From assembly GCA_036771295.1 (NCBI GenBank), contig DAIPHP010000001.1:648-64647 (forward strand): a stretch of DNA of 64,000 bases, read 5' to 3'. Source of the DNA: Ilumatobacteraceae bacterium (GTDB lineage Bacteria; Actinomycetota; Acidimicrobiia; Acidimicrobiales; Ilumatobacteraceae). A program made the translations under genes and the position numbers. Each line of letters starts with the position of its first letter. The stretch's first letter is position 1. Below the pieces are notes generated by a model, which was not told the DNA's origin, made no database searches, and saw only the letters and a list, made by a program, of their open reading frames with translations. This document shows positions 1 through 64,000 of this stretch, piece after piece.

Positions 1-2
1 GC

Positions 3-428
3 TCGCAGCACTGGAAGGCCGCAGCGGAACACCTGGAGTTCGCGCGCTCGAGCGACCGAGCCGACATGACCAACATGCCCGTGCTGATCGACTGCTACCG
101 GGCGCTCAAGCGCTACGAGATCGTCGAACAGTTATGGTCCGAGATGAAAGAGCACTCGCCGCATCCTGCGGTGATGGCCGAAGGCCGAGTGTCGGCGGCG
201 ATGTCGCACGCTGACAGAGGGGACGTGCAATCCGCCATCCGAATCATGACCCACGGGGGCGAGCCTCGCCAAGTGCAGGCACATCACCTTCTCGAGTGGT
301 ACGTGCTCGGCGACCTGTACGACCGCGCCGGTGATGCCGTCACGGCGAAGAAGTACTTTGCCAAAGTTGCACAACACGATTCGAAGTATTTCGACGTAGA
401 AGTTCGCCTCGCCGGTCTCGGCGAGTAA
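3..428 (+). CDS. TPR-like helical repeat protein, C-terminal part (5' end outside window)
   Basis: The frame is open from nt 3 with no stop before 428. The translated sequence has Ala/Leu/Tyr-rich helical repeats (YRALKRYEIVEQLW, GDLYDRAGDAVTAKKYFAKV) typical of TPR proteins. Confidence 0.5.
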   Translation, partial: SQHWKAAAEHLEFARSSDRADMTNMPVLIDCYRALKRYEIVEQLWSEMKEHSPHPAVMAEGRVSAAMSHADRGDVQSAIRIMTHGGEPRQVQAHHLLEWYVLGDLYDRAGDAVTAKKYFAKVAQHDSKYFDVEVRLAGLGE

Positions 429-438
429 CCGGCCCGGC

Positions 439-461
439 GTTGCGGCGGTACGCAACTTTTT
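439..461 (+). terminator. Putative intrinsic terminator after the TPR gene
   Basis: GTTGCG-gcggta-CGCAAC hairpin followed directly by TTTTT, 11 nt after the stop codon. Confidence 0.45.
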
Positions 462-529
462 CGACCTTCACGGAGATCTTCCGCACACACCCAGATAGCC
501 GCATCTCGCGGCATGTTCAGGGGGTCACC

Positions 530-949
530 ATGCCACGCGCAACAGCTCGTCTCGCCCGCAAGGCGACAGTCGTCAAAGAATCAACCAACGTCGCAGTAGT
601 GCGTGGTCGTCTGGTTGCGTTACCGACGGTACGCGTCGTCGATCGCCACCAGCGAGCCACCACGTTCGATCTCGCGTGTCTGGTGAACGGCAAGCGAACC
701 GTGGTGCCGGTGGTCGCCCTTAATCTCGACCTACCGATCATCAAGGTGGGCGACGAGGTCACCGCACTCGGGCACGTGCGAAGGCGCTTCTTTCGGGTCG
801 GTGCCCGTACGCAAAGCATCACGGAGCTGGTCGTGGAGCGCATCGTTGCTGGTCCGAAGACCAAGCAACTCGACGCGCTCTACGGGTTGCTCGACCAGCG
901 CGCGTGCGAGACCCGCGAGACCGAGTTGCCGCGACCAACGAGCGGATGA
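530..949 (+). CDS. SSB-like OB-fold protein, hypothetical
   Basis: ATG at 530 follows a GGGGG-rich RBS. The beta-rich pattern NVAVVRGRLVALPTVRVV...TTFDLAC...VVPVVAL...IKVGDEVTALGHVRRRFF...ITELVVERIV resembles the SSB/PriB OB fold. No acidic C-terminal tail. Confidence 0.45.
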   Translation: MPRATARLARKATVVKESTNVAVVRGRLVALPTVRVVDRHQRATTFDLACLVNGKRTVVPVVALNLDLPIIKVGDEVTALGHVRRRFFRVGARTQSITELVVERIVAGPKTKQLDALYGLLDQRACETRETELPRPTSG

Positions 950-955
950 CGCACA

Positions 956-2137
956 TCAGGCGCCGAGCGGACGAATCACCAGGCCGGTGCGCAGTTTCGG
1001 CGTGAAGAACGTCGACTTCGGGGGCATCAACTCTCGTCGATCGGCGGTGCGACGTATCTCGGCGATGCTGGTGGGGCGGATAAAGATCGCCGCTTCGGCA
1101 TGGCCAGAGCGCATCGCGCCCGCAACCTCGTCGAAGCCGTGCTGGTAGGCGACGTCGTAACTGGTGGTTCGCAGGGCGTGCTCGAGACGGAGGCTGTCAA
1201 GATCACGAAGATGGTCGAACACTCCAGGCTTCGGCGTCAGCCACCAGCCGTTCATCGATTCGTCGACGAGGCACATCGAGCCCCGCACCGACATTTCAGC
1301 GATGACTCGCGCCGTCGCGGGGGTCGGAAGCGGTTCTATGACGAAGGACTCGTTGAGCAGCTGCCTCAGCTTGTCGACGCTGATCCCGCGATAAAGACGA
1401 TGGATGGCGGCGATGCTGAGCTGTTGCTCGACGAGTTCGCCGACGTACGCGAGCGTGGTTCGGGCCGCGACTTCGAGCGCGGTTCCGCGCATCTCGTCTC
1501 GGTAGGTGCGGGCGATCGCGTACCGGTGGTGACCGTCGGCGATGAGCACCGGTGCCGAGCCGACGAGCGAGGCGATGCTGCGCACTCGCGCCGGGTCGGC
1601 CACGCGTTCCACCTGGTGGTGAACGCCGTCGCCGTCGGTGAACGAGCCCAGCGGTTCTCCGCCGGCGATCAGTGCATCGGTCAGCTGCTCGCGCATCGAC
1701 AGGCCCCACACGGGGGAGAGGTTGGTCGCTGTCGCCCGAGTGAGGTCGAGCCGGTCCGTCTTGGCTTTCGGCGTGGTTTGTTCGTGCGGCAGGACTCCCT
1801 CGGCGCCTTCGTCGACCACCTCCAGGGCACCGATGACACCCACCGTGTTGCGCTTGTCGCCGCGGGAGTCCGTGAAGCGCATTCGATAGAGGGTGAACGA
1901 CGGTCGCTCGTCGAGCACGAGCACACCGCGCTGCTGCCAGTCGGCCAGCAGTTGCGCGGCGTGACGGTACGGCTCGGGGCCTTCGGGTAAGTCGACATGC
2001 ACCACGTTGTGCTCGCTCTGTGCCGCGAGCGCTGCGCGGTCGGCGGCACTCAGCACGTCATAGGGCGGGGCCGTGACGTCACCAAGACTGTGCGAGCTCG
2101 AATAGCGCAGAGCACGAAACGGCAGAAAAAGCGGCAC
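956..2137 (-). CDS. DUF1015 family protein
   Basis: N-terminus MPLFLPFRALRY...VTAPPYDV and the internal LIADGHHRY motif are characteristic of the DUF1015 family. Confidence 0.8.
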   Translation of the reverse strand: MPLFLPFRALRYSSSHSLGDVTAPPYDVLSAADRAALAAQSEHNVVHVDLPEGPEPYRHAAQLLADWQQRGVLVLDERPSFTLYRMRFTDSRGDKRNTVGVIGALEVVDEGAEGVLPHEQTTPKAKTDRLDLTRATATNLSPVWGLSMREQLTDALIAGGEPLGSFTDGDGVHHQVERVADPARVRSIASLVGSAPVLIADGHHRYAIARTYRDEMRGTALEVAARTTLAYVGELVEQQLSIAAIHRLYRGISVDKLRQLLNESFVIEPLPTPATARVIAEMSVRGSMCLVDESMNGWWLTPKPGVFDHLRDLDSLRLEHALRTTSYDVAYQHGFDEVAGAMRSGHAEAAIFIRPTSIAEIRRTADRRELMPPKSTFFTPKLRTGLVIRPLGA

Positions 2138-2170
2138 CCGTCAAGGTTGGCAGATGCGTCGCCAAGTAGC

Positions 2171-3016
2171 GTGATTCTCAACGTGAAAGCGCCGATTCTG
2201 TGCGACCTCGACGGCGTTGTGTGGTTGCTGCACCAACCGATCGCCGGCTCGGTCGATGCGATCGCGCGCCTGCGCGCCGCCGGGCACCGCGTGTTGTTCG
2301 TGACGAACAATTCGTCGGCGACCTTGGCCAAGCAAGAAGCGGCCCTCACGAAGATCGGAATTTCGGCGACCGGCGACGTGTGCACCTCGGCTGAGGCTGC
2401 TGCGCTCTTGTTGTCGCCCGGCGAGCGGGTGCTCGTGGCTGGCGGTCCGGGAATCGTGGAGGCGGTGGAAGCTGCCGGCGCGACCGTGGTCGTTCGTAGC
2501 GACGACGACATCGATGATCGAGCGTTCGCCCAACGCGCCTCTGCAATCGACACCGTGTTGGTCGGGTACCACAACACCTTCGACTACCGCGGGTTGACGC
2601 GTGCCGTGACACCGATCCTCGCCGGGGCTCGCTTGATCGGCACGAACGACGACCCCACGTATCCGACTCCTGCCGGCTTGATCCCTGGTGGCGGGTCCAT
2701 CCTCGCCGCGATCGCCAAAGCGGGCGGCGTTCGCCCAATCATCGCCGGCAAGCCGTTCGCGCCGATGGGCCAGCTCGTTCGCAAGCGACTCGGTGTGGAC
2801 GACCTCAGCGTGGCGTGGATGGCCGGCGATCGTGATTCCACCGACGGAGCGTTCGCGAGGCTCGTCGGTGCGAGATTCGCCCTGATGCTCTCGGGCGTGA
2901 GCGAATCGCCCGACGACCGCACGGTCGCGCCCGACGGGGTGTTCGACAATCTCGCCGGTTTGGCGGACTTCGTGTTGTCCGGCTCGAAATCGGTCGACGA
3001 GCGCGCCAGTCGCTGA
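2171..3016 (+). CDS. HAD-superfamily hydrolase, subfamily IIA (NagD-like phosphatase)
   Basis: DLDGVVW motif I, VTNNS motif II and a C-terminal GDRDSTD motif. GTG at 2171 chosen; the longer track ORF overlaps the divergent DUF1015 gene. Confidence 0.8.
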   Translation: MILNVKAPILCDLDGVVWLLHQPIAGSVDAIARLRAAGHRVLFVTNNSSATLAKQEAALTKIGISATGDVCTSAEAAALLLSPGERVLVAGGPGIVEAVEAAGATVVVRSDDDIDDRAFAQRASAIDTVLVGYHNTFDYRGLTRAVTPILAGARLIGTNDDPTYPTPAGLIPGGGSILAAIAKAGGVRPIIAGKPFAPMGQLVRKRLGVDDLSVAWMAGDRDSTDGAFARLVGARFALMLSGVSESPDDRTVAPDGVFDNLAGLADFVLSGSKSVDERASR

Positions 3017-3019
3017 GAC

Positions 3020-3787
3020 GTGGCCCGAGCCCAGCGAATCGACGCAGCGTTGGTGGCTGCGGGACTCGCTCGCAGCGAAGACGAAGCCCGGGCGCTCATC
3101 GCTGACGACCGTGTCACGGTGAACGGCGCACCCGTTCTCAACCCTGCGCGGCAAGTGACCGAGCGAGACCAGCTTGCGGTCGTCCCGGTGGAGCGGTTCG
3201 TCAGTCGAGGTGGGTTGAAGCTTGACGCTGCGCTTGAGTACTTTGCGAAGTCCAGCGCAGAAGTTCCTGTGCGGGGCTCGCGGGTGCTTGACGCTGGTGC
3301 ATCGACCGGGGGATTCGTCGACTGTCTGTTGCAGCGCGGTGCCGCAATCGTCGTCGCCTGCGACGTGGGCCACGGGCTGCTGCATCCGAGGATTGCCTCA
3401 GACGCTCGGGTCGAGGTGCGCGACGGCGTGAACGTCCGCGAGATCGGCTCGTTGATCTCCGAAGGGCGCCTGACCGGCGGCTACGACCTGGTGGTGGCCG
3501 ACTTGTCGTTTATTTCGTTACGAGTCGTCATGCGTTCGTTGGTGTCGGCAGCGCGCCCGGGCGGGGAGCTCTTGTTGTTGGTGAAACCACAATTCGAAGC
3601 GACGAAAGCCGAGGTCGACCGCGGGGGAGGTGTGATTCGCGACGAAGACGTTCGTCGTCGGTGCATCGACGAGGTATCGGCGTCGGTTCGACAAGAAGGC
3701 GCGGAGGTCGTGGGCGACGTGGAGTCGGCGGTGGCGGGCCCGGCAGGCAACCGTGAGCATTGGTTGCGTGTGCGTCGCCGGACGTGA
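3020..3787 (+). CDS. tlyA: TlyA family rRNA (cytidine-2'-O)-methyltransferase
   Basis: S4-like N-terminus, FVSRGGLKL, SAM site LDAGASTGGF, DLSFISL. Confidence 0.9.
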   Translation: MARAQRIDAALVAAGLARSEDEARALIADDRVTVNGAPVLNPARQVTERDQLAVVPVERFVSRGGLKLDAALEYFAKSSAEVPVRGSRVLDAGASTGGFVDCLLQRGAAIVVACDVGHGLLHPRIASDARVEVRDGVNVREIGSLISEGRLTGGYDLVVADLSFISLRVVMRSLVSAARPGGELLLLVKPQFEATKAEVDRGGGVIRDEDVRRRCIDEVSASVRQEGAEVVGDVESAVAGPAGNREHWLRVRRRT

Positions 3788-3808
3788 CTGCTCAATAGCC
3801 TGAACGAC

Positions 3809-4666
3809 ATGGCCAACGTGCTGGTGGTGGCGCATCACACTCGCAGCGAAGTTGCCCCGCTTCTGGCCCAGCTTCGCGGAGCGCTCACCAAGGGTGGCCA
3901 CCATCTGTGGCTGTGTCGAGCCGATGCCGATGCGCACGGGCTCGGTGAACTGGCGAGTGATCGCGACGCTTCCGATGCCGACTTGGTCGTCGTGCTCGGG
4001 GGAGACGGCACCGTGCTTCGCGCGGTCAGCATGCTCAACGGGGCACCGGTGCCGGTGTTGGGTGTGAACGTCGGCGTGCTGGGCTACCTCACCGAGGTCG
4101 GAATAGGTCGGGCGATTGAAGCGGTGGGGACTGCACTGACGGGCCGAGCCGACAAAGACTTCATCGTTGACCAACGCATGCTGCTGCAGGTGACCGTGGC
4201 CAAAGAGGGGCAACCCGCCACGTCGTGGCGTGCACTCAATGAAGCAGTGCTCGAAAAACAACAGTCCGGCCACACCGTGTGGATCGACGTCACCGTCAAC
4301 CACGAGTTGTTCGAGCGGTACTCGGCCGACGGCGTGATCGTCGCCACGCCGACGGGGTCCACGGCCTACTCCATGTCGGCCCGCGGGCCAGTGGTCTCGC
4401 CGCGTCATCGCGCGCTCATCGTCACCCCGGTGTCGCCGCACATGAACTTCGACCGATCCCTCGTGCTCGGCCCTGACGAGCACCTGCAGATGACGATCGC
4501 CGGCACTCGACCGGTCGACCTGGCGATTGACGGCCGCCGAGTTGCGAGTCTCTCGGCGAACGACACGGTCACCTTCGCTCCCGACACGTGCACGGCGCAT
4601 TTCGTGCGTTTCGCAGCGCCAAAGTTCCACCAGATTCTGCGCTCAAAGTTCGGACTCTCGGACTGA
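3809..4666 (+). CDS. nadK: NAD+ kinase
   Basis: VVLGGDGTVLRA motif, NxGxLGFL-like VGVLGYLTE, STAYSMSARGP. Confidence 0.92.
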   Translation: MANVLVVAHHTRSEVAPLLAQLRGALTKGGHHLWLCRADADAHGLGELASDRDASDADLVVVLGGDGTVLRAVSMLNGAPVPVLGVNVGVLGYLTEVGIGRAIEAVGTALTGRADKDFIVDQRMLLQVTVAKEGQPATSWRALNEAVLEKQQSGHTVWIDVTVNHELFERYSADGVIVATPTGSTAYSMSARGPVVSPRHRALIVTPVSPHMNFDRSLVLGPDEHLQMTIAGTRPVDLAIDGRRVASLSANDTVTFAPDTCTAHFVRFAAPKFHQILRSKFGLSD

Positions 4667-4679
4667 ACACCGCCTGACC

Positions 4680-6290
4680 GTGCTGCTCGAACTACGCATC
4701 GAAAATCTCGGTGTCATCGAAGAATCGAGCATCGTCTTCGGGGACGGTCTCACCGTGCTGACCGGCGAAACCGGTGCTGGTAAGACGATGATCGTCGAGG
4801 CGATCAATTTGTTGGTCGGACAACGGGCGGATCCGTCGATGGTGCGCCCGGGAGCAGACGAGTTGCGGGTCGAAGGTCGCTTCGTGGACGGCTCCGGCGA
4901 CGAGCGACTGCTGTGCCGCGTGGTGCCGCGCGACGGGCGTTCGCGGGCGTACGTCGACGGGAGGCTCGCGACGGTCGCGAACTTGGCGGAGCTCGGGACC
5001 GGCCTTGTCGACCTACACGGTCAGCACGAGCACCAGAGCCTGCTCGGTGGGCCCGCCCAGCGCGCCGCCCTCGACGCGTTCGCGAGTGTCGACTTGTCGG
5101 CATTGCGTGGCGCTCGGGCTGCAGTAACGGAGATCGATGCGGCGTTGGCGACGATGGGCGGCGACGAACGGGCGCGCGCTCGAGAAATCGATCTGCTTCG
5201 TTTCCAGGTGGAAGAGATCTCTTCTGCGCAACTCAGCGACGCCGACGAAGACGCCGCGCTCGAACGACAAATCGACTTGTTGCAAGACGCGACGTCGCAT
5301 CGCGAGTCTTTGGCGGCCGCAATCGGCGCACTGATCGAGGATGACGGCGCCACCGACCGATTGACGGCGGCGGCGGCGATGCTCGGACGCGGCGACGCGA
5401 TGCGCCAGCACGTCGACCGCATCCGAGAGCTGCAGGCGCTGGTGGCGGACGCCGCCGATGAGATGAGACGGGTCCTGGAGACGGTCGAGGACGATCCGAC
5501 TCGGCTCGAGCGCCTGGTCGAACGACGCCAGACGTTGTTCGACCTGCGGCGCAAGTACGGCGAGACACTTTCGTCGGTGATGGAGTATCACTCCACGTCT
5601 GCGGCCCGGCTCGAAGAGCTCGAAACCTGGGAATCCCGAGCAAAGGAACTTGACACTCGACGTGCCGCGGCGATGCGCGAGGTGCAGCACGAGGCGGCGA
5701 AGGTTCGAAAACAACGGGAAGAGGCAGGACCCAGGTTGGCCAAGGCCGTCGAGAAACACCTTGCCGCCTTGGCGCTGGCTGGGGCTCGGGTTCAGGTGGT
5801 GGTCGGCAACGATCGCGAACGGGATTTGGCCGGCGACGAAGTCACGTTCCTGCTGGCGGCCAACCCGGGCAGCGAGCCCGCCCCGCTTGCCAAGGTGGCG
5901 TCTGGCGGCGAACTGGCGCGTTCGATGCTCGCCCTGCGAATGGTGCTGACGCAGGCCCCCGGAACGCTCGTTTTCGACGAGGTCGACGCCGGAATCGGTG
6001 GTGACGCAGCAGTGGCAGTGGCCGACGCGCTCGCCGCACTTGGCGATCGCCACCAGGTGTTAGTGGTGACGCATTTGCCGCAAGTTGCCGCCCGAGCGCA
6101 CCACCACGTGACCGTCAGCAAAGAAGTACGAAAGGGCATCACGTTTGCCTCGGCGCGAACGCTGGCCGACGACGAGCGCGCCACGGAGGTCGCGCGCATG
6201 CTGTCGGGCAGTATGGCCGTGGAATCCGCTGTGGAACATGCGAAGAACATGCTGAAAGTGCGCGGTAAGTCACGCAGCAGTCGTCGATGA
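4680..6290 (+). CDS. recN: DNA repair protein RecN
   Basis: LLELRIENLGVI...LTVLTGETGAGKT Walker A, long coiled-coil middle, C-terminal SGGELARSMLAL signature and FDEVDAGIGG Walker B. GTG at 4680 chosen. Confidence 0.93.
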   Translation: MLLELRIENLGVIEESSIVFGDGLTVLTGETGAGKTMIVEAINLLVGQRADPSMVRPGADELRVEGRFVDGSGDERLLCRVVPRDGRSRAYVDGRLATVANLAELGTGLVDLHGQHEHQSLLGGPAQRAALDAFASVDLSALRGARAAVTEIDAALATMGGDERARAREIDLLRFQVEEISSAQLSDADEDAALERQIDLLQDATSHRESLAAAIGALIEDDGATDRLTAAAAMLGRGDAMRQHVDRIRELQALVADAADEMRRVLETVEDDPTRLERLVERRQTLFDLRRKYGETLSSVMEYHSTSAARLEELETWESRAKELDTRRAAAMREVQHEAAKVRKQREEAGPRLAKAVEKHLAALALAGARVQVVVGNDRERDLAGDEVTFLLAANPGSEPAPLAKVASGGELARSMLALRMVLTQAPGTLVFDEVDAGIGGDAAVAVADALAALGDRHQVLVVTHLPQVAARAHHHVTVSKEVRKGITFASARTLADDERATEVARMLSGSMAVESAVEHAKNMLKVRGKSRSSRR

Positions 6291-6301
6291 GGGTAGGCTG
6301 A

Positions 6302-8011
<1,710 letters not shown>

Positions 8012-8022
8012 CGCCAGAGCGA

Positions 8023-8598
8023 ATGACACAACGTTCGTCTGGGCCGGTCGACGGCTTCCGTTCGTCACCGCTGAAGACCGTGCATGAGTGGGCAATGTGG
8101 TCGTTGGTGCGCGGTGAGTTCACCGACCCTGACGGTTCGCCATTCGTGCGAACCTTCGTGTTGTCTCCGGGTGCCGTCGGTGTGGTCGCGCTGCGTGACG
8201 ACGTGCGCCGGCACGTGGTGTTGGTTCGTCAATATCGCCCGGCGCTGCACCGAACGACCCTGGAGGTTCCTGCCGGAATGCGCGATATGGAGGGTGAAGA
8301 CACCCTCGTCACGGCACAGCGCGAACTCCGCGAAGAAGTCGGTCTGGAGGCCGAATCGTGGGTGCGGTTAGGTAGACATGTGTCGGCACCGGGGATCTCG
8401 GACTCGAGCGTCGAGCTGTACCTTGCGCGAACGTTGCGGGAGGTGCCGCACGACCGCCATGGTCCCGAGGAGCAACACATGACGGTCGTGGAGATCCCGC
8501 TCGACGAGGCGATTGCCATGGTCGCCGACGGACGCATCGACGATGCCAAGACGGTCATCGGTCTGCTGATGGCGAGTCGTCTGACGCGCGGAGCATGA
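8023..8598 (+). CDS. NUDIX hydrolase (ADP-ribose pyrophosphatase-like)
   Basis: Nudix box GMRDMEGEDTLVTAQRELREEVGL. Conserved position after pyrG. Confidence 0.85.
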   Translation: MTQRSSGPVDGFRSSPLKTVHEWAMWSLVRGEFTDPDGSPFVRTFVLSPGAVGVVALRDDVRRHVVLVRQYRPALHRTTLEVPAGMRDMEGEDTLVTAQRELREEVGLEAESWVRLGRHVSAPGISDSSVELYLARTLREVPHDRHGPEEQHMTVVEIPLDEAIAMVADGRIDDAKTVIGLLMASRLTRGA

Positions 8599-9518
8599 AG
8601 ACGATGTCGCTCGAGCCGGCGGAGCGGTTCCTGGCGTGGCTGCAGATCGAGCAGGGTCGGGCAGAAAAGACAATCGAGGCCTATCGGCGGGACTTGCGCG
8701 AATACGAGGCGTGGCTGGCGACGCGCGACACCTCATCGTTGTCGGCGAGAAGCAGTGATGTAGAGGCGTTCGTCGCGCATCTTCGCAAGAGCGGCAAGGC
8801 AGCCAAATCAGTCGCCCGGCAGTTCGCGGCCGTACGAATGCTGCACAAGTACCTTGCAGTCGAATCGGACCGGGCGGACGACCCCGCCGCGCTCGTGGAC
8901 GGCGTCAAGGTTCCGAGCGGTTTGCCGAAGCCGTTGCGAGAAGACGAGGTCACGCGGCTGATTGCCGCAATCACCGGCGACGACTCGTTCGCGCGTCGCG
9001 ACCGGGCGCTGGTGGAGTTCTTGTACGCAACGGGTGCCCGAATCTCTGAGGTCTGCGGTCTTTCCTTGGCCGACCTCGACATGGACGATTCGTTGGCGCG
9101 CCTCTTCGGAAAGGGCAGCAAGGAGCGCATCGTGCCGTTCGGGCGCAGTGCCCACGCGGCGTTGACTGAATGGCTCGAGGAGGGCGGGCGCGGGATGCTG
9201 GTGCCGAAACGATGGAAATCGCGAGATTACGCGGACGCGGTGTTCCTCGGTGTGCGCGGCACGCGTCTGACTCGACAGGCGGCGTTCCACATCGTGCGCA
9301 AGTACGCGGGTCTGGCTGGCATCAAGGAGGAAGTGTCTCCGCACACGTTGCGCCACTCGTGCGCCACCCACATGCTCGTACACGGCGCAGATTTGCGAAT
9401 CGTGCAGGAGCTGCTCGGCCATGCGTCAGTCAGCACGACGCAGGTGTACACGAAAGTCGACGACGAACTGCTCGTCAGTGTGTATCGCGAGTCGCATCCC
9501 CGGGCGGTGCGTCGGTGA
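8595..9518 (+). CDS. xerD: Site-specific tyrosine recombinase XerD
   Basis: N-terminal SAM-like domain; catalytic region ATGARISE...HTLRHSCATHML..GADLRIVQELLGHASVSTTQVYT. ATGA overlap with the NUDIX stop. Confidence 0.9.
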   Translation: MKTMSLEPAERFLAWLQIEQGRAEKTIEAYRRDLREYEAWLATRDTSSLSARSSDVEAFVAHLRKSGKAAKSVARQFAAVRMLHKYLAVESDRADDPAALVDGVKVPSGLPKPLREDEVTRLIAAITGDDSFARRDRALVEFLYATGARISEVCGLSLADLDMDDSLARLFGKGSKERIVPFGRSAHAALTEWLEEGGRGMLVPKRWKSRDYADAVFLGVRGTRLTRQAAFHIVRKYAGLAGIKEEVSPHTLRHSCATHMLVHGADLRIVQELLGHASVSTTQVYTKVDDELLVSVYRESHPRAVRR

Positions 9519-9958
9519 AGCTGTGGCATCTCATCAAACGCTTCGTTGGCTCGGTGACCGCAGCCGCACTCACGAACAGAGAGCTACTGGAGGTGCAGAC
9601 GGTGCTGCTCGCGGCTGAACAACGACTGTTCGCACGTCTCGCCATCGCCGACCAGCGGCATGCGCTGCTCGTGCTTCGGCGTTTCGACGAGCTGATGCCC
9701 TCGGCGTCAGTGGTGGCCCGCCGTGCGGCGCTCTTGCATGACATCGGCAAAACCGTCACCGGGCTCGGCACGCTGGCCCGTGTCGTGGCGACGATCGTCG
9801 GACCCCGCACCGATCGATTTCGGCAGTACGTCGAGCACGAGCAAATCGGCGCGGAACTCTTGGCCCGCGCCGGCAGCGACCCTGTCACGGTTGCGCTCGT
9901 GCGCGGCGACGGTGAGCCGACGACCGTCAATGCGCTGCACAAGGCAGACGACATCTAG
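9515..9958 (+). CDS. HD domain-containing protein
   Basis: ADQRHALLV and AALLHDIGK metal-binding HD motifs. The GTG at 9515 overlaps the xerD stop (GTGA). Confidence 0.7.
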   Translation: MKLWHLIKRFVGSVTAAALTNRELLEVQTVLLAAEQRLFARLAIADQRHALLVLRRFDELMPSASVVARRAALLHDIGKTVTGLGTLARVVATIVGPRTDRFRQYVEHEQIGAELLARAGSDPVTVALVRGDGEPTTVNALHKADDI

Positions 9959-9966
9959 CGCGATCG

Positions 9967-10953
9967 TCAGCGCGGAAGCATGCCGATTGCGGCGTGGGCT
10001 CGCGACAGCGTGGCCGCGGCGACCGCCTCGGCACGTTCGTCGCCCTTGCGGACGAGACGAGCCAACTCGCCGCGGTCGTTCATCAATTCGTGATATCTGG
10101 TGCGAATCGGTGCCAGCAGAGCAATCACCGCGGCGCCCGCGTCGGCCTTGAGTGCGCCGTATTGCGAGTAGTTCTGGGCTGTCGACTCCACCGACTTGCC
10201 GGTTGCGGTCGCGAGGATCTCGAGCAAGTTCGCGACGCCAGGCTTTCGGTCGCGGTCAAACACCACCTCGTTGTCGCTGTCGGTAACTGCCCGTTTGAAC
10301 TTCTTCTCGATGGCCGCCGGCTCGTCGAGCAGGTAGACGATTCCCGCATCTCCGCTCGACGACTTCGACATCTTGGATGACGGATTCTGCAGGTCCATTA
10401 CACGGGCGCCGGCTTTGGGCGTGACTGCCTTGGGCAAAACGAAGGTGTCGCCGAACCTGTGGTTGAAGCGGATTGCGATGTCTCGCGTGATCTCGATGTG
10501 CTGGCGCTGATCGTCGCCCACCGGCACCTCCTGCGCGTCGTAGAGCAAGATGTCGGCCGCCTGCAGGGCGGGGTAGGTGAACAAGCCGGCAGAGACGAAG
10601 TCGGCTTCGCGCTTGGCGGCCTTGTCTTTGAACTGCGTCATGCGGCTCAGCTCGCCGTACGAGACCGTGCATTCCATGATCCACGCGAGTTGTGAGTGCT
10701 GCGGCAGATGACTCTGCACGAAGACCGTCGCTACAGCAGGGTCGAGTCCGACCGCAAACAACATCGCGGCGAGCGAGAGGGTCTGTTCGCCGAGCACACC
10801 CGGGGCTTCGGTCACGGTCAGCGCGTGCAGGTCGACGATTCCGTGGAAAACGTCGTTCTCGTGTTGGCCAGACACCCAGTTTCGTAACGCGCCGAGGTAG
10901 TTGCCCAAGTGCACTTCGCCAGTCGGCTGAATGCACGAGAGAACGCGAGCCAC
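9967..10953 (-). CDS. trpS: Tryptophan--tRNA ligase
   Basis: Class I motifs: IQPTGEVHLGNYLGA (HIGH-type) and KMSKS. Confidence 0.96.
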   Translation of the reverse strand: MARVLSCIQPTGEVHLGNYLGALRNWVSGQHENDVFHGIVDLHALTVTEAPGVLGEQTLSLAAMLFAVGLDPAVATVFVQSHLPQHSQLAWIMECTVSYGELSRMTQFKDKAAKREADFVSAGLFTYPALQAADILLYDAQEVPVGDDQRQHIEITRDIAIRFNHRFGDTFVLPKAVTPKAGARVMDLQNPSSKMSKSSSGDAGIVYLLDEPAAIEKKFKRAVTDSDNEVVFDRDRKPGVANLLEILATATGKSVESTAQNYSQYGALKADAGAAVIALLAPIRTRYHELMNDRGELARLVRKGDERAEAVAAATLSRAHAAIGMLPR

Positions 10954-10994
10954 AATCCCAAGTTACTCGTGCGCGCAGGGGTACTCTCGTACAA

Positions 10995-11768
10995 ATGCCG
11001 TACGCGGTGTCGACTCCGGTTTTTGAAGGTCCGTTCGACCTGCTGTTGCACCTGATCCTGCAAGAAGAAGTCGACATCCACGAAGTGTCGCTCTCGCGAA
11101 TCGTCGAGGCGTACTTGTCGGAGCTGGAGAAGATGAAGTCGCTCGACCTGGAGATCGCCACCGAGTTCCTGCTGATCGCCGCCACGCTCATCGACTTGAA
11201 GGCTCGCCGCCTGTTGCCAACCGGCGACGACGGGGAGCTCGACGAAGAACTGGCGCTCTGGGAAGAGCGCGACATCCTGCTTGCCCGACTGCTGGACTGC
11301 AAAACCTTCAAGGATGTCTCTGCGGTCATGCATGACCTCATCGAGCGGGCAGAACTGACGCATCCGCGGCTTGCGGGACCCGATGAACGGTTCGAATCTC
11401 TTCTGCCCGACCTGCTGGAAGGCGTGTCGCCATTGCGTGTGCAGCGCGCGTTCTTGCGGGCCACCGAGCCGAAGGGCCCGGTGTCGATCGACCTGTTTCA
11501 CGTCGCCCCGATTCGCGCGAGCGTGTCGGACGCGCTCGACGAGCTCGTGCGGGTGCTGCCGTCTCGCGGAGCGGTGACGTTTCGCGAGCTGGTGGCGGGG
11601 ATCGCCGACCGTATCGAGGTGGTCGTGAGATTCCTTGCGATCCTCGAGCTCTTCAAACAGGGGAGACTTGACATCACCCAAGCGGAACGATTCGGCGAAA
11701 TCACGTTGGTGTGGAACCCGGACGCCGCCGCCGACGGTCTCGGCGTGATCGACAACTACGACGGCTGA
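10995..11768 (+). CDS. scpA: Segregation and condensation protein A
   Basis: FEGPFDLLLHLI N-terminal signature, followed by scpB. ATG at 10995 chosen; the longer track ORF overlaps trpS antisense. Confidence 0.9.
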   Translation: MPYAVSTPVFEGPFDLLLHLILQEEVDIHEVSLSRIVEAYLSELEKMKSLDLEIATEFLLIAATLIDLKARRLLPTGDDGELDEELALWEERDILLARLLDCKTFKDVSAVMHDLIERAELTHPRLAGPDERFESLLPDLLEGVSPLRVQRAFLRATEPKGPVSIDLFHVAPIRASVSDALDELVRVLPSRGAVTFRELVAGIADRIEVVVRFLAILELFKQGRLDITQAERFGEITLVWNPDAAADGLGVIDNYDG

Positions 11769-11778
11769 GAGGCGAACC

Positions 11779-12381
11779 ATGGCAAAAGTGACGAACGGAG
11801 AGCTCGATCCCGAGATCGTGAAGGCACTCGAGGCGATCCTGCTGGTGGCCGTGGAGCCGGTGACGATCAAGTTGCTCGCGCAAGTGCTGGAACAACCGTC
11901 CTCGGTCGTCGAGGTGCTGTGCAACCGGTTGGCTGCGTCGTATGACGAGGCGGGCCATGGTTTCCAGCTGGTGCGAGTGGCGGGCGGGTTTCGTCTGCAG
12001 AGTCGTCCCGAAGTTTCTGCCTACGTGGAGCGATTCATCCTCGACGGTCAACAGGCTCGTATCTCATCTGCCGCCTTGGAGACGCTTGCCATCATCGCGT
12101 ACAAGCAACCCATCTCACGCACGCAGATCTCCGCTATTCGTGGAGTCGATCCGGAGTCGGTGCTGCGCACGCTGCAGGCGCGCGGCTACATCACTGAGAT
12201 TTCGCGAGATGAAGGTCCGGGACTTGCCGTCATGTACGGAACGACGCCGTTGTTCCTCGAACGTCTCGGGCTCAATTCGCTGGAAGACCTGCCGCCGATC
12301 AGCGACTTCGTGCCTGACGCCGGCGTGGTTGAGGCGCTTGAAGCAGGACTGCGAGTGGTGCCCGACACGACCACGTCGTGA
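11779..12381 (+). CDS. scpB: Segregation and condensation protein B
   Basis: LEAILLVAVEPV, AALETLAIIAYKQPISRTQISAIRGV winged-helix repeats. Confidence 0.9.
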   Translation: MAKVTNGELDPEIVKALEAILLVAVEPVTIKLLAQVLEQPSSVVEVLCNRLAASYDEAGHGFQLVRVAGGFRLQSRPEVSAYVERFILDGQQARISSAALETLAIIAYKQPISRTQISAIRGVDPESVLRTLQARGYITEISRDEGPGLAVMYGTTPLFLERLGLNSLEDLPPISDFVPDAGVVEALEAGLRVVPDTTTS

Positions 12382-13148
12382 CCGCCGACGAGATTACGGG
12401 CGACGGCGACGAAGGCGCCGTGCCGAATACAGTTCCGGAAACAGACGGCGAGCGGCTGCAGAAGGTGCTCGCACAGCGCGGATTCGGTAGTCGACGCGCG
12501 TGCGAAGTGTTGATCGAAGAAGGTCGTGTCACGGTCAACGGCGAAGTCGCGAGTCTCGGTCGCCGAGTGAACGTCGACAGTGACCATGTCGCCGTGGATG
12601 GCGTGCCTGTCGGGGTGCGACCAGACCTCGTGTATTACCTGCTGCACAAGCCCTACAACGTGATCACGACGGCCAAAGACACCCACGATCGCGTCACCGT
12701 CGTTGAGCTCGTGCCGCAGGAGCCTCGCGTGCACCCGGTCGGTCGGCTCGACCTCGACTCGGAAGGGCTCATCATTCTCACCAACGACGGCGAGCTGACC
12801 CACCGACTGACCCACCCGAGTTTCGGCGTCGAGAAGGAGTACCTCGTGCACGTGCGCAGTGGCCCCGACGGCGTACCCGAGAGTGCTCTCAACAAGTTGC
12901 GCAAGGGAGTGGAACTGGATGACGGGATGACCGCACCTGCGAAAGTGGGGCAAGTGCAGCCCGGCGTACTGCGCATCGTCATCCATGAAGGTCGTCATCG
13001 CCAAGTGCGGCGGATGTGCGATGCCGTCGGACACGAAGTCAATCGTCTGGTGCGCACGCGCATCGGCCCGATCACGGACTCGACTCTCGGGCCAGGTGAA
13101 TGGCGGCATCTCACTGCCCAAGAGGTGCGGGCCCTCGCCGTACGCTGA
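12378..13148 (+). CDS. rluB: Pseudouridine synthase (RluB/RsuA family)
   Basis: S4 domain RLQKVLAQRGFGSRRACEVLIEEGRVTVNG; catalytic HPVGRLDLDSEGLIILTNDG. GTGA overlap with scpB. Confidence 0.9.
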   Translation: MTADEITGDGDEGAVPNTVPETDGERLQKVLAQRGFGSRRACEVLIEEGRVTVNGEVASLGRRVNVDSDHVAVDGVPVGVRPDLVYYLLHKPYNVITTAKDTHDRVTVVELVPQEPRVHPVGRLDLDSEGLIILTNDGELTHRLTHPSFGVEKEYLVHVRSGPDGVPESALNKLRKGVELDDGMTAPAKVGQVQPGVLRIVIHEGRHRQVRRMCDAVGHEVNRLVRTRIGPITDSTLGPGEWRHLTAQEVRALAVR

Positions 13149-13154
13149 AATGCC

Positions 13155-14213
13155 GTGACAAAGCGCGCAAACGTGCTCGGCCTCGGTCTCATCGGCGGTT
13201 CCGTCGCGGCGGCGTTGCGCGCACGGGGGTGGCACGTTTCTGGCAAAGACGACGATTCCGATCGCGAAACTGACGCGCTCAGTCGGGGTTTCATCGACTC
13301 CCGCGGCATCGACGGTCGAGCCGAAATGTCGTTCGTCGCGACGCCCGTGTCGAAGGTGGTCGATGGTGTGCGACTCCTGCTTGAGACCACGAGCGGCGTC
13401 GTCACCGACGTCGGATCGGTGAAGGCACCGATTGCGGAAGCAATCACCGACGCTCGTTTCGTGGCGGGTCACCCGATGGCCGGCAGCGAGCTGCAGGGCC
13501 TCGACGGTGCCGATGCCGAGATGTTTCGGGGCGCCGTCTGGGTGCTGTGTCCGTCGCCGACGACGAGCGACGACGCGTTCGAGCAGGTCGCCTCGCTCGT
13601 GCGGGAACTCGGCGGGGACGTGCTCGCCCTGCCTGCCGCCCGACACGATCAGTTGGTGGCGGTCACCAGCCACTTGCCGCATCTCGCGGCAGCGACGTTG
13701 TTGTCGCTCGCGCGATCGCGCGCCGACGATCATGCTGCAGTGATGCGTCTCGCCGCCGGAGGCTTTCGCGACATGACGCGCGTGGCGAGCGGTCACCCCG
13801 CGATTTGGCTCGACATCTGCCGCGAGAATCAGGCGGCGATCGTCGATGCGATCGACGCGATGATCGACGGCCTTGGCGACATGCGCAAGATCGTCGAAGA
13901 GGCCGACTCGACTGCACTGCTGTCGCGCCTCTCTGATGCGCGCTCGGTGCGGGCGAACCTGCCTGGCCGCGTTCGAGAGCTCACCGACGTTGTTGAAGTG
14001 CGAATTCCGATCCCTGACCGGCCAGGAGCGGCAGCGGAGGTGTTCACGCTTGCCGCCGAGCTCGGCGTCAATACGGCGAACTTCGAGGTCAGCCACTCGG
14101 TGGAAGGCGATCGCGGGGTTCTGGTCATGGTGGTGGATGCCGCGTCTGCCGACGTGTTTCGCGGCGGGTTGATCGCTCGCGGCTTCAAGCCGGCAGTGTC
14201 ACGAGTCGTCTGA
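13155..14213 (+). CDS. tyrA: Prephenate dehydrogenase with C-terminal ACT-like domain
   Basis: Rossmann GLGLIGGS, GHPMAGSE, SHLPHLAA motifs; followed by aroA. Confidence 0.85.
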   Translation: MTKRANVLGLGLIGGSVAAALRARGWHVSGKDDDSDRETDALSRGFIDSRGIDGRAEMSFVATPVSKVVDGVRLLLETTSGVVTDVGSVKAPIAEAITDARFVAGHPMAGSELQGLDGADAEMFRGAVWVLCPSPTTSDDAFEQVASLVRELGGDVLALPAARHDQLVAVTSHLPHLAAATLLSLARSRADDHAAVMRLAAGGFRDMTRVASGHPAIWLDICRENQAAIVDAIDAMIDGLGDMRKIVEEADSTALLSRLSDARSVRANLPGRVRELTDVVEVRIPIPDRPGAAAEVFTLAAELGVNTANFEVSHSVEGDRGVLVMVVDAASADVFRGGLIARGFKPAVSRVV

Positions 14214-14216
14214 CGC

Positions 14217-15521
14217 GTGGCGACAGAAGCATTCTCCGTCGCGACGGCACCGTTGCTCGGCGCCGTCGAAGTGCCCGGATCCAAGTCGGTCAGCAACAGG
14301 GCGTTGGTGTGCGCGGCCTTGGCACACGGTGCAAGCAGGTTGCACGGTCTCGCCGACGGTGACGACACCAACAAGATGCTCGCGGGCCTCCGGCAACTCG
14401 GCGCCGTGGTGGAAGACGCGACGGCCAAGAGTCATTTCACAGCGGTGCGCGGACCCATTGACCTACAGTCGACGGCGGCGGTCACGGTGGATGCCGGCCT
14501 GGCGGGCACGACCTCTCGGTTCCTGACTGCAGTGGCGGCGTTGCGACGGGGCCCGACAACGGTCACCGGTGAGCCCGGATTGCGCGCCAGGCCGATGGGT
14601 GAGTTGCACCGGATTCTTCGTGAGCTCGGGTTCGTGGTGAGCGCCGAGCGCGAAGGACATTTGCCGGTGATCGTGCAGTCGAAGGACGTCTCGTCGGTCG
14701 CTCGCCATGGCGAGACGGCTCGCGAACTCCGCGTGAGCGGAGAAGTCTCGAGTCAATTCGTCTCCGCGGTGATGATGATCGCTCCGCTCATCGGTGGCAT
14801 CCGACTGCGCCTCGCCGGGCCCGTGGTGTCGCGCGGGTACCTCGACATGACGGCCGAGGTGATGCGAGCGTTCGGGACCGACGTCGAAGTCCGCGAGGAC
14901 GAGGTCATCGTGGCGAAGGGATCGTACGCTGCGACGGACTACGTGGTTGACGCCGACTGGTCGTCGGCAAGTTACCCGTTCGCGGCCGCGGCGATCATCG
15001 GAGGCGAAGTGACGGTTCCGAGATTGCGGCGCAACGGCACACAACCCGAGGAGGACTTCACCGAGGTGCTGATTGCGATGGGCTGCTCGGTTCGTGTCAC
15101 CGACTCGGCGGTCATGGTGAGCCGGGCTCCAGATTCTGCACTCCGTGGAATCGACGTCGATATGTCGTCAATGAGCGACCTGGTGCCGACGCTTGCGACC
15201 ATCGCGGCGTGTGCGACGTCGGCGTCGCGGATTCGTGGCGTGGGGTTCATCCGCGCCAAAGAAAGCGACCGCCTCGGCGACCTGGCCCGAGAGATGACCG
15301 CGTGCGGATGTCGCGTGTCCGTCGAGCCTGACGGCTTGCGCATCGAACCTGCCGCGCTTCGACCAGCAGTGCTCGACACCCACGACGACCACCGACTGGC
15401 GATGTCGCTCGCGCTCCTCGGCCTTCGCCAGCAGGGCGTCGAGGTGAGCAACCCGGCGGTGGTGTCGAAGTCATGGCCCGCGTACTGGCAGTCGATGCGA
15501 TCGGGTCTCTCGCTCTCGTAG
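14217..15521 (+). CDS. aroA: 3-phosphoshikimate 1-carboxyvinyltransferase (EPSP synthase)
   Basis: VPGSKSVSNRAL, LAGTTSRF, KESDRL, DDHRLAMS motifs. Confidence 0.95.
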   Translation: MATEAFSVATAPLLGAVEVPGSKSVSNRALVCAALAHGASRLHGLADGDDTNKMLAGLRQLGAVVEDATAKSHFTAVRGPIDLQSTAAVTVDAGLAGTTSRFLTAVAALRRGPTTVTGEPGLRARPMGELHRILRELGFVVSAEREGHLPVIVQSKDVSSVARHGETARELRVSGEVSSQFVSAVMMIAPLIGGIRLRLAGPVVSRGYLDMTAEVMRAFGTDVEVREDEVIVAKGSYAATDYVVDADWSSASYPFAAAAIIGGEVTVPRLRRNGTQPEEDFTEVLIAMGCSVRVTDSAVMVSRAPDSALRGIDVDMSSMSDLVPTLATIAACATSASRIRGVGFIRAKESDRLGDLAREMTACGCRVSVEPDGLRIEPAALRPAVLDTHDDHRLAMSLALLGLRQQGVEVSNPAVVSKSWPAYWQSMRSGLSLS

Positions 15522-15555
15522 TACCCGTGGGGAGCAGGTCGAATGGCTCCCGTCC

Positions 15556-16500
15556 TCAGAGTCGGGCCACGTCGAGCAGTCGACGACCCGGTCCGAACCG
15601 TGGAGCACCGAAGCCCGCTCGTTCGAGAGTTCGCACCACTTGCCAGCGTTGCAAGGGGTAAGCGGCCAGCGAGTGCTCCATTTCTTCGTCCGAGCCGCGC
15701 GGGCGACCGTGGAGCGCCCATGAGACCGTGTTTTTGACGTGGAAATCGCCGAACGGTACGGCGTCAGCATCGCCGTGCGACACTCCGACGCTGACCGCCG
15801 CCGTCCACACGCCGATACCCGGCAGCTTCATGAGCGCAGACCGCGCTGCCGATGGGTCGAGATCCCTCGTTCGGTCGATGTACGGCGCGTGGCGAGCGGC
15901 AGTGCGCAATGTTTTGGCTCGTTGTTCCTCAATCCCGAGGCGGTGGAAGTCCCAGGAGGGCACCGCGAGCAGTCGTTCGGGGGCCGGTGGCAGTCGAAGC
16001 CCGAGCGGCCCCGGCGCGACGTCACCGTAGCGATCGCACAGCAGGGCCCACTGCCGCAGCGCCTGTGCAGCGGTGATTCGCTGGCCGAGTATCGCGGGGA
16101 GCATCTCGTGATAGGGGGTGTCGCTGGCAGGCAGGTGCAGATGGCCGACCTCTCGAACTGCCCGCCGGACCGCTTCGTGTCGGGCGACGATCGGGGAAAA
16201 CGGTGTCGCGTGCGCCGAGAGACGCTCGGCGCGCGCTGCGAGCCAGCTTCCGCCTGGTCCCCATGCGGTGACGTCATGAGTGCCGTCTCCCGAAACGTCG
16301 ATACTGACGCTTCCAGGGCCGTCCGGGGTGAGGCTGGCTCGCTGGATGCGCGCCATCAAGGGGTGTGTCGTCGGGTGAGCGGCTCGTTCGATCGCGAACG
16401 AGACGACCACGCGGGTGGTCGGATCTCGGCTGCCGTTGCGAAGCAGCGTGAAGTCGTAGGCGTGTCGCATTTCGGAGCGATCGTCGTCGCGAGGCGTCAC
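15556..16500 (-). CDS. DNA-3-methyladenine glycosylase II family (AlkA-like, HhH-GPD)
   Basis: Helix-hairpin-helix LMKLPGIGVWTA and the downstream GDADAVPFGDFHV (catalytic Asp region). Confidence 0.75.
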   Translation of the reverse strand: MTPRDDDRSEMRHAYDFTLLRNGSRDPTTRVVVSFAIERAAHPTTHPLMARIQRASLTPDGPGSVSIDVSGDGTHDVTAWGPGGSWLAARAERLSAHATPFSPIVARHEAVRRAVREVGHLHLPASDTPYHEMLPAILGQRITAAQALRQWALLCDRYGDVAPGPLGLRLPPAPERLLAVPSWDFHRLGIEEQRAKTLRTAARHAPYIDRTRDLDPSAARSALMKLPGIGVWTAAVSVGVSHGDADAVPFGDFHVKNTVSWALHGRPRGSDEEMEHSLAAYPLQRWQVVRTLERAGFGAPRFGPGRRLLDVARL

Positions 16501-16574
16501 GGTGACGACAATACGTGGAGGGTGTCGGCGGGCGCGTGCACTAGATTCTTCGCATCAGGAGACGGAGGAACTAG

Positions 16575-17069
16575 GTGTCGGCACGAGAGATCATGACGTG
16601 GGATTCGTTCGGCTCGGCGAGTCGCGAGCTCGCGACGCAGATCGCGAAGTCGGGATACGAGCCGGACATCATCCTTGCGATCGCGCGCGGCGGGCTGCTG
16701 GCCGCAGGGGCCCTCGGGTACGCGCTCTCGGTGAAGAACACCTACACCTTGAACGTGGAGTTCTACACCGGCGTCGACGAACGACTCGCGGTTCCGATCA
16801 TGCTGCCGCCCGTGCCTTCGCTCATCGACCTGCGCGAGTCGCGAGTGCTGATCGTCGACGACGTCGCCGACACGGGGCACACGTTGAAGCTCGTGAACGA
16901 TTTCTGCTCCGGACAAGTGAAGGAGTCGCGCATCGCCGTGCTGTATGAAAAGTCCACGTCGGTCGTGAAGTGCGATTACGTGTGGAAGCGCACGGACGAG
17001 TGGATCAACTTCCCGTGGAGCGACAAGGAACCCGTTGCCAAGCGCGAGTGGAGCGTTCGCGACGCCTGA
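16575..17069 (+). CDS. Phosphoribosyltransferase (purine PRT-like)
   Basis: PRPP-binding loop VLIVDDVADTGHTL; about 160 aa, Gpt/Xpt-like size. Confidence 0.8.
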   Translation: MSAREIMTWDSFGSASRELATQIAKSGYEPDIILAIARGGLLAAGALGYALSVKNTYTLNVEFYTGVDERLAVPIMLPPVPSLIDLRESRVLIVDDVADTGHTLKLVNDFCSGQVKESRIAVLYEKSTSVVKCDYVWKRTDEWINFPWSDKEPVAKREWSVRDA

Positions 17070-17086
17070 CCGGCGGCCCGCCGCTG

Positions 17087-18259
17087 CTACGGCAGTGATA
17101 TCGCGGGGTTCAGAAATTCGTTCGTCGTGATGTCGGCCGGTACGACGTCGGGTACTTCGAGACCCTGCTCGCGCAATATCGGCAGGGCCAGGGCGATGAA
17201 CTCCTCGATCCGGGGAGACTCGAAGTCGCCGAAGGTGGGCGTGGATCCGTTGCCCACGATGCCCAGGTCGTTCATTGCTTGTACTGCGTAGGCGGCCAGC
17301 TCGGCCGACTGCGACCATGACGTGTCCAGTTTCGCGACCACGTCGAGCAACGTGGCGATGGTTCGCTCGGGATTTGAGACGAAGTCGATCTGTGCTTGCT
17401 GCATGAGCGGCACGAGCTTGCTGAGGCACGGTCGCAACGCATCGAGCCGCAGCTTGTTGATGGCCAGGTTTTGCGGATACGACGTCCAACCGGCATCGTG
17501 GATCAATTCAAAAGCCGTGTTGATGCTTCCCGACTCGAGGGTCGAGTATCGAAACGGTTCGCTCGTGGCGAAACCCTGGTGGGCGACGTCGTCGGTGGCC
17601 AACATCAGCGACCCTTTGTAATTGCCGTCGACCTTCTCCGGGGCGATTGCTCCCTTGGCGACGAAGTAGCGCATGAACGGGCGGTCTCCGAAGACGCTGA
17701 CGGCCGGCACTTCTTGCGCGATGTCGGCGATCGTGACGGCGTCTGGGTGCTTGTCGGCGTTCCACAGGATCACCTGCGGATTCTTGACGAGCGCGTTGAA
17801 GACGGCGAGTGTCGGTGCCTCTGCATAGCGGGAGAGCGCGACGTCGGTACCGACGTAGCCGAACATGATCCCTCCGTCGAGGAACATCTCCGTGACGACG
17901 GGCGATTCGATGAACGGGCCGCCCGCTCGAATCTCCAGATCGACGCCGGTGTCGACACCCTGGAACACGAGCGAGCCGGTCGTCGCGCCGCGTGTCGCAT
18001 CGACGACGTAGTCGCTGCCGAGCAGCTCGTAGATTCCGCCGTGCTCGGCCTGCGGGTACCAGTCGGTTTGCACGACGATCGGCGAAAAACAGGCGTCCCG
18101 CAAGTCGATCGCGTTCGTCGCGGCGGATGTCTCGGTTGGCTGCGTCGTCGAATCGCTGGTGACGGTGTCGCTTGGGTCGCTACAAGCCGCAAGCACCGCC
18201 ACACAGAGCAATGCGGCGAAGCGACGACCAAACAGAGGGTGTCTCAGGAGCGATCCCAT
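17087..18259 (-). CDS. ABC transporter substrate-binding lipoprotein (NMT1/THI5-like, NitT/TauT type)
   Basis: Signal peptide with lipobox LAAC. Downstream of the matching permease and ATPase genes on the same strand. Confidence 0.75.
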   Translation of the reverse strand: MGSLLRHPLFGRRFAALLCVAVLAACSDPSDTVTSDSTTQPTETSAATNAIDLRDACFSPIVVQTDWYPQAEHGGIYELLGSDYVVDATRGATTGSLVFQGVDTGVDLEIRAGGPFIESPVVTEMFLDGGIMFGYVGTDVALSRYAEAPTLAVFNALVKNPQVILWNADKHPDAVTIADIAQEVPAVSVFGDRPFMRYFVAKGAIAPEKVDGNYKGSLMLATDDVAHQGFATSEPFRYSTLESGSINTAFELIHDAGWTSYPQNLAINKLRLDALRPCLSKLVPLMQQAQIDFVSNPERTIATLLDVVAKLDTSWSQSAELAAYAVQAMNDLGIVGNGSTPTFGDFESPRIEEFIALALPILREQGLEVPDVVPADITTNEFLNPAISLP

Positions 18260-19035
18260 GGAGAAACCAAGAGCCTACGCAGGCCGGCCACCACGAGGAA
18301 GAACCCAAGTCCGACGAGCACGGCCACGAACGACGTCACGAACATCGGGCCCGAGCGTGTGTCTTGGAAGAAAAAGATGACGAGCCGACCCAACCCGGGC
18401 GTGCCGCGAGTGAAGAAGAAGTCGCCGACCACTGCGCCGATCACGGCAAGACCGGCAGACACGCGCATTCCCGCAAGAATCGCCGGGCTCGCAGACGGGA
18501 TCTCCAGCTTGAGCAAACGGCGCAGTCGGCTTGCGCGCGAAAGAGTGAACAAGTCGTGCAGCTCGCGCGGCACACCACGAAGCCCGAACAAGGTGTTGCT
18601 GGCGACAGGGAAGAACGCAATCAACACCGTCACGAACACTCGTGCCGAAAACGACGCTCCTGCGACTCGCACGATGATGGGGGTGAGCACGATGATCGGT
18701 GTCACCTGCAGGGCGACCAGCCATGGCCAAAGTGCGGTCTCCAGGGGTCGGGACCACGCCATCACGATGCCGAGCAGAACGCCGACGATGATCGCGATCA
18801 GGAAACCGGTCGTCGCGGTGGTGAGTGAGACGCCGAGCGCAGACCAAATGCGATCGACCGTCGGCTCGTTGAGCCCGTCGAACAACTGGTGCGGCGGCGG
18901 CACGATGAGCGCGGAACCGTCGCCTGACGCGAAGTTGTTGTCGAGCGAGTACGCGAGCGCGTACCAGCCGCCGATGATGGCGACAAAAACGGCGAAGGGC
19001 GGAACCAGACGCTTCACGAGTGCTGCTCCAGGCAT
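18244..19035 (-). CDS. ABC transporter permease (NitT/TauT family)
   Basis: About six predicted TM segments and an EAA-like loop (LSRASRLRRLLKLEIPSASPAILAGMR). ATG at 19035 chosen. Confidence 0.85.
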   Translation of the reverse strand: MPGAALVKRLVPPFAVFVAIIGGWYALAYSLDNNFASGDGSALIVPPPHQLFDGLNEPTVDRIWSALGVSLTTATTGFLIAIIVGVLLGIVMAWSRPLETALWPWLVALQVTPIIVLTPIIVRVAGASFSARVFVTVLIAFFPVASNTLFGLRGVPRELHDLFTLSRASRLRRLLKLEIPSASPAILAGMRVSAGLAVIGAVVGDFFFTRGTPGLGRLVIFFFQDTRSGPMFVTSFVAVLVGLGFFLVVAGLRRLLVSPWDRS

Positions 19036-19721
19036 GACGACACGGCGCCGCAGAACTCGGCGAACTCTGTGCTGTAGCGGCGTCGAGACGCCCTGGGCCA
19101 CGAAGGCGGCACGACGAACTCACCCACGATCGAACCGGGCGACCTCGACATCACGAGGACGCGGTCGGCAAGATAGGCAGCTTCGTCGATCGAGTGGGTC
19201 ACCAGCAACGCCGAAAAGGGATGCCGAGAGTGCAGGCGGAGCAGTTCATCGTGCAGTCGGTGGCGCGTGATTTGGTCGAGAGCGCCGAACGGTTCGTCGA
19301 GCAATACCAATGTTGGTCGCGCGGCCAGCGTACGAACCAGGGAAAGGCGCATTTTCATGCCGCCCGACAGTTCGTACGGCCACTTCTGGCGGTCTTCCCA
19401 CAGGCCAGCGGTCTTCAGCAAGTGTTCGACGTGTGCCGAGTCGTCGGAGAGGAGCCCCGCATTGCCGAGCACTCGTCGCCACGAAAGCAGAGCGGGTTCT
19501 TGGAAGACGAACCCCAATCGTGCGTCAGCTGTCTCTACGGTGCCTTCCGAGGGCTGCTCGAGGCCGGCGCAGACTCGAAGCAGCGTGGTCTTGCCGCAAC
19601 CGCTCGGGCCGACCACCGCGACGATTTCGTGTTCTCGGAGCGTCAGTGAGACGTCATGCACCACCGATCGGTCAGCAAACCGGTGCGTCAACCGTCGGAC
19701 GTTGAGCACGCTCACCGCCAT
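19014..19721 (-). CDS. ABC transporter ATP-binding protein
   Basis: Walker A GPSGCGKTT, signature LSGGMKMR, Walker B LVLLDEPF. ATG at 19721. Confidence 0.92.
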   Translation of the reverse strand: MAVSVLNVRRLTHRFADRSVVHDVSLTLREHEIVAVVGPSGCGKTTLLRVCAGLEQPSEGTVETADARLGFVFQEPALLSWRRVLGNAGLLSDDSAHVEHLLKTAGLWEDRQKWPYELSGGMKMRLSLVRTLAARPTLVLLDEPFGALDQITRHRLHDELLRLHSRHPFSALLVTHSIDEAAYLADRVLVMSRSPGSIVGEFVVPPSWPRASRRRYSTEFAEFCGAVSSCLEQHS

Positions 19722-20482
19722 TGGCCGCGCTCGTGAATCACCTCTCGCAGGGCCGTCACGCGATCCGTCATGATGCCGTCGACGTGCAGGTCGAGCAGTC
19801 TGCGCATCTCGTCGGGGTCGTCGATCGTCCACACGTGCACCTGCAACCCGGCTGCGTGCGCGCCATCGACGAACGACTTCGTCACGATGGGTAGCGGACC
19901 CTGTCGGACCGGAACCTGGGCGGCGAGCGGAGCCGCGACGCCGTTGAAGCGCGGAGTGCGGCCAACCCACGTGCCCAGCCGCACTTTCGCAACGTCTCGG
20001 GGCCCCATCGAGGTGCACACACGGGGGCCGTATCGTTCGCGAACTGCGTCGAGGCGGGAGTCGCTGAACGAGCCGATGCACACGCGGTCGAAGACGTCGT
20101 CGTGGTCGAGCCGCTGCAAGAGGTAGGGCAACGCGTGGTCACTCTTGCAATCGATGTTGAACTTTGCGTCGGGCCATGTGCTGAGCAATTCATCGAGCCG
20201 AGGAATCGGTTCACGACCGGCGACTCGCATGGTGGACACCTGCTCGGCGGTGAGGTCTCGAATCAGACCTGGCTGGCCGCAGGTTCGCTGCAGGTCGGCG
20301 TCATGAAAAGCGAACAGCACGCCGTCGCTCGAGGCGTGCACGTCGGTCTCCATGTATCGATAACCGAGCCGGTAGGCGTGATCGAAGGCCGGCATGGTGT
20401 TCTCGGGGTGTTCGCTGGCTCCTCCCTGATGGGCGAAAGCGATCGGCAGGGGTCCGTCAAGATACGGATGCGCGGCGGTCAT
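19712..20482 (-). CDS. Glycerophosphodiester phosphodiesterase family protein
   Basis: AHQGGASEHPENTMPAF and ETDVHASSDGVLFAFHD motifs. The stop overlaps the ABC ATPase start. Confidence 0.85.
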   Translation of the reverse strand: MTAAHPYLDGPLPIAFAHQGGASEHPENTMPAFDHAYRLGYRYMETDVHASSDGVLFAFHDADLQRTCGQPGLIRDLTAEQVSTMRVAGREPIPRLDELLSTWPDAKFNIDCKSDHALPYLLQRLDHDDVFDRVCIGSFSDSRLDAVRERYGPRVCTSMGPRDVAKVRLGTWVGRTPRFNGVAAPLAAQVPVRQGPLPIVTKSFVDGAHAAGLQVHVWTIDDPDEMRRLLDLHVDGIMTDRVTALREVIHERGQWR

Positions 20483-20493
20483 TCGTCGGACGT

Positions 20494-22047
20494 CTAGATC
20501 GAACGACCGGCGTTCTTCCAGTACTCGTCTTTCAGAAGCCGCTTGTACAGCTTGCCCGTGGGGTGGCGGGGAAGATCGGGTCGGAAGTCCACCGAACGCG
20601 GGCACTTGATGTCTGCCAGTTGGGAACGGCAGAACGCGATGAGTTCCTTGGCGAGTTTGTCGGCTTCGGTTGCGTCCTTCGGCATCTGCACGGGTTGCAC
20701 CACGGCCTTCACTTCTTCGCCGAACTCGTCGTTCGGGACACCGAAGACCGCGACGTCCGCGACCTTCGGGTGGTTGATGAGCACGTTCTCGGACTCCTGC
20801 GGATAGATGTTGACACCGCCGGAGATGATCATGAACGCCTTGCGGTCGGTGAGGTACAAGAACTTGTCCGCATCCATGTACCCGATGTCGCCGAGAGTGC
20901 TCCAGCCGCGGCCCTTCGGGTCACGAGACGACTTGGTCTTCTCAGGATCGTTGTGATACTCGAACACCGTCGGCGACTCGAAGAACACCGTGCCGGTCTC
21001 GCCGACCGGCAGTTCGTTGCCTTCCTCGTCGAGGATGTGCAGCACACCAGAGATGGCCTGTCCGACGGTGCCGGGATGGGCGAGCCACTGCTCTGAGTTG
21101 CAGTAGACGAAACCGTTTCCTTCGGTTCCTGCGTAGTACTCGTGGATGATCGGGCCCCACCACTCGATCATCTTGCGCTTCACTTCCACGGGGCACGGCG
21201 CCGCTGCGTGAATCACCGTCTTGAGCGTGGAGACGTCGTGCTTCGTACGTGCGGCGTCGGGCAGCTTCAGCATGCGTACGAACATGGTGGGCACGACTTG
21301 CGAAACCGTCACTTTGAAGCGCGGGATCGCCGCCAGATACTCCTCGGCGTCGAAGTGCTCCATGATGACGGTCGTGCCTCCCAACCGGTGAATCGCCATG
21401 TTGAAGCGCAGTGGTGCTGCGTGATACAGCGGCGCAGGCGAGAGATAGATGCTGTCTTCGGCAAAACCGAACACGAACTGCGCCAGCATCAACAGGGCCG
21501 GAGCCGTGCCGAGCGGCTGCGGTTTGTACACGAATGCGACGCCCTTCGGGCGACCGGTGGTGCCGCTCGAGTACAGCATGTCGGTGCCCTCGAAACGCTC
21601 GGGTAACGGTTCGCTCGACTGTGCGGAAACCGCCTGCTCGTACGAGTCGTAGTTCGAGGTGGTGCCGTCGAGCATGTATCGGGCGATGACGTTCGGTGTC
21701 AGCGAAACGACTTCGTCGGCTTGGTCGGCCTTGTACTTCGAGGCCACGAACACCTTCGCCCCGCAGTCGTTGATGATGTACGCGAGTTCATCGGTGGTGA
21801 GGCGGCTCGAACAGCAGGTGTAGACGAGACCGGCGTAGTGACAGCCCCAGACAAGTTCGAAGAACCGCGGGTGATTCTCCAGGCAGAGCGCGACGTGGTC
21901 GCCAGGCTTCAGACCGTGGCTGGCCATGAGCCGGCTGACTCGGTTGGCGCCTTCGTCCAGCTGGCGGTACGTCAACGTCGCGCCGGAACCGGCCATGACA
22001 ACAGCCGGGCGGTCAGGTGCGGTTTCGGCAGTTTTTCCGGGGAACAT
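20494..22047 (-). CDS. AMP-dependent acyl-CoA synthetase/ligase
   Basis: AMP-binding signature YSSGTTGRPKG, YAGTEG, GDIGYMDADKFLYLTDRK. ATG at 22047. Confidence 0.9.
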   Translation of the reverse strand: MFPGKTAETAPDRPAVVMAGSGATLTYRQLDEGANRVSRLMASHGLKPGDHVALCLENHPRFFELVWGCHYAGLVYTCCSSRLTTDELAYIINDCGAKVFVASKYKADQADEVVSLTPNVIARYMLDGTTSNYDSYEQAVSAQSSEPLPERFEGTDMLYSSGTTGRPKGVAFVYKPQPLGTAPALLMLAQFVFGFAEDSIYLSPAPLYHAAPLRFNMAIHRLGGTTVIMEHFDAEEYLAAIPRFKVTVSQVVPTMFVRMLKLPDAARTKHDVSTLKTVIHAAAPCPVEVKRKMIEWWGPIIHEYYAGTEGNGFVYCNSEQWLAHPGTVGQAISGVLHILDEEGNELPVGETGTVFFESPTVFEYHNDPEKTKSSRDPKGRGWSTLGDIGYMDADKFLYLTDRKAFMIISGGVNIYPQESENVLINHPKVADVAVFGVPNDEFGEEVKAVVQPVQMPKDATEADKLAKELIAFCRSQLADIKCPRSVDFRPDLPRHPTGKLYKRLLKDEYWKNAGRSI

Positions 22048-22084
22048 AGTGACCAGACGGTAGCGCAGGCAGTACCCTCGGCTC

Positions 22085-23293
22085 ATGCCTACCGAGACGC
22101 TCCCTGCAAGTTCAGACGAAAAGCACGTCATTGACGTGGTCGACGAGTTGTTGCGCGATCTGCCGCCCGCTTCCACCGATCCGGTCGTGTTTCTCGGAGC
22201 GCAGTTCGATCGCGGTCTGGCCTGGGTGCACTTCCCGACAGGCCACGGCGGGCTCGGGCTCTCGCCCAAGTATCAGAAGATCATCAACGAGCGAGTCTTC
22301 GCCGCCGGCGGCCCCAACGCGTACTTCCGCAATCCGATCGGTTACGGCATGTGCGGACCGACGGTCGTCGAGTGGGGAAGCGACGAGCAGAAGAAGCGCT
22401 ATCTGCGGCCGCTTTTCACCGGCGAAGAGGTCTGGTGCCAGTTGTTCTCAGAACCGGGTTCAGGATCCGACTTTGCGGGTCTGAGCGGCAAGGCCGTTCG
22501 CGACGGCGACGAGTGGGTCGTCAACTCGCAGAAGGTGTGGACCACGCTCGCGCACGTGTCGAAGTTCGGACTGCTCGTGGTGCGCACCGACCCGGAGGCC
22601 GTGAAACACGCCGGCCTCACGGCGATGGTGGTCGACATGCACGCACCTGGCGTGGAGGTTCGTCCGCTACGTCAGATGACGGGCGAGGCGGAATTCAACG
22701 AGGTGTTCTTCACCGACGCCCGCGTACCTGCCGCTGAGACGCTCGGCAAACCCGGTGACGGCTGGCGAGTGTCGCTCACCACGCTGATGAACGAGCGTGT
22801 CGCTATCGGAGGCATGATTCCGCCGAAGGCATCGGGCCCCATCGCCGAGGCGCTGCGATTGTGGGCGAAACTGCCGGCGTCCGACCGTTCGTCGGCGACC
22901 CGCGACGAACTCATGCAGCTCTACATTCGTGCCGAGGTGTTGCGACTCACCAACATCCGCGCCGGTCAGATGCGTAAGGCGGGCGTGCCGGGGCCGGAAG
23001 GTTCGATCGGGAAGATGGCGAGCGCTGATTTGAACAAAGACACCTACGCGTTCTGCATGGGTCTCATGGGTGCGTCCGGGATGTTGTACGGCGACTATTC
23101 GATGAGCCGTCCCCGAACGGCGATGGGTCCGGTGGATGCGTTGCAGAAGGCGTTCTTGCGCAGTCGCGCCAACAGCATCGAGGGTGGCACCAGCGAAGTG
23201 ATGCGCAACATTCTCGGTGAGCGCGTGCTCGGCCTTCCGGGTGACGTGCGAGTCGACCGTGACCGTCCGTGGAGCGAGGTTCCGCGCAACTAA
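22085..23293 (+). CDS. Acyl-CoA dehydrogenase
   Basis: CQLFSEPGSGSD, WVVNSQKVWTT, IEGGTSEVMRNI motifs. Confidence 0.9.
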   Translation: MPTETLPASSDEKHVIDVVDELLRDLPPASTDPVVFLGAQFDRGLAWVHFPTGHGGLGLSPKYQKIINERVFAAGGPNAYFRNPIGYGMCGPTVVEWGSDEQKKRYLRPLFTGEEVWCQLFSEPGSGSDFAGLSGKAVRDGDEWVVNSQKVWTTLAHVSKFGLLVVRTDPEAVKHAGLTAMVVDMHAPGVEVRPLRQMTGEAEFNEVFFTDARVPAAETLGKPGDGWRVSLTTLMNERVAIGGMIPPKASGPIAEALRLWAKLPASDRSSATRDELMQLYIRAEVLRLTNIRAGQMRKAGVPGPEGSIGKMASADLNKDTYAFCMGLMGASGMLYGDYSMSRPRTAMGPVDALQKAFLRSRANSIEGGTSEVMRNILGERVLGLPGDVRVDRDRPWSEVPRN

Positions 23294-23347
23294 AGGTCGC
23301 CGAAACGGTTCGCGCTGAACCGGGTCGTGGTCAGTTGGAACGTGCGG

Positions 23348-24382
23348 TCAGGCGTTTGCCAGCGCGGCGAGAACTCCGCTCGCACTGATTGCCCTGTCGT
23401 CATAGGCGCGTCGCGAGGCGTTGCCGCCGGCCATCGCCGAGATGGCAGTTTCCATCGCCGTCTGCAGTTCTCGAATGTGCCTGGGCGGCGGAAAATACTC
23501 GTCTTCCTCGGTGGCTCGAACTTCGTCGCAGCCCAATCGAGGAGCCAGTCGTTCGATGACCTCGACGACGAGCTCCTCGGGTGCCGAGGCGCCAGCCGTG
23601 ACCCCGATGGTGCCGCGCAGGTCGGCGGGGAGTTCCGCGGCCTGATTGATGCGCAAGACGCGCTGGCAACCGATTTCTCGGGCCAGCCGTTCGAGAGCGA
23701 GGGTGTTGCTGGAATTCGACGAGCCAATCACCACCATCGAGTCGACGTTTGCCGCAATTTTTGTGAGTGAGGCCTGACGGTTGGTGGTCGCAAAGCAGAG
23801 ATCGCTGCGACCAGGTGTCCACACGTCGGGAAATTTTTCTTTTACGGCCACCGCCACGCCCTCCCACTCGCGATGCGAGAGGGTCGTCTGGGCCAACAAT
23901 GCGACGGGTTCCTTGAATTGCGGCAACGCGGCGACTTCGTCGAGAGTCTCCACGCGCGAGATGGCGTCCGGCGCGACGGCCATCGTGCCGACGGCTTCTT
24001 CGTGGCCTTCGTGGCCGACGTAGACGATGCGAAAGCCCTTGCCGGCGCGAGTGCGTACTTCGTGGTGCACCTTGGTGACGAGCGGGCACACGGCGTCCAC
24101 CATGTAGCTGCCTCGGTGTTTGGCGTCGCGCACGACCGACGGGGCAGAACCGTGCGCCGAGAGCATGATCGGGTGTCCTGCCGGTACGTCTGCAACGTCG
24201 TCGACGAAGATCACACCGCGCTCTTTGAAGCGATCGACGACCACCTTGTTGTGCACGATCTCGTGGTAGCAGTACACCGGGCCGTCGAACGTGCGGACCA
24301 TCCACGCGAGAGCTTTGATCGCCATTTCCACCCCGGCGCAAAAGCCGCGAGGCGCGGCGAGCAAGACTTTTTCGACGGTCAT
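23348..24382 (-). CDS. ispH: 4-hydroxy-3-methylbut-2-enyl diphosphate reductase
   Basis: PRGFCAGVEMAI, HEIVHN, VCPLVTKVH, SSNSSN motifs. Confidence 0.95.
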   Translation of the reverse strand: MTVEKVLLAAPRGFCAGVEMAIKALAWMVRTFDGPVYCYHEIVHNKVVVDRFKERGVIFVDDVADVPAGHPIMLSAHGSAPSVVRDAKHRGSYMVDAVCPLVTKVHHEVRTRAGKGFRIVYVGHEGHEEAVGTMAVAPDAISRVETLDEVAALPQFKEPVALLAQTTLSHREWEGVAVAVKEKFPDVWTPGRSDLCFATTNRQASLTKIAANVDSMVVIGSSNSSNTLALERLAREIGCQRVLRINQAAELPADLRGTIGVTAGASAPEELVVEVIERLAPRLGCDEVRATEEDEYFPPPRHIRELQTAMETAISAMAGGNASRRAYDDRAISASGVLAALANA

Positions 24383-24432
24383 GCGTAATCACTCTCAACG
24401 GTACTGTCGCGCTAATCGGTAGCCTGCACATA

Positions 24433-25767
24433 GTGACAAAGAGCGACGATCGCAAGAACGTCGTCATCGTCGGTCGACCGAACGTCGGCAAGAGCACGCT
24501 GTTCAACCGGTTCATCGGCGAGCAGGCCGCCATCGTCGAGGACCGGCCCGGCGTGACTCGAGACCGCCACACCCGCGAAGTGGAGTGGTGCGGCCACTAC
24601 TTCAACGTGATCGACACTGGCGGTTGGATGCCGGGCGGATCGGCCCTCGACTCGAAAGTGAGCCGGCAGGTCGAAGCCGCCGCGCGAGGTGCGGATCTCG
24701 TGCTGTTCCTCGTCGATTCGACCGGGGGACTGAACGACGACGACGAGGCGATTGCCGCCTGGTTGCGCACGACCGGTAGGCCGATTCTCCTCGTGGCGAA
24801 CAAGGTCGACGGACCGAACGCAGAAACCGATCTCTGGCAGTTTCTCTCGTTGGGCCTCGGTGACGCGGTTCCGGTGTCGGCCATTCATGGTCGAAAGTCG
24901 GGCGACTTGCTCGACGTCATCGTCGACCAGCTGCAGTTGAACGCCGACCCCGTCGCGGAACCAGGCGTGTTCGTGCGAAACCCGGAGACGAAAGAACCGC
25001 GCGTGGCCATCGTGGGTAGGCCGAACGTCGGCAAGAGCACCCTGTTCAATCGTCTCGTGGGCGAAGAACGCTCGATCGTGCACGACCTCGCCGGCACCAC
25101 GCGCGACGCGATCGATACACGCGTGGAGACGTCCGATGGCCCGAGCGTCTTCGTCGACACCGCAGGAATGCGTCGTCGCAGCAAAGTCGAGGCTGGAACC
25201 GAGTATTACTCGATCATCCGGGCACTGCGCGCTGTCGACGAGAGCGACATCGCTCTGCTCGTCATCGACGCCACGGAGGGCGTGACGAGCCAGGACCAGA
25301 GACTCGCGGAGCGCATCGACGCCAGCGGCTGCCCGATCGTGGTGGTGCTCAACAAATGGGAGCTGCTCGACGCGGAACGCCGTGAACAGGTGGAGATCGA
25401 AGTCAACCGACGGCTCTACTTCATCGGTGATTCTCCGATAGTCCGGCTCTCGGCATTGACCGGAAAGAACGTCCACCGCCTGCAGCCGTTGTTGACCGAT
25501 GCCATCAGCAACTACCACCGCAGGGTGCCGACCCGCGACGTCAACCGAGTGCTCGCCGCCGCTCAGCAGCAGCAGCCACCGGGTCAGGGTGCCCGAGTGT
25601 TGTACGCGCTGCAGGGCGCCGTGGACCCGCCGACCTTTACGTTGTTCGTCAATCGCGAATTGCCGCAGTCGTACCTTCGATATCTCGAGCGTTCGATTCG
25701 CGAGGCGTTCGAGTTCGGTTCTACGCCGATCAAGTTGCGCGTCCGCACGCGTTCAGAGCAGGGCTGA
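24433..25767 (+). CDS. der: Ribosome biogenesis GTPase Der (EngA)
   Basis: Two tandem GTPase domains, each with GRPNVGKST, DTGG/DTAG and NKVD/NKWE, plus a KH-like C-terminus. Confidence 0.95.
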   Translation: MTKSDDRKNVVIVGRPNVGKSTLFNRFIGEQAAIVEDRPGVTRDRHTREVEWCGHYFNVIDTGGWMPGGSALDSKVSRQVEAAARGADLVLFLVDSTGGLNDDDEAIAAWLRTTGRPILLVANKVDGPNAETDLWQFLSLGLGDAVPVSAIHGRKSGDLLDVIVDQLQLNADPVAEPGVFVRNPETKEPRVAIVGRPNVGKSTLFNRLVGEERSIVHDLAGTTRDAIDTRVETSDGPSVFVDTAGMRRRSKVEAGTEYYSIIRALRAVDESDIALLVIDATEGVTSQDQRLAERIDASGCPIVVVLNKWELLDAERREQVEIEVNRRLYFIGDSPIVRLSALTGKNVHRLQPLLTDAISNYHRRVPTRDVNRVLAAAQQQQPPGQGARVLYALQGAVDPPTFTLFVNRELPQSYLRYLERSIREAFEFGSTPIKLRVRTRSEQG

Positions 25768-25782
25768 CGGCGAGCGACACCG

Positions 25783-26022
25783 ATGCCGTGGTGTGAACCG
25801 TGCTCGCGCTACTTCGCGCCTTCGGCGGTGACGAGCGACGGCAGTTGCCCTTCGTGCGGCAGGGCGATCGAGATGCCGGTTCGGCAAGGGGCGAGCGACG
25901 CACCGACGTTGCGTGAACTCTCGAGAATGAGCGGCGAGAAGGCGCCGTGGCACTTCAAACTGTTGATGGCGATGCTCGTTCTGTATCTCGGATGGCGGTT
26001 GATCGCACCATTTGTAGACTGA
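25783..26022 (+). CDS. Small zinc-ribbon, tail-anchored membrane protein (hypothetical)
   Basis: CEPC...CPSC knuckles at the N-terminus and one C-terminal TM helix (WHFKLLMAMLVLYLGWRLIAPFV). Starts 15 nt after the der stop. Confidence 0.55.
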   Translation: MPWCEPCSRYFAPSAVTSDGSCPSCGRAIEMPVRQGASDAPTLRELSRMSGEKAPWHFKLLMAMLVLYLGWRLIAPFVD

Positions 26023-26036
26023 GCGAGCCGTAGCTA

Positions 26037-26111
26037 CGGGCTGTGGCGCAGCTTGGTTAGCGCGCTTGTCTGGGGGACAAGAGGTCGGGAGTTCAAATCT
26101 CCCCAGCCCGA
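26037..26111 (+). tRNA. tRNA-Pro (anticodon GGG)
   Basis: Full cloverleaf folded by hand: acceptor CGGGCTG/CAGCCCG, D stem GCGC/GCGC, anticodon stem CTTGT/ACAAG with loop CTGGGGG, T stem GGGAG/CTCCC with loop TTCAAAT, discriminator A. CCA is not encoded. Confidence 0.93.
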
Positions 26112-26113
26112 CG

Positions 26114-26815
26114 ATGTGTGGGCGATTCGTTGCCACCACCGCGCCGCAACAGCTCGCACTGCTGTTCGACGCGGTTCTGGATGACCCGTTCGCCGATCGA
26201 TTCGCGCCGAACTACAACGTCGCCCCGACGACGCAGATCCTCGCGATGACCATGGAGGACGGCAGACGGGTGCTGCGCCGTGCGCACTGGGGCCTCTTGC
26301 CGTCGTGGTCGAAAGACCGAAGTCGCGCGGCCAGCATGATCAACGCACGCAGTGAGACGCTCACGGAGAAGCCGAGCTTCCGGCCGTTGCTGAAGGCACA
26401 CCGTTGCGTGATTCCCCTCGACGGCTACTACGAGTGGCGAACGGTGGGTGTCGGCACCGTCGCGAAACAACCGAAGCAGCCGTATCTCATCCGCTCGAAC
26501 GACGAGCGTCCCTTGACGCTTGCAGGCCTGTGGACCACATGGCACGACCCGGAACGCGACAGTGAGTCGGTGCGTAGTTGCGCCATCGTTACCACGTCGC
26601 CGAACGCACGGCTCGCCGAGATTCACGATCGCATGCCCTGCATTTTGGACGGTGACGACGTCGATGAATGGCTCGATGCGCCCGAGCCACCGTTGCAGTT
26701 GTTGCGCGCGTGCGCCGACGACCGGCTGAAGGCGTTCACCGTGAGCACCGCGGTGAACAACGTTCGCAACAAGGGCCCCGAACTCATCGAGCCGACGACA
26801 ACGACCTTGTTCTGA
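26114..26815 (+). CDS. SOS response-associated peptidase (SRAP/YedK family, abasic-site DNA-protein crosslink)
   Basis: Starts MCGRF; the Cys2 nucleophile must directly follow the initiator Met. Also NYNVAPT and a DGYYEW motif. The track ORF start at 26066 lies inside the tRNA and is spurious. Confidence 0.9.
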   Translation: MCGRFVATTAPQQLALLFDAVLDDPFADRFAPNYNVAPTTQILAMTMEDGRRVLRRAHWGLLPSWSKDRSRAASMINARSETLTEKPSFRPLLKAHRCVIPLDGYYEWRTVGVGTVAKQPKQPYLIRSNDERPLTLAGLWTTWHDPERDSESVRSCAIVTTSPNARLAEIHDRMPCILDGDDVDEWLDAPEPPLQLLRACADDRLKAFTVSTAVNNVRNKGPELIEPTTTTLF

Positions 26816-26893
26816 TCGAGCGCACCTCAGCGCCTCGGCACTGCTCGTGCTCGAGTTCGGGGTTCGTGCGCCGAGCGTCGCACGCGGTTTGGC

Positions 26894-27313
26894 TCAGAGG
26901 GCGCCCGGAACGCCGTTCATTCTCAATTGTGCGGCGAGGCGCGATGCGGATTGCGCCAGTCGTTCGGGCGTCACGTCGTGCTGCTGGTTGGCGAAATTGA
27001 GGTCCGCCATGTCGTCGGCGGGGACGCAGTGAAGGTGACAGTGATTGACCTCAAATCCGGCAATCAGCAATCCCACCCTTTGACTTCCGAAGGCTTCTCT
27101 CTGGGCCAGTCCAACTTGGCGCGCGACGTCGAAAACATGTGCATTCACGTCCGCCGGCATATCGATCCAATGATCGAAGGGTTCGCGCGGGACGACCAAC
27201 GCGTGACCTTCGCGAATCGGCGCGATCGTCATGAAGACGACGCAGCGGTCGTCTTTCAGCGCGAAATGTCCCGGTAACTCTCCGTTGATGATGCGAGTGA
27301 AGAGAGTCGGCAT
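26894..27313 (-). CDS. HIT family protein
   Basis: Histidine triad NHCHLHCVP; N-terminus IINGELPG. Confidence 0.9.
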   Translation of the reverse strand: MPTLFTRIINGELPGHFALKDDRCVVFMTIAPIREGHALVVPREPFDHWIDMPADVNAHVFDVARQVGLAQREAFGSQRVGLLIAGFEVNHCHLHCVPADDMADLNFANQQHDVTPERLAQSASRLAAQLRMNGVPGAL

Positions 27314-27380
27314 GTCGTCTGTGGCTCTGAAGCGTCGGTGGTAGCAGAGTAGTACGGACCGCGAACTAGCCTTCGCGGCG

Positions 27381-27974
27381 ATGCCTCACAACGTTGCAAC
27401 GTGGCCGAACCTGGTCACGTTGGCACGGTTGTTGTGTCTGCCGGTGTTTCTCTGGCTGCTCTTCGAGCGTGGCGATCGGGAGTCGGCGGCCTGGCTCCTC
27501 GGCGCGCTCGGGGCGACCGACTGGGTGGATGGTTGGCTTGCACGACGACTGAATCAACGCAGCGACTTCGGCGCGGTTTTCGACCCGGCGGTCGATCGTC
27601 TCTTGTTCATCGTCGGTGTCGGATCCATCGTCGTCGACGATGCAGTGCCCGGTTGGCTCGGCTGGTCGGTGGTCGCCCGCGAGGTATTCGTCGCACTGCT
27701 GATGCTCGGTGGTACGGCGCTCGGCATGCCGAGGTTTGCGGTCAACCAGTGGGGAAAGAACTACACGTTCGCCCTCATGTTCGCATTTCCGTTGTTGCTG
27801 ATCGGGGCGAGCGACGCGGGTTGGTCGCTCGGTGCGCGTAACGCGGGATGGGCAATCGCAGTCCCGGGATTGATTCTGTGTTACTCGACGGCGGCGTTGT
27901 ACGTGCCTCAAGTGATTCGGGGGGTCCGCAGCGCACGACGAAGCCGACTCAACGCGAATCACGTCTCCGGCTGA
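27381..27974 (+). CDS. CDP-alcohol phosphatidyltransferase family protein (PgsA-like)
   Basis: DWVDGWLARRLNQRSDFGAVFDPAVDRL matches DGx2ARx8Gx3Dx3D. Multiple TM helices. Confidence 0.88.
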   Translation: MPHNVATWPNLVTLARLLCLPVFLWLLFERGDRESAAWLLGALGATDWVDGWLARRLNQRSDFGAVFDPAVDRLLFIVGVGSIVVDDAVPGWLGWSVVAREVFVALLMLGGTALGMPRFAVNQWGKNYTFALMFAFPLLLIGASDAGWSLGARNAGWAIAVPGLILCYSTAALYVPQVIRGVRSARRSRLNANHVSG

Positions 27975-27990
27975 GGCTACGGTTGAGGGC

Positions 27991-28365
27991 ATGCAAGTGC
28001 CTGATGATCTTTCGTACACGGAGCAGCATGAGTGGGTTCGCGTGAGCGCGGGTGTGGCACGTATCGGTATCACCGACTACGCCCAGGACGCGCTTGGCGA
28101 CGTGGTGTTCGTCGGAGTTCCGACGGTCGGTGCCAAGGTGTCTGCCGAGCAGTCGTTCACCGAAGTGGAGAGCACGAAGAGCGTCTCAGACATCTACGCA
28201 CCCGTGAGCGGCACCATCTCCGCCGTGAACGCTGCCTTGACCGACCAGCCAGAGCTGCTCAACAAAGACCCGTACGGTGCGGGATGGATCTGCGAGATCA
28301 CGGTGGAGGGCGAGATGCCGGCTCTGATGGACGCTGCGGCCTACCGCTCGCTCGTCGGCGGCTGA
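27991..28365 (+). CDS. gcvH: Glycine cleavage system protein H
   Basis: YTEQHEWV, lipoyl-lysine motif VESTKSVSDIYAP. Confidence 0.95.
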   Translation: MQVPDDLSYTEQHEWVRVSAGVARIGITDYAQDALGDVVFVGVPTVGAKVSAEQSFTEVESTKSVSDIYAPVSGTISAVNAALTDQPELLNKDPYGAGWICEITVEGEMPALMDAAAYRSLVGG

Positions 28366-28379
28366 GGACGACGGACGAC

Positions 28380-28856
28380 GTGCAGTACGTGTTTTGCAAC
28401 GGTTGCGGGCACCGGAACCCGCCGGTGAGCACGTTCTGTTCCTCGTGCGGTGCAGTGCTCGACAAGCCGAGTCTTCGCACGAACGTGCTGCCGAAGACCG
28501 ACCCGCTCCTCGACGGTCTCGGCGACGACGACAATGCCGTGGTGCACGCCGGTGAGATAGCCCCGGGCGAGGTGATGCTGGTGGTGCGGCAGGGCCCCGA
28601 GATAGGCACCCGTTTCTCGCTTGACGGCGATCAGGTGACGGTGGGTCGGGTGCCGGGCAACGACATTCAGCTCGACGACGTCACGGTCTCGCGTCAGCAT
28701 GCGGTATTGGTACGCCAGGGTGCGGCGTGGTTGGTGCGCGATCTCGGCTCGTTGAACGGCACGTACGTGAACAGCGAGCGGGTAGACGAATCAGTCGTGC
28801 AGCACGGCGACGAAGTGCAAATCGGCCGTTTTCGGCTGGTGGCATTCTTCGGTTGA
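28380..28856 (+). CDS. FHA domain protein with N-terminal zinc ribbon (in the GarA/OdhI position)
   Basis: CNGCGH...CSSCG zinc ribbon, then FHA core VTVGRVPGNDIQLDDVTVSRQHAVL...RDLGSLNGTYVN. GTG at 28380. Confidence 0.85.
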   Translation: MQYVFCNGCGHRNPPVSTFCSSCGAVLDKPSLRTNVLPKTDPLLDGLGDDDNAVVHAGEIAPGEVMLVVRQGPEIGTRFSLDGDQVTVGRVPGNDIQLDDVTVSRQHAVLVRQGAAWLVRDLGSLNGTYVNSERVDESVVQHGDEVQIGRFRLVAFFG

Positions 28857-28861
28857 TCGAG

Positions 28862-29635
28862 ATGCCGGAGCGCTACTACACCATCGGTGAGGTTCTCGCC
28901 CTACTGCTGGATGAGTTTCCCGACATCACCATCTCCAAGATTCGATTTCTCGAGAGCCAAGGTCTCATCACGCCGGAACGCACGACCGCCGGCTACCGGA
29001 AGTTCACGAAACCCGAGGTCGAGCGGCTGCGATTCATCCTGCGGGAGCAGAAAGACAACTTTCTTCCCCTGCGTGTCATCCGCGACCGATTGGAAGGGGA
29101 GACGAGTGACGGACTGTTGCGACCCGAAGACGTCACGGACCCGAGCATGCCCCGCGGAATTCGCACGCCATCAGCCGGGCACCCTACGAATCGCGGCAAC
29201 ATCGAGCGCGTGGCGACTCCGCCCGTTCAGCGCGCCGCTGGTAAGAAGCGCCCGGAGCGCCTCTCGAAAGCCGACATTCTCGAAGCGACCGGCGTCGAGT
29301 CGGCCATGCTGGCAACGCTCGAGAAGATGAAGTTCGTGCGCCCGCAGATGTTGGGGAGCGAACCGTTCTATGACGAGACCGACCGTGACATCGTGCACCT
29401 CGCCGGTCGTCTCGCGGCTCTCGGCGTCGAACCGCGATTGTTGATGGCGTGGCGGTTGGCCGCGGAGCGGGAGGCCGACGTGTTTGAGCCGATCGTCCGC
29501 ACGGCGAAGTCTGCGCGAGGCACTGAGGCGAGCGGCGATGCGATGAAGTTGCTCGACGACCTGGTGGGGCTCGGTGAGGAGCTTCGTACCGCGCTGCTGC
29601 GCAGCGTCACCAAGACGTTGCGATCCGACTTGTAG
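28862..29635 (+). CDS. MerR family transcriptional regulator (Rv1828/FtsR-like)
   Basis: N-terminal MerR HTH YTIGEV...ISKIRFLESQGLITPERTTAGYRKF plus a long C-terminal domain. Confidence 0.85.
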   Translation: MPERYYTIGEVLALLLDEFPDITISKIRFLESQGLITPERTTAGYRKFTKPEVERLRFILREQKDNFLPLRVIRDRLEGETSDGLLRPEDVTDPSMPRGIRTPSAGHPTNRGNIERVATPPVQRAAGKKRPERLSKADILEATGVESAMLATLEKMKFVRPQMLGSEPFYDETDRDIVHLAGRLAALGVEPRLLMAWRLAAEREADVFEPIVRTAKSARGTEASGDAMKLLDDLVGLGEELRTALLRSVTKTLRSDL

Positions 29636-29683
29636 CAGTCGCCGAAAGTCTGCGTCGGAAGCGGTCGTTGCTACGCTGACGCC

Positions 29684-30199
29684 ATGAGCGGCGGAGACTC
29701 GGTCGAAGCGGTTGAGCTCGATCTTGTCGGTGTGGTGGTCGAGTCACCGGCGAACGTGCCCGTGATGCACCTGCGCGAGCACGAGGGGGAGCGACGCGTG
29801 CTGAGCATCTACATCGGAAGCGCCGAAGCAAGTGCGATTCGTCTGGTCTTGGAGGGTCGTCAACCGCCGCGACCGCTGACTCATGACTTGCTGGTGAACG
29901 TCTTTGAAGACCTCGGTGCTCACGTCAATCGCGTGGTGATCACTGAGATGCGCAATCACACGTACTTCGCCGAGTTGCAAGTGGTGCACAACGGTCAGCG
30001 ACACGCGATTTCGTGCCGCCCTTCCGATGCCGTTGCAATCGCGGTGCGTGCCGAGGTGCCGATCACGGCCAGCCGCCAGCTGATGGACGAAGTCGGCCAA
30101 GTCGTCGACGAGCATGCAGAGGATGCTGAGGAGGAAGTGCTCGAGGAATTTCGCGACTTCATCGACAGCATCAATCCCGAGGATTTTCAAGAGAAGTAG
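29684..30199 (+). CDS. Bifunctional nuclease family protein (DUF151)
   Basis: VPVMHLRE...RVLSIYIGSAEASAI...RPLTHDL...YFAEL motifs and an acidic C-terminal tail. Confidence 0.85.
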   Translation: MSGGDSVEAVELDLVGVVVESPANVPVMHLREHEGERRVLSIYIGSAEASAIRLVLEGRQPPRPLTHDLLVNVFEDLGAHVNRVVITEMRNHTYFAELQVVHNGQRHAISCRPSDAVAIAVRAEVPITASRQLMDEVGQVVDEHAEDAEEEVLEEFRDFIDSINPEDFQEK

Positions 30200-30232
30200 C
30201 ACGGTTGGCGGCGGGGCAGGGTCAGCCCTAGC

Positions 30233-30760
30233 GTGAGTGTCCCCATGGTCGTGACTCGCAGCAACAATTTCGAGTCGTCACGAACCTTCAGCGGCACGCA
30301 GGCGGCCGACATCGTCGGCATCACCTACCGTCAGCTCGACTACTGGGCTCGGACCGACCTCGTTCGCCCGTCGGCTACCGATGCCGCCGGTAGTGGCTCG
30401 CGTCGCGAATACGTGTACCGAGACTTGCTCGAACTGAAAGTCATCAAGAATCTTCTCGACGCCGGCATCAAGCTGGAGTCCGTGCGCGAAGTGTTCAACT
30501 ATCTCCGGCGTCACGTCTCCACCGATGTCGCGTCGGCCCACATCGTGATCAGCGGCAAGAGCGTCGTGCTGTGCGACGGTGAGCACCTGATCGATGCCGT
30601 GCGCAACGGGCAGGGCGTGTTGAACGTGCTGCCGCTTTCCTCGGTCAAGCAGGAACTCGACTCGAAGATCGTCGAAATCAAGCGTCGCGAGCGCACTGCA
30701 TCCACGAGTGCGGCGAGCCAGTCCGGCCATCGCGTCGCAACCCACGGCATCGCGCGGTAA
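30233..30760 (+). CDS. MerR family transcriptional regulator (Rv1830-like)
   Basis: MerR HTH AADIVGITYRQLDYWARTDLVRPS...REYVYRDLLELKVIKNLL. Confidence 0.85.
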   Translation: MSVPMVVTRSNNFESSRTFSGTQAADIVGITYRQLDYWARTDLVRPSATDAAGSGSRREYVYRDLLELKVIKNLLDAGIKLESVREVFNYLRRHVSTDVASAHIVISGKSVVLCDGEHLIDAVRNGQGVLNVLPLSSVKQELDSKIVEIKRRERTASTSAASQSGHRVATHGIAR

Positions 30761-30763
30761 CCG

Positions 30764-31816
30764 ATGACGGGTGACCGTCTGTCGCCGCTCGACGCATTCC
30801 ACCGCGAGCTCGGTGCAAAGATGATGCCGTTCGGCGGTTGGGAGATGCCGTTGTCGTATCCGAGCGGCACCATCGCCGAACACATGGCCTGCCGAACAGG
30901 GGCGGCGATGTTCGACGTCTCGCACCTCGGGACGGTACGACTGGAGGGCGGCGAGGCGTTCGATCGGCTTCAGTACGCGCTCACCAACGATCTGCGCAAG
31001 GTGTCCGCGGGACGCGCGCAATACACGCACTCGTGCAACGATCGCGGTGGAGTGGTGGACGACATCATCGTCTGGTGGGTCTCGGAGAACGTGTTCGATG
31101 TCATGCCGAACGCCTCGAACACCGCGAGGATCCTCTCCGTCATCGGCGGTGTCGACACGACGGCGTCACGAGCGGTGTTGGCGGTGCAGGGTCCGAAGGC
31201 ACGGGAGCGGCTCGCAACCTTCGCACCACAAGCAGCGAGCGTGAAGCGATTCCGAGTCGAGCCGGTCGAAGTGCGCGGCGTCGCGTGCATCGTCGCCGGA
31301 ACCGGATACACGGGTGAGGACGGAGTCGAGATCGCAGTTCCCGTTCAGCACGCCGAGCGTCTCGCGCGCGCCATCGTGGCGGCCGGCGTCACGCCGGCAG
31401 GCTTGGGGGCGCGAGACACGTTGCGACTGGAGGCAGCATTGCCGTTGCACGGACATGAGCTGTCCCCGGACATCACCACGCTCGAAGCCGACCTCGGCTG
31501 GGTGATCGGATGGGACAAACCTGACTTCATCGGTAAAGCGGCTCTTTCGGCCCAGCGAAACGAGGGCGTGCGAAGGATCCTGTGCGGGTTACGAACTGAG
31601 TCGCGTCGACCACCGCGGGACGGGGCCCGTGTGGTCAGTGAAGGACGCGACGTGGGGGTGGTGACGAGCGGTAATTACTCGCCGATGCTCGAGGTCGGAA
31701 TCGCCTTGGCCCTGGTGGAACCTGCGTTTGCGGCGACAGGAGGCAGGCTCGAGCTGCACGTTCGCGACAGCGCGCTTCCGTCGACCGTGGTCGCTCGCCC
31801 GTTCGTCAAGCGCTAA
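30764..31816 (+). CDS. gcvT: Glycine cleavage system aminomethyltransferase T
   Basis: FGGWEMPLSY, FDVSHLG, GYTGEDGVEI, ARDTLRLEA motifs. Confidence 0.95.
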   Translation: MTGDRLSPLDAFHRELGAKMMPFGGWEMPLSYPSGTIAEHMACRTGAAMFDVSHLGTVRLEGGEAFDRLQYALTNDLRKVSAGRAQYTHSCNDRGGVVDDIIVWWVSENVFDVMPNASNTARILSVIGGVDTTASRAVLAVQGPKARERLATFAPQAASVKRFRVEPVEVRGVACIVAGTGYTGEDGVEIAVPVQHAERLARAIVAAGVTPAGLGARDTLRLEAALPLHGHELSPDITTLEADLGWVIGWDKPDFIGKAALSAQRNEGVRRILCGLRTESRRPPRDGARVVSEGRDVGVVTSGNYSPMLEVGIALALVEPAFAATGGRLELHVRDSALPSTVVARPFVKR

Positions 31817-31861
31817 TCGAATCCGGCTCGCATAGCGTCAGCCGATCACGAGGGGGTTGGT

Positions 31862-32251
31862 CTACGGCTGTTGGTGTGTTCCGGTCGCAGCCTGAGGTGT
31901 TGACGACGTAGTCGGGGCGCTGGCGGCTGGTTTGGGGGTGAGATTCGACATGGCCTTGCTGGCCAGCGACGGAAGGAACGACACCAATGACCCTGCCTGG
32001 TCGGCCATCCCGGCGATGCGACGAATCGGCTCTTCGACATCGTCGAGCAATCGATTCACACGCGCCGCCGCACTGTTGAGATTGTCCATCGTCGCCCCGA
32101 AGTTTTCAAGTGCGACAATGAGCGCCTCGACGGTGCGCCGACCCTGTTCGGCGAGCTTGACACCCTCGCTGACCGGGTCGATGCCGCGAAGTAACGCGAG
32201 GAGATCGCTGACGATTTTCTGCACGTCCACGGGCGGCGTGGGGTTCGACAT
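31862..32251 (-). CDS. Hypothetical helical protein with Pro/Ser/Thr/Ala-rich tail
   Basis: The ATG is 3 nt after the gcvP stop on the same strand. Helical heptad-like N-terminus and a low-complexity tail. No recognisable motif. Confidence 0.5.
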   Translation of the reverse strand: MSNPTPPVDVQKIVSDLLALLRGIDPVSEGVKLAEQGRRTVEALIVALENFGATMDNLNSAAARVNRLLDDVEEPIRRIAGMADQAGSLVSFLPSLASKAMSNLTPKPAASAPTTSSTPQAATGTHQQP

Positions 32252-32254
32252 GGC

Positions 32255-35098
32255 TCAACCGTAGTGCGCGCTCGCGAGAGCCTCCAGTGGTTCGCAGGAG
32301 CACACCAGGTTGCGGTCACCATGGGCCGCGTCGATCCGCGAGACCGGCGGGAAGTATCCGCGCGAACGGAGCGATGCAAGCGGGTAGAGCGCGAGCGTGC
32401 GGTCGTACACCCGGTTCCATTCACCGACGACGTCTTCGACCGTGTGCGGGGCAAATCTCAACGGCGATTGTTCGACTGTCCACTCTCCGGTCTCGATGCG
32501 TGCAATCTCTTGCCGAATGGAGATCATCGCTTCGCAGAACCGATCGAGCTCGGCCAATGACTCGCTCTCCGTCGGCTCGACCATCAACGTGCCGCCCACC
32601 GGGAAGCTCATCGTCGGGGCATGGAAGCCGTAGTCCATCAACCGTTTCGCGACGTCATCGACGGTGACCCCGGTTCGCTTCGTGATGTCGCGCACGTCGA
32701 GGATGCACTCGTGGGCGACGAGGCCCGACGCGCCCGTGTAGAGCGTGGGGAAGTGGTCGCGCAGTCTTCGCGACACGTAGTTCGCGCTGGCGATGGCTTG
32801 TGCCGTCGCCCGACGAAGACCGTCCGGACCCATCATCCGCACGTACACCCACGAGATCGGGAGGATGCTCGCTGATCCGAAGCGAGCGGCCGAGACGGGG
32901 CCGACACCTGAATCTGTGGTGTCGAGCGGATCACTGGGCAGGAAGGCCGCGAGGTGATGGCGAACCGCGACTGGGCCGACTCCTGGACCGCCGCCACCGT
33001 GGGGGATGCAGAAGGTCTTGTGCAGATTGAGGTGGCTCACGTCGGCACCGAACAAACCAGGCTTGGCGACGCCGACGAGGGCGTTCAGATTGGCACCGTC
33101 GACGTACACCTGGCCGCCATGGCGGTGCACCTCGTCACAGATCTCACCGACCGCCGCCTCGAACACGCCGTGGGTGGAGGGATACGTGATCATGAGTGCG
33201 GCGAGTCGGTCGCCGGCGCGCGCGCACTTTTCGCGCAGGTCGGAGACGTCGACGTTCCCGTCAGCGTCGCAAGCGACGACCACGACCTCCATGCCGGCCA
33301 TCACGGCACTGGCGGCGTTGGTGCCGTGGGCGCTCGAGGGAATGAGGCAGATGGTGCGCTGCTTGTCACCACGGCTGTCGTGGTACCCACGAATCGCGAG
33401 AAGTCCAGCGAACTCTCCCTGGCTACCGGCGTTCGGCTGCAAGCTCACGGCGTCGTAGCCGGTGACGGCGCACATCATGCGCTCCACTTCGTTGACGAGT
33501 CGTTGGTAGCCCCGCAGATCGCGGGCGGCTTGGTGCGGATGGATGTTGGAGAATTCGGGCCACGTCACGGGGATCATCTCGGTGGTGGCGTTGAGTTTCA
33601 TCGTGCACGAGCCGAGAGGAATCATCGTGCGGTCGAGGGCGAGGTCTTTGTCGGCGAGCCGCCGCAGGTAGCGCAGCATCTCGGTCTCCGTTCGATACCG
33701 GCGGAACACCGCTTGGTCGAGGAACACGTCGGAACGTAAGTGCTCGTCGGCGATCGCGAGTGTCATCGTCCGCTCGTTGACCTGGTCGGCGGTCGCACTC
33801 ACGCCGAACGCCGCGAGCAGATCCACTACGAAATTCGTGTCGGTCGTCTCGTCGAAGCTGAAGGCGAGAGTGCGGTCGTCGACATGGCGCATGACGATGT
33901 CCGAGCGCAAGGCCGCGGCAGCGATGCCGGCGGCATCGACACCAGTGACGGTGACCGTGTCGAAACGAGAACCTTTAGCCACGGATCCGACACGATGGTG
34001 CTCGAGCAGCGAGATGGCGGCCTGTGCGTACGAACTGATTCGGCGAGCGATTGCTTGCAGTCCGTCGCGACCGTGCCACGCCGCATAAAAGCCTGCAATG
34101 TTGGCCAGCAGTGCCTGGGCAGTGCAGATGTTCGAGGTGGCTTTCTCCCGCCGAATGTGCTGCTCGCGAGTCTGCAGGGCCAGGCGCAACGCCGGGCGAC
34201 CCGCAGTGTCGGTGCTCACGCCGACCAGACGACCGGGCAGCGACCGGGCAAACGACTCGGTTGCCGCGAGGAACGCAGCGTGCGGACCGCCGCAGCCCAT
34301 CGGCACACCGAAGCGCTGCGCGCTGCCGACGGCAATGTCGAATCCGAGTGACGCGGGCGTCGTCAGGAGGGTGCTGGCAAGAGGGTCGGTGACGCACACG
34401 GCGATGGCTCCGCGCGCATGCGCGGCCTCCACCACGCGACCCACCTCGGAGTCTGGGGCGACGATGCCGCTCGACGAGGGTCGAGAAACGACCACACAGA
34501 ACGCGTCGACTGTCGCCAAGGCGGCGAGCGGCAGCACCTCTACCGACACGCCGACCGGGGCGCAACGGGCGCGCAAGACGCTCAGGTGTTGGGGGTGCGT
34601 GTCGTCGTGGATCGCGACGACACGGCTCTCGTTCTTTGCGGTGCGTCGTGCCATGGTCACTGCTTCGGCAATCGCCGTTGACTCATCCAGGAGTGATGCG
34701 TTCGCGATGTCCAGACCCGTCAATTCAGTGACGACGGTTTGGAAGTTCAACAGGCCTTCCAGCCGGCCCTGGCTGATTTCAGGCTGATACGGCGTGTACG
34801 CCGTGTACCACGCCGGGTTTTCCAACACGTTGCGAAGGATCACCGGTGGTGTGATGGTCGGGTAGTAGCCGGTGCCGATGGCGCAACGGCGGACGGTGTT
34901 CTCGGCGGCGATCGACCGCAGCTCGCGAAGCACCTCGTGCTCGGAGACCGCCGGAGGAAGGTCGAGCTGCTCGGTCACCAAGATGCTCGCCGGCACCGCC
35001 GCGTTGAGGAGTTCGTCGTTCGACGCGAAACCGAGCGTGCGCGAAATGTGGGATTGCTCGGACGAGTGTGGCCCGATGTGGCGGGATTCGAAGTTCAT
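32255..35098 (-). CDS. gcvP: Glycine dehydrogenase (aminomethyl-transferring), single-chain P protein
   Basis: 947 aa. [14 protein letters not shown] and the PLP-lysine region [16 protein letters not shown]. Confidence 0.97.
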
Positions 35099-35134
35099 GA
35101 TTCCTCGATAAAAGAGCGACGTGGTGACACGACG

Positions 35135-35335
35135 ATGAGCCTTGCCACCCCCGCTGTCTTTCGCACCTGAGAGCTTCCGCGGCGAACCGCGTTTCCCCGT
35201 CGGTGGAGGAGAGGTCAGTCTCCCCGCTTTCCAGCGTTGCCAGACGACTCGGTTCGGGTACCTGAGAGGTTCCGGGGCGGTTGCTCCTTCGGTGTGACGT
35301 CGCGCCGGCAGCGCGATTCACTCTCCCGAGTGGTC
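35135..35335 (-). promoter_or_regulatory. Tandem glycine riboswitch in the gcvP leader
   Basis: The reverse complement reads aptamer 1 as cGGGAGAG...CACCGAAGGAGCAA...CTCTCAGG and aptamer 2 as GGGGAGAC...CCACCGACGGGGAAA...CTCTCAGGtgcgaaagACAGCGGGG. A GAGGAA SD and the gcvP ATG follow. Confidence 0.85.
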
Positions 35336-35375
35336 TATAGCACTCGCCAGCGTAGTTCGTAGCCGACGGGGCGCC

Positions 35376-36155
35376 GTGACGGTGCGGGCATCTAGTGTTG
35401 CCGGCATGAGCACGTCCATGTCATCTCGCGCCCTGTCCGATGCCGTCAGCCCGTTCTTCTCGGACCTGGGCAGCAAGTACATGCTCGATCCTGCGACCGC
35501 AGAGATCGGCAAGGCGGCAGGGTATTCAGACGGGTTCTCCTTCTACTTTGCGGGCCGTGGCGGAGTGCTCGGCGACGTCGACGCCGACGTCGTGTACGCG
35601 GCGTTCGCGTTCTTCGACCACGGGATCACCAAGAAGATGTGGGAGCGCGGCGTCAAAGTGGAAGGCGCACGCAAAGCCGCCACTCGATACGCCGCCGCCG
35701 CCGATGCTTGGGGAAAGGCTCACTTGGCGAAGTTCTCCAAGGCGGCTCGTTTCAACGAACTTGCCGAGAAGGTCGCAGCCTCAGTCGATTCTGTCGGGCT
35801 CTCGTTGTTCGCCGGTCTGCGATCCGAACCGTTGTCGAGCGATCCGATCGCGCGCTCGTACCGACTCGTCACGTGGTTGCGCGAGCTGCGCGGGTGTCTG
35901 CACATCAACGCGATCGTCGCCGAGGGATTGACGGCCAAAGAGGCGGTGCTGAGTTCGGAAAACGGCGACTTCTTTGCCAAGTTGCACGGCTACCAAGAGC
36001 CGTACCCAGACGTGTCGCATCTCAAGGAGCGTCGAGAGAAGGCGGAGGAGACCACCGCGCGACTCATGGCCGACGTCTACGAGCGCGCCCTGTCGGCGAC
36101 CGAACGCGCGGAGTTCGCGGCGCTCGTCGCTGATATGAAGGCGTCGGTCGCCTGA
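35376..36155 (+). CDS. Hypothetical helical protein (conserved-actinobacterial look; family name uncertain)
   Basis: 259-aa ORF with normal composition and codon bias. The start could be the ATG at 35406. No catalytic motif seen. Confidence 0.55.
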   Translation: MTVRASSVAGMSTSMSSRALSDAVSPFFSDLGSKYMLDPATAEIGKAAGYSDGFSFYFAGRGGVLGDVDADVVYAAFAFFDHGITKKMWERGVKVEGARKAATRYAAAADAWGKAHLAKFSKAARFNELAEKVAASVDSVGLSLFAGLRSEPLSSDPIARSYRLVTWLRELRGCLHINAIVAEGLTAKEAVLSSENGDFFAKLHGYQEPYPDVSHLKERREKAEETTARLMADVYERALSATERAEFAALVADMKASVA

Positions 36156-36158
36156 CGC

Positions 36159-36434
36159 ATGCGGCGTTTCGCGCTGCTCTCGTTCACGTTCCTTGCATTG
36201 CTGAGTTGCTCGATTCCCAGCCCCCAAACCCTCGACTGCACTGACGGCGAGTCAGTGTTCGCGTGCAAATCAATGTTCACCGACGGCAAATCACGCGCAA
36301 TTGTCTTTGTTGACAGCCCGATGCCTGATCAAGACGTACTCGACCGTGCCGTAGTTCGTGACGACCTTGCAAATGTTTATTGCGTGACGTTGTATGCGAA
36401 TGCAACCGCAACGTTTGTTTCGGGCGAATGTTGA
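36159..36434 (+). CDS. Small Cys-rich putative lipoprotein
   Basis: Signal peptide with lipobox LLSC and four further Cys. GC is about 43-57% against a background of about 63%. Starts 3 nt after the previous stop. Confidence 0.5.
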   Translation: MRRFALLSFTFLALLSCSIPSPQTLDCTDGESVFACKSMFTDGKSRAIVFVDSPMPDQDVLDRAVVRDDLANVYCVTLYANATATFVSGEC

Positions 36435-36515
36435 TTGTTGCGACGAGATTCCTGTCTGAGTGAATTGACACGACGCGCTGGCGCCTGACGTTTCGCAGTA
36501 ATCGATGGAAGTTCG

Positions 36516-37373
36516 CTAGTTCGAGGTGCAACGGTTCGTGATCGAGCCGAGACCGTCGATCGTCGACACGAGAACGTCGCCCGGTGCGAGAAACTGCGGC
36601 GGCTTGCGAGCGCCGCCGACGCCGCTCGGGGTCCCGGTGTAAATCACGTCGCCTGGCAACAGTTCGACGATGCCCGACAGGTACGACACCAACTGCGGCA
36701 CGGAGAAGATCATGTCGTCGGTGCTGGTGCGCTGTACCTCCACGCCGTTTCGCTGGCAGTGCATGGTGAGCGCGTCGCGGTCAGCAACGACACGTGCATC
36801 GGTGAGCCACGGGCCGAACGGCGAGTACCCGCGACGGCTCTTGCCGAGGCTGAACTGTGGCGGCTGTGTCGCGCGTTGCAACAAGCGGTCGCTGATGTCC
36901 TGACCCACACAGAGCCCGGCGACGGCATCCCACCCTTCGGCTTCCGCGATGTCACGACCACCTCTTCCAATCACGGCGACGAGCTCAACCTCCCAGTCGG
37001 CGGTCGGCACCGTGATCGCAACGTCTCCGTTCGGGGTGTTGACGCTGGAAGCGAACTTCGTGAACGTGAGCGGAGTCTCGGGTATCGGCGCACCAGTTTC
37101 TTTCGCGTGCTCTCGATAGTTGAGACCAATACCAAAGATCTGGGCGGGCCGTGGCGACGGCGCGAAAAGTTGATCGTTCGTGAAGGGTTCACCGAACGAG
37201 CCGAGATCGGATGCTGCGAGATCTTGAAGGTCGCGCCAGCGGGCGTACGCGAGCATGGGGTCGGCGCTGAAGCGCCCCTTGCTCGCGCGTTCGAGGTCCG
37301 CCGCGACACCTCCTGCCGCATTCGTGCTGAGCACGAGCGAAGCGCGACCACTCACGTTGGCAAATCGCATCAT
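36516..37373 (-). CDS. Fumarylacetoacetate hydrolase family protein
   Basis: GIGLNYREHAKE, EVELVAVIG, GDVIYTGTPSGVG motifs. Confidence 0.9.
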   Translation of the reverse strand: MMRFANVSGRASLVLSTNAAGGVAADLERASKGRFSADPMLAYARWRDLQDLAASDLGSFGEPFTNDQLFAPSPRPAQIFGIGLNYREHAKETGAPIPETPLTFTKFASSVNTPNGDVAITVPTADWEVELVAVIGRGGRDIAEAEGWDAVAGLCVGQDISDRLLQRATQPPQFSLGKSRRGYSPFGPWLTDARVVADRDALTMHCQRNGVEVQRTSTDDMIFSVPQLVSYLSGIVELLPGDVIYTGTPSGVGGARKPPQFLAPGDVLVSTIDGLGSITNRCTSN

Positions 37374-37425
37374 CGACGAGATTAGTGTCCGAGACGGTTC
37401 GAGTTCGCAGAGGGGTGCTCGCTAC

Positions 37426-38829
37426 ATGAGGGTGGTCATTGTCGGAGGCGGCCCCGTGGGCCTGGTGACCTCGATCGTTCTGAGCAGCCACGGGGTGGCG
37501 AACACGGTCATCGAGCGCGACGCAACGGTGTACGGGTTGCCGAGGGCAATCGTGATGGACGCCGAGATTCGACACTCGCTGTCGCGATTCGGTTTGGCGG
37601 ACGATCTCGACCCGGTGCTGCAACCGATGGTCGCAGCCGACTTCGTCGATGCCGCCGGCAAGACCTTGATGGGTATCGATTTGGCGGGCGTCGAATTGCT
37701 CGGATGTCCGGCCGTGAGCAAGCACTTTCAGCCGAGACTCGACGAGACGTTACGGGCTGCTGCGATCGCCCGCGGCGCGCGTCTCACCCTCGGTCGGGTA
37801 GCGAGCAGTTTCGCCGTGGAATCTGACGCCGTTCGGGTGACTCTTGACGACGGCACAGTCGTCGAAGCCGACTATCTCGTCGGCTGTGACGGGGCATCGA
37901 GCGTCATTCGCAAATCGCTGGGAATCGCACTGCAGGACTTGGGATTCGATCAGGACTGGTTGGTCGTCGATCTCTTGTTGCGTGATCGGGCCACGTCCGG
38001 ACTCCCGGATGTCACCCGCCAAGTGTGCGATGCCCGGCGCCCGACCACGTTGGTGAGCGGATTCGGGGACTACTACCGTTTCGAATTCCAACTTCAGCCG
38101 GGCGAAGATCCGAAAGCCATGTGCGAAGAGTCGAGTCTCTGGAGCCTGCTGCGACCGTGGACCGGCCCGGAGAAGGCGAGCATCGTCCGCAAGGCGGCGT
38201 ATCGCTTTCACGCGGTGGTCGCGGAGTCGATGAACCAGGGTCGTGTTTTTTTGGCCGGCGACTCTGCCCATCAGATGCCGCCGTTCATGGGGCAGGGACT
38301 CAATTCCGGCATGCGAGACGCATTCAACCTTGGCTGGAAGCTGGCGTACCTGCGCCAAGGACTGTCTTCTGCTCGCCTGCTCGACACGTATTCGAGCGAG
38401 CGAATCCCGGGTGCTCGTGCGACTGTCGAACAGTCGGTCGAGACGGGTCGCTTGATCGACCAACTCGCCGGTCGAAGCAGTCACGGTGTGAGCGAGTCGG
38501 CAGGCTATGGCGGCTCTCGACGACGAGTCGCCTACGAAAACGGGGTCGTCGCCGGCTCGAGCGAGCACCGCGGCACGATCTACTCGCAGTGGCACCGGTT
38601 CACCGACTACGACGCCGGTTCTTTCTTGGTGTTGCTGGCTATCGATGCGTCGGTTGATGGGGGCTCGCTCTCTGAGTGGCGGATACCGCACGTTGTTCGG
38701 CGAGCCGATCGCGATCTCACCTACGGCGCAGACGTCGTTTTCGTGCGACCCGACGGGTACGTCGCCGCGGTGTGCTCAGCTGCAGAGTGCAGCGACACAC
38801 TGCGAACGCTCGATAGCGCCATGCGTTGA
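37426..38829 (+). CDS. FAD-dependent aromatic-ring monooxygenase (MhpA-like)
   Basis: VVIVGGGPVGL dinucleotide fold, DGASS, GDSAHQMPPFMGQGLNSGMRDAFNLGWKLA. ATG at 37426. Confidence 0.88.
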   Translation: MRVVIVGGGPVGLVTSIVLSSHGVANTVIERDATVYGLPRAIVMDAEIRHSLSRFGLADDLDPVLQPMVAADFVDAAGKTLMGIDLAGVELLGCPAVSKHFQPRLDETLRAAAIARGARLTLGRVASSFAVESDAVRVTLDDGTVVEADYLVGCDGASSVIRKSLGIALQDLGFDQDWLVVDLLLRDRATSGLPDVTRQVCDARRPTTLVSGFGDYYRFEFQLQPGEDPKAMCEESSLWSLLRPWTGPEKASIVRKAAYRFHAVVAESMNQGRVFLAGDSAHQMPPFMGQGLNSGMRDAFNLGWKLAYLRQGLSSARLLDTYSSERIPGARATVEQSVETGRLIDQLAGRSSHGVSESAGYGGSRRRVAYENGVVAGSSEHRGTIYSQWHRFTDYDAGSFLVLLAIDASVDGGSLSEWRIPHVVRRADRDLTYGADVVFVRPDGYVAAVCSAAECSDTLRTLDSAMR

Positions 38830-38837
38830 AAAGATGA

Positions 38838-41165
38838 TTACGGCCGTCTGGTGCGGGGCCACGGTCCGATGTCGTTGATGGCGGCGACGGTGCTTGCCAT
38901 CGACTCTGGCGGCACCGGGTGGCTGATGAGATAACCCTGTGCTTTCAGGCAGCGCATGTCGCTCAGCGCCTGCAGCTGACGCACGCTTTCGACGCCCTCT
39001 GCGACCATGTCGAGACTCATCGACTCGCACATGGCGATGATGGTGCGAACCAACGCCCGCGCGTCATCGTCGTCTGCCACCCCGTGTACGAAGGTTCGGT
39101 CGATCTTGAGTCGATGGATGGGAAACCTCTGCAACAGCGACAGCGACGAATAGCCGGTGCCGAAATCGTCGATCGCAACTCGAACCCCGAGTTCGCCGAG
39201 CTTCGTCAACGCGGCGAGCGCTTGGTCGGGTTGGGCGATCATGACGCCTTCTGTGACCTCGAGCCACAGTTGCTTTGCGGGCACATGGGCCCGGGTGAGA
39301 GCTTCGCTCACGACGTTCACGAAGTTCGGGTCGCTCAACTGGCGCGGCGAGACGTTGACCGCCATGGTGGCGTCGCGCGGGCAGACGCCTGCCGCGATCC
39401 ATTCGCTCAGATGAGTGAGAGCCTCGAGCAGCGCCCACGAACCGATCGGAACGATGATTCCGGTCTCTTCGGCGATCGGAATGAATTCGGCGGGGGAGAC
39501 CGTTCCGCCGTCATCGCGATCCCAGCGCATGAGAGCTTCGAAGCCGACCACTTCGCCGAGCGCGACGTCGATGATCGGCTGGTGGACGAGTCGTAACTCT
39601 CGTCGCTCGAGCGCGCGGTAAAGCGCGGTTTCGACGGCGAGTCGCTGTGTGACGCTGGCGAGCATCGACTCGTCGAAGATCGCCACACAATTGCGCCCTG
39701 ACTCCTTGGCGCGGTACATCGCGGTATCCGCGTGCCGCAGCAAGTCGTCGCCGCTGTTGGTGACCGAGGGCCGGTACGTGGAAACACCGATGCTCGCAGA
39801 AACGAAGACGTCGCCTTGTCGTAGGGCGAGAGGCTCGTGGAACGACTCGAGCACTCGGTCGGCGAGCACCATGGCTTCGCCCGGACCCTTCGATTGGGGA
39901 TCCAATACGACGAATTCATCGCCCGCGATACGACCGACCACGCAGTGGCTGGGCAGCACCATGCGCAGACGTTCGGCGACGGCGATCAAGACGTCGTCAC
40001 CGGCGGAATGCCCGAGACTGTCGTTGATGTTCTTGAATCGGTCGACGTCGATGAAGAGCACCGTCGGTTGCCGGTCGTCGCGCCATGCCGTGCGCAATGC
40101 GGTCTCGACGTGCTCCAACATCAGGCTGCGATTCGGCAACCCGGTGAGGGCGTCGGTTTGTGCGCTGTTGATGAGGCGGGCCTGCAATTGGGCGTTCGAA
40201 CGAACCGAGAGCACCACGCGCGTGAGCACAGCGAGAGCCAGGACCATGAGGGACGTACTGCGCACGAAGCGATCCTGCGTGTCGACCGCGTCGGTAGCGG
40301 CGAACACGGCGATCGGTACCACGAGCCCGGCAGTCACCAGAACCAGACGACCCGCGATCGGTCTCGAGGAGCGATGTGCACCCTGAGCGGTGAGTTGACG
40401 GGCTCCGGGATGCAGCAGGGTCGCGGCGGCAGCGCACAAAGCCAACACGTACGGCGCATTGCGAGATGCCAAAGAGACATCGACGTTCGACGAATTGTGC
40501 AATGCCCACAGCACGTCGCCCAGCAACGACGACACGATCGCGGTGCTCGCCAGCCAGACCACCGTGCCGTTGTCCGAGTCGCCGAGGAGCAGCGTGGCGA
40601 GCAAGAACAGCACGATGGCCGAAAGCGAGAACGTGATGCCGCGCAGCAGCACGACCGCTGGTTCGTCGCTGGATGTCTCGAACAACGCGCGCACGACGGC
40701 GATCCACATCACCAGCCATGCGCCAAGAGCGAGAATCGAGGCGTCGGCCAGAATGCTCAACGGCTCGCGCCCGATTCGTCGCTGCACGACGATGAGCAGA
40801 CCGATGATCAGTGTCACCTGGACCACCAAAAACAACGCTTCGGCCACCACGTGCTCCGTCAAGCTGCGCGAGGCATCGGACAGCGTCTGCCCCGAGACGA
40901 CCGCCGCTGCGATGACGATGAAACCGATGAGAATCCTCCGGTCAAGCGTGTTCCAGCGGGCGGAGGCGATCGTGGCGACGAGCACAACCGCGGCGGCCAG
41001 GCCATAGAAGAGGTCGCCGGCCTGCTCATTCTGGGTCGCAACTTGCACGACAACGAGCACAACTCCGAGGCTGAGAATCGACCACGAAGCCCGTTCCAGC
41101 GTGCGTTCCGTCACGCGAACATCACCGTGACCACCGTAGTAAATCCGCCATTCAGCGACTCGCAT
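38838..41165 (-). CDS. Membrane-bound GGDEF-EAL (diguanylate cyclase/phosphodiesterase) protein
   Basis: About 10 TM N-terminal domain. The GGDEF domain has an AGDEF variant (GRIAGDEFVV). EAL domain motifs: EALMRW, DDFGTGYSSL, EGVE, KAQGY. Confidence 0.92.
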   Translation of the reverse strand: MRVAEWRIYYGGHGDVRVTERTLERASWSILSLGVVLVVVQVATQNEQAGDLFYGLAAAVVLVATIASARWNTLDRRILIGFIVIAAAVVSGQTLSDASRSLTEHVVAEALFLVVQVTLIIGLLIVVQRRIGREPLSILADASILALGAWLVMWIAVVRALFETSSDEPAVVLLRGITFSLSAIVLFLLATLLLGDSDNGTVVWLASTAIVSSLLGDVLWALHNSSNVDVSLASRNAPYVLALCAAAATLLHPGARQLTAQGAHRSSRPIAGRLVLVTAGLVVPIAVFAATDAVDTQDRFVRSTSLMVLALAVLTRVVLSVRSNAQLQARLINSAQTDALTGLPNRSLMLEHVETALRTAWRDDRQPTVLFIDVDRFKNINDSLGHSAGDDVLIAVAERLRMVLPSHCVVGRIAGDEFVVLDPQSKGPGEAMVLADRVLESFHEPLALRQGDVFVSASIGVSTYRPSVTNSGDDLLRHADTAMYRAKESGRNCVAIFDESMLASVTQRLAVETALYRALERRELRLVHQPIIDVALGEVVGFEALMRWDRDDGGTVSPAEFIPIAEETGIIVPIGSWALLEALTHLSEWIAAGVCPRDATMAVNVSPRQLSDPNFVNVVSEALTRAHVPAKQLWLEVTEGVMIAQPDQALAALTKLGELGVRVAIDDFGTGYSSLSLLQRFPIHRLKIDRTFVHGVADDDDARALVRTIIAMCESMSLDMVAEGVESVRQLQALSDMRCLKAQGYLISHPVPPESMASTVAAINDIGPWPRTRRP

Positions 41166-41201
41166 TCGGTACGTTGTTTACGGGCGGAGGTCAACGACCT
41201 C

Positions 41202-41217
41202 GGGTGACGAGTCACCC
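41202..41217. promoter_or_regulatory. Perfect palindrome GGGTGAC-GA-GTCACCC in a divergent promoter region
   Basis: 7+7 bp inverted repeat 15 nt upstream of the ATG at 41232. A second palindrome, AGGTC-AAC-GACCT, lies at 41188-41200. Confidence 0.3.
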
Positions 41218-41231
41218 TGCACTGGAGCCGC

Positions 41232-41840
41232 ATGTTCATCACACGCCACACGCGCCTTGGCGATGCCGATCTGCGTGATCGGTTGTGGGAGTTCTACCGT
41301 CGTGCCTACGCCAACAACCCGTTGCACCCATTCACGGAGCTCGTCAACCGGTCAGAGTTCGACGAATGCTTGCTCAATTCCACGAACCGCGTGTGGGTGG
41401 TGTGGGATGGTGACCGCCCCGTAGTGATGACGCTGATCGCGACGGACATAACGTCGACCCGATGGCTGAATCCTGATTACTTCAAACGCAACCACGCCGA
41501 GCGCATGCGCAAGGGTCTCGTGCACTACGTGATGTGGGTCGTCGTCGACTCCGACGTGGAGATTCGCGGGGCGAACATCGCCCTCGCGAAAGAAGCGCTG
41601 GCGGCTGAGGCACGGGATGGCGCACTGCTCGTCTTTGATCTGCCGGAATCACACCAACCGACTGACGAGCGCGGAGCGGCAGAGCTGATGCTGCGCATGG
41701 CGCGTATCGTCGGCGAAGTGCAGCTCGTGCCGCTCTCCAGCCAACGTTTCTTTGCCCTTGATTTCACGCGTGCTTTGCGGGACGACGAACGTGGCGACGG
41801 GGATAACCTGAAGGAGGTTATGAGTACCCCTGCGACATGA
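41232..41840 (+). CDS. Hypothetical protein (possible degenerate GNAT-like fold)
   Basis: 202-aa ORF whose stop overlaps the phoH ATG (ATGA). The beta-alpha pattern VWVVWDGDRPVVMTLIA...HYVMWVVVDSDVEIRGANIALAKEA is GNAT-like but lacks a clean acetyl-CoA loop. Confidence 0.5.
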   Translation: MFITRHTRLGDADLRDRLWEFYRRAYANNPLHPFTELVNRSEFDECLLNSTNRVWVVWDGDRPVVMTLIATDITSTRWLNPDYFKRNHAERMRKGLVHYVMWVVVDSDVEIRGANIALAKEALAAEARDGALLVFDLPESHQPTDERGAAELMLRMARIVGEVQLVPLSSQRFFALDFTRALRDDERGDGDNLKEVMSTPAT

Positions 41841-42826
41841 GCGTCGCTTCGGCTACCACCACCGTCGTCGTGCCCGGCGCACACCTGATGTCGGCTCTCC
41901 TTGGTGAGCGCGACGAGCTTCTCCGCTTGGTTGAGCAATCGTTCGGGCGCACTCTGATCACGGTCCGCGGCAATGAGATTTCGGCGTCAGGCGAGGAAGC
42001 AGAGATCGTCGGGAAGCTCTTCGAGGAGCTGTCTGAGTTGTTGCAACGAGGCGAGCACCTGGATGCAGTGGTGCTGAAACGCGTGATCGACATGGTTCGT
42101 GCAGACGTGAGCCCGAGTTCGGTGCTCACGGCCGACATCGTGAAAGTGGGGCAGAGTCGACCGGTTCGCGCAAAGACCGCCGGCCAGCGCAGGTACGTGG
42201 ATGCGATCGCCCAGCACGTCATTACGTTCGCGTTGGGGCCGGCGGGAACCGGAAAGAGCTGGCTCGCGGTGGCGATGGCAGTGCAAGCACTGCACGCAAA
42301 GACCGTCAATCGCATCATTCTCACGCGTCCGGCCGTCGAGGCGGGCGAGCGACTGGGGTTCTTGCCCGGCGATCTCATGGCGAAGATCGACCCGTACCTG
42401 CGTCCGCTCTACGACGCGCTGCACGACATGGTGGGTGCCGAGCACGCACAGAAATACCTTGAACGGGGAGTGGTGGAAGTGGCACCGCTCGCATTCATGC
42501 GCGGGCGAACCTTGAACAACAGCTTCATCATTCTCGACGAAGCACAAAACACGACACCCGAGCAGATGAAGATGTTCCTCACGCGCATCGGGTTCGGTTC
42601 GAAAGTCGTCGTCACCGGCGACACGACCCAGGTAGACGTACCGGATGGACGCAGCGGACTCGCCGGTTTGGAGAGGGTGCTGACCGGCATCGAAGGACTC
42701 ACGTTCGTGCATCTCGACTACGGCGACGTCGTCCGGCACAAGATCGTCGCCGACATCGTCGCGGCGTACGAACGCTCGGGCGAGCAGGCAGCGGCACGAA
42801 TCCGTGCCGGCAAGCGCCGTGATTGA
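41837..42826 (+). CDS. phoH: PhoH family ATPase
   Basis: Walker A GPAGTGKSWLAVA, GFLPGDL, IILDEAQN. Confidence 0.93.
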   Translation: MSVASATTTVVVPGAHLMSALLGERDELLRLVEQSFGRTLITVRGNEISASGEEAEIVGKLFEELSELLQRGEHLDAVVLKRVIDMVRADVSPSSVLTADIVKVGQSRPVRAKTAGQRRYVDAIAQHVITFALGPAGTGKSWLAVAMAVQALHAKTVNRIILTRPAVEAGERLGFLPGDLMAKIDPYLRPLYDALHDMVGAEHAQKYLERGVVEVAPLAFMRGRTLNNSFIILDEAQNTTPEQMKMFLTRIGFGSKVVVTGDTTQVDVPDGRSGLAGLERVLTGIEGLTFVHLDYGDVVRHKIVADIVAAYERSGEQAAARIRAGKRRD

Positions 42827-42872
42827 TCGCCCCCGCTCATCTGCTCCGCGCCGCGTTGGTGGCGACGGATCG

Positions 42873-43403
42873 GTGGAAGTGTTCGTGACGAACGAACAGA
42901 CGGATGTGGAGCTTGACCTGACCCGCTGGCAGCAACTTGCCTCTGGCGTGCTGCAGGCCGAAGGCGTGCGCGGACAGTCCGAGATGGCACTGCTCTTCGT
43001 GTCGCGTGCCGCAATCGCGGAGATGAATCGTGTGCATATGGGCAGCGACTCTCCGACGGATGTTCTCGCGTTCCCGATCGACCTGGCGGACAACTCGAGG
43101 GCGGCCGGTCCCACGGCGCGGTCGTCCACGCCGGTCATCGCCCGCACCGAGCCGGGCGAACTGCCGCTGCTCGTCGGTGACGTCGTGGTGTGCCCCGCAG
43201 TTGCGAACGACCAGGCTCACTCGCACGCAGGCACGTTGGACGACGAGCTCGCACTTCTCGTGACGCACGGCGTGCTGCACGTGCTGGGCTACGACCATGA
43301 CAATGAGGCGAACGCCTCCCGCATGAGAACTCGCGAGAAAGACTTGCTTGAGCAACTGCACTGGCGCGGGGCCGCGCCCGCGGTTTTCACGCAGGGATAC
43401 TGA
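42873..43403 (+). CDS. ybeY: rRNA maturation RNase YbeY
   Basis: Zinc motif HGVLHVLGYDH. The start is uncertain: GTG at 42873 is preferred, and the track start at 42804 overlaps phoH. Confidence 0.88.
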   Translation: MEVFVTNEQTDVELDLTRWQQLASGVLQAEGVRGQSEMALLFVSRAAIAEMNRVHMGSDSPTDVLAFPIDLADNSRAAGPTARSSTPVIARTEPGELPLLVGDVVVCPAVANDQAHSHAGTLDDELALLVTHGVLHVLGYDHDNEANASRMRTREKDLLEQLHWRGAAPAVFTQGY

Positions 43404-43407
43404 GATC

Positions 43408-44709
43408 ATGGCGCTCACCGCAGTGACTCTGACGACCGCCGACGTATGGATCCTGGTCGGTATCGGCGTGCTTCTTGTCGTGCTCACCCTGCTTGCGCTA
43501 GCCGAGATGTCGCTGTCGCGAATCACGAAACAGAAGGCCGAGGCGTTGCAACAAGAGGGTCACAAGCGCGGGGCGATGCTCGTTCGACTCGCCAGCGAAC
43601 CCACGAAGTGGGTGAATCCGCTGTTGCTGACCGTCAACATTCTCCAGACGGTGCAAGCGACGCTCACGGGCGTGGTCTCTAACCGACTGTTCGGTGCTCC
43701 GGGCGTCGTGATCGGTGTCGCGCTCAACGTGCTGCTGTTCTTCGTTCTCGCCGAGGCGGTGCCGAAGACCTATGCCGTGCTGTACTCCGTCCGGGGAGCG
43801 ACGATGACCGCGCCGCTCGTTTCTGCTCTCACGGCGTTCTGGCCGCTTCGAGTGGCGTCGAACGCGCTGATACGTGTCACCAACCTCATCGTGAAGGGTC
43901 GCGATCTCGAGCAGGGTCCGTTCATCAGCGAAACCGAGTTCCTTGGAATCGTCGAGGCCGCAGCAAAGGACTCCGTCATCGAAGTCGAGGAGCAGGAACT
44001 CATCGAATCCGTCATCGAATTCGGCGACACGGTGGTGCGCGAGATCATGCAGTCGCGCGGCAACGTCGTGACGGTGCAAGACACCGAGACGGTTTCGCAA
44101 GCCCTAGAAATCGCGCTCGAACATCAGTTCAGCCGCATGCCGGTGATCCGAACCGATGACGACGACATCGACGACGTGGCAGGCACCGTCAACACCAAGG
44201 ATTTGATGAGGCTTGAACGTGAGGGCAAGGGCGGCATCCGCGTGAGCGAGATCATGCGTGAAGCCCACGTGGTGCCGGAGGGCAAGTCAGTGGCAGAACT
44301 CATGCGCGAGATGCAAAGGTCGCAGTTCCACCTCACGATCGTCGCCGATGAGTACGGCGCGTTCAGCGGCATCGTCACGCTAGAGGACTGTCTCGAGGAG
44401 TTGGTCGGCGAGATCGGCGACGAACACGACGACGCCGACTCGAGATTCCGCCCGCAAGCTAACGGTGTCTTCCTCATCGAAGGCGCCGTCAGCTTGGACG
44501 ACGTCAATGCGCGACTCGGCACGAAGATCTCCCACGAGGAGTACGACACGATCGGCGGATATTTGTTCGGTCTGATCGGCCGTATGCCGCGGATCGGCGA
44601 CAGTGTCACCGAGAACGGTTTCAGGCTTTCGGTGGAGGAACTCGACGGTCGGCGTATCGAGCTGGTTCGCTTCGTTCCCGAAGCGGAAACGGTCAGTGCC
44701 GAAGGCTAG
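43408..44709 (+). CDS. Hemolysin-family/CNNM transporter (DUF21-CBS pair-CorC_HlyC)
   Basis: N-terminal TM DUF21 region, CBS pair, and C-terminal transporter-associated domain (FLIEGAVSLDDVN...DTIGGYLF). ATG at 43408. Confidence 0.88.
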   Translation: MALTAVTLTTADVWILVGIGVLLVVLTLLALAEMSLSRITKQKAEALQQEGHKRGAMLVRLASEPTKWVNPLLLTVNILQTVQATLTGVVSNRLFGAPGVVIGVALNVLLFFVLAEAVPKTYAVLYSVRGATMTAPLVSALTAFWPLRVASNALIRVTNLIVKGRDLEQGPFISETEFLGIVEAAAKDSVIEVEEQELIESVIEFGDTVVREIMQSRGNVVTVQDTETVSQALEIALEHQFSRMPVIRTDDDDIDDVAGTVNTKDLMRLEREGKGGIRVSEIMREAHVVPEGKSVAELMREMQRSQFHLTIVADEYGAFSGIVTLEDCLEELVGEIGDEHDDADSRFRPQANGVFLIEGAVSLDDVNARLGTKISHEEYDTIGGYLFGLIGRMPRIGDSVTENGFRLSVEELDGRRIELVRFVPEAETVSAEG

Positions 44710-44719
44710 GGTTCCCCAC

Positions 44720-45469
44720 ATGGAAGTCTCGCTCAAAGGAAAAGTCGCGCTCGTCACCGGGGCCTCGCGCGGAATCGGCAAAGCCATCGCCGCGCAGTTC
44801 GCTGCTGCCGGCGCAAAAGTCATGATCACATCCCGCAAGGAAGACGCGTTGCGTGCAGCGGCCAAGGAGATGGTCGGTGAAGTGGAGATCTTCGCAGCGA
44901 ACGCCGGCGACGTGAGCGCGGGCCAAGCCTGTGTGTCGGCGACTATCGAGCGATTCGGCGGTCTTGACATTCTCGTGAACAACGCCGCGACGAACCCCTA
45001 CATGGGGCCGACGCTCGAGATCGACGAGTCGCGCTACGACAAGACGTTCCAGGTCAACCTGCGCGGACCGCTCTTCTGGTGCAAGGCGGCGTGGGAAGCG
45101 CACCTGAAGACGCATCCGGGAGTCATCATCAACATCGCGTCGGTCGGTGGCTTGCGCGCAGAGGGCTACCTCGGCGTTTACAACCTGACGAAAGCGGCGC
45201 TCATCCACATGACGCGTCAATTGGCGGGCGAACTCGGGCCGACCCGCGTCGTGGGCATCGCGCCTGGTCTGGTGAAGACCGACTTCGCGGCAGTGTTGGT
45301 CGACAACTTCGGCGAGCGTTTGGCCGGTCAGTTGCCGACGAAGCGCCTCGGCGAACCGGACGACATCGCGAACCTGGCGTTGTTCCTCGCCTCGGACAAG
45401 GCCAGTTGGATCACTGGAGAGACTTACGTGATCGACGGCGGTGCGGGAGTCCGCTCCGGCGCCATATAG
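44720..45469 (+). CDS. SDR family oxidoreductase
   Basis: TGASRGIGKA, NNAA, YxxxK (YNLTKAA), ITGETYVIDGG. Confidence 0.9.
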   Translation: MEVSLKGKVALVTGASRGIGKAIAAQFAAAGAKVMITSRKEDALRAAAKEMVGEVEIFAANAGDVSAGQACVSATIERFGGLDILVNNAATNPYMGPTLEIDESRYDKTFQVNLRGPLFWCKAAWEAHLKTHPGVIINIASVGGLRAEGYLGVYNLTKAALIHMTRQLAGELGPTRVVGIAPGLVKTDFAAVLVDNFGERLAGQLPTKRLGEPDDIANLALFLASDKASWITGETYVIDGGAGVRSGAI

Positions 45470-46686
45470 ATTCTCGCGTTGCGCAACAGACGCGGCGCAC
45501 CGAAGAGCAACACCACACCGAGAGTGACGGCCGATGCCAGATAAGTCGCGCGCAGGCCAAAGTGGAACGCGATCTGTCCGCCGATCAGCGCGCCGATGGC
45601 CGAAGTGCCCGTCCCCAAGAACCGGTAGACGCTGTTCACCCGGCCGAACAACTCGGCTGGAATGAGACGCTGTCGCAGGCTGACGGTGAGCACGTTCCAC
45701 ACCGTGCCGAAGACGGCCATCAGGACGCCGGCGACCAGAACGGACCACACTTGCGGGAAGGCCCACGGCAGCAGCTCGAGCGACGCGAACATCACGTAAG
45801 CCAGCACGATCGCCGCCGACTGCCCCAGACGGCGGGCGATCCGACTGCCGACGAGGCCGCCAATGATCGATCCGACTGCTGATGCCGACAGCAACAGCCC
45901 GAACCCTCGGGGTCCGAGGCCGAGTTCGTCGCGAACGTACTTGGCGAAGATCGACTGGGCGAACATGTGGCACATGTTCGCCGCACCGAGCATCAACGCG
46001 AGCAACCGGAGCAGCGGATGTTTCCACAGCCACACGATTCCCGTGCGCAACTCGGCGATGAAGTCGGCGCGTACGGTCTGTGCCGCCGAGCTCGGGGGAG
46101 TTCGGCGTATTGAGGCGATCAGATAGGCGGCGAGCGCGAGGGCGAGCGCCTGTATCCCGAACGGTGCAGATGCCGCCACCACGAAGAGCCACGCTCCGAA
46201 CGGCAGCCCGACGAACGAATTCGCCGCTACCTCCGCGGCATAGAGCCGCCCGTTCGCTCGCTCGAGTTGGTCGGGGTCCACGATGGCAGGCAGGAACGCT
46301 TGAGACGACATGTCGAACATGACTTCGGCGACGGCGAGGCACAGCACCACCAGAAGCAGCAGCCAGATGTTGATCTGGTTCGACAGCACGAGAGCGGCAA
46401 GCAACGCGAATAGCGCCGCGCGCGCAAAATTGGCCGTGGCCATGATCGTGCGTCGTTGGTGCCGATCAATGAAGACACCGGCAGGAAGCGTGAGCACCAG
46501 CCACGGCAACATCGACGCGAAACTGACTGCGCTCAGCATGCGCGGATCATCCGTGAGAGTCAGGGCCAAGAGCGGTGCAGCGGCTGCGACCATGCCGTCA
46601 CCAAGGTTCGACGCGGTAGATGCACTGAAGAGACGCCAGAAGGCTCCGCCGAGCGGTGACTTGACGGATCGTGGCGTGGCGTTCAC
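45424..46686 (-). CDS. MFS transporter (EntS-like)
   Basis: About 12 TM. FWRLFSASTASNLGDGM and PAGVFIDRHQRR motifs. The GTG at 46686 overlaps the menE stop (GTGA). Confidence 0.8.
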   Translation of the reverse strand: MNATPRSVKSPLGGAFWRLFSASTASNLGDGMVAAAAPLLALTLTDDPRMLSAVSFASMLPWLVLTLPAGVFIDRHQRRTIMATANFARAALFALLAALVLSNQINIWLLLLVVLCLAVAEVMFDMSSQAFLPAIVDPDQLERANGRLYAAEVAANSFVGLPFGAWLFVVAASAPFGIQALALALAAYLIASIRRTPPSSAAQTVRADFIAELRTGIVWLWKHPLLRLLALMLGAANMCHMFAQSIFAKYVRDELGLGPRGFGLLLSASAVGSIIGGLVGSRIARRLGQSAAIVLAYVMFASLELLPWAFPQVWSVLVAGVLMAVFGTVWNVLTVSLRQRLIPAELFGRVNSVYRFLGTGTSAIGALIGGQIAFHFGLRATYLASAVTLGVVLLFGAPRLLRNARIYMAPERTPAPPSIT

Positions 46687-47819
46687 GACGGCAGCTCGGA
46701 GGTGAGCACTTTGCCGATGGCAGAACGCGGAATGTCCTCGACGAGCACGAGACGGCGGGGTGCGCAGTACTCGGCGAGCGATTCCTTCACGTGGCCGCGG
46801 AGCATGTCGAGTGTCGGGGCGTGCGTGCGCGTCCGTGGCACCGCCCACGCGCATACGAGCGAACCCCACTCTGCGTCGGGCACTCCACGAACGACGACGT
46901 CGGCGACAAGCGGATGCTCGCGCAGTCGCTGCTCCACCACGTGGGGCCACACCTTGTACCCGCCGGTGATGATCATGTCGTCACCACGCCCCTCGACCAC
47001 GAGTCGCCCGTCTCTGTGCTGCCCCAGATCCCCGGTTCGCAGCCATCCGTCAGACAGGTTCAACGGTCCGTGGCGGTACGAACGAGCAATCGTCGGGCTT
47101 TGCAACTGGATCTCGCCTTCGACGACGCGAAAGTCGACGCCTGCGAGCGGAACACCGTCGTAGACGACCCCGCCGCAGGACTCAGTAAGACCGTAGGTAG
47201 AGACGGCGTTCTCGGGAAGTGAAGCGCTGCGCGAGCCACCAACGAGCACTGTGGTGAAGGCTTTGAAGTCGTGTCGGGCGAGCAGGGTTGGCACCACCGA
47301 AGTGCGGTTGGCACCTCGTGAAACGGCTTCGGCGATCGCGCTGTCGTCCACAGACGGGGCAACGGTGAGCCGTGACCCGAAGTGCATCGCTCGCGACACC
47401 ACGCCGAAGCCGCCGATGTGTGCGGGCGGAAGGCACAGCCACCAGTGATCCTCGGCCGACAGCCCGAGACGTTCGCCGACGACCACGGCGTGCGCGCGCA
47501 AGGACGCGTGGGTATGGATCACGCCTTTCGGACGACCGGACGTGCCGCTCGTTGCGATGACGATGGCATCGTCGGGCTGTAGCGCCACCAAGTCATTTGT
47601 CTGGTCTGTCACCTTGTCACGACCGCTGATTCCCACGATCTCGTCAGCACCCAACTCGGCCGCAAGGCGACGTCGCGTGCCAGCCGGCATTCGCTGGTCA
47701 AGCGGAAGGGCGACATGACCGTGCGACCAAGCGTCGCGCAATGCCGCAAGAAAGGAGTCGCCTGCGGGCAGGTCGAGTGCGACCAGTCGCGTCACAGTGG
47801 TCACGCTATTGCGAGGCAA
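46683..47819 (-). CDS. menE: o-Succinylbenzoate--CoA ligase
   Basis: Short AMP-binding enzyme (TSGTSGRPKG, YGLTES, GDLG...GRLVVEGR) inside the men cluster. Confidence 0.75.
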   Translation of the reverse strand: MPRNSVTTVTRLVALDLPAGDSFLAALRDAWSHGHVALPLDQRMPAGTRRRLAAELGADEIVGISGRDKVTDQTNDLVALQPDDAIVIATSGTSGRPKGVIHTHASLRAHAVVVGERLGLSAEDHWWLCLPPAHIGGFGVVSRAMHFGSRLTVAPSVDDSAIAEAVSRGANRTSVVPTLLARHDFKAFTTVLVGGSRSASLPENAVSTYGLTESCGGVVYDGVPLAGVDFRVVEGEIQLQSPTIARSYRHGPLNLSDGWLRTGDLGQHRDGRLVVEGRGDDMIITGGYKVWPHVVEQRLREHPLVADVVVRGVPDAEWGSLVCAWAVPRTRTHAPTLDMLRGHVKESLAEYCAPRRLVLVEDIPRSAIGKVLTSELPS

Positions 47820-47838
47820 GCACTATCGTGCGTGAGCG

Positions 47839-48717
47839 ATGACGAGCGTCGCGCAGTGGGTGAGTGGTGCTCGTCCGCGTACGTTGTCTGCCGCAGTCGT
47901 CCCTGTCGCGATTGGCGCATGCGTCGCTTCGAGAAGCGTAGATGTCGATGCCGAATTCGCCTCCAGGACAGCTGCCGCCCTGATCGTGAGCATCGCGCTC
48001 CAGATTGCAGTGAATTTTGCCAACGACTACTCCGACGGAATTCGCGGCACCGACGCCAGGCGGAGCGGCCCGATGCGGCTCGTAGGTTCCGGTGTTGCGT
48101 CGGCGGCCGCAGTCAAGAACGCTGCATTCTTGTCGTTCGGAGTGGCGACTGTCGCGGGGTTGTTCCTCGCGTCGCAAACGACATGGTGGTTGATCGCGGT
48201 CGGTTTGGCGAGCATCGTCGCAGCGTGGACGTACACGGGAGGGCCGCGACCGTACGGCTATGCGGGGCTCGGCGAGGTGTTCGTCTTCGTCTTTTTCGGT
48301 CTGCTCGCGACTGCCGGCACGTCTTATGTGACCACAGAAGAAGTCTCGCTACTCGCCGTGGTGTCCGGTGCGGTGTCGGGGTTTCTTGCCGTCGCCTTGC
48401 TGGTGGTCAACAACATCCGCGACATCGAGAACGATCGTCTGAGCGGCAAGATGACGCTTGCCGTGCGTCTCGGCAACGCTCGGTCGCGAACGTTGTACTC
48501 GGGGTGCTACGTGGCGGCAGGCACGATGATGCTGCTCGCAGCCCGCGAGGTGCCGCTAGCGCTCCTCGGGCTTGTCGGACTGCTCGCCTCGTTGCCGGCG
48601 GTGTCGACGGTGCGCACCGCTTCGAGTCCGCGCGACCTCGTTAGCGCCCTGGGAATGACTTCGAGAGCGCAGCTCGTTGTCGGCCTGCTGTACTCGACGG
48701 GGATCCTGCTCGGCTAG
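47839..48717 (+). CDS. menA: 1,4-dihydroxy-2-naphthoate polyprenyltransferase
   Basis: UbiA-family motifs NDYSDG and NNIRDIENDRLSGKMTLAV. N-terminus WVSGARPRTL. Confidence 0.9.
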   Translation: MTSVAQWVSGARPRTLSAAVVPVAIGACVASRSVDVDAEFASRTAAALIVSIALQIAVNFANDYSDGIRGTDARRSGPMRLVGSGVASAAAVKNAAFLSFGVATVAGLFLASQTTWWLIAVGLASIVAAWTYTGGPRPYGYAGLGEVFVFVFFGLLATAGTSYVTTEEVSLLAVVSGAVSGFLAVALLVVNNIRDIENDRLSGKMTLAVRLGNARSRTLYSGCYVAAGTMMLLAAREVPLALLGLVGLLASLPAVSTVRTASSPRDLVSALGMTSRAQLVVGLLYSTGILLG

Positions 48718-49502
48718 CCGGACACGACGAGGCGATACCACTTCGCAATCTCGGCAGCCAACTCGGCGGGGGATTCGGAGTTGACACTGTGTCCGCACTC
48801 GGGGATGACTGCCAGTGATCCGTGGCGTACCACGCCCGCGAGACGACGGGCAATGTCGACATATTTGAGATCGTGCGCGCCGGCGACTGCGAGAAACGGC
48901 CGATCGAACGAGGAAAGTTCGTTCCACAACGACCGTTGGCGTCCTTGTCCGCATCGCCGAAGGCTGTCGGCCAAGCCCCCTGCCGTGTTGGTGAGGCGTT
49001 CGTCGACCATGGCCTGCGCGGGGTTCAGCGAGGCGAAGATCGGCTGCGCCAGCCACTCGCGCAGAAACGCAGCAACGCCGATTGTCTCCACTCGTCGAGC
49101 CAGTTCGTCGTCGGCACTTGCGCGCGCTCTTCGCTCGGTGTCGTCCGCGATTCCGGCGGCTCCGCTCACGGAGACTGCTCCCATGACGACGTCGGGCTGA
49201 TCGGCCATCAGCTGCAGCACGACCCGTGCACCGAGCGAATACCCGACGTACACCGCTCGACCGCCGACCGCCGCGAGAAGACGAGCGCTGTCGGAGAGAT
49301 CGGCGGAAACCGTCGACGACTGGCCGTGGCCCGGGAGATCGACCAAGAGACAGTTCGTATCGGGAAGTGTCGAGACGAGGCTCCCGGCGGACTGACGCCA
49401 CGACGCACGCGTCTGCGTGAAACCATGAACCATCACGATGCGATGTCGCCCGTTTCCGACCTGTTCGCTTCCCAGCTTCGGTTCAGAAGTCACTTGGCTC
49501 AA
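48714..49502 (-). CDS. menH: Alpha/beta hydrolase, probable SHCHC synthase
   Basis: HGFTQT, nucleophile elbow GYSLGA, C-terminal His (CGHS). Assigned by its position in the men cluster. The start is TTG at 49502 or GTG at 49493. Confidence 0.6.
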   Translation of the reverse strand: MSQVTSEPKLGSEQVGNGRHRIVMVHGFTQTRASWRQSAGSLVSTLPDTNCLLVDLPGHGQSSTVSADLSDSARLLAAVGGRAVYVGYSLGARVVLQLMADQPDVVMGAVSVSGAAGIADDTERRARASADDELARRVETIGVAAFLREWLAQPIFASLNPAQAMVDERLTNTAGGLADSLRRCGQGRQRSLWNELSSFDRPFLAVAGAHDLKYVDIARRLAGVVRHGSLAVIPECGHSVNSESPAELAAEIAKWYRLVVSG

Positions 49503-50140
49503 CGTGCGACCATTCTTCGGATGAGCCGCGCGAACGTGTCGGCGTCTTGCGCGCCTGGTACGACCAGCGAGTCGTTGACGACGAAGGTCGGCACCGCGGT
49601 GATGTCCCGGTCGGACGCCCAGCGCACATCTTGCTCGACCTGCGCCGTCAAGGTTGCGTCTGACAAGTCAACGTTCTTCTCGAAGGAAAACCCGGCCCGT
49701 TCCGCGCATCGCCGAAGCGTTTCGTCGCGAGAGATGTCGAGACCCTCGCAGAAGTAGCCCCGCATGATCGACTCGTTGACTTCGCCCTGCAGTGAAGGGG
49801 TGACGTTCTCGACGAATTTCAACAAACGGTGGGCTGGCAACGTGTTGGCACGGATGGCGGTATCCATTCGAAACTCGATGCCTTCCTGCGCTGCTACCGC
49901 AGTCACGTTGGCCAAGATGCGCTCGGCGTGCGCGGTGCCCCCAAACTTCTTGGCGTACGCGTCCTTGACGGGTGTCGGTTCACCGAGCGGAGCTGTCGGG
50001 TCGAGCAGGAACGCTCGGTATCGGACGTCAAGGTCGATGGTCACACCTTCCTCGCGCAACTGCGATACCGCGCGCTCGAACCGGCGTTTGCCGATGTAGC
50101 ACCAGGGGCAGACGAGATCAGAAGCAATTTCCACCCGCAT
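49499..50140 (-). CDS. DsbA-family thiol oxidoreductase (FrnE/HCCA-isomerase-like)
   Basis: CPWCYIGKRRF active site in a thioredoxin fold. ATG at 50140 is preferred over the TTG at 50164. Confidence 0.8.
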   Translation of the reverse strand: MRVEIASDLVCPWCYIGKRRFERAVSQLREEGVTIDLDVRYRAFLLDPTAPLGEPTPVKDAYAKKFGGTAHAERILANVTAVAAQEGIEFRMDTAIRANTLPAHRLLKFVENVTPSLQGEVNESIMRGYFCEGLDISRDETLRRCAERAGFSFEKNVDLSDATLTAQVEQDVRWASDRDITAVPTFVVNDSLVVPGAQDADTFARLIRRMVAR

Positions 50141-50158
50141 TGCTGCCACGATAGAGGC

Positions 50159-51847
50159 ATGCAATCGGCCGATGTGACCGCCACGTTCTGCGCGGCGCTC
50201 GTCGACGAGTGGTGCGAGCTGGGCGTCCGGGTAGCCATCGTGGCTCCCGGGTCGCGATCAACCCCGATGGCGTTGGCGATAGCGGCGGATTCGCGTCTGG
50301 TTGTCGAGGTGTTCCACGACGAGAGAAGCGCCGCCTTCGCGGCCTTGGGTGCGGCGAAGGCAACGGGCGCTCCGGCACTGGTGCTCTGCACGTCGGGTAC
50401 GGCAGCGGTCAATTTTCATCCAGCCGTCGTGGAGGCCTCATACGCCGAGGTGCCGCTCATCGTGCTGACCGCTGATCGACCGCCGGAGTTGCAAGGAGTC
50501 GGAGCCCCTCAGACGATCGACCAACGGCAGTTGTATGGCTCGTCCGCTCGCACATTCATCGACACGGGAGTAGCGGATGACGAACGATCCGGCGACTGGC
50601 GAGAACTTGCCCGACGGGCGTTCTTCGCTTCGAAGGGCTCGAAGCCGGGGCCGGTTCATGTGAACCTGCCGTTTCGTGAGCCACTCGTCGGCATCACCCG
50701 ATCGCTTCCGCCCCGCGATTCGCGAGCGCCCAAGCTGGCGAAGCCTGCGGTCGTCGGCACTGAGACGTTGGCAAAGTTGGCTGCTCGCTTGAGCGGCAAG
50801 CACGGCCTCATCGTGGCGGGTTCGGGAAGTCCAGACTCAGGATCGGTCATGGCCCTTGCGGCGAGGTTACGGTGGCCCGTCATTGCCGACCCTCTTGGGG
50901 GCGCACGCGGCGACGACTCACTGGCGATTCGTCATGCCGACGCCTGGCTGCGCGACACGGCGCTGGCGAGTGAGTTTCGTCCGCAATCGGTGCTTCGATT
51001 CGGTGCTCTGCCCGCATCGAAGGTGTTCAATGCGTGGTTACGCGAAGCAGGTGCCGAGGTTACGAGCGTCACTGCCTCACCCTCGTTGATCGATCCGGAT
51101 CGTCTGACTTCGATGCACGTGGTCGCAGACGCTGCGGGCCTGTGTCGTGATTTGCTGGGGGTCGTCGACTCGGCATCGCCTGAGTGGGAAACGAAGTGGA
51201 GGGAAGCGGAGAGTCGTGCTCGCAGCGTGTTCGCGCAACTGCTCGATGATGAGGCGGTGTTGAGCGAGCCTGGTGTGGCGCGAGCCGTCGTTGCCGGCTT
51301 GCCGGAAGGATCGCAACTCGTGGTGTCGTCTTCGATGCCGATCCGCGACGTGGAGTGGTACGGCGGGTCCTGTCAACGAGTTCGAGTGATGTCGAATCGG
51401 GGAGTCAATGGCATCGATGGCGTGACGTCCACGGCAGTTGGTGCGGCACTGTCGAACCGAGGCGTCACCGGTCTGCTCATCGGTGACGTCGCATTCCTGC
51501 ACGACACCAACGGTTTGCTGGCTCTCCGCGAACGAGCCGTCGATCTGCGAATCGTGGTGGTTGACAATCGCGGGGGAGGCATCTTTTCGTTCCTGCCCCA
51601 GCGATCGACGCTGGGCGAACAGCGCTTCGAGCAACTCTTCGGCACCCCGCACGACGTCGATCTGTTGATGCTGGGCAGAGCGCACGGAATCGACACCCAG
51701 GCGGTGACGTCCACGAAAGAGCTCACGGCCGCGCTCAAAGTTCGCGGTCCGAGAGTCATCGTCGCTCGTACGAATCGCGATGCGAACGTCGCCAAGCACG
51801 ACGACCTGCATCGCGCTGTGATTGAGGCGGTCAGGGGCGCCTCGTAG
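50159..51847 (+). CDS. menD: 2-succinyl-5-enolpyruvyl-6-hydroxy-3-cyclohexene-1-carboxylate synthase
   Basis: ThDP enzyme: APGSRSTP, TSGTAAVNF, GIDGVTSTAVG, GDVAFLHD...NRGGGIFSFL. Confidence 0.9.
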   Translation: MQSADVTATFCAALVDEWCELGVRVAIVAPGSRSTPMALAIAADSRLVVEVFHDERSAAFAALGAAKATGAPALVLCTSGTAAVNFHPAVVEASYAEVPLIVLTADRPPELQGVGAPQTIDQRQLYGSSARTFIDTGVADDERSGDWRELARRAFFASKGSKPGPVHVNLPFREPLVGITRSLPPRDSRAPKLAKPAVVGTETLAKLAARLSGKHGLIVAGSGSPDSGSVMALAARLRWPVIADPLGGARGDDSLAIRHADAWLRDTALASEFRPQSVLRFGALPASKVFNAWLREAGAEVTSVTASPSLIDPDRLTSMHVVADAAGLCRDLLGVVDSASPEWETKWREAESRARSVFAQLLDDEAVLSEPGVARAVVAGLPEGSQLVVSSSMPIRDVEWYGGSCQRVRVMSNRGVNGIDGVTSTAVGAALSNRGVTGLLIGDVAFLHDTNGLLALRERAVDLRIVVVDNRGGGIFSFLPQRSTLGEQRFEQLFGTPHDVDLLMLGRAHGIDTQAVTSTKELTAALKVRGPRVIVARTNRDANVAKHDDLHRAVIEAVRGAS

Positions 51848-51855
51848 CTCGACCC

Positions 51856-53085
51856 CTACGGGCGGACGATGGCTGCGAGCATCGCCTGAAACTTCGCCTG
51901 GGTTTCGGCCAGCTCGCTCAAGGGCTCGCTGTCGGCGACTATTCCTCCACCGGCAAACAGGCGCGCCGTTCGACGATCGGTCGACAACTCGGCACAACGG
52001 ATGGTGACGGCCCACGTGCCATTGCCGTGCGCGTCGCACCATCCGACGGCACCTCCGTAGCGACCGCGATTCAGACCCTCGGTGGCCGCGATCAGTCTGA
52101 GCGCTGCTTCGCGCGGATGCCCTCCGAGCGCCGGAGTGGGCGACAACGCGTTCACGAGCTCGATCACGTCGGGCAACGGTTGCGAGAGGCGACCTTCGAT
52201 GCGGGTCCCCAAGTGTTGCACGTTGGCTACGGCGATCACCTCCGGCTCGGGCTGCCAGTCAAGGTACGAGCACCAGGGCAAGAGCGCGTCGTGCACCATG
52301 TCAATTACGACGCGATGCTCGAGCTGATTCTTTGCGCTCGCACGCAGCTGGTTGGCCAAGTCGGCATCCTGCACGGGATTTCCCGTGCGGGGACATGTGC
52401 CGGCGAGGGGCAAGCTGCTCACGACATCGTCGCGCCGTTCAACCAACAGCTCGGGTGATGCTCCGACGAGACCGTCGATGCTGTACCGGTAACTGGAACC
52501 GAACGACGCTTTCAGTCGCTTGAGCAATGTGTGGACGGAAATCGGTTCCGAGGATTCGACGACGACGTCGCGCGCGATGACCGCTTTGGCGATTTCGCCC
52601 CGACGCACGGCGTCACGCACCGTTTCGACGGCACGCAGGTACGTTGCCACCTCGACGCCCGGCCTCACGCGATACGTCGTGCTAGCCGAAGCAACAGTGG
52701 GATCTCTCTCGATTCCCTTCTGACGTTGCATCAAGAGCGCGACCGTTTCGGCCTCCCGATGTTTCTCGAACGTCACCCAAGGCTGGAATCCGGCTGCCTT
52801 TCCGACGATGACCGCGGGCACGATGGCCTGTCCGCCCTGACCGTCGAACGGATGCCAGCCGAATGCCATACCGCGGGTGCCGAGATGGTCGACAGAGCTG
52901 TCGCACGTCGTTGTTGCGAGATAGGCGCTTGCTTTCGCCAGCGGAACACGCATCGTTTCGCCGATGCCCGCGAAGCCTGCGCCGTCGCGCACGAAGAGCA
53001 GGCCGTCCTCGCCGGCTACGTCGTTCAAATCAAGATCCGCGTCAATGAGGTCACGTAGTGGACGTGTGACGAACACGGAAGTCAC
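51856..53085 (-). CDS. menF: Isochorismate synthase
   Basis: Chorismate-binding C-terminus: PTPALGG, RGRYGGAVGW, FAGGGIVADSEP. Confidence 0.85.
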   Translation of the reverse strand: MTSVFVTRPLRDLIDADLDLNDVAGEDGLLFVRDGAGFAGIGETMRVPLAKASAYLATTTCDSSVDHLGTRGMAFGWHPFDGQGGQAIVPAVIVGKAAGFQPWVTFEKHREAETVALLMQRQKGIERDPTVASASTTYRVRPGVEVATYLRAVETVRDAVRRGEIAKAVIARDVVVESSEPISVHTLLKRLKASFGSSYRYSIDGLVGASPELLVERRDDVVSSLPLAGTCPRTGNPVQDADLANQLRASAKNQLEHRVVIDMVHDALLPWCSYLDWQPEPEVIAVANVQHLGTRIEGRLSQPLPDVIELVNALSPTPALGGHPREAALRLIAATEGLNRGRYGGAVGWCDAHGNGTWAVTIRCAELSTDRRTARLFAGGGIVADSEPLSELAETQAKFQAMLAAIVRP

Positions 53086-53113
53086 GGGTTCACCGTCCTT
53101 CGTGGCGTGCCTG

Positions 53114-53827
53114 TCATGCCCGCGTCGCAGTCAGCAGCTGTGTGAGCCCTCCGGAGAGCTGCCGATGTTGCACGTCAGTGAATCCCGCATCCCGGAGCAT
53201 CTGCACGAGCCTCGAGGATGAGGGGAGATACGAAACGCTTCGAGGCAGGTAGCGGTATGCCGCCCGATCCGAGAAGATGGCGCCGATGAACGGCACCATC
53301 TTGCCGAAATACACGGAGTTGCCGGCGCGCACCAAACGGTTCGTAGGAACCGACACGTCGAGCAAGGCGATTCGACCGCCCGGTCGAGTCACCCTCGCGA
53401 GTTCCGTGAAGAAGGTCGAAAGCTCGACGAAATTGCGCAGCGCGAATCCGCAAGTCACCCCGTCGACCGCTGCATCTCGGACGGGCAGCTGCAATGCATC
53501 GGCCTGCGTGCGAGGCGAGCCGCTGGTGTCGGCGGAAAGCATCCCGAACGAGAAGTCGAAGCTCAGCGGCCGATAACCCTGGTGAAGCAACTCTCGGCAA
53601 AAGTCTCCGGTGCCGCTAGCCAGGTCGAGCACGCGCGAGCCGGGAGCCAACCCGAGGGCTGCCACGGTCTTTCGACGCCATCGGACATCGAGACGGAACG
53701 TCATGATCCTGTTGACGAGGTCGTAACGCGGCGCGATGGTGTCGAACATCTCCCGCACCGCACGCGCCTTGTCGTCGCCTGTCGGAAGCGAAGGAGTGTC
53801 CCAACTTCGCTGCGTGCCAGCCATCAC
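53114..53827 (-). CDS. menG: Demethylmenaquinone methyltransferase (UbiE/MenG)
   Basis: FDTIAPRYDLVNRIMTF, SAM site VLDLASGTGD, FALRNF. Confidence 0.88.
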   Translation of the reverse strand: MMAGTQRSWDTPSLPTGDDKARAVREMFDTIAPRYDLVNRIMTFRLDVRWRRKTVAALGLAPGSRVLDLASGTGDFCRELLHQGYRPLSFDFSFGMLSADTSGSPRTQADALQLPVRDAAVDGVTCGFALRNFVELSTFFTELARVTRPGGRIALLDVSVPTNRLVRAGNSVYFGKMVPFIGAIFSDRAAYRYLPRSVSYLPSSSRLVQMLRDAGFTDVQHRQLSGGLTQLLTATRA

Positions 53828-53847
53828 GGCAAGGCTACGGTGGTCGC

Positions 53848-55068
53848 ATGATCGACTTCACCTTTCCGCCGGAGGTGGAAGACGTTCGGCTGCGAGTTCG
53901 CTCGTTCATGGACGAAGAAGTTCGTCCGCGATGGGAAGCGACCGACCAAAATGAGCGGAAGCAGGTGGTGAAGGCCATCGTCGAACTTCGTGCCAAGGCG
54001 CGCAACGAAGCGAAGCTTTGGCTGCCGCACATGCCGCCGGAATGGGGCGGCATGGGCCTCGGTCCGACCGCCATGGCGGCGGTATCGGCGGAGGCAGCCA
54101 AAGTCAGCATCGGTCCGTTCGTCCTGAACGCCCAGGCACCCGACGAGGGCAACCAGCACACCCTCCTGCACTGGGCGACACCTGAGCAAAAGGAGAAGTA
54201 CCTTCGTCCGCTCTGCGAAGGCACAGCCCGCTCGTGCTTCGCCATGACCGAGCCAGAGGTTGCCGGAAGTGATCCGACGCTGATCCGCACGCACGCGTAC
54301 CAAGACGGTGACGAGTGGGTGATCAACGGCCACAAGTGGTTCATTTCCGGTGCACGCGGCGCCCAGTTCGCGTTGCTCGTTGCACGTACCGAGGAAAACC
54401 CCGACATTCCGCAGGCGGCGAACTCGTGCTTCATCGTCGACATTCCGAGCGAAGGTTTCAATATCGTGCGCGACATCGAGACGATGTCAGGTGGTCACAA
54501 CCACTGCGAGATCGAGATCAAGGATCTGCGCGTGCACCAATCGCAGATGCTCGGTGGCCGAGGCCAGGGCCACTTGCTCGGCCAGTACCGACTCGGACCG
54601 GCACGCCTGGCCCACTGCATGCGCTGGATCGGCCAAGCGGAAACCGCGCTCGACATGATGGTCGATCGTGCCCTCAACCGTTTCTCGCACGGCTCCCTGC
54701 TGGCGGAGAAGCAGGGCATCCAATGGCTCATTGCCGATTCGGCGATGGAGCTCTACCAGTGCAAGCTGATGGTGCTGCACGCCGCGTTCAAGATTGAAAA
54801 GGGTCTGCCGTTCACTTCCGAGGTTTCGATGGCAAAGCACTTCGTCGCCAACAGTCTCTGGCAGATCGTGGACCGCGCGATCCAGGTGCACGGTGCGCTC
54901 GGCTACTCGACCGACACGCCGCTCGCGCACATGCTCCAGCAGGCGCGTTGGAGTCGGTTCGCCGACGGTGCCGACGAGATCCACCAAATGCGGATAGCGC
55001 AACGAACGATTGCCGCATACAAAGATTTCGGAACCACCAAGAGCGCGACAGGAGATCTGCCCCTATGA
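53848..55068 (+). CDS. Acyl-CoA dehydrogenase
   Basis: CFAMTEPEVAGSD, WVINGHKWFISG, HGALGYS, DGADEIH motifs. Confidence 0.9.
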   Translation: MIDFTFPPEVEDVRLRVRSFMDEEVRPRWEATDQNERKQVVKAIVELRAKARNEAKLWLPHMPPEWGGMGLGPTAMAAVSAEAAKVSIGPFVLNAQAPDEGNQHTLLHWATPEQKEKYLRPLCEGTARSCFAMTEPEVAGSDPTLIRTHAYQDGDEWVINGHKWFISGARGAQFALLVARTEENPDIPQAANSCFIVDIPSEGFNIVRDIETMSGGHNHCEIEIKDLRVHQSQMLGGRGQGHLLGQYRLGPARLAHCMRWIGQAETALDMMVDRALNRFSHGSLLAEKQGIQWLIADSAMELYQCKLMVLHAAFKIEKGLPFTSEVSMAKHFVANSLWQIVDRAIQVHGALGYSTDTPLAHMLQQARWSRFADGADEIHQMRIAQRTIAAYKDFGTTKSATGDLPL

Positions 55069-56024
55069 CCACACCGATATTCGGAGTCTTCATGCCGCAA
55101 GGCTGGAAGATGGAGCTCGTCAGTATTCCCGATGACCAGGCGAAGTGGGCCAAGGCCGTCGAGATCGCGCTACTCGCTGAGAAGCTGGGCTTCGATTCGA
55201 TTTGGGTGTACGACCACTTCCACAACGTGCCGAAACCCGCACATGAGGCCGTGTTCGAGTGCTGGACGACGATCGCTGCCATCAGCCAACGCACCTCACG
55301 GATTCGCCTCGGCCAGATGGTGGGTTGCAACCTCTACCGCGAGCCAGCGTTGTTGGCCAAGATCACCTCGACGATCGACGTCATCAGTGGCGGGCGCCTC
55401 GATTGGGGGATTGGCGCGGGATGGTACGAGAACGAGTGCAAGGGCTATGGCTACGACTTCCCGGTTCCCAAGGAGCGCATCGCGATGTTGCGCGAGTGCG
55501 TGGAGATCGTGAAGTCGATGTGGTCGGAGAAAGAAACCACCTACCACGGCAAGTACTACACGTTGGAGCGCGGCAATTGCGATCCAAAACCTGTGCAGAA
55601 GCCGAGGCCGCCGATCTGGATCGGTGGCGGTGGCGAGCAACTCACGCTGCGAGTCGTGGCCCGCCACGCCGATTACGCGAATTTCGGCGGCACCGTCGAT
55701 GACTTCAAACGGAAGAAGGCCATTTTGGCCGAGCACTGCAAGGCGGTCGGTCGCGATCCCGATGAGATCAAGCTCACGTGGTCGCCCGAGATCTTCATTC
55801 GCGAGACACAAGCGGAAGTCGAAGCCGCCGGTTCGCGAAGCCTGTGGGGTCATCCCCTCGAGCAGTGGAAAGCGAGCTCGCTCGTCGGTACTCCCGAGCA
55901 GGTGAGTGAAAAGATCGCCGAGTACATCGGACTCGGATGCGTCGGTTTCGTTCCTTGGTGCGCCGACTATCCGGAGACGACGACGCTCGAACTGTTCGCT
56001 CGAGTAGCCGACCAGTTCCGCTGA
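55065..56024 (+). CDS. LLM-class (luciferase-like) F420-dependent oxidoreductase
   Basis: GFDSIWVYDHF, GGRLDWGIGAGW, PPIWIGGGGE motifs. ATGA overlap with the preceding ACAD gene. Confidence 0.85.
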   Translation: MTTPIFGVFMPQGWKMELVSIPDDQAKWAKAVEIALLAEKLGFDSIWVYDHFHNVPKPAHEAVFECWTTIAAISQRTSRIRLGQMVGCNLYREPALLAKITSTIDVISGGRLDWGIGAGWYENECKGYGYDFPVPKERIAMLRECVEIVKSMWSEKETTYHGKYYTLERGNCDPKPVQKPRPPIWIGGGGEQLTLRVVARHADYANFGGTVDDFKRKKAILAEHCKAVGRDPDEIKLTWSPEIFIRETQAEVEAAGSRSLWGHPLEQWKASSLVGTPEQVSEKIAEYIGLGCVGFVPWCADYPETTTLELFARVADQFR

Positions 56025-56028
56025 ACGA

Positions 56029-56490
56029 TCAGCCGAAGTAGGTGCGGAAGACCAGTTCTGCGACGCAACTCGGCTTCTTGGCGCCCTCCACTTCGAAGGT
56101 GGCCTCCAACGTCATCTGCACCCCGCCAGCGATGTCTTCGACACCGAGCAGCTTCGCCCCGACACGCAAACGCGAGCCAACCGGAACCGGCGACGGAAAT
56201 CTGATCTTGTTCGCGCCGTAGTTCACACCCATCACCGCACCTTCGACGCCGTAAATCTGCGGAAGCAAGGATGGTCCGAGCGAAAGTGTGAGATAGCCGT
56301 GGGCGATCGGTGCACCGAAGGGACCTTGCTTGGCCTTCTCTACGTCGACGTGGATCCACTGGTGGTCGCCCGTCGCGTCGGCGAAGGTGTTGACCATCTC
56401 CTGCGTGACGGTGATGTACTCGCTGTAGCCGAGATGTTGCCCGACGTGCGCCTTGACGCCATCGGCGCCCTTCATGATCGTTCTTGCCAT
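56029..56490 (-). CDS. MaoC-family dehydratase (hotdog fold)
   Basis: FADATGDHQWIHVD and GAPIAHGYLTLS motifs. Confidence 0.9.
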   Translation of the reverse strand: MARTIMKGADGVKAHVGQHLGYSEYITVTQEMVNTFADATGDHQWIHVDVEKAKQGPFGAPIAHGYLTLSLGPSLLPQIYGVEGAVMGVNYGANKIRFPSPVPVGSRLRVGAKLLGVEDIAGGVQMTLEATFEVEGAKKPSCVAELVFRTYFG

Positions 56491-56493
56491 GAC

Positions 56494-56913
56494 TCAGTGA
56501 TACCAGATTCGTTGGTGCTCGCGGCTCTGCCGGTGCAAAAGCAGCGCCAGAAGGGCTGCGTCGAAGGCGAACGACAAGAGGCTGCCGCCGAACAGCCGGT
56601 ATCGCAGTGACGCCCCGATCTGGGTGTAGGCCACGTAGGTCAAGACGAAAGGAGAGGCTGCGGCGACCAGCGAAACTTTCCAGCCGATCTTTCGCTCGTT
56701 CGCCATGAGGAAGCCACCCGCCACGTGGGCGGCGACGATCGCGAGGCCGAGAACGAAGCCGAGTGCATAACGCTCTTTGAAGTAGTGAAGAACGCCGCCG
56801 CCGTCAATCAACTCCACGAGGGCAAAGAAGCCGTTGATGTAGAGGAGCCAGGTTGCGATCTGCAACGTCTGCGGCTGCATGCGATCCAGCCATTTGCGTC
56901 GATCAAGCATCAC
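56494..56913 (-). CDS. Hypothetical integral membrane protein
   Basis: 139 aa with four hydrophobic segments. Starts 3 nt downstream of the maoC-like stop. No motif recognised. Confidence 0.5.
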   Translation of the reverse strand: MMLDRRKWLDRMQPQTLQIATWLLYINGFFALVELIDGGGVLHYFKERYALGFVLGLAIVAAHVAGGFLMANERKIGWKVSLVAAASPFVLTYVAYTQIGASLRYRLFGGSLLSFAFDAALLALLLHRQSREHQRIWYH

Positions 56914-56961
56914 GAGATTCTGGCAGACGGACGAGGACGGGCAGGGTTAGCGTCAAGTGGG

Positions 56962-57801
56962 ATGCGCAGCGGGTTCGTGAGCCTCGTCGGGCGCCCGAAC
57001 GTCGGCAAGTCGAGCATCATCAACGCCGTCGTCGGCCGCAAGGTCACGATCGTCTCCGACAAGCCGCAGACGACCAGGACAAGGGTTCGGGGCGTGTTGC
57101 AGCGCGAAGACGCACAGATCGTCTTCGTCGATACGCCCGGGATACACAAGCCCGTGACCGCCCTCGGGAAGCGTGTGAACGCCACTGCGGTCGACTCCCT
57201 GCGCGAAGTCGACGTGACGGTGCTCGTTGTGGACGCAACGATGCCGTTCGGCAGAGGCGACCGTTTCGTCGCTGATCGTATGGACATCAAGAAGAGCGCT
57301 GTCGTTCTCAACAAGATCGATGTCGCATCGCACGCGATTGTCGCAAAGCAACTTTCGGCCCTCGCGGTGCTCGATGCCGCCGCGTACTTCCCGGTGTCTG
57401 CGAAGAAGGGCCTCGGTTTGGATGCCTTCGTGAATTGGTTGGTCGCGCAGATGCCGTCGGGAGATGCGATGTATCCGTCCGACGTGGTGCGCGAAACGCC
57501 CGACACCAACTGGGTCGCCGAGCTCGTGCGTGAGCAGCTGCTCGATCGTATGCGTGAGGAGCTTCCGTACTCGATTGCGACTCGCGTGACCGAATACGAG
57601 TGGCCGCGTATTCGCTGCGAAATCGTCGTTGAGCGAGAGAGTCAGAAAGGCATGGTCATCGGCAAGGGTGGCCAGATGTTGAAGGAAGTGGGCACCGCCG
57701 TCCGAAAACAGCTCGCCGAAGGCGCCTACATCGAACTGCACGTCGTCGTCGACGACGAGTGGCAGGAGCGCCCCGACCGTATTGAGAGACTCGGCTACTG
57801 A
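56962..57801 (+). CDS. era: GTPase Era
   Basis: GRPNVGKSS, DTPG, NKID, C-terminal KH domain (VIGKGGQMLK). ATG at 56962. Confidence 0.95.
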   Translation: MRSGFVSLVGRPNVGKSSIINAVVGRKVTIVSDKPQTTRTRVRGVLQREDAQIVFVDTPGIHKPVTALGKRVNATAVDSLREVDVTVLVVDATMPFGRGDRFVADRMDIKKSAVVLNKIDVASHAIVAKQLSALAVLDAAAYFPVSAKKGLGLDAFVNWLVAQMPSGDAMYPSDVVRETPDTNWVAELVREQLLDRMREELPYSIATRVTEYEWPRIRCEIVVERESQKGMVIGKGGQMLKEVGTAVRKQLAEGAYIELHVVVDDEWQERPDRIERLGY

Positions 57802-57814
57802 CGTTTCGCGTCAG
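57798..57814. terminator. Short hairpin spanning both stop codons of convergent era and the lipoprotein gene
   Basis: CTGACG-tttcg-CGTCAG. It contains the era TGA and the complement of the minus-strand TGA. No clear U-tract. Confidence 0.3.
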
Positions 57815-58440
57815 TCACGTGCCGACAATACGGCGAGATAGTCGTCGTACGTGACGGCCGCGCCTGGAGCCGTCAAATCACCGCCCCCGCGCGGCACCTG
57901 GATGTCGACGCCATCAACGCTGAAGATCACCTGTCCGATCCCAGGACGACGAGTGAGCGTGAGAACCAACTGCGCGATCGCGAGTCGTTGGTCTGACGGT
58001 TCGAGCTCGGAGAGAAACGGGGCGGTCGATGAAATCTTCGCCACGCCGCGACGCACGTCGATCGTCGCCGTCAGGCCGCGCGGCAAGGCGCTGCGCAGAC
58101 CAGCACTCTCGGTTTGCGCGTCGAGACCAGCGAGAAGGGTGTCGAGCACTTGGGTGGGGGTCGCCGGGCTCACGATGCGCCGTTCCGAGCGAACGACGCG
58201 GTTCGCGCTGACGAAATAGAGCTCGACACTGTCGTACAAGACGTCAGCGACGGTGGTCGACGTGTTCTCGGGTGCAATGGCGACCGTGGTGGTCGTCGAC
58301 GCCGTTGTCGTCGTCACCACAAGAGCGTCGGGCACTTGGCTCTGTTCAATCGGAATGAACCGACCTTCTTCGGGCACCCCGCACGCAGCGAGAGCCAAAG
58401 CAAAAATGCCTACGACGCGGATGCTGGCCGACGGTTTCAT
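57811..58440 (-). CDS. GerMN-domain lipoprotein (short LpqB-like)
   Basis: Lipobox LAAC, then a GerMN-like region (VELYFVS...VLDTLLAG...). Lies immediately downstream of the MtrB-like kinase. Confidence 0.7.
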   Translation of the reverse strand: MKPSASIRVVGIFALALAACGVPEEGRFIPIEQSQVPDALVVTTTTASTTTTVAIAPENTSTTVADVLYDSVELYFVSANRVVRSERRIVSPATPTQVLDTLLAGLDAQTESAGLRSALPRGLTATIDVRRGVAKISSTAPFLSELEPSDQRLAIAQLVLTLTRRPGIGQVIFSVDGVDIQVPRGGGDLTAPGAAVTYDDYLAVLSARD

Positions 58441-58456
58441 GGCTGCGTCCCCGTGG

Positions 58457-59890
58457 TCATGGCTGTGCTCCAGGGGGAATTGCCACCACGAACCGCGCAC
58501 CGCCGCTCGGAGAGGTGTCTACGTACGCGCGACCACCGAGGGCGAGCGCGTGCTCGGCCACGATTGCCAGCCCGAGCCCACTGCCCACGCTGTTGCGCGA
58601 CGCAGTGCCGCGGGCGAATCGTTCGAAGATGCGCAAACGCTCGCTCACGCTGATGCCCGGACCGTTGTCGTCGACGATGAGTAGAAGGTTGCCGTCGTCG
58701 TCGCTGCTCAGCAGGATCTCCGAGGCCCCGCCAGCGTGGTCGCGGGCGTTGTCGAGCAGATTGAGCAGGATTCTCTCTACTCGGCGTCGATCGAGAAACA
58801 CGACATCGTCGTCGCCGAGGTCCGACACGACCAAGACCGAGGCGTAGCCGTGACGACTCGCGATTCGCTCGACGAGCGCCGCCAGGTGCAGTTCCTCGCG
58901 GTTGTCCTGTCCGGCTCGCGCGTCGAGACGACTGAGTTCGAGCAAGTCAAGCACCGTACGGTCGAAGCGTCGAACCTGCGTGGCAATGATCTCGAGCGCT
59001 TGGCGGTTGCGTTCGGAAAGTTCGTCCGAGCGTCCCTTGAGAACGTCGACGGCGGCTCCCAACGACGTGATCGGCGACCTCAACTCGTGGCTGACGTCGC
59101 TGGCGAAACGTTCTTCGCGTTCGATTCGTTCCTGTACGGCGTCGGCCATGTTGTTGAAACTGGCGACGAGTTGCTGGAGGTCGGGGTCACTCTCTGGTTC
59201 AAGTCGCGTGGCGAGCGAACCCTCTGCGATGGTGGTTGCCGCGTCAGTCACTCGTCGGAGCGGCACGAGGACGTTACCGCTGAACAAGAACCCCAAGACT
59301 CCGGCCACCACGGTGATGGCGAGCACGGCGGCTACGAGAGTCGACCGGATCGTACCGAGGGTGTCGGCGACGTCGTTGATTGGAAAGATCTCGAAGTACG
59401 TCGCGTCAATCGCCGGTATCCCGATCGCTACCGCCTCGTAGGGTCGGCCTCCGAAGTCCACGCGTTGCACGCCGCTTCGCCCCGCGAGCGCCTCTCGAAC
59501 GAACTCGGTGGGCAGATTGGATTGAGTGAACCGCAAAGGTGCCTGGGCATAGAAGAGATCCTCGGTTCCGAGATGCAGCACCGCGAAGCCGCTCGGCTGC
59601 GTGCGGAGACCAGTCACCACTTCGCCTGCGTCGGCACGGTTGGATCCAACCAGTGTCCGTACGAGTTGCGCGTTCGCGATCGCTTGGTCGCGCGCCGACG
59701 ACGTCGCTTTGTCAACGAGGTAGTTGCGCGTCGCAGCAAATGTCACGACGCTGAGGATCACCACTCCAATGAACGTCGCCAGTGAGAAGTACGCCACGAT
59801 TCGTGTGCGCAGTCCAGGACGCAACGCTCGAATTCGAAGACTGCGAGCCGGGGCATCGGTATCGGCGGGCACCCGTCCAGCATGGCGCAC
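58457..59890 (-). CDS. Sensor histidine kinase (MtrB-like: TM-sensor-TM-HAMP-HisKA-HATPase)
   Basis: H-box FASDVSHELRSP, N-box LLNLLDNA, G-boxes DDNGPGI and GSGLGLAIV. Uses a GTG start; the exact start is uncertain. Confidence 0.9.
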   Translation of the reverse strand: MRHAGRVPADTDAPARSLRIRALRPGLRTRIVAYFSLATFIGVVILSVVTFAATRNYLVDKATSSARDQAIANAQLVRTLVGSNRADAGEVVTGLRTQPSGFAVLHLGTEDLFYAQAPLRFTQSNLPTEFVREALAGRSGVQRVDFGGRPYEAVAIGIPAIDATYFEIFPINDVADTLGTIRSTLVAAVLAITVVAGVLGFLFSGNVLVPLRRVTDAATTIAEGSLATRLEPESDPDLQQLVASFNNMADAVQERIEREERFASDVSHELRSPITSLGAAVDVLKGRSDELSERNRQALEIIATQVRRFDRTVLDLLELSRLDARAGQDNREELHLAALVERIASRHGYASVLVVSDLGDDDVVFLDRRRVERILLNLLDNARDHAGGASEILLSSDDDGNLLLIVDDNGPGISVSERLRIFERFARGTASRNSVGSGLGLAIVAEHALALGGRAYVDTSPSGGARFVVAIPPGAQP

Positions 59891-59899
59891 CGAGACGTT

Positions 59900-59940
59900 G
59901 AGCCGGCGGGGTCAAGGGGGAGCATGACCCTCGCCGGCTC
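59900..59940. promoter_or_regulatory. Long imperfect palindrome/hairpin in the kinase-regulator divergent spacer
   Basis: GAGCCGGCGGGGTCA-(10 nt)-TGACCCtCGCCGGCTC, 15 bp with one bulge. A second hairpin, GCAGCCG-tatga-CGGCTGC, lies at 59956-59974. Confidence 0.35.
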
Positions 59941-60032
59941 CGAGCCCAGAATGGTGCAGCCGTATGACGGCTGCCCTGCAGAAGTGTGCGTTTTGTGTAA
60001 CGAATCTCGGTCGTTTGGCAGACTTCAACGCC

Positions 60033-60722
60033 ATGGCACAAATACTCTTGGTCGAGGACGACGCAGGAATTCGTGCCGCCCTCGGTCTTGCGCTTGAGGA
60101 CGAGGGATACAGCATCCTGCAGGCGCCGAATGGTCGCACGGGTCTCTCGCTTGCGGCCACGGAGCAGCCTGACCTCGTGTTGCTCGACTTGCGTCTGCCT
60201 GACATCTCCGGGTTCGAGGTGTGTCGTGAGATTCGGCAGCGAAGCAACGTTCCGATCATCATCGTGACGGCCCAGACCGACACGCACGACCTGGTCGCCG
60301 GACTCGAGGCTGGCGCCGATGATTATGTGACCAAGCCGGTCAACACCAAAGAACTCGCAGCCCGCATCAGGGCAGCACTTCGGCGATTGGTTCGCGAGAC
60401 CTCAGGTCGTTCGCCGGACGTCACACGTTTCGCAGACATCGAGGTGCGCAGAGAGGCCGGAATCGTCACCAAAGCAGGCAAGGAACTGCCGCTCACGAGA
60501 ACCGAGTTTCGGCTGTTGGTCGAGTTCACTGATCACCCGAACATGGTGTTGAGCCGCGATCAATTGCTGGAGCGTGTGTGGGGGTACGACTATCTCGGCG
60601 ACAGCCGTCTCGTAGATGCCCACATCCGGCGGTTGCGAGTGAAAATCGAGGACTCGCCGAACGACCCGCGTTACATCACGACCGCGCGCGGCCTCGGATA
60701 TCGGTTCCACCCCGACGCTTGA
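60033..60722 (+). CDS. OmpR-family response regulator (MtrA-like)
   Basis: Receiver domain ILLVEDD...DLVLLDLRLPD...KP and winged-helix output domain (LTRTEFRLL...RGLGYRF). ATG at 60033. Confidence 0.92.
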   Translation: MAQILLVEDDAGIRAALGLALEDEGYSILQAPNGRTGLSLAATEQPDLVLLDLRLPDISGFEVCREIRQRSNVPIIIVTAQTDTHDLVAGLEAGADDYVTKPVNTKELAARIRAALRRLVRETSGRSPDVTRFADIEVRREAGIVTKAGKELPLTRTEFRLLVEFTDHPNMVLSRDQLLERVWGYDYLGDSRLVDAHIRRLRVKIEDSPNDPRYITTARGLGYRFHPDA

Positions 60723-62595
60723 ACTTGAGGTAGAACTCCTGCACTTCGTCGATCGACGAAGTCTCGGGCATGTGCTGCACGCCGTGCAGCACGAGCGACT
60801 TGTAGCGACGTTTCGACAGGCGCGGGTCGAGGATCGCCACCACGCCGTGATCGGTGGCGGTACGAATCAGGCGTCCCGCGGCCTGCGCCAGTGACGCAGC
60901 GGCGATCGGGACATCGACGGTGATGAACGACTCCTTGCCGGCGTCCTCACGCCTGGCCTCGAGGAGCGGATCCTGCAAAGCGGGGAACGGAACCTTGTCG
61001 ATGATGACGAGTCGCAATGCGTCGCCAGGCACGTCGACGCCCTGAAAAAAGCCACGGGTTGCGAACAGGCAGGAGTGCACGTTGCTGCGGAATTTGTCGA
61101 GCAACAGTTTTTTCGGCATGTCGTCTTGCGCCAGAAGCTCAATGTCCTTGCCGAGGCTCCCTCGCAGCGATCGAACGGCCTCGTTGAGTGCCGACCAGCT
61201 GGTAAAGAGCACGAGTGCCGATCCTTCTGACATCTCGATCAGCTCGGCGATGCGCTGGTGTACTGCTTCAGCGCGAGAGACCGCGTTTGGTTCAGGGAGG
61301 TCGTCGGCCAGATACAACAATGAGCGATTGGCGTAGTCAAACGGGCTCGGAACGTGCACGATGTCGTCCGGCTCGACCGCCAAGCCGAGTCGCTGCGGCA
61401 ACCCGGGCGGAATCGTCGCACTGGTAAGAATCGCGGTGTTCTCGTGCCACACCGGAGCAAGAACCGCATGTACTCGCAACGGGGCCGAGGTGAGCCGTGG
61501 AGCTCCGCGATTCTCCGTCACGAACGACACCATGTTGCTGCCGGCTTCCAACACGTTCTCAAGGTCTTTTTTCGTTCGATCAAGTACCGACTTTGCGCGT
61601 AGTGCCTCGGGGGTTTCGCTCGTCATCGCGCGCAATTGATCGACAAGCAGGGCAACCTGTGACTGAGCCGAACGCAAGGCGTTCTCGACGTCAGCCGGCA
61701 ACTGTTGCCGAAACCGCTTTCCTACGTGAACGGCAAGCACGCTCTCCAGTTCGGTCGCCGTTCGCGCGAGCGCGTTGGCTACCTTCTGCGACGACACTGC
61801 CTTTCGTGCGGCCTCTGAGGCGTTTGTCAGCCCTCTCGGGGAGATGATCACCGAAGCGGTGTCGCTGATGACGTCTTCCAGCTCGTGCACTTCGTCGAAC
61901 ACCGCAACGTCGTGGTGCGGAAGAAATTCTCGCTGTTGCTGCAAGTCAAGCCCGTAGAGGCTGAAGTTGACGACGACGACGTTCGCGGCCGACGCATTTT
62001 CTCGCGCTCGCTCGGTGAAGCACGTCTCGCCGAACTCGCACTTCGCGGCACCGGGGCACTCGTCGGAAGAGAGGCTCACGCGTCGCCACGCTGAGTCAGA
62101 GATGGCGAACGGAACGTCTGACGAGTCGCCCGTCATCGTTTCGGTTGACCAAGCGACAAGCCGCTGAACTTCTCGTTGGACGACGCCAGTGTCGTCCTCG
62201 AGCGCGAGCTGGTCGTGTCCGGTCTCGATCTCCGAGACTCGTTGCCGGCACAGATAGTTGTTGCGGCCCTTCAGCACGGCCCAGGTGAACGCGAGATCGT
62301 CGTCCTCGTCGCACACCTCGGCCAAGAGAGGCAAGTCGACGGACGCAAGCTGGTCTTGCAACGCCTTGGTGTACGTGGCAACCACTGCGGTTTGCCCGGC
62401 CGCCAGCACGGGAATCAGATACCCGAGTGTCTTGCCGGTACCGGTGCCTGCCTGGATGACGAGCGATTCGCCCGATTCGATCGCATCGGCGACGTGCTGC
62501 ACCATCTCCGCTTGTCCCTCGCGTTGCTCGGCGCGGGGAATTCTCTCCAACACTCGATCGAGGAGGTCGAGGGCCTTCTTTGCAGCCGGCGTCAT
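60676..62595 (-). CDS. dinG: ATP-dependent DNA helicase, DinG/XPD family
   Basis: Walker A AGTGTGKT, DEVH box (VFDEVHELED), C-terminal helicase motifs (LFTSW, QGVDVPG, QAAGRLIR). The ATG at 62595 overlaps the uppS stop (ATGA). Confidence 0.88.
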   Translation of the reverse strand: MTPAAKKALDLLDRVLERIPRAEQREGQAEMVQHVADAIESGESLVIQAGTGTGKTLGYLIPVLAAGQTAVVATYTKALQDQLASVDLPLLAEVCDEDDDLAFTWAVLKGRNNYLCRQRVSEIETGHDQLALEDDTGVVQREVQRLVAWSTETMTGDSSDVPFAISDSAWRRVSLSSDECPGAAKCEFGETCFTERARENASAANVVVVNFSLYGLDLQQQREFLPHHDVAVFDEVHELEDVISDTASVIISPRGLTNASEAARKAVSSQKVANALARTATELESVLAVHVGKRFRQQLPADVENALRSAQSQVALLVDQLRAMTSETPEALRAKSVLDRTKKDLENVLEAGSNMVSFVTENRGAPRLTSAPLRVHAVLAPVWHENTAILTSATIPPGLPQRLGLAVEPDDIVHVPSPFDYANRSLLYLADDLPEPNAVSRAEAVHQRIAELIEMSEGSALVLFTSWSALNEAVRSLRGSLGKDIELLAQDDMPKKLLLDKFRSNVHSCLFATRGFFQGVDVPGDALRLVIIDKVPFPALQDPLLEARREDAGKESFITVDVPIAAASLAQAAGRLIRTATDHGVVAILDPRLSKRRYKSLVLHGVQHMPETSSIDEVQEFYLKFKRRGGTDIRGRARS

Positions 62596-63299
62596 GCCGA
62601 ACGCGGTCTGGCGAGAGCGATTGCGTCGTCGAGCTGGCGCCCGCCGAAATCGGGCCAGGAGCAGTCCGTGAAGAAGACGCGCGCGGCCGCTGCCTGCCAC
62701 AGCATGAAGTTGGAGATTCGTGTTTCGCCAGACGTGCGAACGAGCACGTCGACGGGCGGCAACGACGGGTCGTACAGGTGTCTCGCAATATCGTTCGGCG
62801 TGATCGATGATTGGCCGCTGACGGCTGCCGCCCGTTGCGCGGCTCTTGCAATTTCAGCACGGCTGCCGTAGTCGAAGGCGACGGTGAGCACCATGCCGGT
62901 GTTGTGCTTGGTGTCTTCTATTGCATCGCGAATCGCCTTTTGCACGTTTGCCGGTGTTCGTGATCCGGGCTCGTCGAACGGTCTGCCGATCCAGTTGACG
63001 CGGACGTTGTTGGCGTTCAGTTCCTCGATGCGGCCGAACAGCTTGCGGTGCAGTCCGAGAATGTGCCGCACCTCCGAAGGCGGGCGCACCCAGTTTTCGG
63101 TGCTGAATCCGAACACCGTGAGCCAGCCGATACCGCGATGCGATGCCTCGCGGACGACGGTGGCGAGGGCTTCTTCGCCGGCAGTGTGCCCGGCGGTGCG
63201 GGGAAGTCCGCGTCGCTTGGCCCAGCGTCCGTTGCCGTCCATGATGCAGGCAATATGCAGTGCGCCCGTTCGCTGGTTGGAGATTGGCATGGTGCGCAT
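62592..63299 (-). CDS. uppS: Isoprenyl transferase (cis-prenyltransferase, UppS catalytic type) lacking the C-terminal RxG motif
   Basis: HIACIMDGNGRWA, FGFSTENWVRPPSEV and VRTSGETRISNFMLWQ are present. The usual AYxE is AAAR here, and the protein ends ...AIALARPRSA without RxFG. Confidence 0.9.
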   Translation of the reverse strand: MRTMPISNQRTGALHIACIMDGNGRWAKRRGLPRTAGHTAGEEALATVVREASHRGIGWLTVFGFSTENWVRPPSEVRHILGLHRKLFGRIEELNANNVRVNWIGRPFDEPGSRTPANVQKAIRDAIEDTKHNTGMVLTVAFDYGSRAEIARAAQRAAAVSGQSSITPNDIARHLYDPSLPPVDVLVRTSGETRISNFMLWQAAAARVFFTDCSWPDFGGRQLDDAIALARPRSA

Positions 63300-63331
63300 C
63301 TGAAACTACTTGCTAGTGCGAGGATGTAACA

Positions 63332-63904
63332 GTGGCGCCGCGTACGAGTCTGTCCCATGTCTTGCTGTGCGCCGGTTCGTTGCGCGAGTGGGCGACGACC
63401 GACGCCGAACATTGGCGCGCACGTCTCGAGTTGGTCGCACACGCTGCTCGGTCGGGTGGCGCTGAGTGGGCGACGCTCGTTCCGTATAGCGACGGCGAAC
63501 CGGGGGACGCTGAAACAGTGCGAACGACATTGATCGGGGCGTGCGGCGGCGTGCAATATGCCGATCGCGTTGTCGTGATCGGCGCGGAGGGTGTGACAGT
63601 CATCGTCGATGTCTGCGCCGACGGTCGCGAACGGGTGGCTGCCGCGGCTTCACGCGTCGGTGACGGTCGTATCACCGAACAACGGCTGGCATCGACGCTG
63701 TCGGCGCCGGCACCCGGCGAACCAGACCTCGTCATCGTCTTGGGCAATGCCACCGACATGCCCGCGTCGTTGGTCTGGGAGCTCGCATATGCCGAAATCG
63801 TGTTTCTCGATGCTCCGTGGACGGCTCTCGACGCGGAGCACATTGAAATGGCCATCGACGATTTCGCGCGGCGTGACCGACGATTCGGCGGAATCGACTC
63901 CTGA
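63332..63904 (+). CDS. Degenerate UppS-like (cis-prenyltransferase fold) protein, probably non-catalytic
   Basis: [13 protein letters not shown] replaces DGNGRWA (no catalytic Asp). There is no STENW or RTSGE..R motif. It retains DLVIV...[17 protein letters not shown] and the C-terminal [13 protein letters not shown] start; its stop overlaps the recO ATG. Confidence 0.7.
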
Positions 63905-64000
63905 TGCCCCTCTATCGCGACGTCGGCATCGTGCTGCGCACGCACAAGCTCGGCGAGTCGGACCGAATCATCACGATCATGACCCAAGACTCCGGAAAGG
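63904..64000 (+). CDS. recO: DNA repair protein RecO (N-terminal fragment, continues beyond window)
   Basis: [27 protein letters not shown] matches the RecO N-terminal OB-fold signature. Confidence 0.85.

Follow-up and report, generated by a model that had tools for sequence, protein, structure and literature searches.

Divergent genes in Acidimicrobiia are predicted to encode the catalytic and accessory subunits of a heteromeric undecaprenyl diphosphate synthase

Bacterial undecaprenyl diphosphate synthase (UppS), a target for antibiotics, is the textbook example of a homodimeric cis-prenyltransferase; in the E. coli enzyme, Glu213 is probably located at the interface of the dimer, close to His199 of the other subunit. 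Bacterial cis-prenyltransferases are presented in reviews as single-subunit enzymes, with heteromers described for eukaryotes and a few archaea (Euryarchaeota), the group in which current hypotheses place the origin of the heteromeric form. Reviews also describe the C-terminal RxG motif as essential for all characterised IPP-condensing cis-prenyltransferases; its arginine coordinates Mg2+ through water and the backbone nitrogen of its glycine binds the beta-phosphate of IPP (PMC8131916). In the human enzyme, the tail of NgBR reaches across the interface into the site of DHDDS; homodimeric enzymes make the same transverse contacts, their tail likewise acting on the active site of the partner chain, and DHDDS as a homodimer is approximately 400-fold less active (PMC7573591). 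The catalytic chain of human DHDDS/NgBR and of yeast Rer2/Nus1 has neither RxG nor an equivalent of Glu213, and NgBR/Nus1, of cis-prenyltransferase fold and devoid of catalytic residues, keeps both the Glu and the C-terminal RxG. Heteromers of archaea, such as MM_1083/MM_0618 of M. mazei, MA3723/MA4402 of M. acetivorans and Af1219/Af0707 of A. fulgidus, also combine one RxG-less with one RxG-bearing subunit, and produce medium-chain glycosyl-carrier lipids. Each chain of a homodimeric UppS (E. coli UPPS, M. tuberculosis Rv2361c, T. fusca dodecaprenyl diphosphate synthase) combines the catalytic motifs with the Glu213/RxG module, its Glu213 standing in the segment W-Q-x-A-Y-x-E.

Here we describe two divergent genes in which these two sets stand on separate chains, located near the end of a 64-kb window, i.e., the whole stretch of 64,000 nucleotides that was analysed (Table 1). 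An earlier, sequence-only reading of this DNA had reported the coordinates, the head-to-head orientation and the 32-nt gap, all of which were reproduced by an ORF check (products of 235 and 190 aa), as well as overlaps at both outer ends that the sequence bears out: the stop of the paralog overlaps the recO start as TGATG (63902-63906), and the helicase ATG (62595-62593) overlaps the uppS stop as ATGA. The recO orthologue of the related locus L002 has both the RecO_N and RecO_C domains. Neither a sigma-70 consensus nor terminators were found by a consensus scan around the intergenic region, where leaderless or non-consensus actinobacterial promoters are possible.

Table 1. Features of the divergent uppS-paralog locus, in window coordinates
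Feature	Position	Strand	Basis
DinG/YoaA-like helicase gene	60676..62595	-	NF053712 468 bits; Helicase_C_2
uppS, predicted catalytic subunit, 235 aa	62592..63299	-	PF01255, TIGR00055, catalytic residues, AF2 model
Arg207 codon, equivalent of E. coli Glu213	62679..62681	-	Alignment
Divergent intergenic region between uppS and paralog, 32 nt	63300..63331	.	ORF positions
UppS paralog, catalytically dead, predicted RxG-donating accessory subunit, 190 aa	63332..63904	+	PF01255 C-terminal half, AF2 fold, motif loss
WELAYAE, W149-E155; canonical W-x-x-A-Y-x-E segment, E155 = Glu213 equivalent	63776..63796	+	Conservation
RRDRRFGG, R180-G187; RxG = R184-F185-G186	63869..63892	+	Conservation
recO start, cut by window end	63904..64000	+	Translation matches RecO

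The uppS product matches Pfam PF01255 with 227.1 bits (HMM search, E 2.4e-67, gathering cut-off 27) and is a full UppS equivalog by TIGR00055 (204 bits against a cut-off of 110), its best sequence matches in the PDB being 7cpn (5e-58), 2vg2 (8e-48) and 1jp3 (6e-45). All the catalytic and IPP-binding peptides quoted in the sequence-only reading are present (IMDGNGRWA, FSTENWVRP, RTSGETRISNFMLWQ), in agreement with the HMM search and the alignment, and the equivalents of D26, N28, R30, R39, H43, S71, N74, R77, R194, E198, R200 and S202 are invariant in 77/77 UppS sequences of the clade. The PF01255 match ends at profile position 209 of 219 (having begun at position 1), and thus the last ten profile positions are missing; the protein ends in ALARPRSA, as quoted, and the alignment likewise shows no RxG. 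In the AF2 model (pLDDT 77.3), whose secondary-structure elements follow the canonical order, helix alpha7 spans residues 220-230 and the chain ends at 235, which places the stop about five residues past this helix. The same loss runs through the whole clade, as R242, F243 and G244 are absent in 77/77 sequences, whose chains extend only 12-18 residues beyond WPDF, while 20 are needed in E. coli to reach G244. The replacement of AYxE by AAAR at the Glu213 position was also correct, Arg207 being the aligned residue, and the clade has Lys or Arg there in 59 of the 77 proteins and Glu in one. The window UppS therefore has the fold and the catalytic residues of homodimeric UppS, and lacks the same-chain RxG and Glu213 that go with them.

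The fact that the ATGA overlap with dinG falls exactly at the truncated end of uppS made it worth checking whether an assembly frameshift had shortened this gene, leaving the paralog as a decaying duplicate. The frameshift, against which the sequence-only reading had already cautioned, is ruled out by the recurrence of the 235-aa product with 97-100% identity in more than 20 independent contigs from three sources (ENA, JGI and Logan), and by the short C-terminus of 77/77 clade members, down to approximately 65% identity. Decay of the paralog is in turn ruled out by a dN/dS of approximately 0.1, so that the probability of an artefact is practically nil.

The paralog matches PF01255 only at profile positions 124-219 (43.8 bits, E 2.9e-11, cut-off 27), and its AF2 model, with a pLDDT of 90.5, adopts a cis-prenyltransferase fold. 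The top 50 Foldseek matches of this model are all structures of the cis-prenyltransferase family (UPPS, related synthases and NgBR), with E down to 8e-7 and TM of 0.5-0.65; UPPS gives the best matches and NgBR appears at rank 46. When aligned with E. coli UPPS, DHDDS and NgBR, the paralog retains none of the canonical catalytic residues, each of them, including the equivalents of D26, R30, H43, S71/N74/R77, R194 and R200, being substituted or deleted. The peptides quoted for it in the sequence-only reading are present, its C-terminal tail is kept, as had been claimed, and alignment and HMM search together confirm the complementary motif loss. W149, Y153 and E155 do not vary among 66 homologues and are conserved across 80 loci, R180, R181, R183, R184, G186 and G187 are invariant among homologues, and the C-terminus reads RR[DEHNR]RR[FY]G[GS] in 80/80 loci. 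Conservation reaches 0.73-0.75 in residues 126-190, which comprise the interface and the tail, against 0.43-0.51 in the N-terminal part. In the alignment, the Glu213 equivalent is kept in the paralog and NgBR and lost from the window UppS and DHDDS, a detail that strengthens the case for a complementary split.

The distribution of the pair was surveyed in 80 related paralog loci of Acidimicrobiia, with DNA covering approximately 4 kb on either side of the paralog. An uppS ORF is present in 78 of these loci and is complete to the stop codon in 76; RxG is missing from all 76 complete ORFs and the RRFGG-type tail is kept in 80/80 paralogs, the strict co-occurrence that the sequence-only reading would lead one to expect. 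Because it recurs in every locus with a complete uppS ORF, this complementary pattern is far beyond chance. The head-to-head arrangement is maintained in 77 of the 78 loci with uppS, the exception being L022, in which a gene is inserted; recO is the immediate downstream neighbour of the paralog in 80/80 loci, and dinG is located downstream of uppS in 73/78. Both genes are under purifying selection (dN/dS of 0.09-0.15 for the paralog and 0.05-0.14 for UppS), and their rates co-vary beyond the level of the neighbouring genes: the correlation between the UppS and paralog distance matrices is r=0.77, with a partial correlation of 0.55 once RecO and DinG distances are removed (permutation p=0.001, the pairwise distances being non-independent), in comparison with partial correlations of 0.16 for UppS-RecO and 0.04 for UppS-DinG. 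A split UppS thus appears to occur in the Acidimicrobiia, Actinobacteria of fresh water and soil that make up a large group.

The pair has the composition of the heteromeric class, i.e., an RxG-less catalytic chain and an RxG-bearing non-catalytic chain of cis-prenyltransferase fold. We propose that the divergent genes encode the two subunits of an obligate heteromeric cis-prenyltransferase, with the tail of the paralog completing a single active site, and give this reading a probability of about 0.75, the evidence for physical pairing being indirect and consisting of synteny and rate covariation. UppS would hold the only complete active site, formed by the Asp/P-loop, the S71/N74/R77 segment and the RTSGExRIS IPP-binding loop, and the paralog would be a pseudo-enzyme that keeps the dimer-interface elements (alpha5, alpha6, betaE, linker and betaF), the Glu213 equivalent and the RRFGG tail. 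The two chains would associate through the usual cis-prenyltransferase dimer interface, across which the tail would enter the active site of UppS, as that of NgBR enters DHDDS. A pair of UppS chains would have no tail at all and a pair of paralog chains no catalytic residues; activity would then depend on both subunits, and the predicted product is a polyprenyl-diphosphate lipid carrier. The Lys or Arg that replaces Glu in the catalytic chain may help to tip association towards the hetero-pair and away from homo-pairs.

Among the 136 nearest representatives of the UppS family, a set in which the clade collapses to one or two 50% clusters, RxG is carried by 126, and loss of Glu213 is coupled to loss of RxG (Fisher p=5e-6). 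It is an even bet, as part of the joint reading of a two-subunit enzyme of bacterial origin, that Glu213 and the RxG tail act in trans as one module, and that catalytic-only subunits have lost the two together. Two bacterial UppS-like proteins without RxG and Glu213, P0500 (L081) and P0366 (L083), have no paralog within their available flanks, and would fit the view that UppS alone is active as an RxG-less homodimer, some other residue or water compensating, and that the paralog, as a pseudo-enzyme, serves another role, e.g., one linked to recO, the gene to which, instead of uppS, it is translationally coupled. The RxG-less homologue MM_0014 is indeed an active homodimer; however, it keeps a C-terminal tail that reaches the cavity of its partner, and its acceptor site is promiscuous (PMC8131916), whereas the window UppS has no such tail, and activity of UppS alone would run against the general requirement for RxG described in reviews. 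It would also leave unexplained the strong purifying selection on the invariant RxG tail, the Glu213 equivalent and the interface of the paralog, its constant adjacency to an RxG-less UppS, and the covariation of their rates. For these reasons, we consider it unlikely that UppS works alone.

Many Actinobacteria have two cis-prenyltransferases, e.g., Rv1086 and Rv2361c of M. tuberculosis. Both of these are among the PDB matches of the window UppS. The essential carrier might be supplied by another, canonical UppS encoded elsewhere, in which case the two proteins described here would interact, the paralog acting as a dispensable regulator of activity, chain length or localisation. Yet no third cis-prenyltransferase homologue was found in the 64-kb window or within approximately 4 kb of the paralog in the 80 loci, and the RxG-less UppS surpasses the TIGR00055 equivalog cut-off by a wide score difference, as given above. 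Moreover, it sits in the recO neighbourhood, which, judging from the gene order of M. tuberculosis and Streptomyces, is the place of the main uppS in other Actinobacteria. A merely regulatory paralog is, in our view, quite improbable.

As for the origin of the proposed heteromer, descent of the paralog from the NgBR/Nus1 family was considered and rejected, because the paralog is closer to canonical bacterial UppS: the paralog profile gives 70.8 bits with E. coli UPPS (E 4e-19) and a median of 58.6 bits against canonical bacterial UppS, and only 21.0 bits against NUS1/NgBR (E 1e-4). Being derived from a bacterial UppS, it is an analogue and not an orthologue of NgBR/Nus1, and an independent, bacterial origin of the split is therefore probable. 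The human and yeast enzymes share this division of labour, but the paralog, unlike NgBR/Nus1, has no N-terminal membrane domain: a eukaryotic-type N-terminal transmembrane region was not found in its 190 residues, and beta-strand A is already reached at residues 9-13, with no extra segment before it. Unlike DHDDS, the window UppS has no C-terminal helix-turn-helix, and unlike the eukaryotic enzymes the pair belongs to a bacterium, where the presumed product is a C50-C60 cell-wall carrier instead of dolichol. The archaeal heteromers are, by their published description, likewise prokaryotic, soluble and two-component, but belong to another domain of life, and the C-terminal half of the paralog is so similar to bacterial UppS as to suggest a separate duplication within bacteria. 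Whether the essential cell-wall carrier of Acidimicrobiia is the product of an obligate two-subunit UppS that arose by duplication and complementary degeneration of a homodimeric bacterial enzyme, independently of the archaeal/eukaryotic NgBR lineage, is a proposition for which we see the odds as evenly poised.

If the proposed heteromer is real, the split of cis-prenyltransferases would have evolved more than once, and the Acidimicrobiia would offer a clean natural case of the subfunctionalisation of a homodimer into an obligate heterodimer. Glu213 and RxG would be identified as a single functional module, and the pair would provide a small, soluble and easily expressed model for the completion of an active site by an accessory tail. 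Finally, the annotation of hundreds of proteins now named "undecaprenyl diphosphate synthase family" or "hypothetical" would be corrected in the abundant Acidimicrobiia of freshwater, marine and soil environments.

The complementary motif loss that the sequence-only reading had noticed in a head-to-head pair of UppS homologues was confirmed by ORF calls, HMMs, alignment and a locus survey. All the peptides that it cited were found in the ORF translations, and the gene spacing and stop/start overlaps that it described were seen both among the ORFs and in the nucleotide sequence itself (see table). Pfam profile PF01255 matches the window UppS at profile positions 1-209 of 219 (E 2.4e-67), with the last ten positions missing, and the paralog at positions 124-219 only (E 2.9e-11). 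NCBIfam agrees with Pfam for both proteins and holds no model dedicated to the short (190-aa) paralog. Elsewhere in the window, the convergent 3' ends of the response regulator and helicase genes overlap by 47 nt (60676-60722).

Genes of the UppS/paralog pair and its neighbourhood in the window
Feature	Position	Strand	Remarks
Histidine kinase gene	58457-59890	minus	Upstream of the response regulator gene
OmpR-type response regulator gene	59964-60722	plus	
DinG/YoaA-type helicase gene	60676-62595	minus	ATG overlaps uppS stop (ATGA)
uppS	62592-63299	minus	235-aa ORF; start-to-start with paralog, 32 nt apart
Paralog	63332-63904	plus	190-aa ORF
recO		plus	ATG overlapped by paralog stop (TGATG)

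Both proteins were aligned with three verified references: human DHDDS and the cytosolic domain of NgBR, identical to PDB chains 6z1n_A and 6w2l_B, respectively, and E. coli UPPS, confirmed over residues 130-246. The window UppS retains IMDGNGRWA, the His43 equivalent, FSTENWVRP and RTSGETRISNF. The paralog instead reads [11 protein letters not shown] at the Asp/P-loop motif and [11 protein letters not shown] at the IPP-binding loop, and its S71/N74/R77 segment and most of helix alpha3 are deleted. The W-Q-x-A-Y-x-E segment is WQIAYAELYF in E. coli UPPS, [10 protein letters not shown] in the paralog, WHIRLTEIVS in NgBR, WQAAAARVFF in the window UppS and WQTSHSCLVF in DHDDS, while the C-termini read NRERRFGG in E. 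coli UPPS, RRDRRFGG in the paralog and CEQRLGK in NgBR, the window UppS ending at RPRSA and DHDDS being divergent. The accessory-type proteins (paralog and NgBR) thus retain both the RxG tail and the equivalent of Glu213, and the catalytic-type ones (window UppS and DHDDS) have lost both; HMM coverage and alignment bear out the division of motifs.

An assembly artefact or a decaying gene was ruled out by the repeated 235-aa product in independent assemblies and by the conservation of the paralog. More than 20 UppS clusters with 97-100% identity, all of 235 aa, came from assemblies made independently in ENA, JGI and Logan, and the paralog search found 479 relatives; among the 120 matches listed, most have about 190-200 aa and the named ones are Acidimicrobiia or Ilumatobacteraceae MAGs. 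A profile of divergent paralogs added at least 120 further proteins among the matches listed, 171-241 aa long and again of this class. Residues D177, R180, R181, R183, R184, G186, G187, W149, Y153 and E155 are invariant in paralog alignments of 16 and 66 homologues.

With each GTDB species represented by a single genome, a scan gave 80 loci with a full-length paralog (38-75% identity), two of which (L019 and L030) have short upstream DNA. A uppS ORF is present in 78 and lies head-to-head with the paralog in 77 of these. The suggested co-occurrence of an RxG-less UppS with the paralog held throughout: all 76 complete uppS ORFs have 12-18 residues after the WPDF motif, where E. coli needs 20 to reach G244, and an RRFGG-type tail ends 80/80 paralogs. 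Invariant in 77 clade UppS are the equivalents of D26, G27, N28, G29, R30, R39, H43, S71, E73, N74, W75, R77, E81, D190, R194, E198, R200 and S202; the Glu213 position is Lys/Arg in 59/77 and Glu in one, that of locus L076. Gene order is similarly constant, with recO 3' of the paralog in 80/80 loci (stop and start codons mostly overlapping) and the helicase gene 3' of uppS in 73/78, as in L002 (response regulator, dinG<-uppS, paralog->recO->class II aminoacyl-tRNA synthetase->trpC->trpF). No third cis-prenyltransferase homologue was found in the 64-kb window or in any of the 80 loci.

Some variants were observed within the clade. The L076 UppS (ORF 2584-4299, minus) reads WQSVGAEVYF, and that of L001 (ORF 3240-3974, minus) ends ...NLVRRGT, with an R-R-G near the C-terminus that falls five residues before the canonical register; both may be intermediate or chance states. 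In L022, from one lake subgroup, an inserted gene separates uppS from the paralog and has the paralog's orientation (L022:1798-3885, +), and the same insertion is probably present in L030. The inserted gene encodes a polytopic membrane protein of 695 aa that matches no Pfam family, and its position beside a polyprenyl-diphosphate synthase gene hints at a polyprenyl-phosphate-dependent membrane enzyme. Nine lake MAG loci (L008, L019, L022, L023, L028, L030, L031, L033 and L065) are Acidimicrobiia by gene content and synteny, and their public titles ('Bifidobacterium breve', 'Ferrithrix thermotolerans DSM 19514' or 'Acidimicrobium ferrooxidans DSM 10331') are probably taxonomic placeholders or mis-assignments.

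Among the 136 full-length proteins that represent the 50% identity clusters nearest the window UppS, Glu at the 213 position accompanies an R/KxG tail in 126, Gly only in three and no tail in two (a fragment and a fusion); non-Glu occurs with an RxG tail in none and without canonical RxG in five (Fisher p=5e-6 for the association). Together with the DHDDS/NgBR pattern, this association suggests that Glu213 and the tail work jointly on the partner's active site, in which case a chain whose partner lacks an active site could dispense with both. Glu213 of E. coli UPPS probably lies close to His199 of the other subunit; as a speculation, the Lys/Arg of the catalytic chain could pair with the paralog Glu and favor the heterodimer. 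Outside Acidimicrobiia, the bacterial UppS-like proteins P0500 (L081:1388-2116), P0504, P0475 and P0366 (L083:4248-4994) have intact catalytic motifs and neither Glu213 nor RxG (e.g., WQSTNSHLYF...ANCQAIS and WQSADAKIVF...ESYLT). P0500, on a 35% GC contig, adjoins alr, a GT4 glycosyltransferase and nusG/secE, and P0366 lies directly 3' of the gene for a trans-polyprenyl synthase. Within the available flanks, such proteins had no accessory paralog nearby, and they may be more split systems or RxG-independent enzymes.

Nei-Gojobori dN/dS values were 0.09-0.15 for the paralog and 0.05-0.14 for UppS. Paralog conservation is highest in residues 126-190 (mean top-residue frequency 0.73-0.75 vs 0.43-0.51 elsewhere), which in the model form betaE, the betaE-betaF linker, betaF, alpha7 and the tail; the cis-prenyltransferase dimer interface comprises alpha5, alpha6 and the betaE-betaF linker (PMC7573591). 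UppS and paralog distance matrices correlate across 66 loci (r=0.77), and with RecO and DinG distances regressed out as phylogeny proxies a partial correlation of 0.55 remains (permutation p=0.001); the other partials were 0.16 (UppS-RecO), 0.04 (UppS-DinG) and 0.00 (paralog-RecO). This covariation supports co-evolution of the two proteins, although it falls short of proof because pairwise distances are non-independent.

The paralog model is confident (pLDDT 90.5, pTM 0.87) and disordered only in its last five residues; Foldseek places it nearest to structures of the UPPS family (E as low as 8e-7, TM 0.57-0.65), with NgBR at rank 46. Compared with UppS, its alpha3 is much shorter and the betaC/alpha4 region, which forms the product tunnel in UPPS, is missing. 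For UppS, the model (pLDDT 77.3) was built on a shallow alignment; its elements follow the canonical order, and only five residues come after helix alpha7 (residues 220-230).

With the paralog profile, E. coli UPPS is found at E 4e-19 and NUS1 at only E 1e-4. When all sequences share one search space, the profile gives 70.8 bits for E. coli UPPS, 58.6 (median) for 38 canonical bacterial UppS, 26.5 for the paralog's own partner clade, 21.0 for NgBR and 15.9 for DHDDS. Likewise, the paralog is 32% identical to E. coli UPPS over 115 aa vs 24% to the neighbouring UppS over 66 aa. The simplest reading is that a bacterial-type UppS was duplicated and the two copies degenerated in a complementary manner, so that what remains of the ancestor is the N-terminal catalytic half in one and the C-terminal interface plus tail in the other. 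Nearer in sequence to canonical bacterial UppS than to NgBR, the paralog is thus an analogue of NgBR/Nus1 outside that family.

In the human complex, the NgBR C-terminus passes over the interface and contributes to the DHDDS active site; homodimeric enzymes have the same transverse tail contacts, and the kcat of the DHDDS homodimer is about 400-fold below that of the complex (PMC7573591). MM_0014, without RxG, is an active homodimer with a tail reaching the partner's cavity and a promiscuous acceptor site (PMC8131916). A heteromeric cis-prenyltransferase is the best-supported explanation of the pair, a prediction with a probability of roughly 75%: the motif loss is complementary and conserved, the two genes are strictly linked and under purifying selection, their rates covary, and DHDDS/NgBR offers a close mechanistic parallel. 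Reviews (2020, 2025, 2026) assign heteromeric enzymes to eukaryotes, Methanosarcina and Archaeoglobus, with one predicted in a Lokiarchaeote, and give those of bacteria as homodimeric or "bacteria-type single-subunit"; according to one of these reviews, the heteromeric type originated in Euryarchaeota. Within an incomplete literature coverage, no bacterial heteromeric cis-prenyltransferase appeared in the titles or abstracts of the matches listed, and no paper joined cis-prenyltransferase with Acidimicrobiia.

The pair is predicted to make up a bacterial two-subunit UppS, probably of independent origin on comparison with bacterial UppS, NgBR/NUS1 and DHDDS. The 32 nt separating the two starts (63300-63331) contain no sigma-70-like consensus, which, with such short spacing, implies overlapping, non-consensus or leaderless promoters, and promoters of this kind could co-regulate both subunits.
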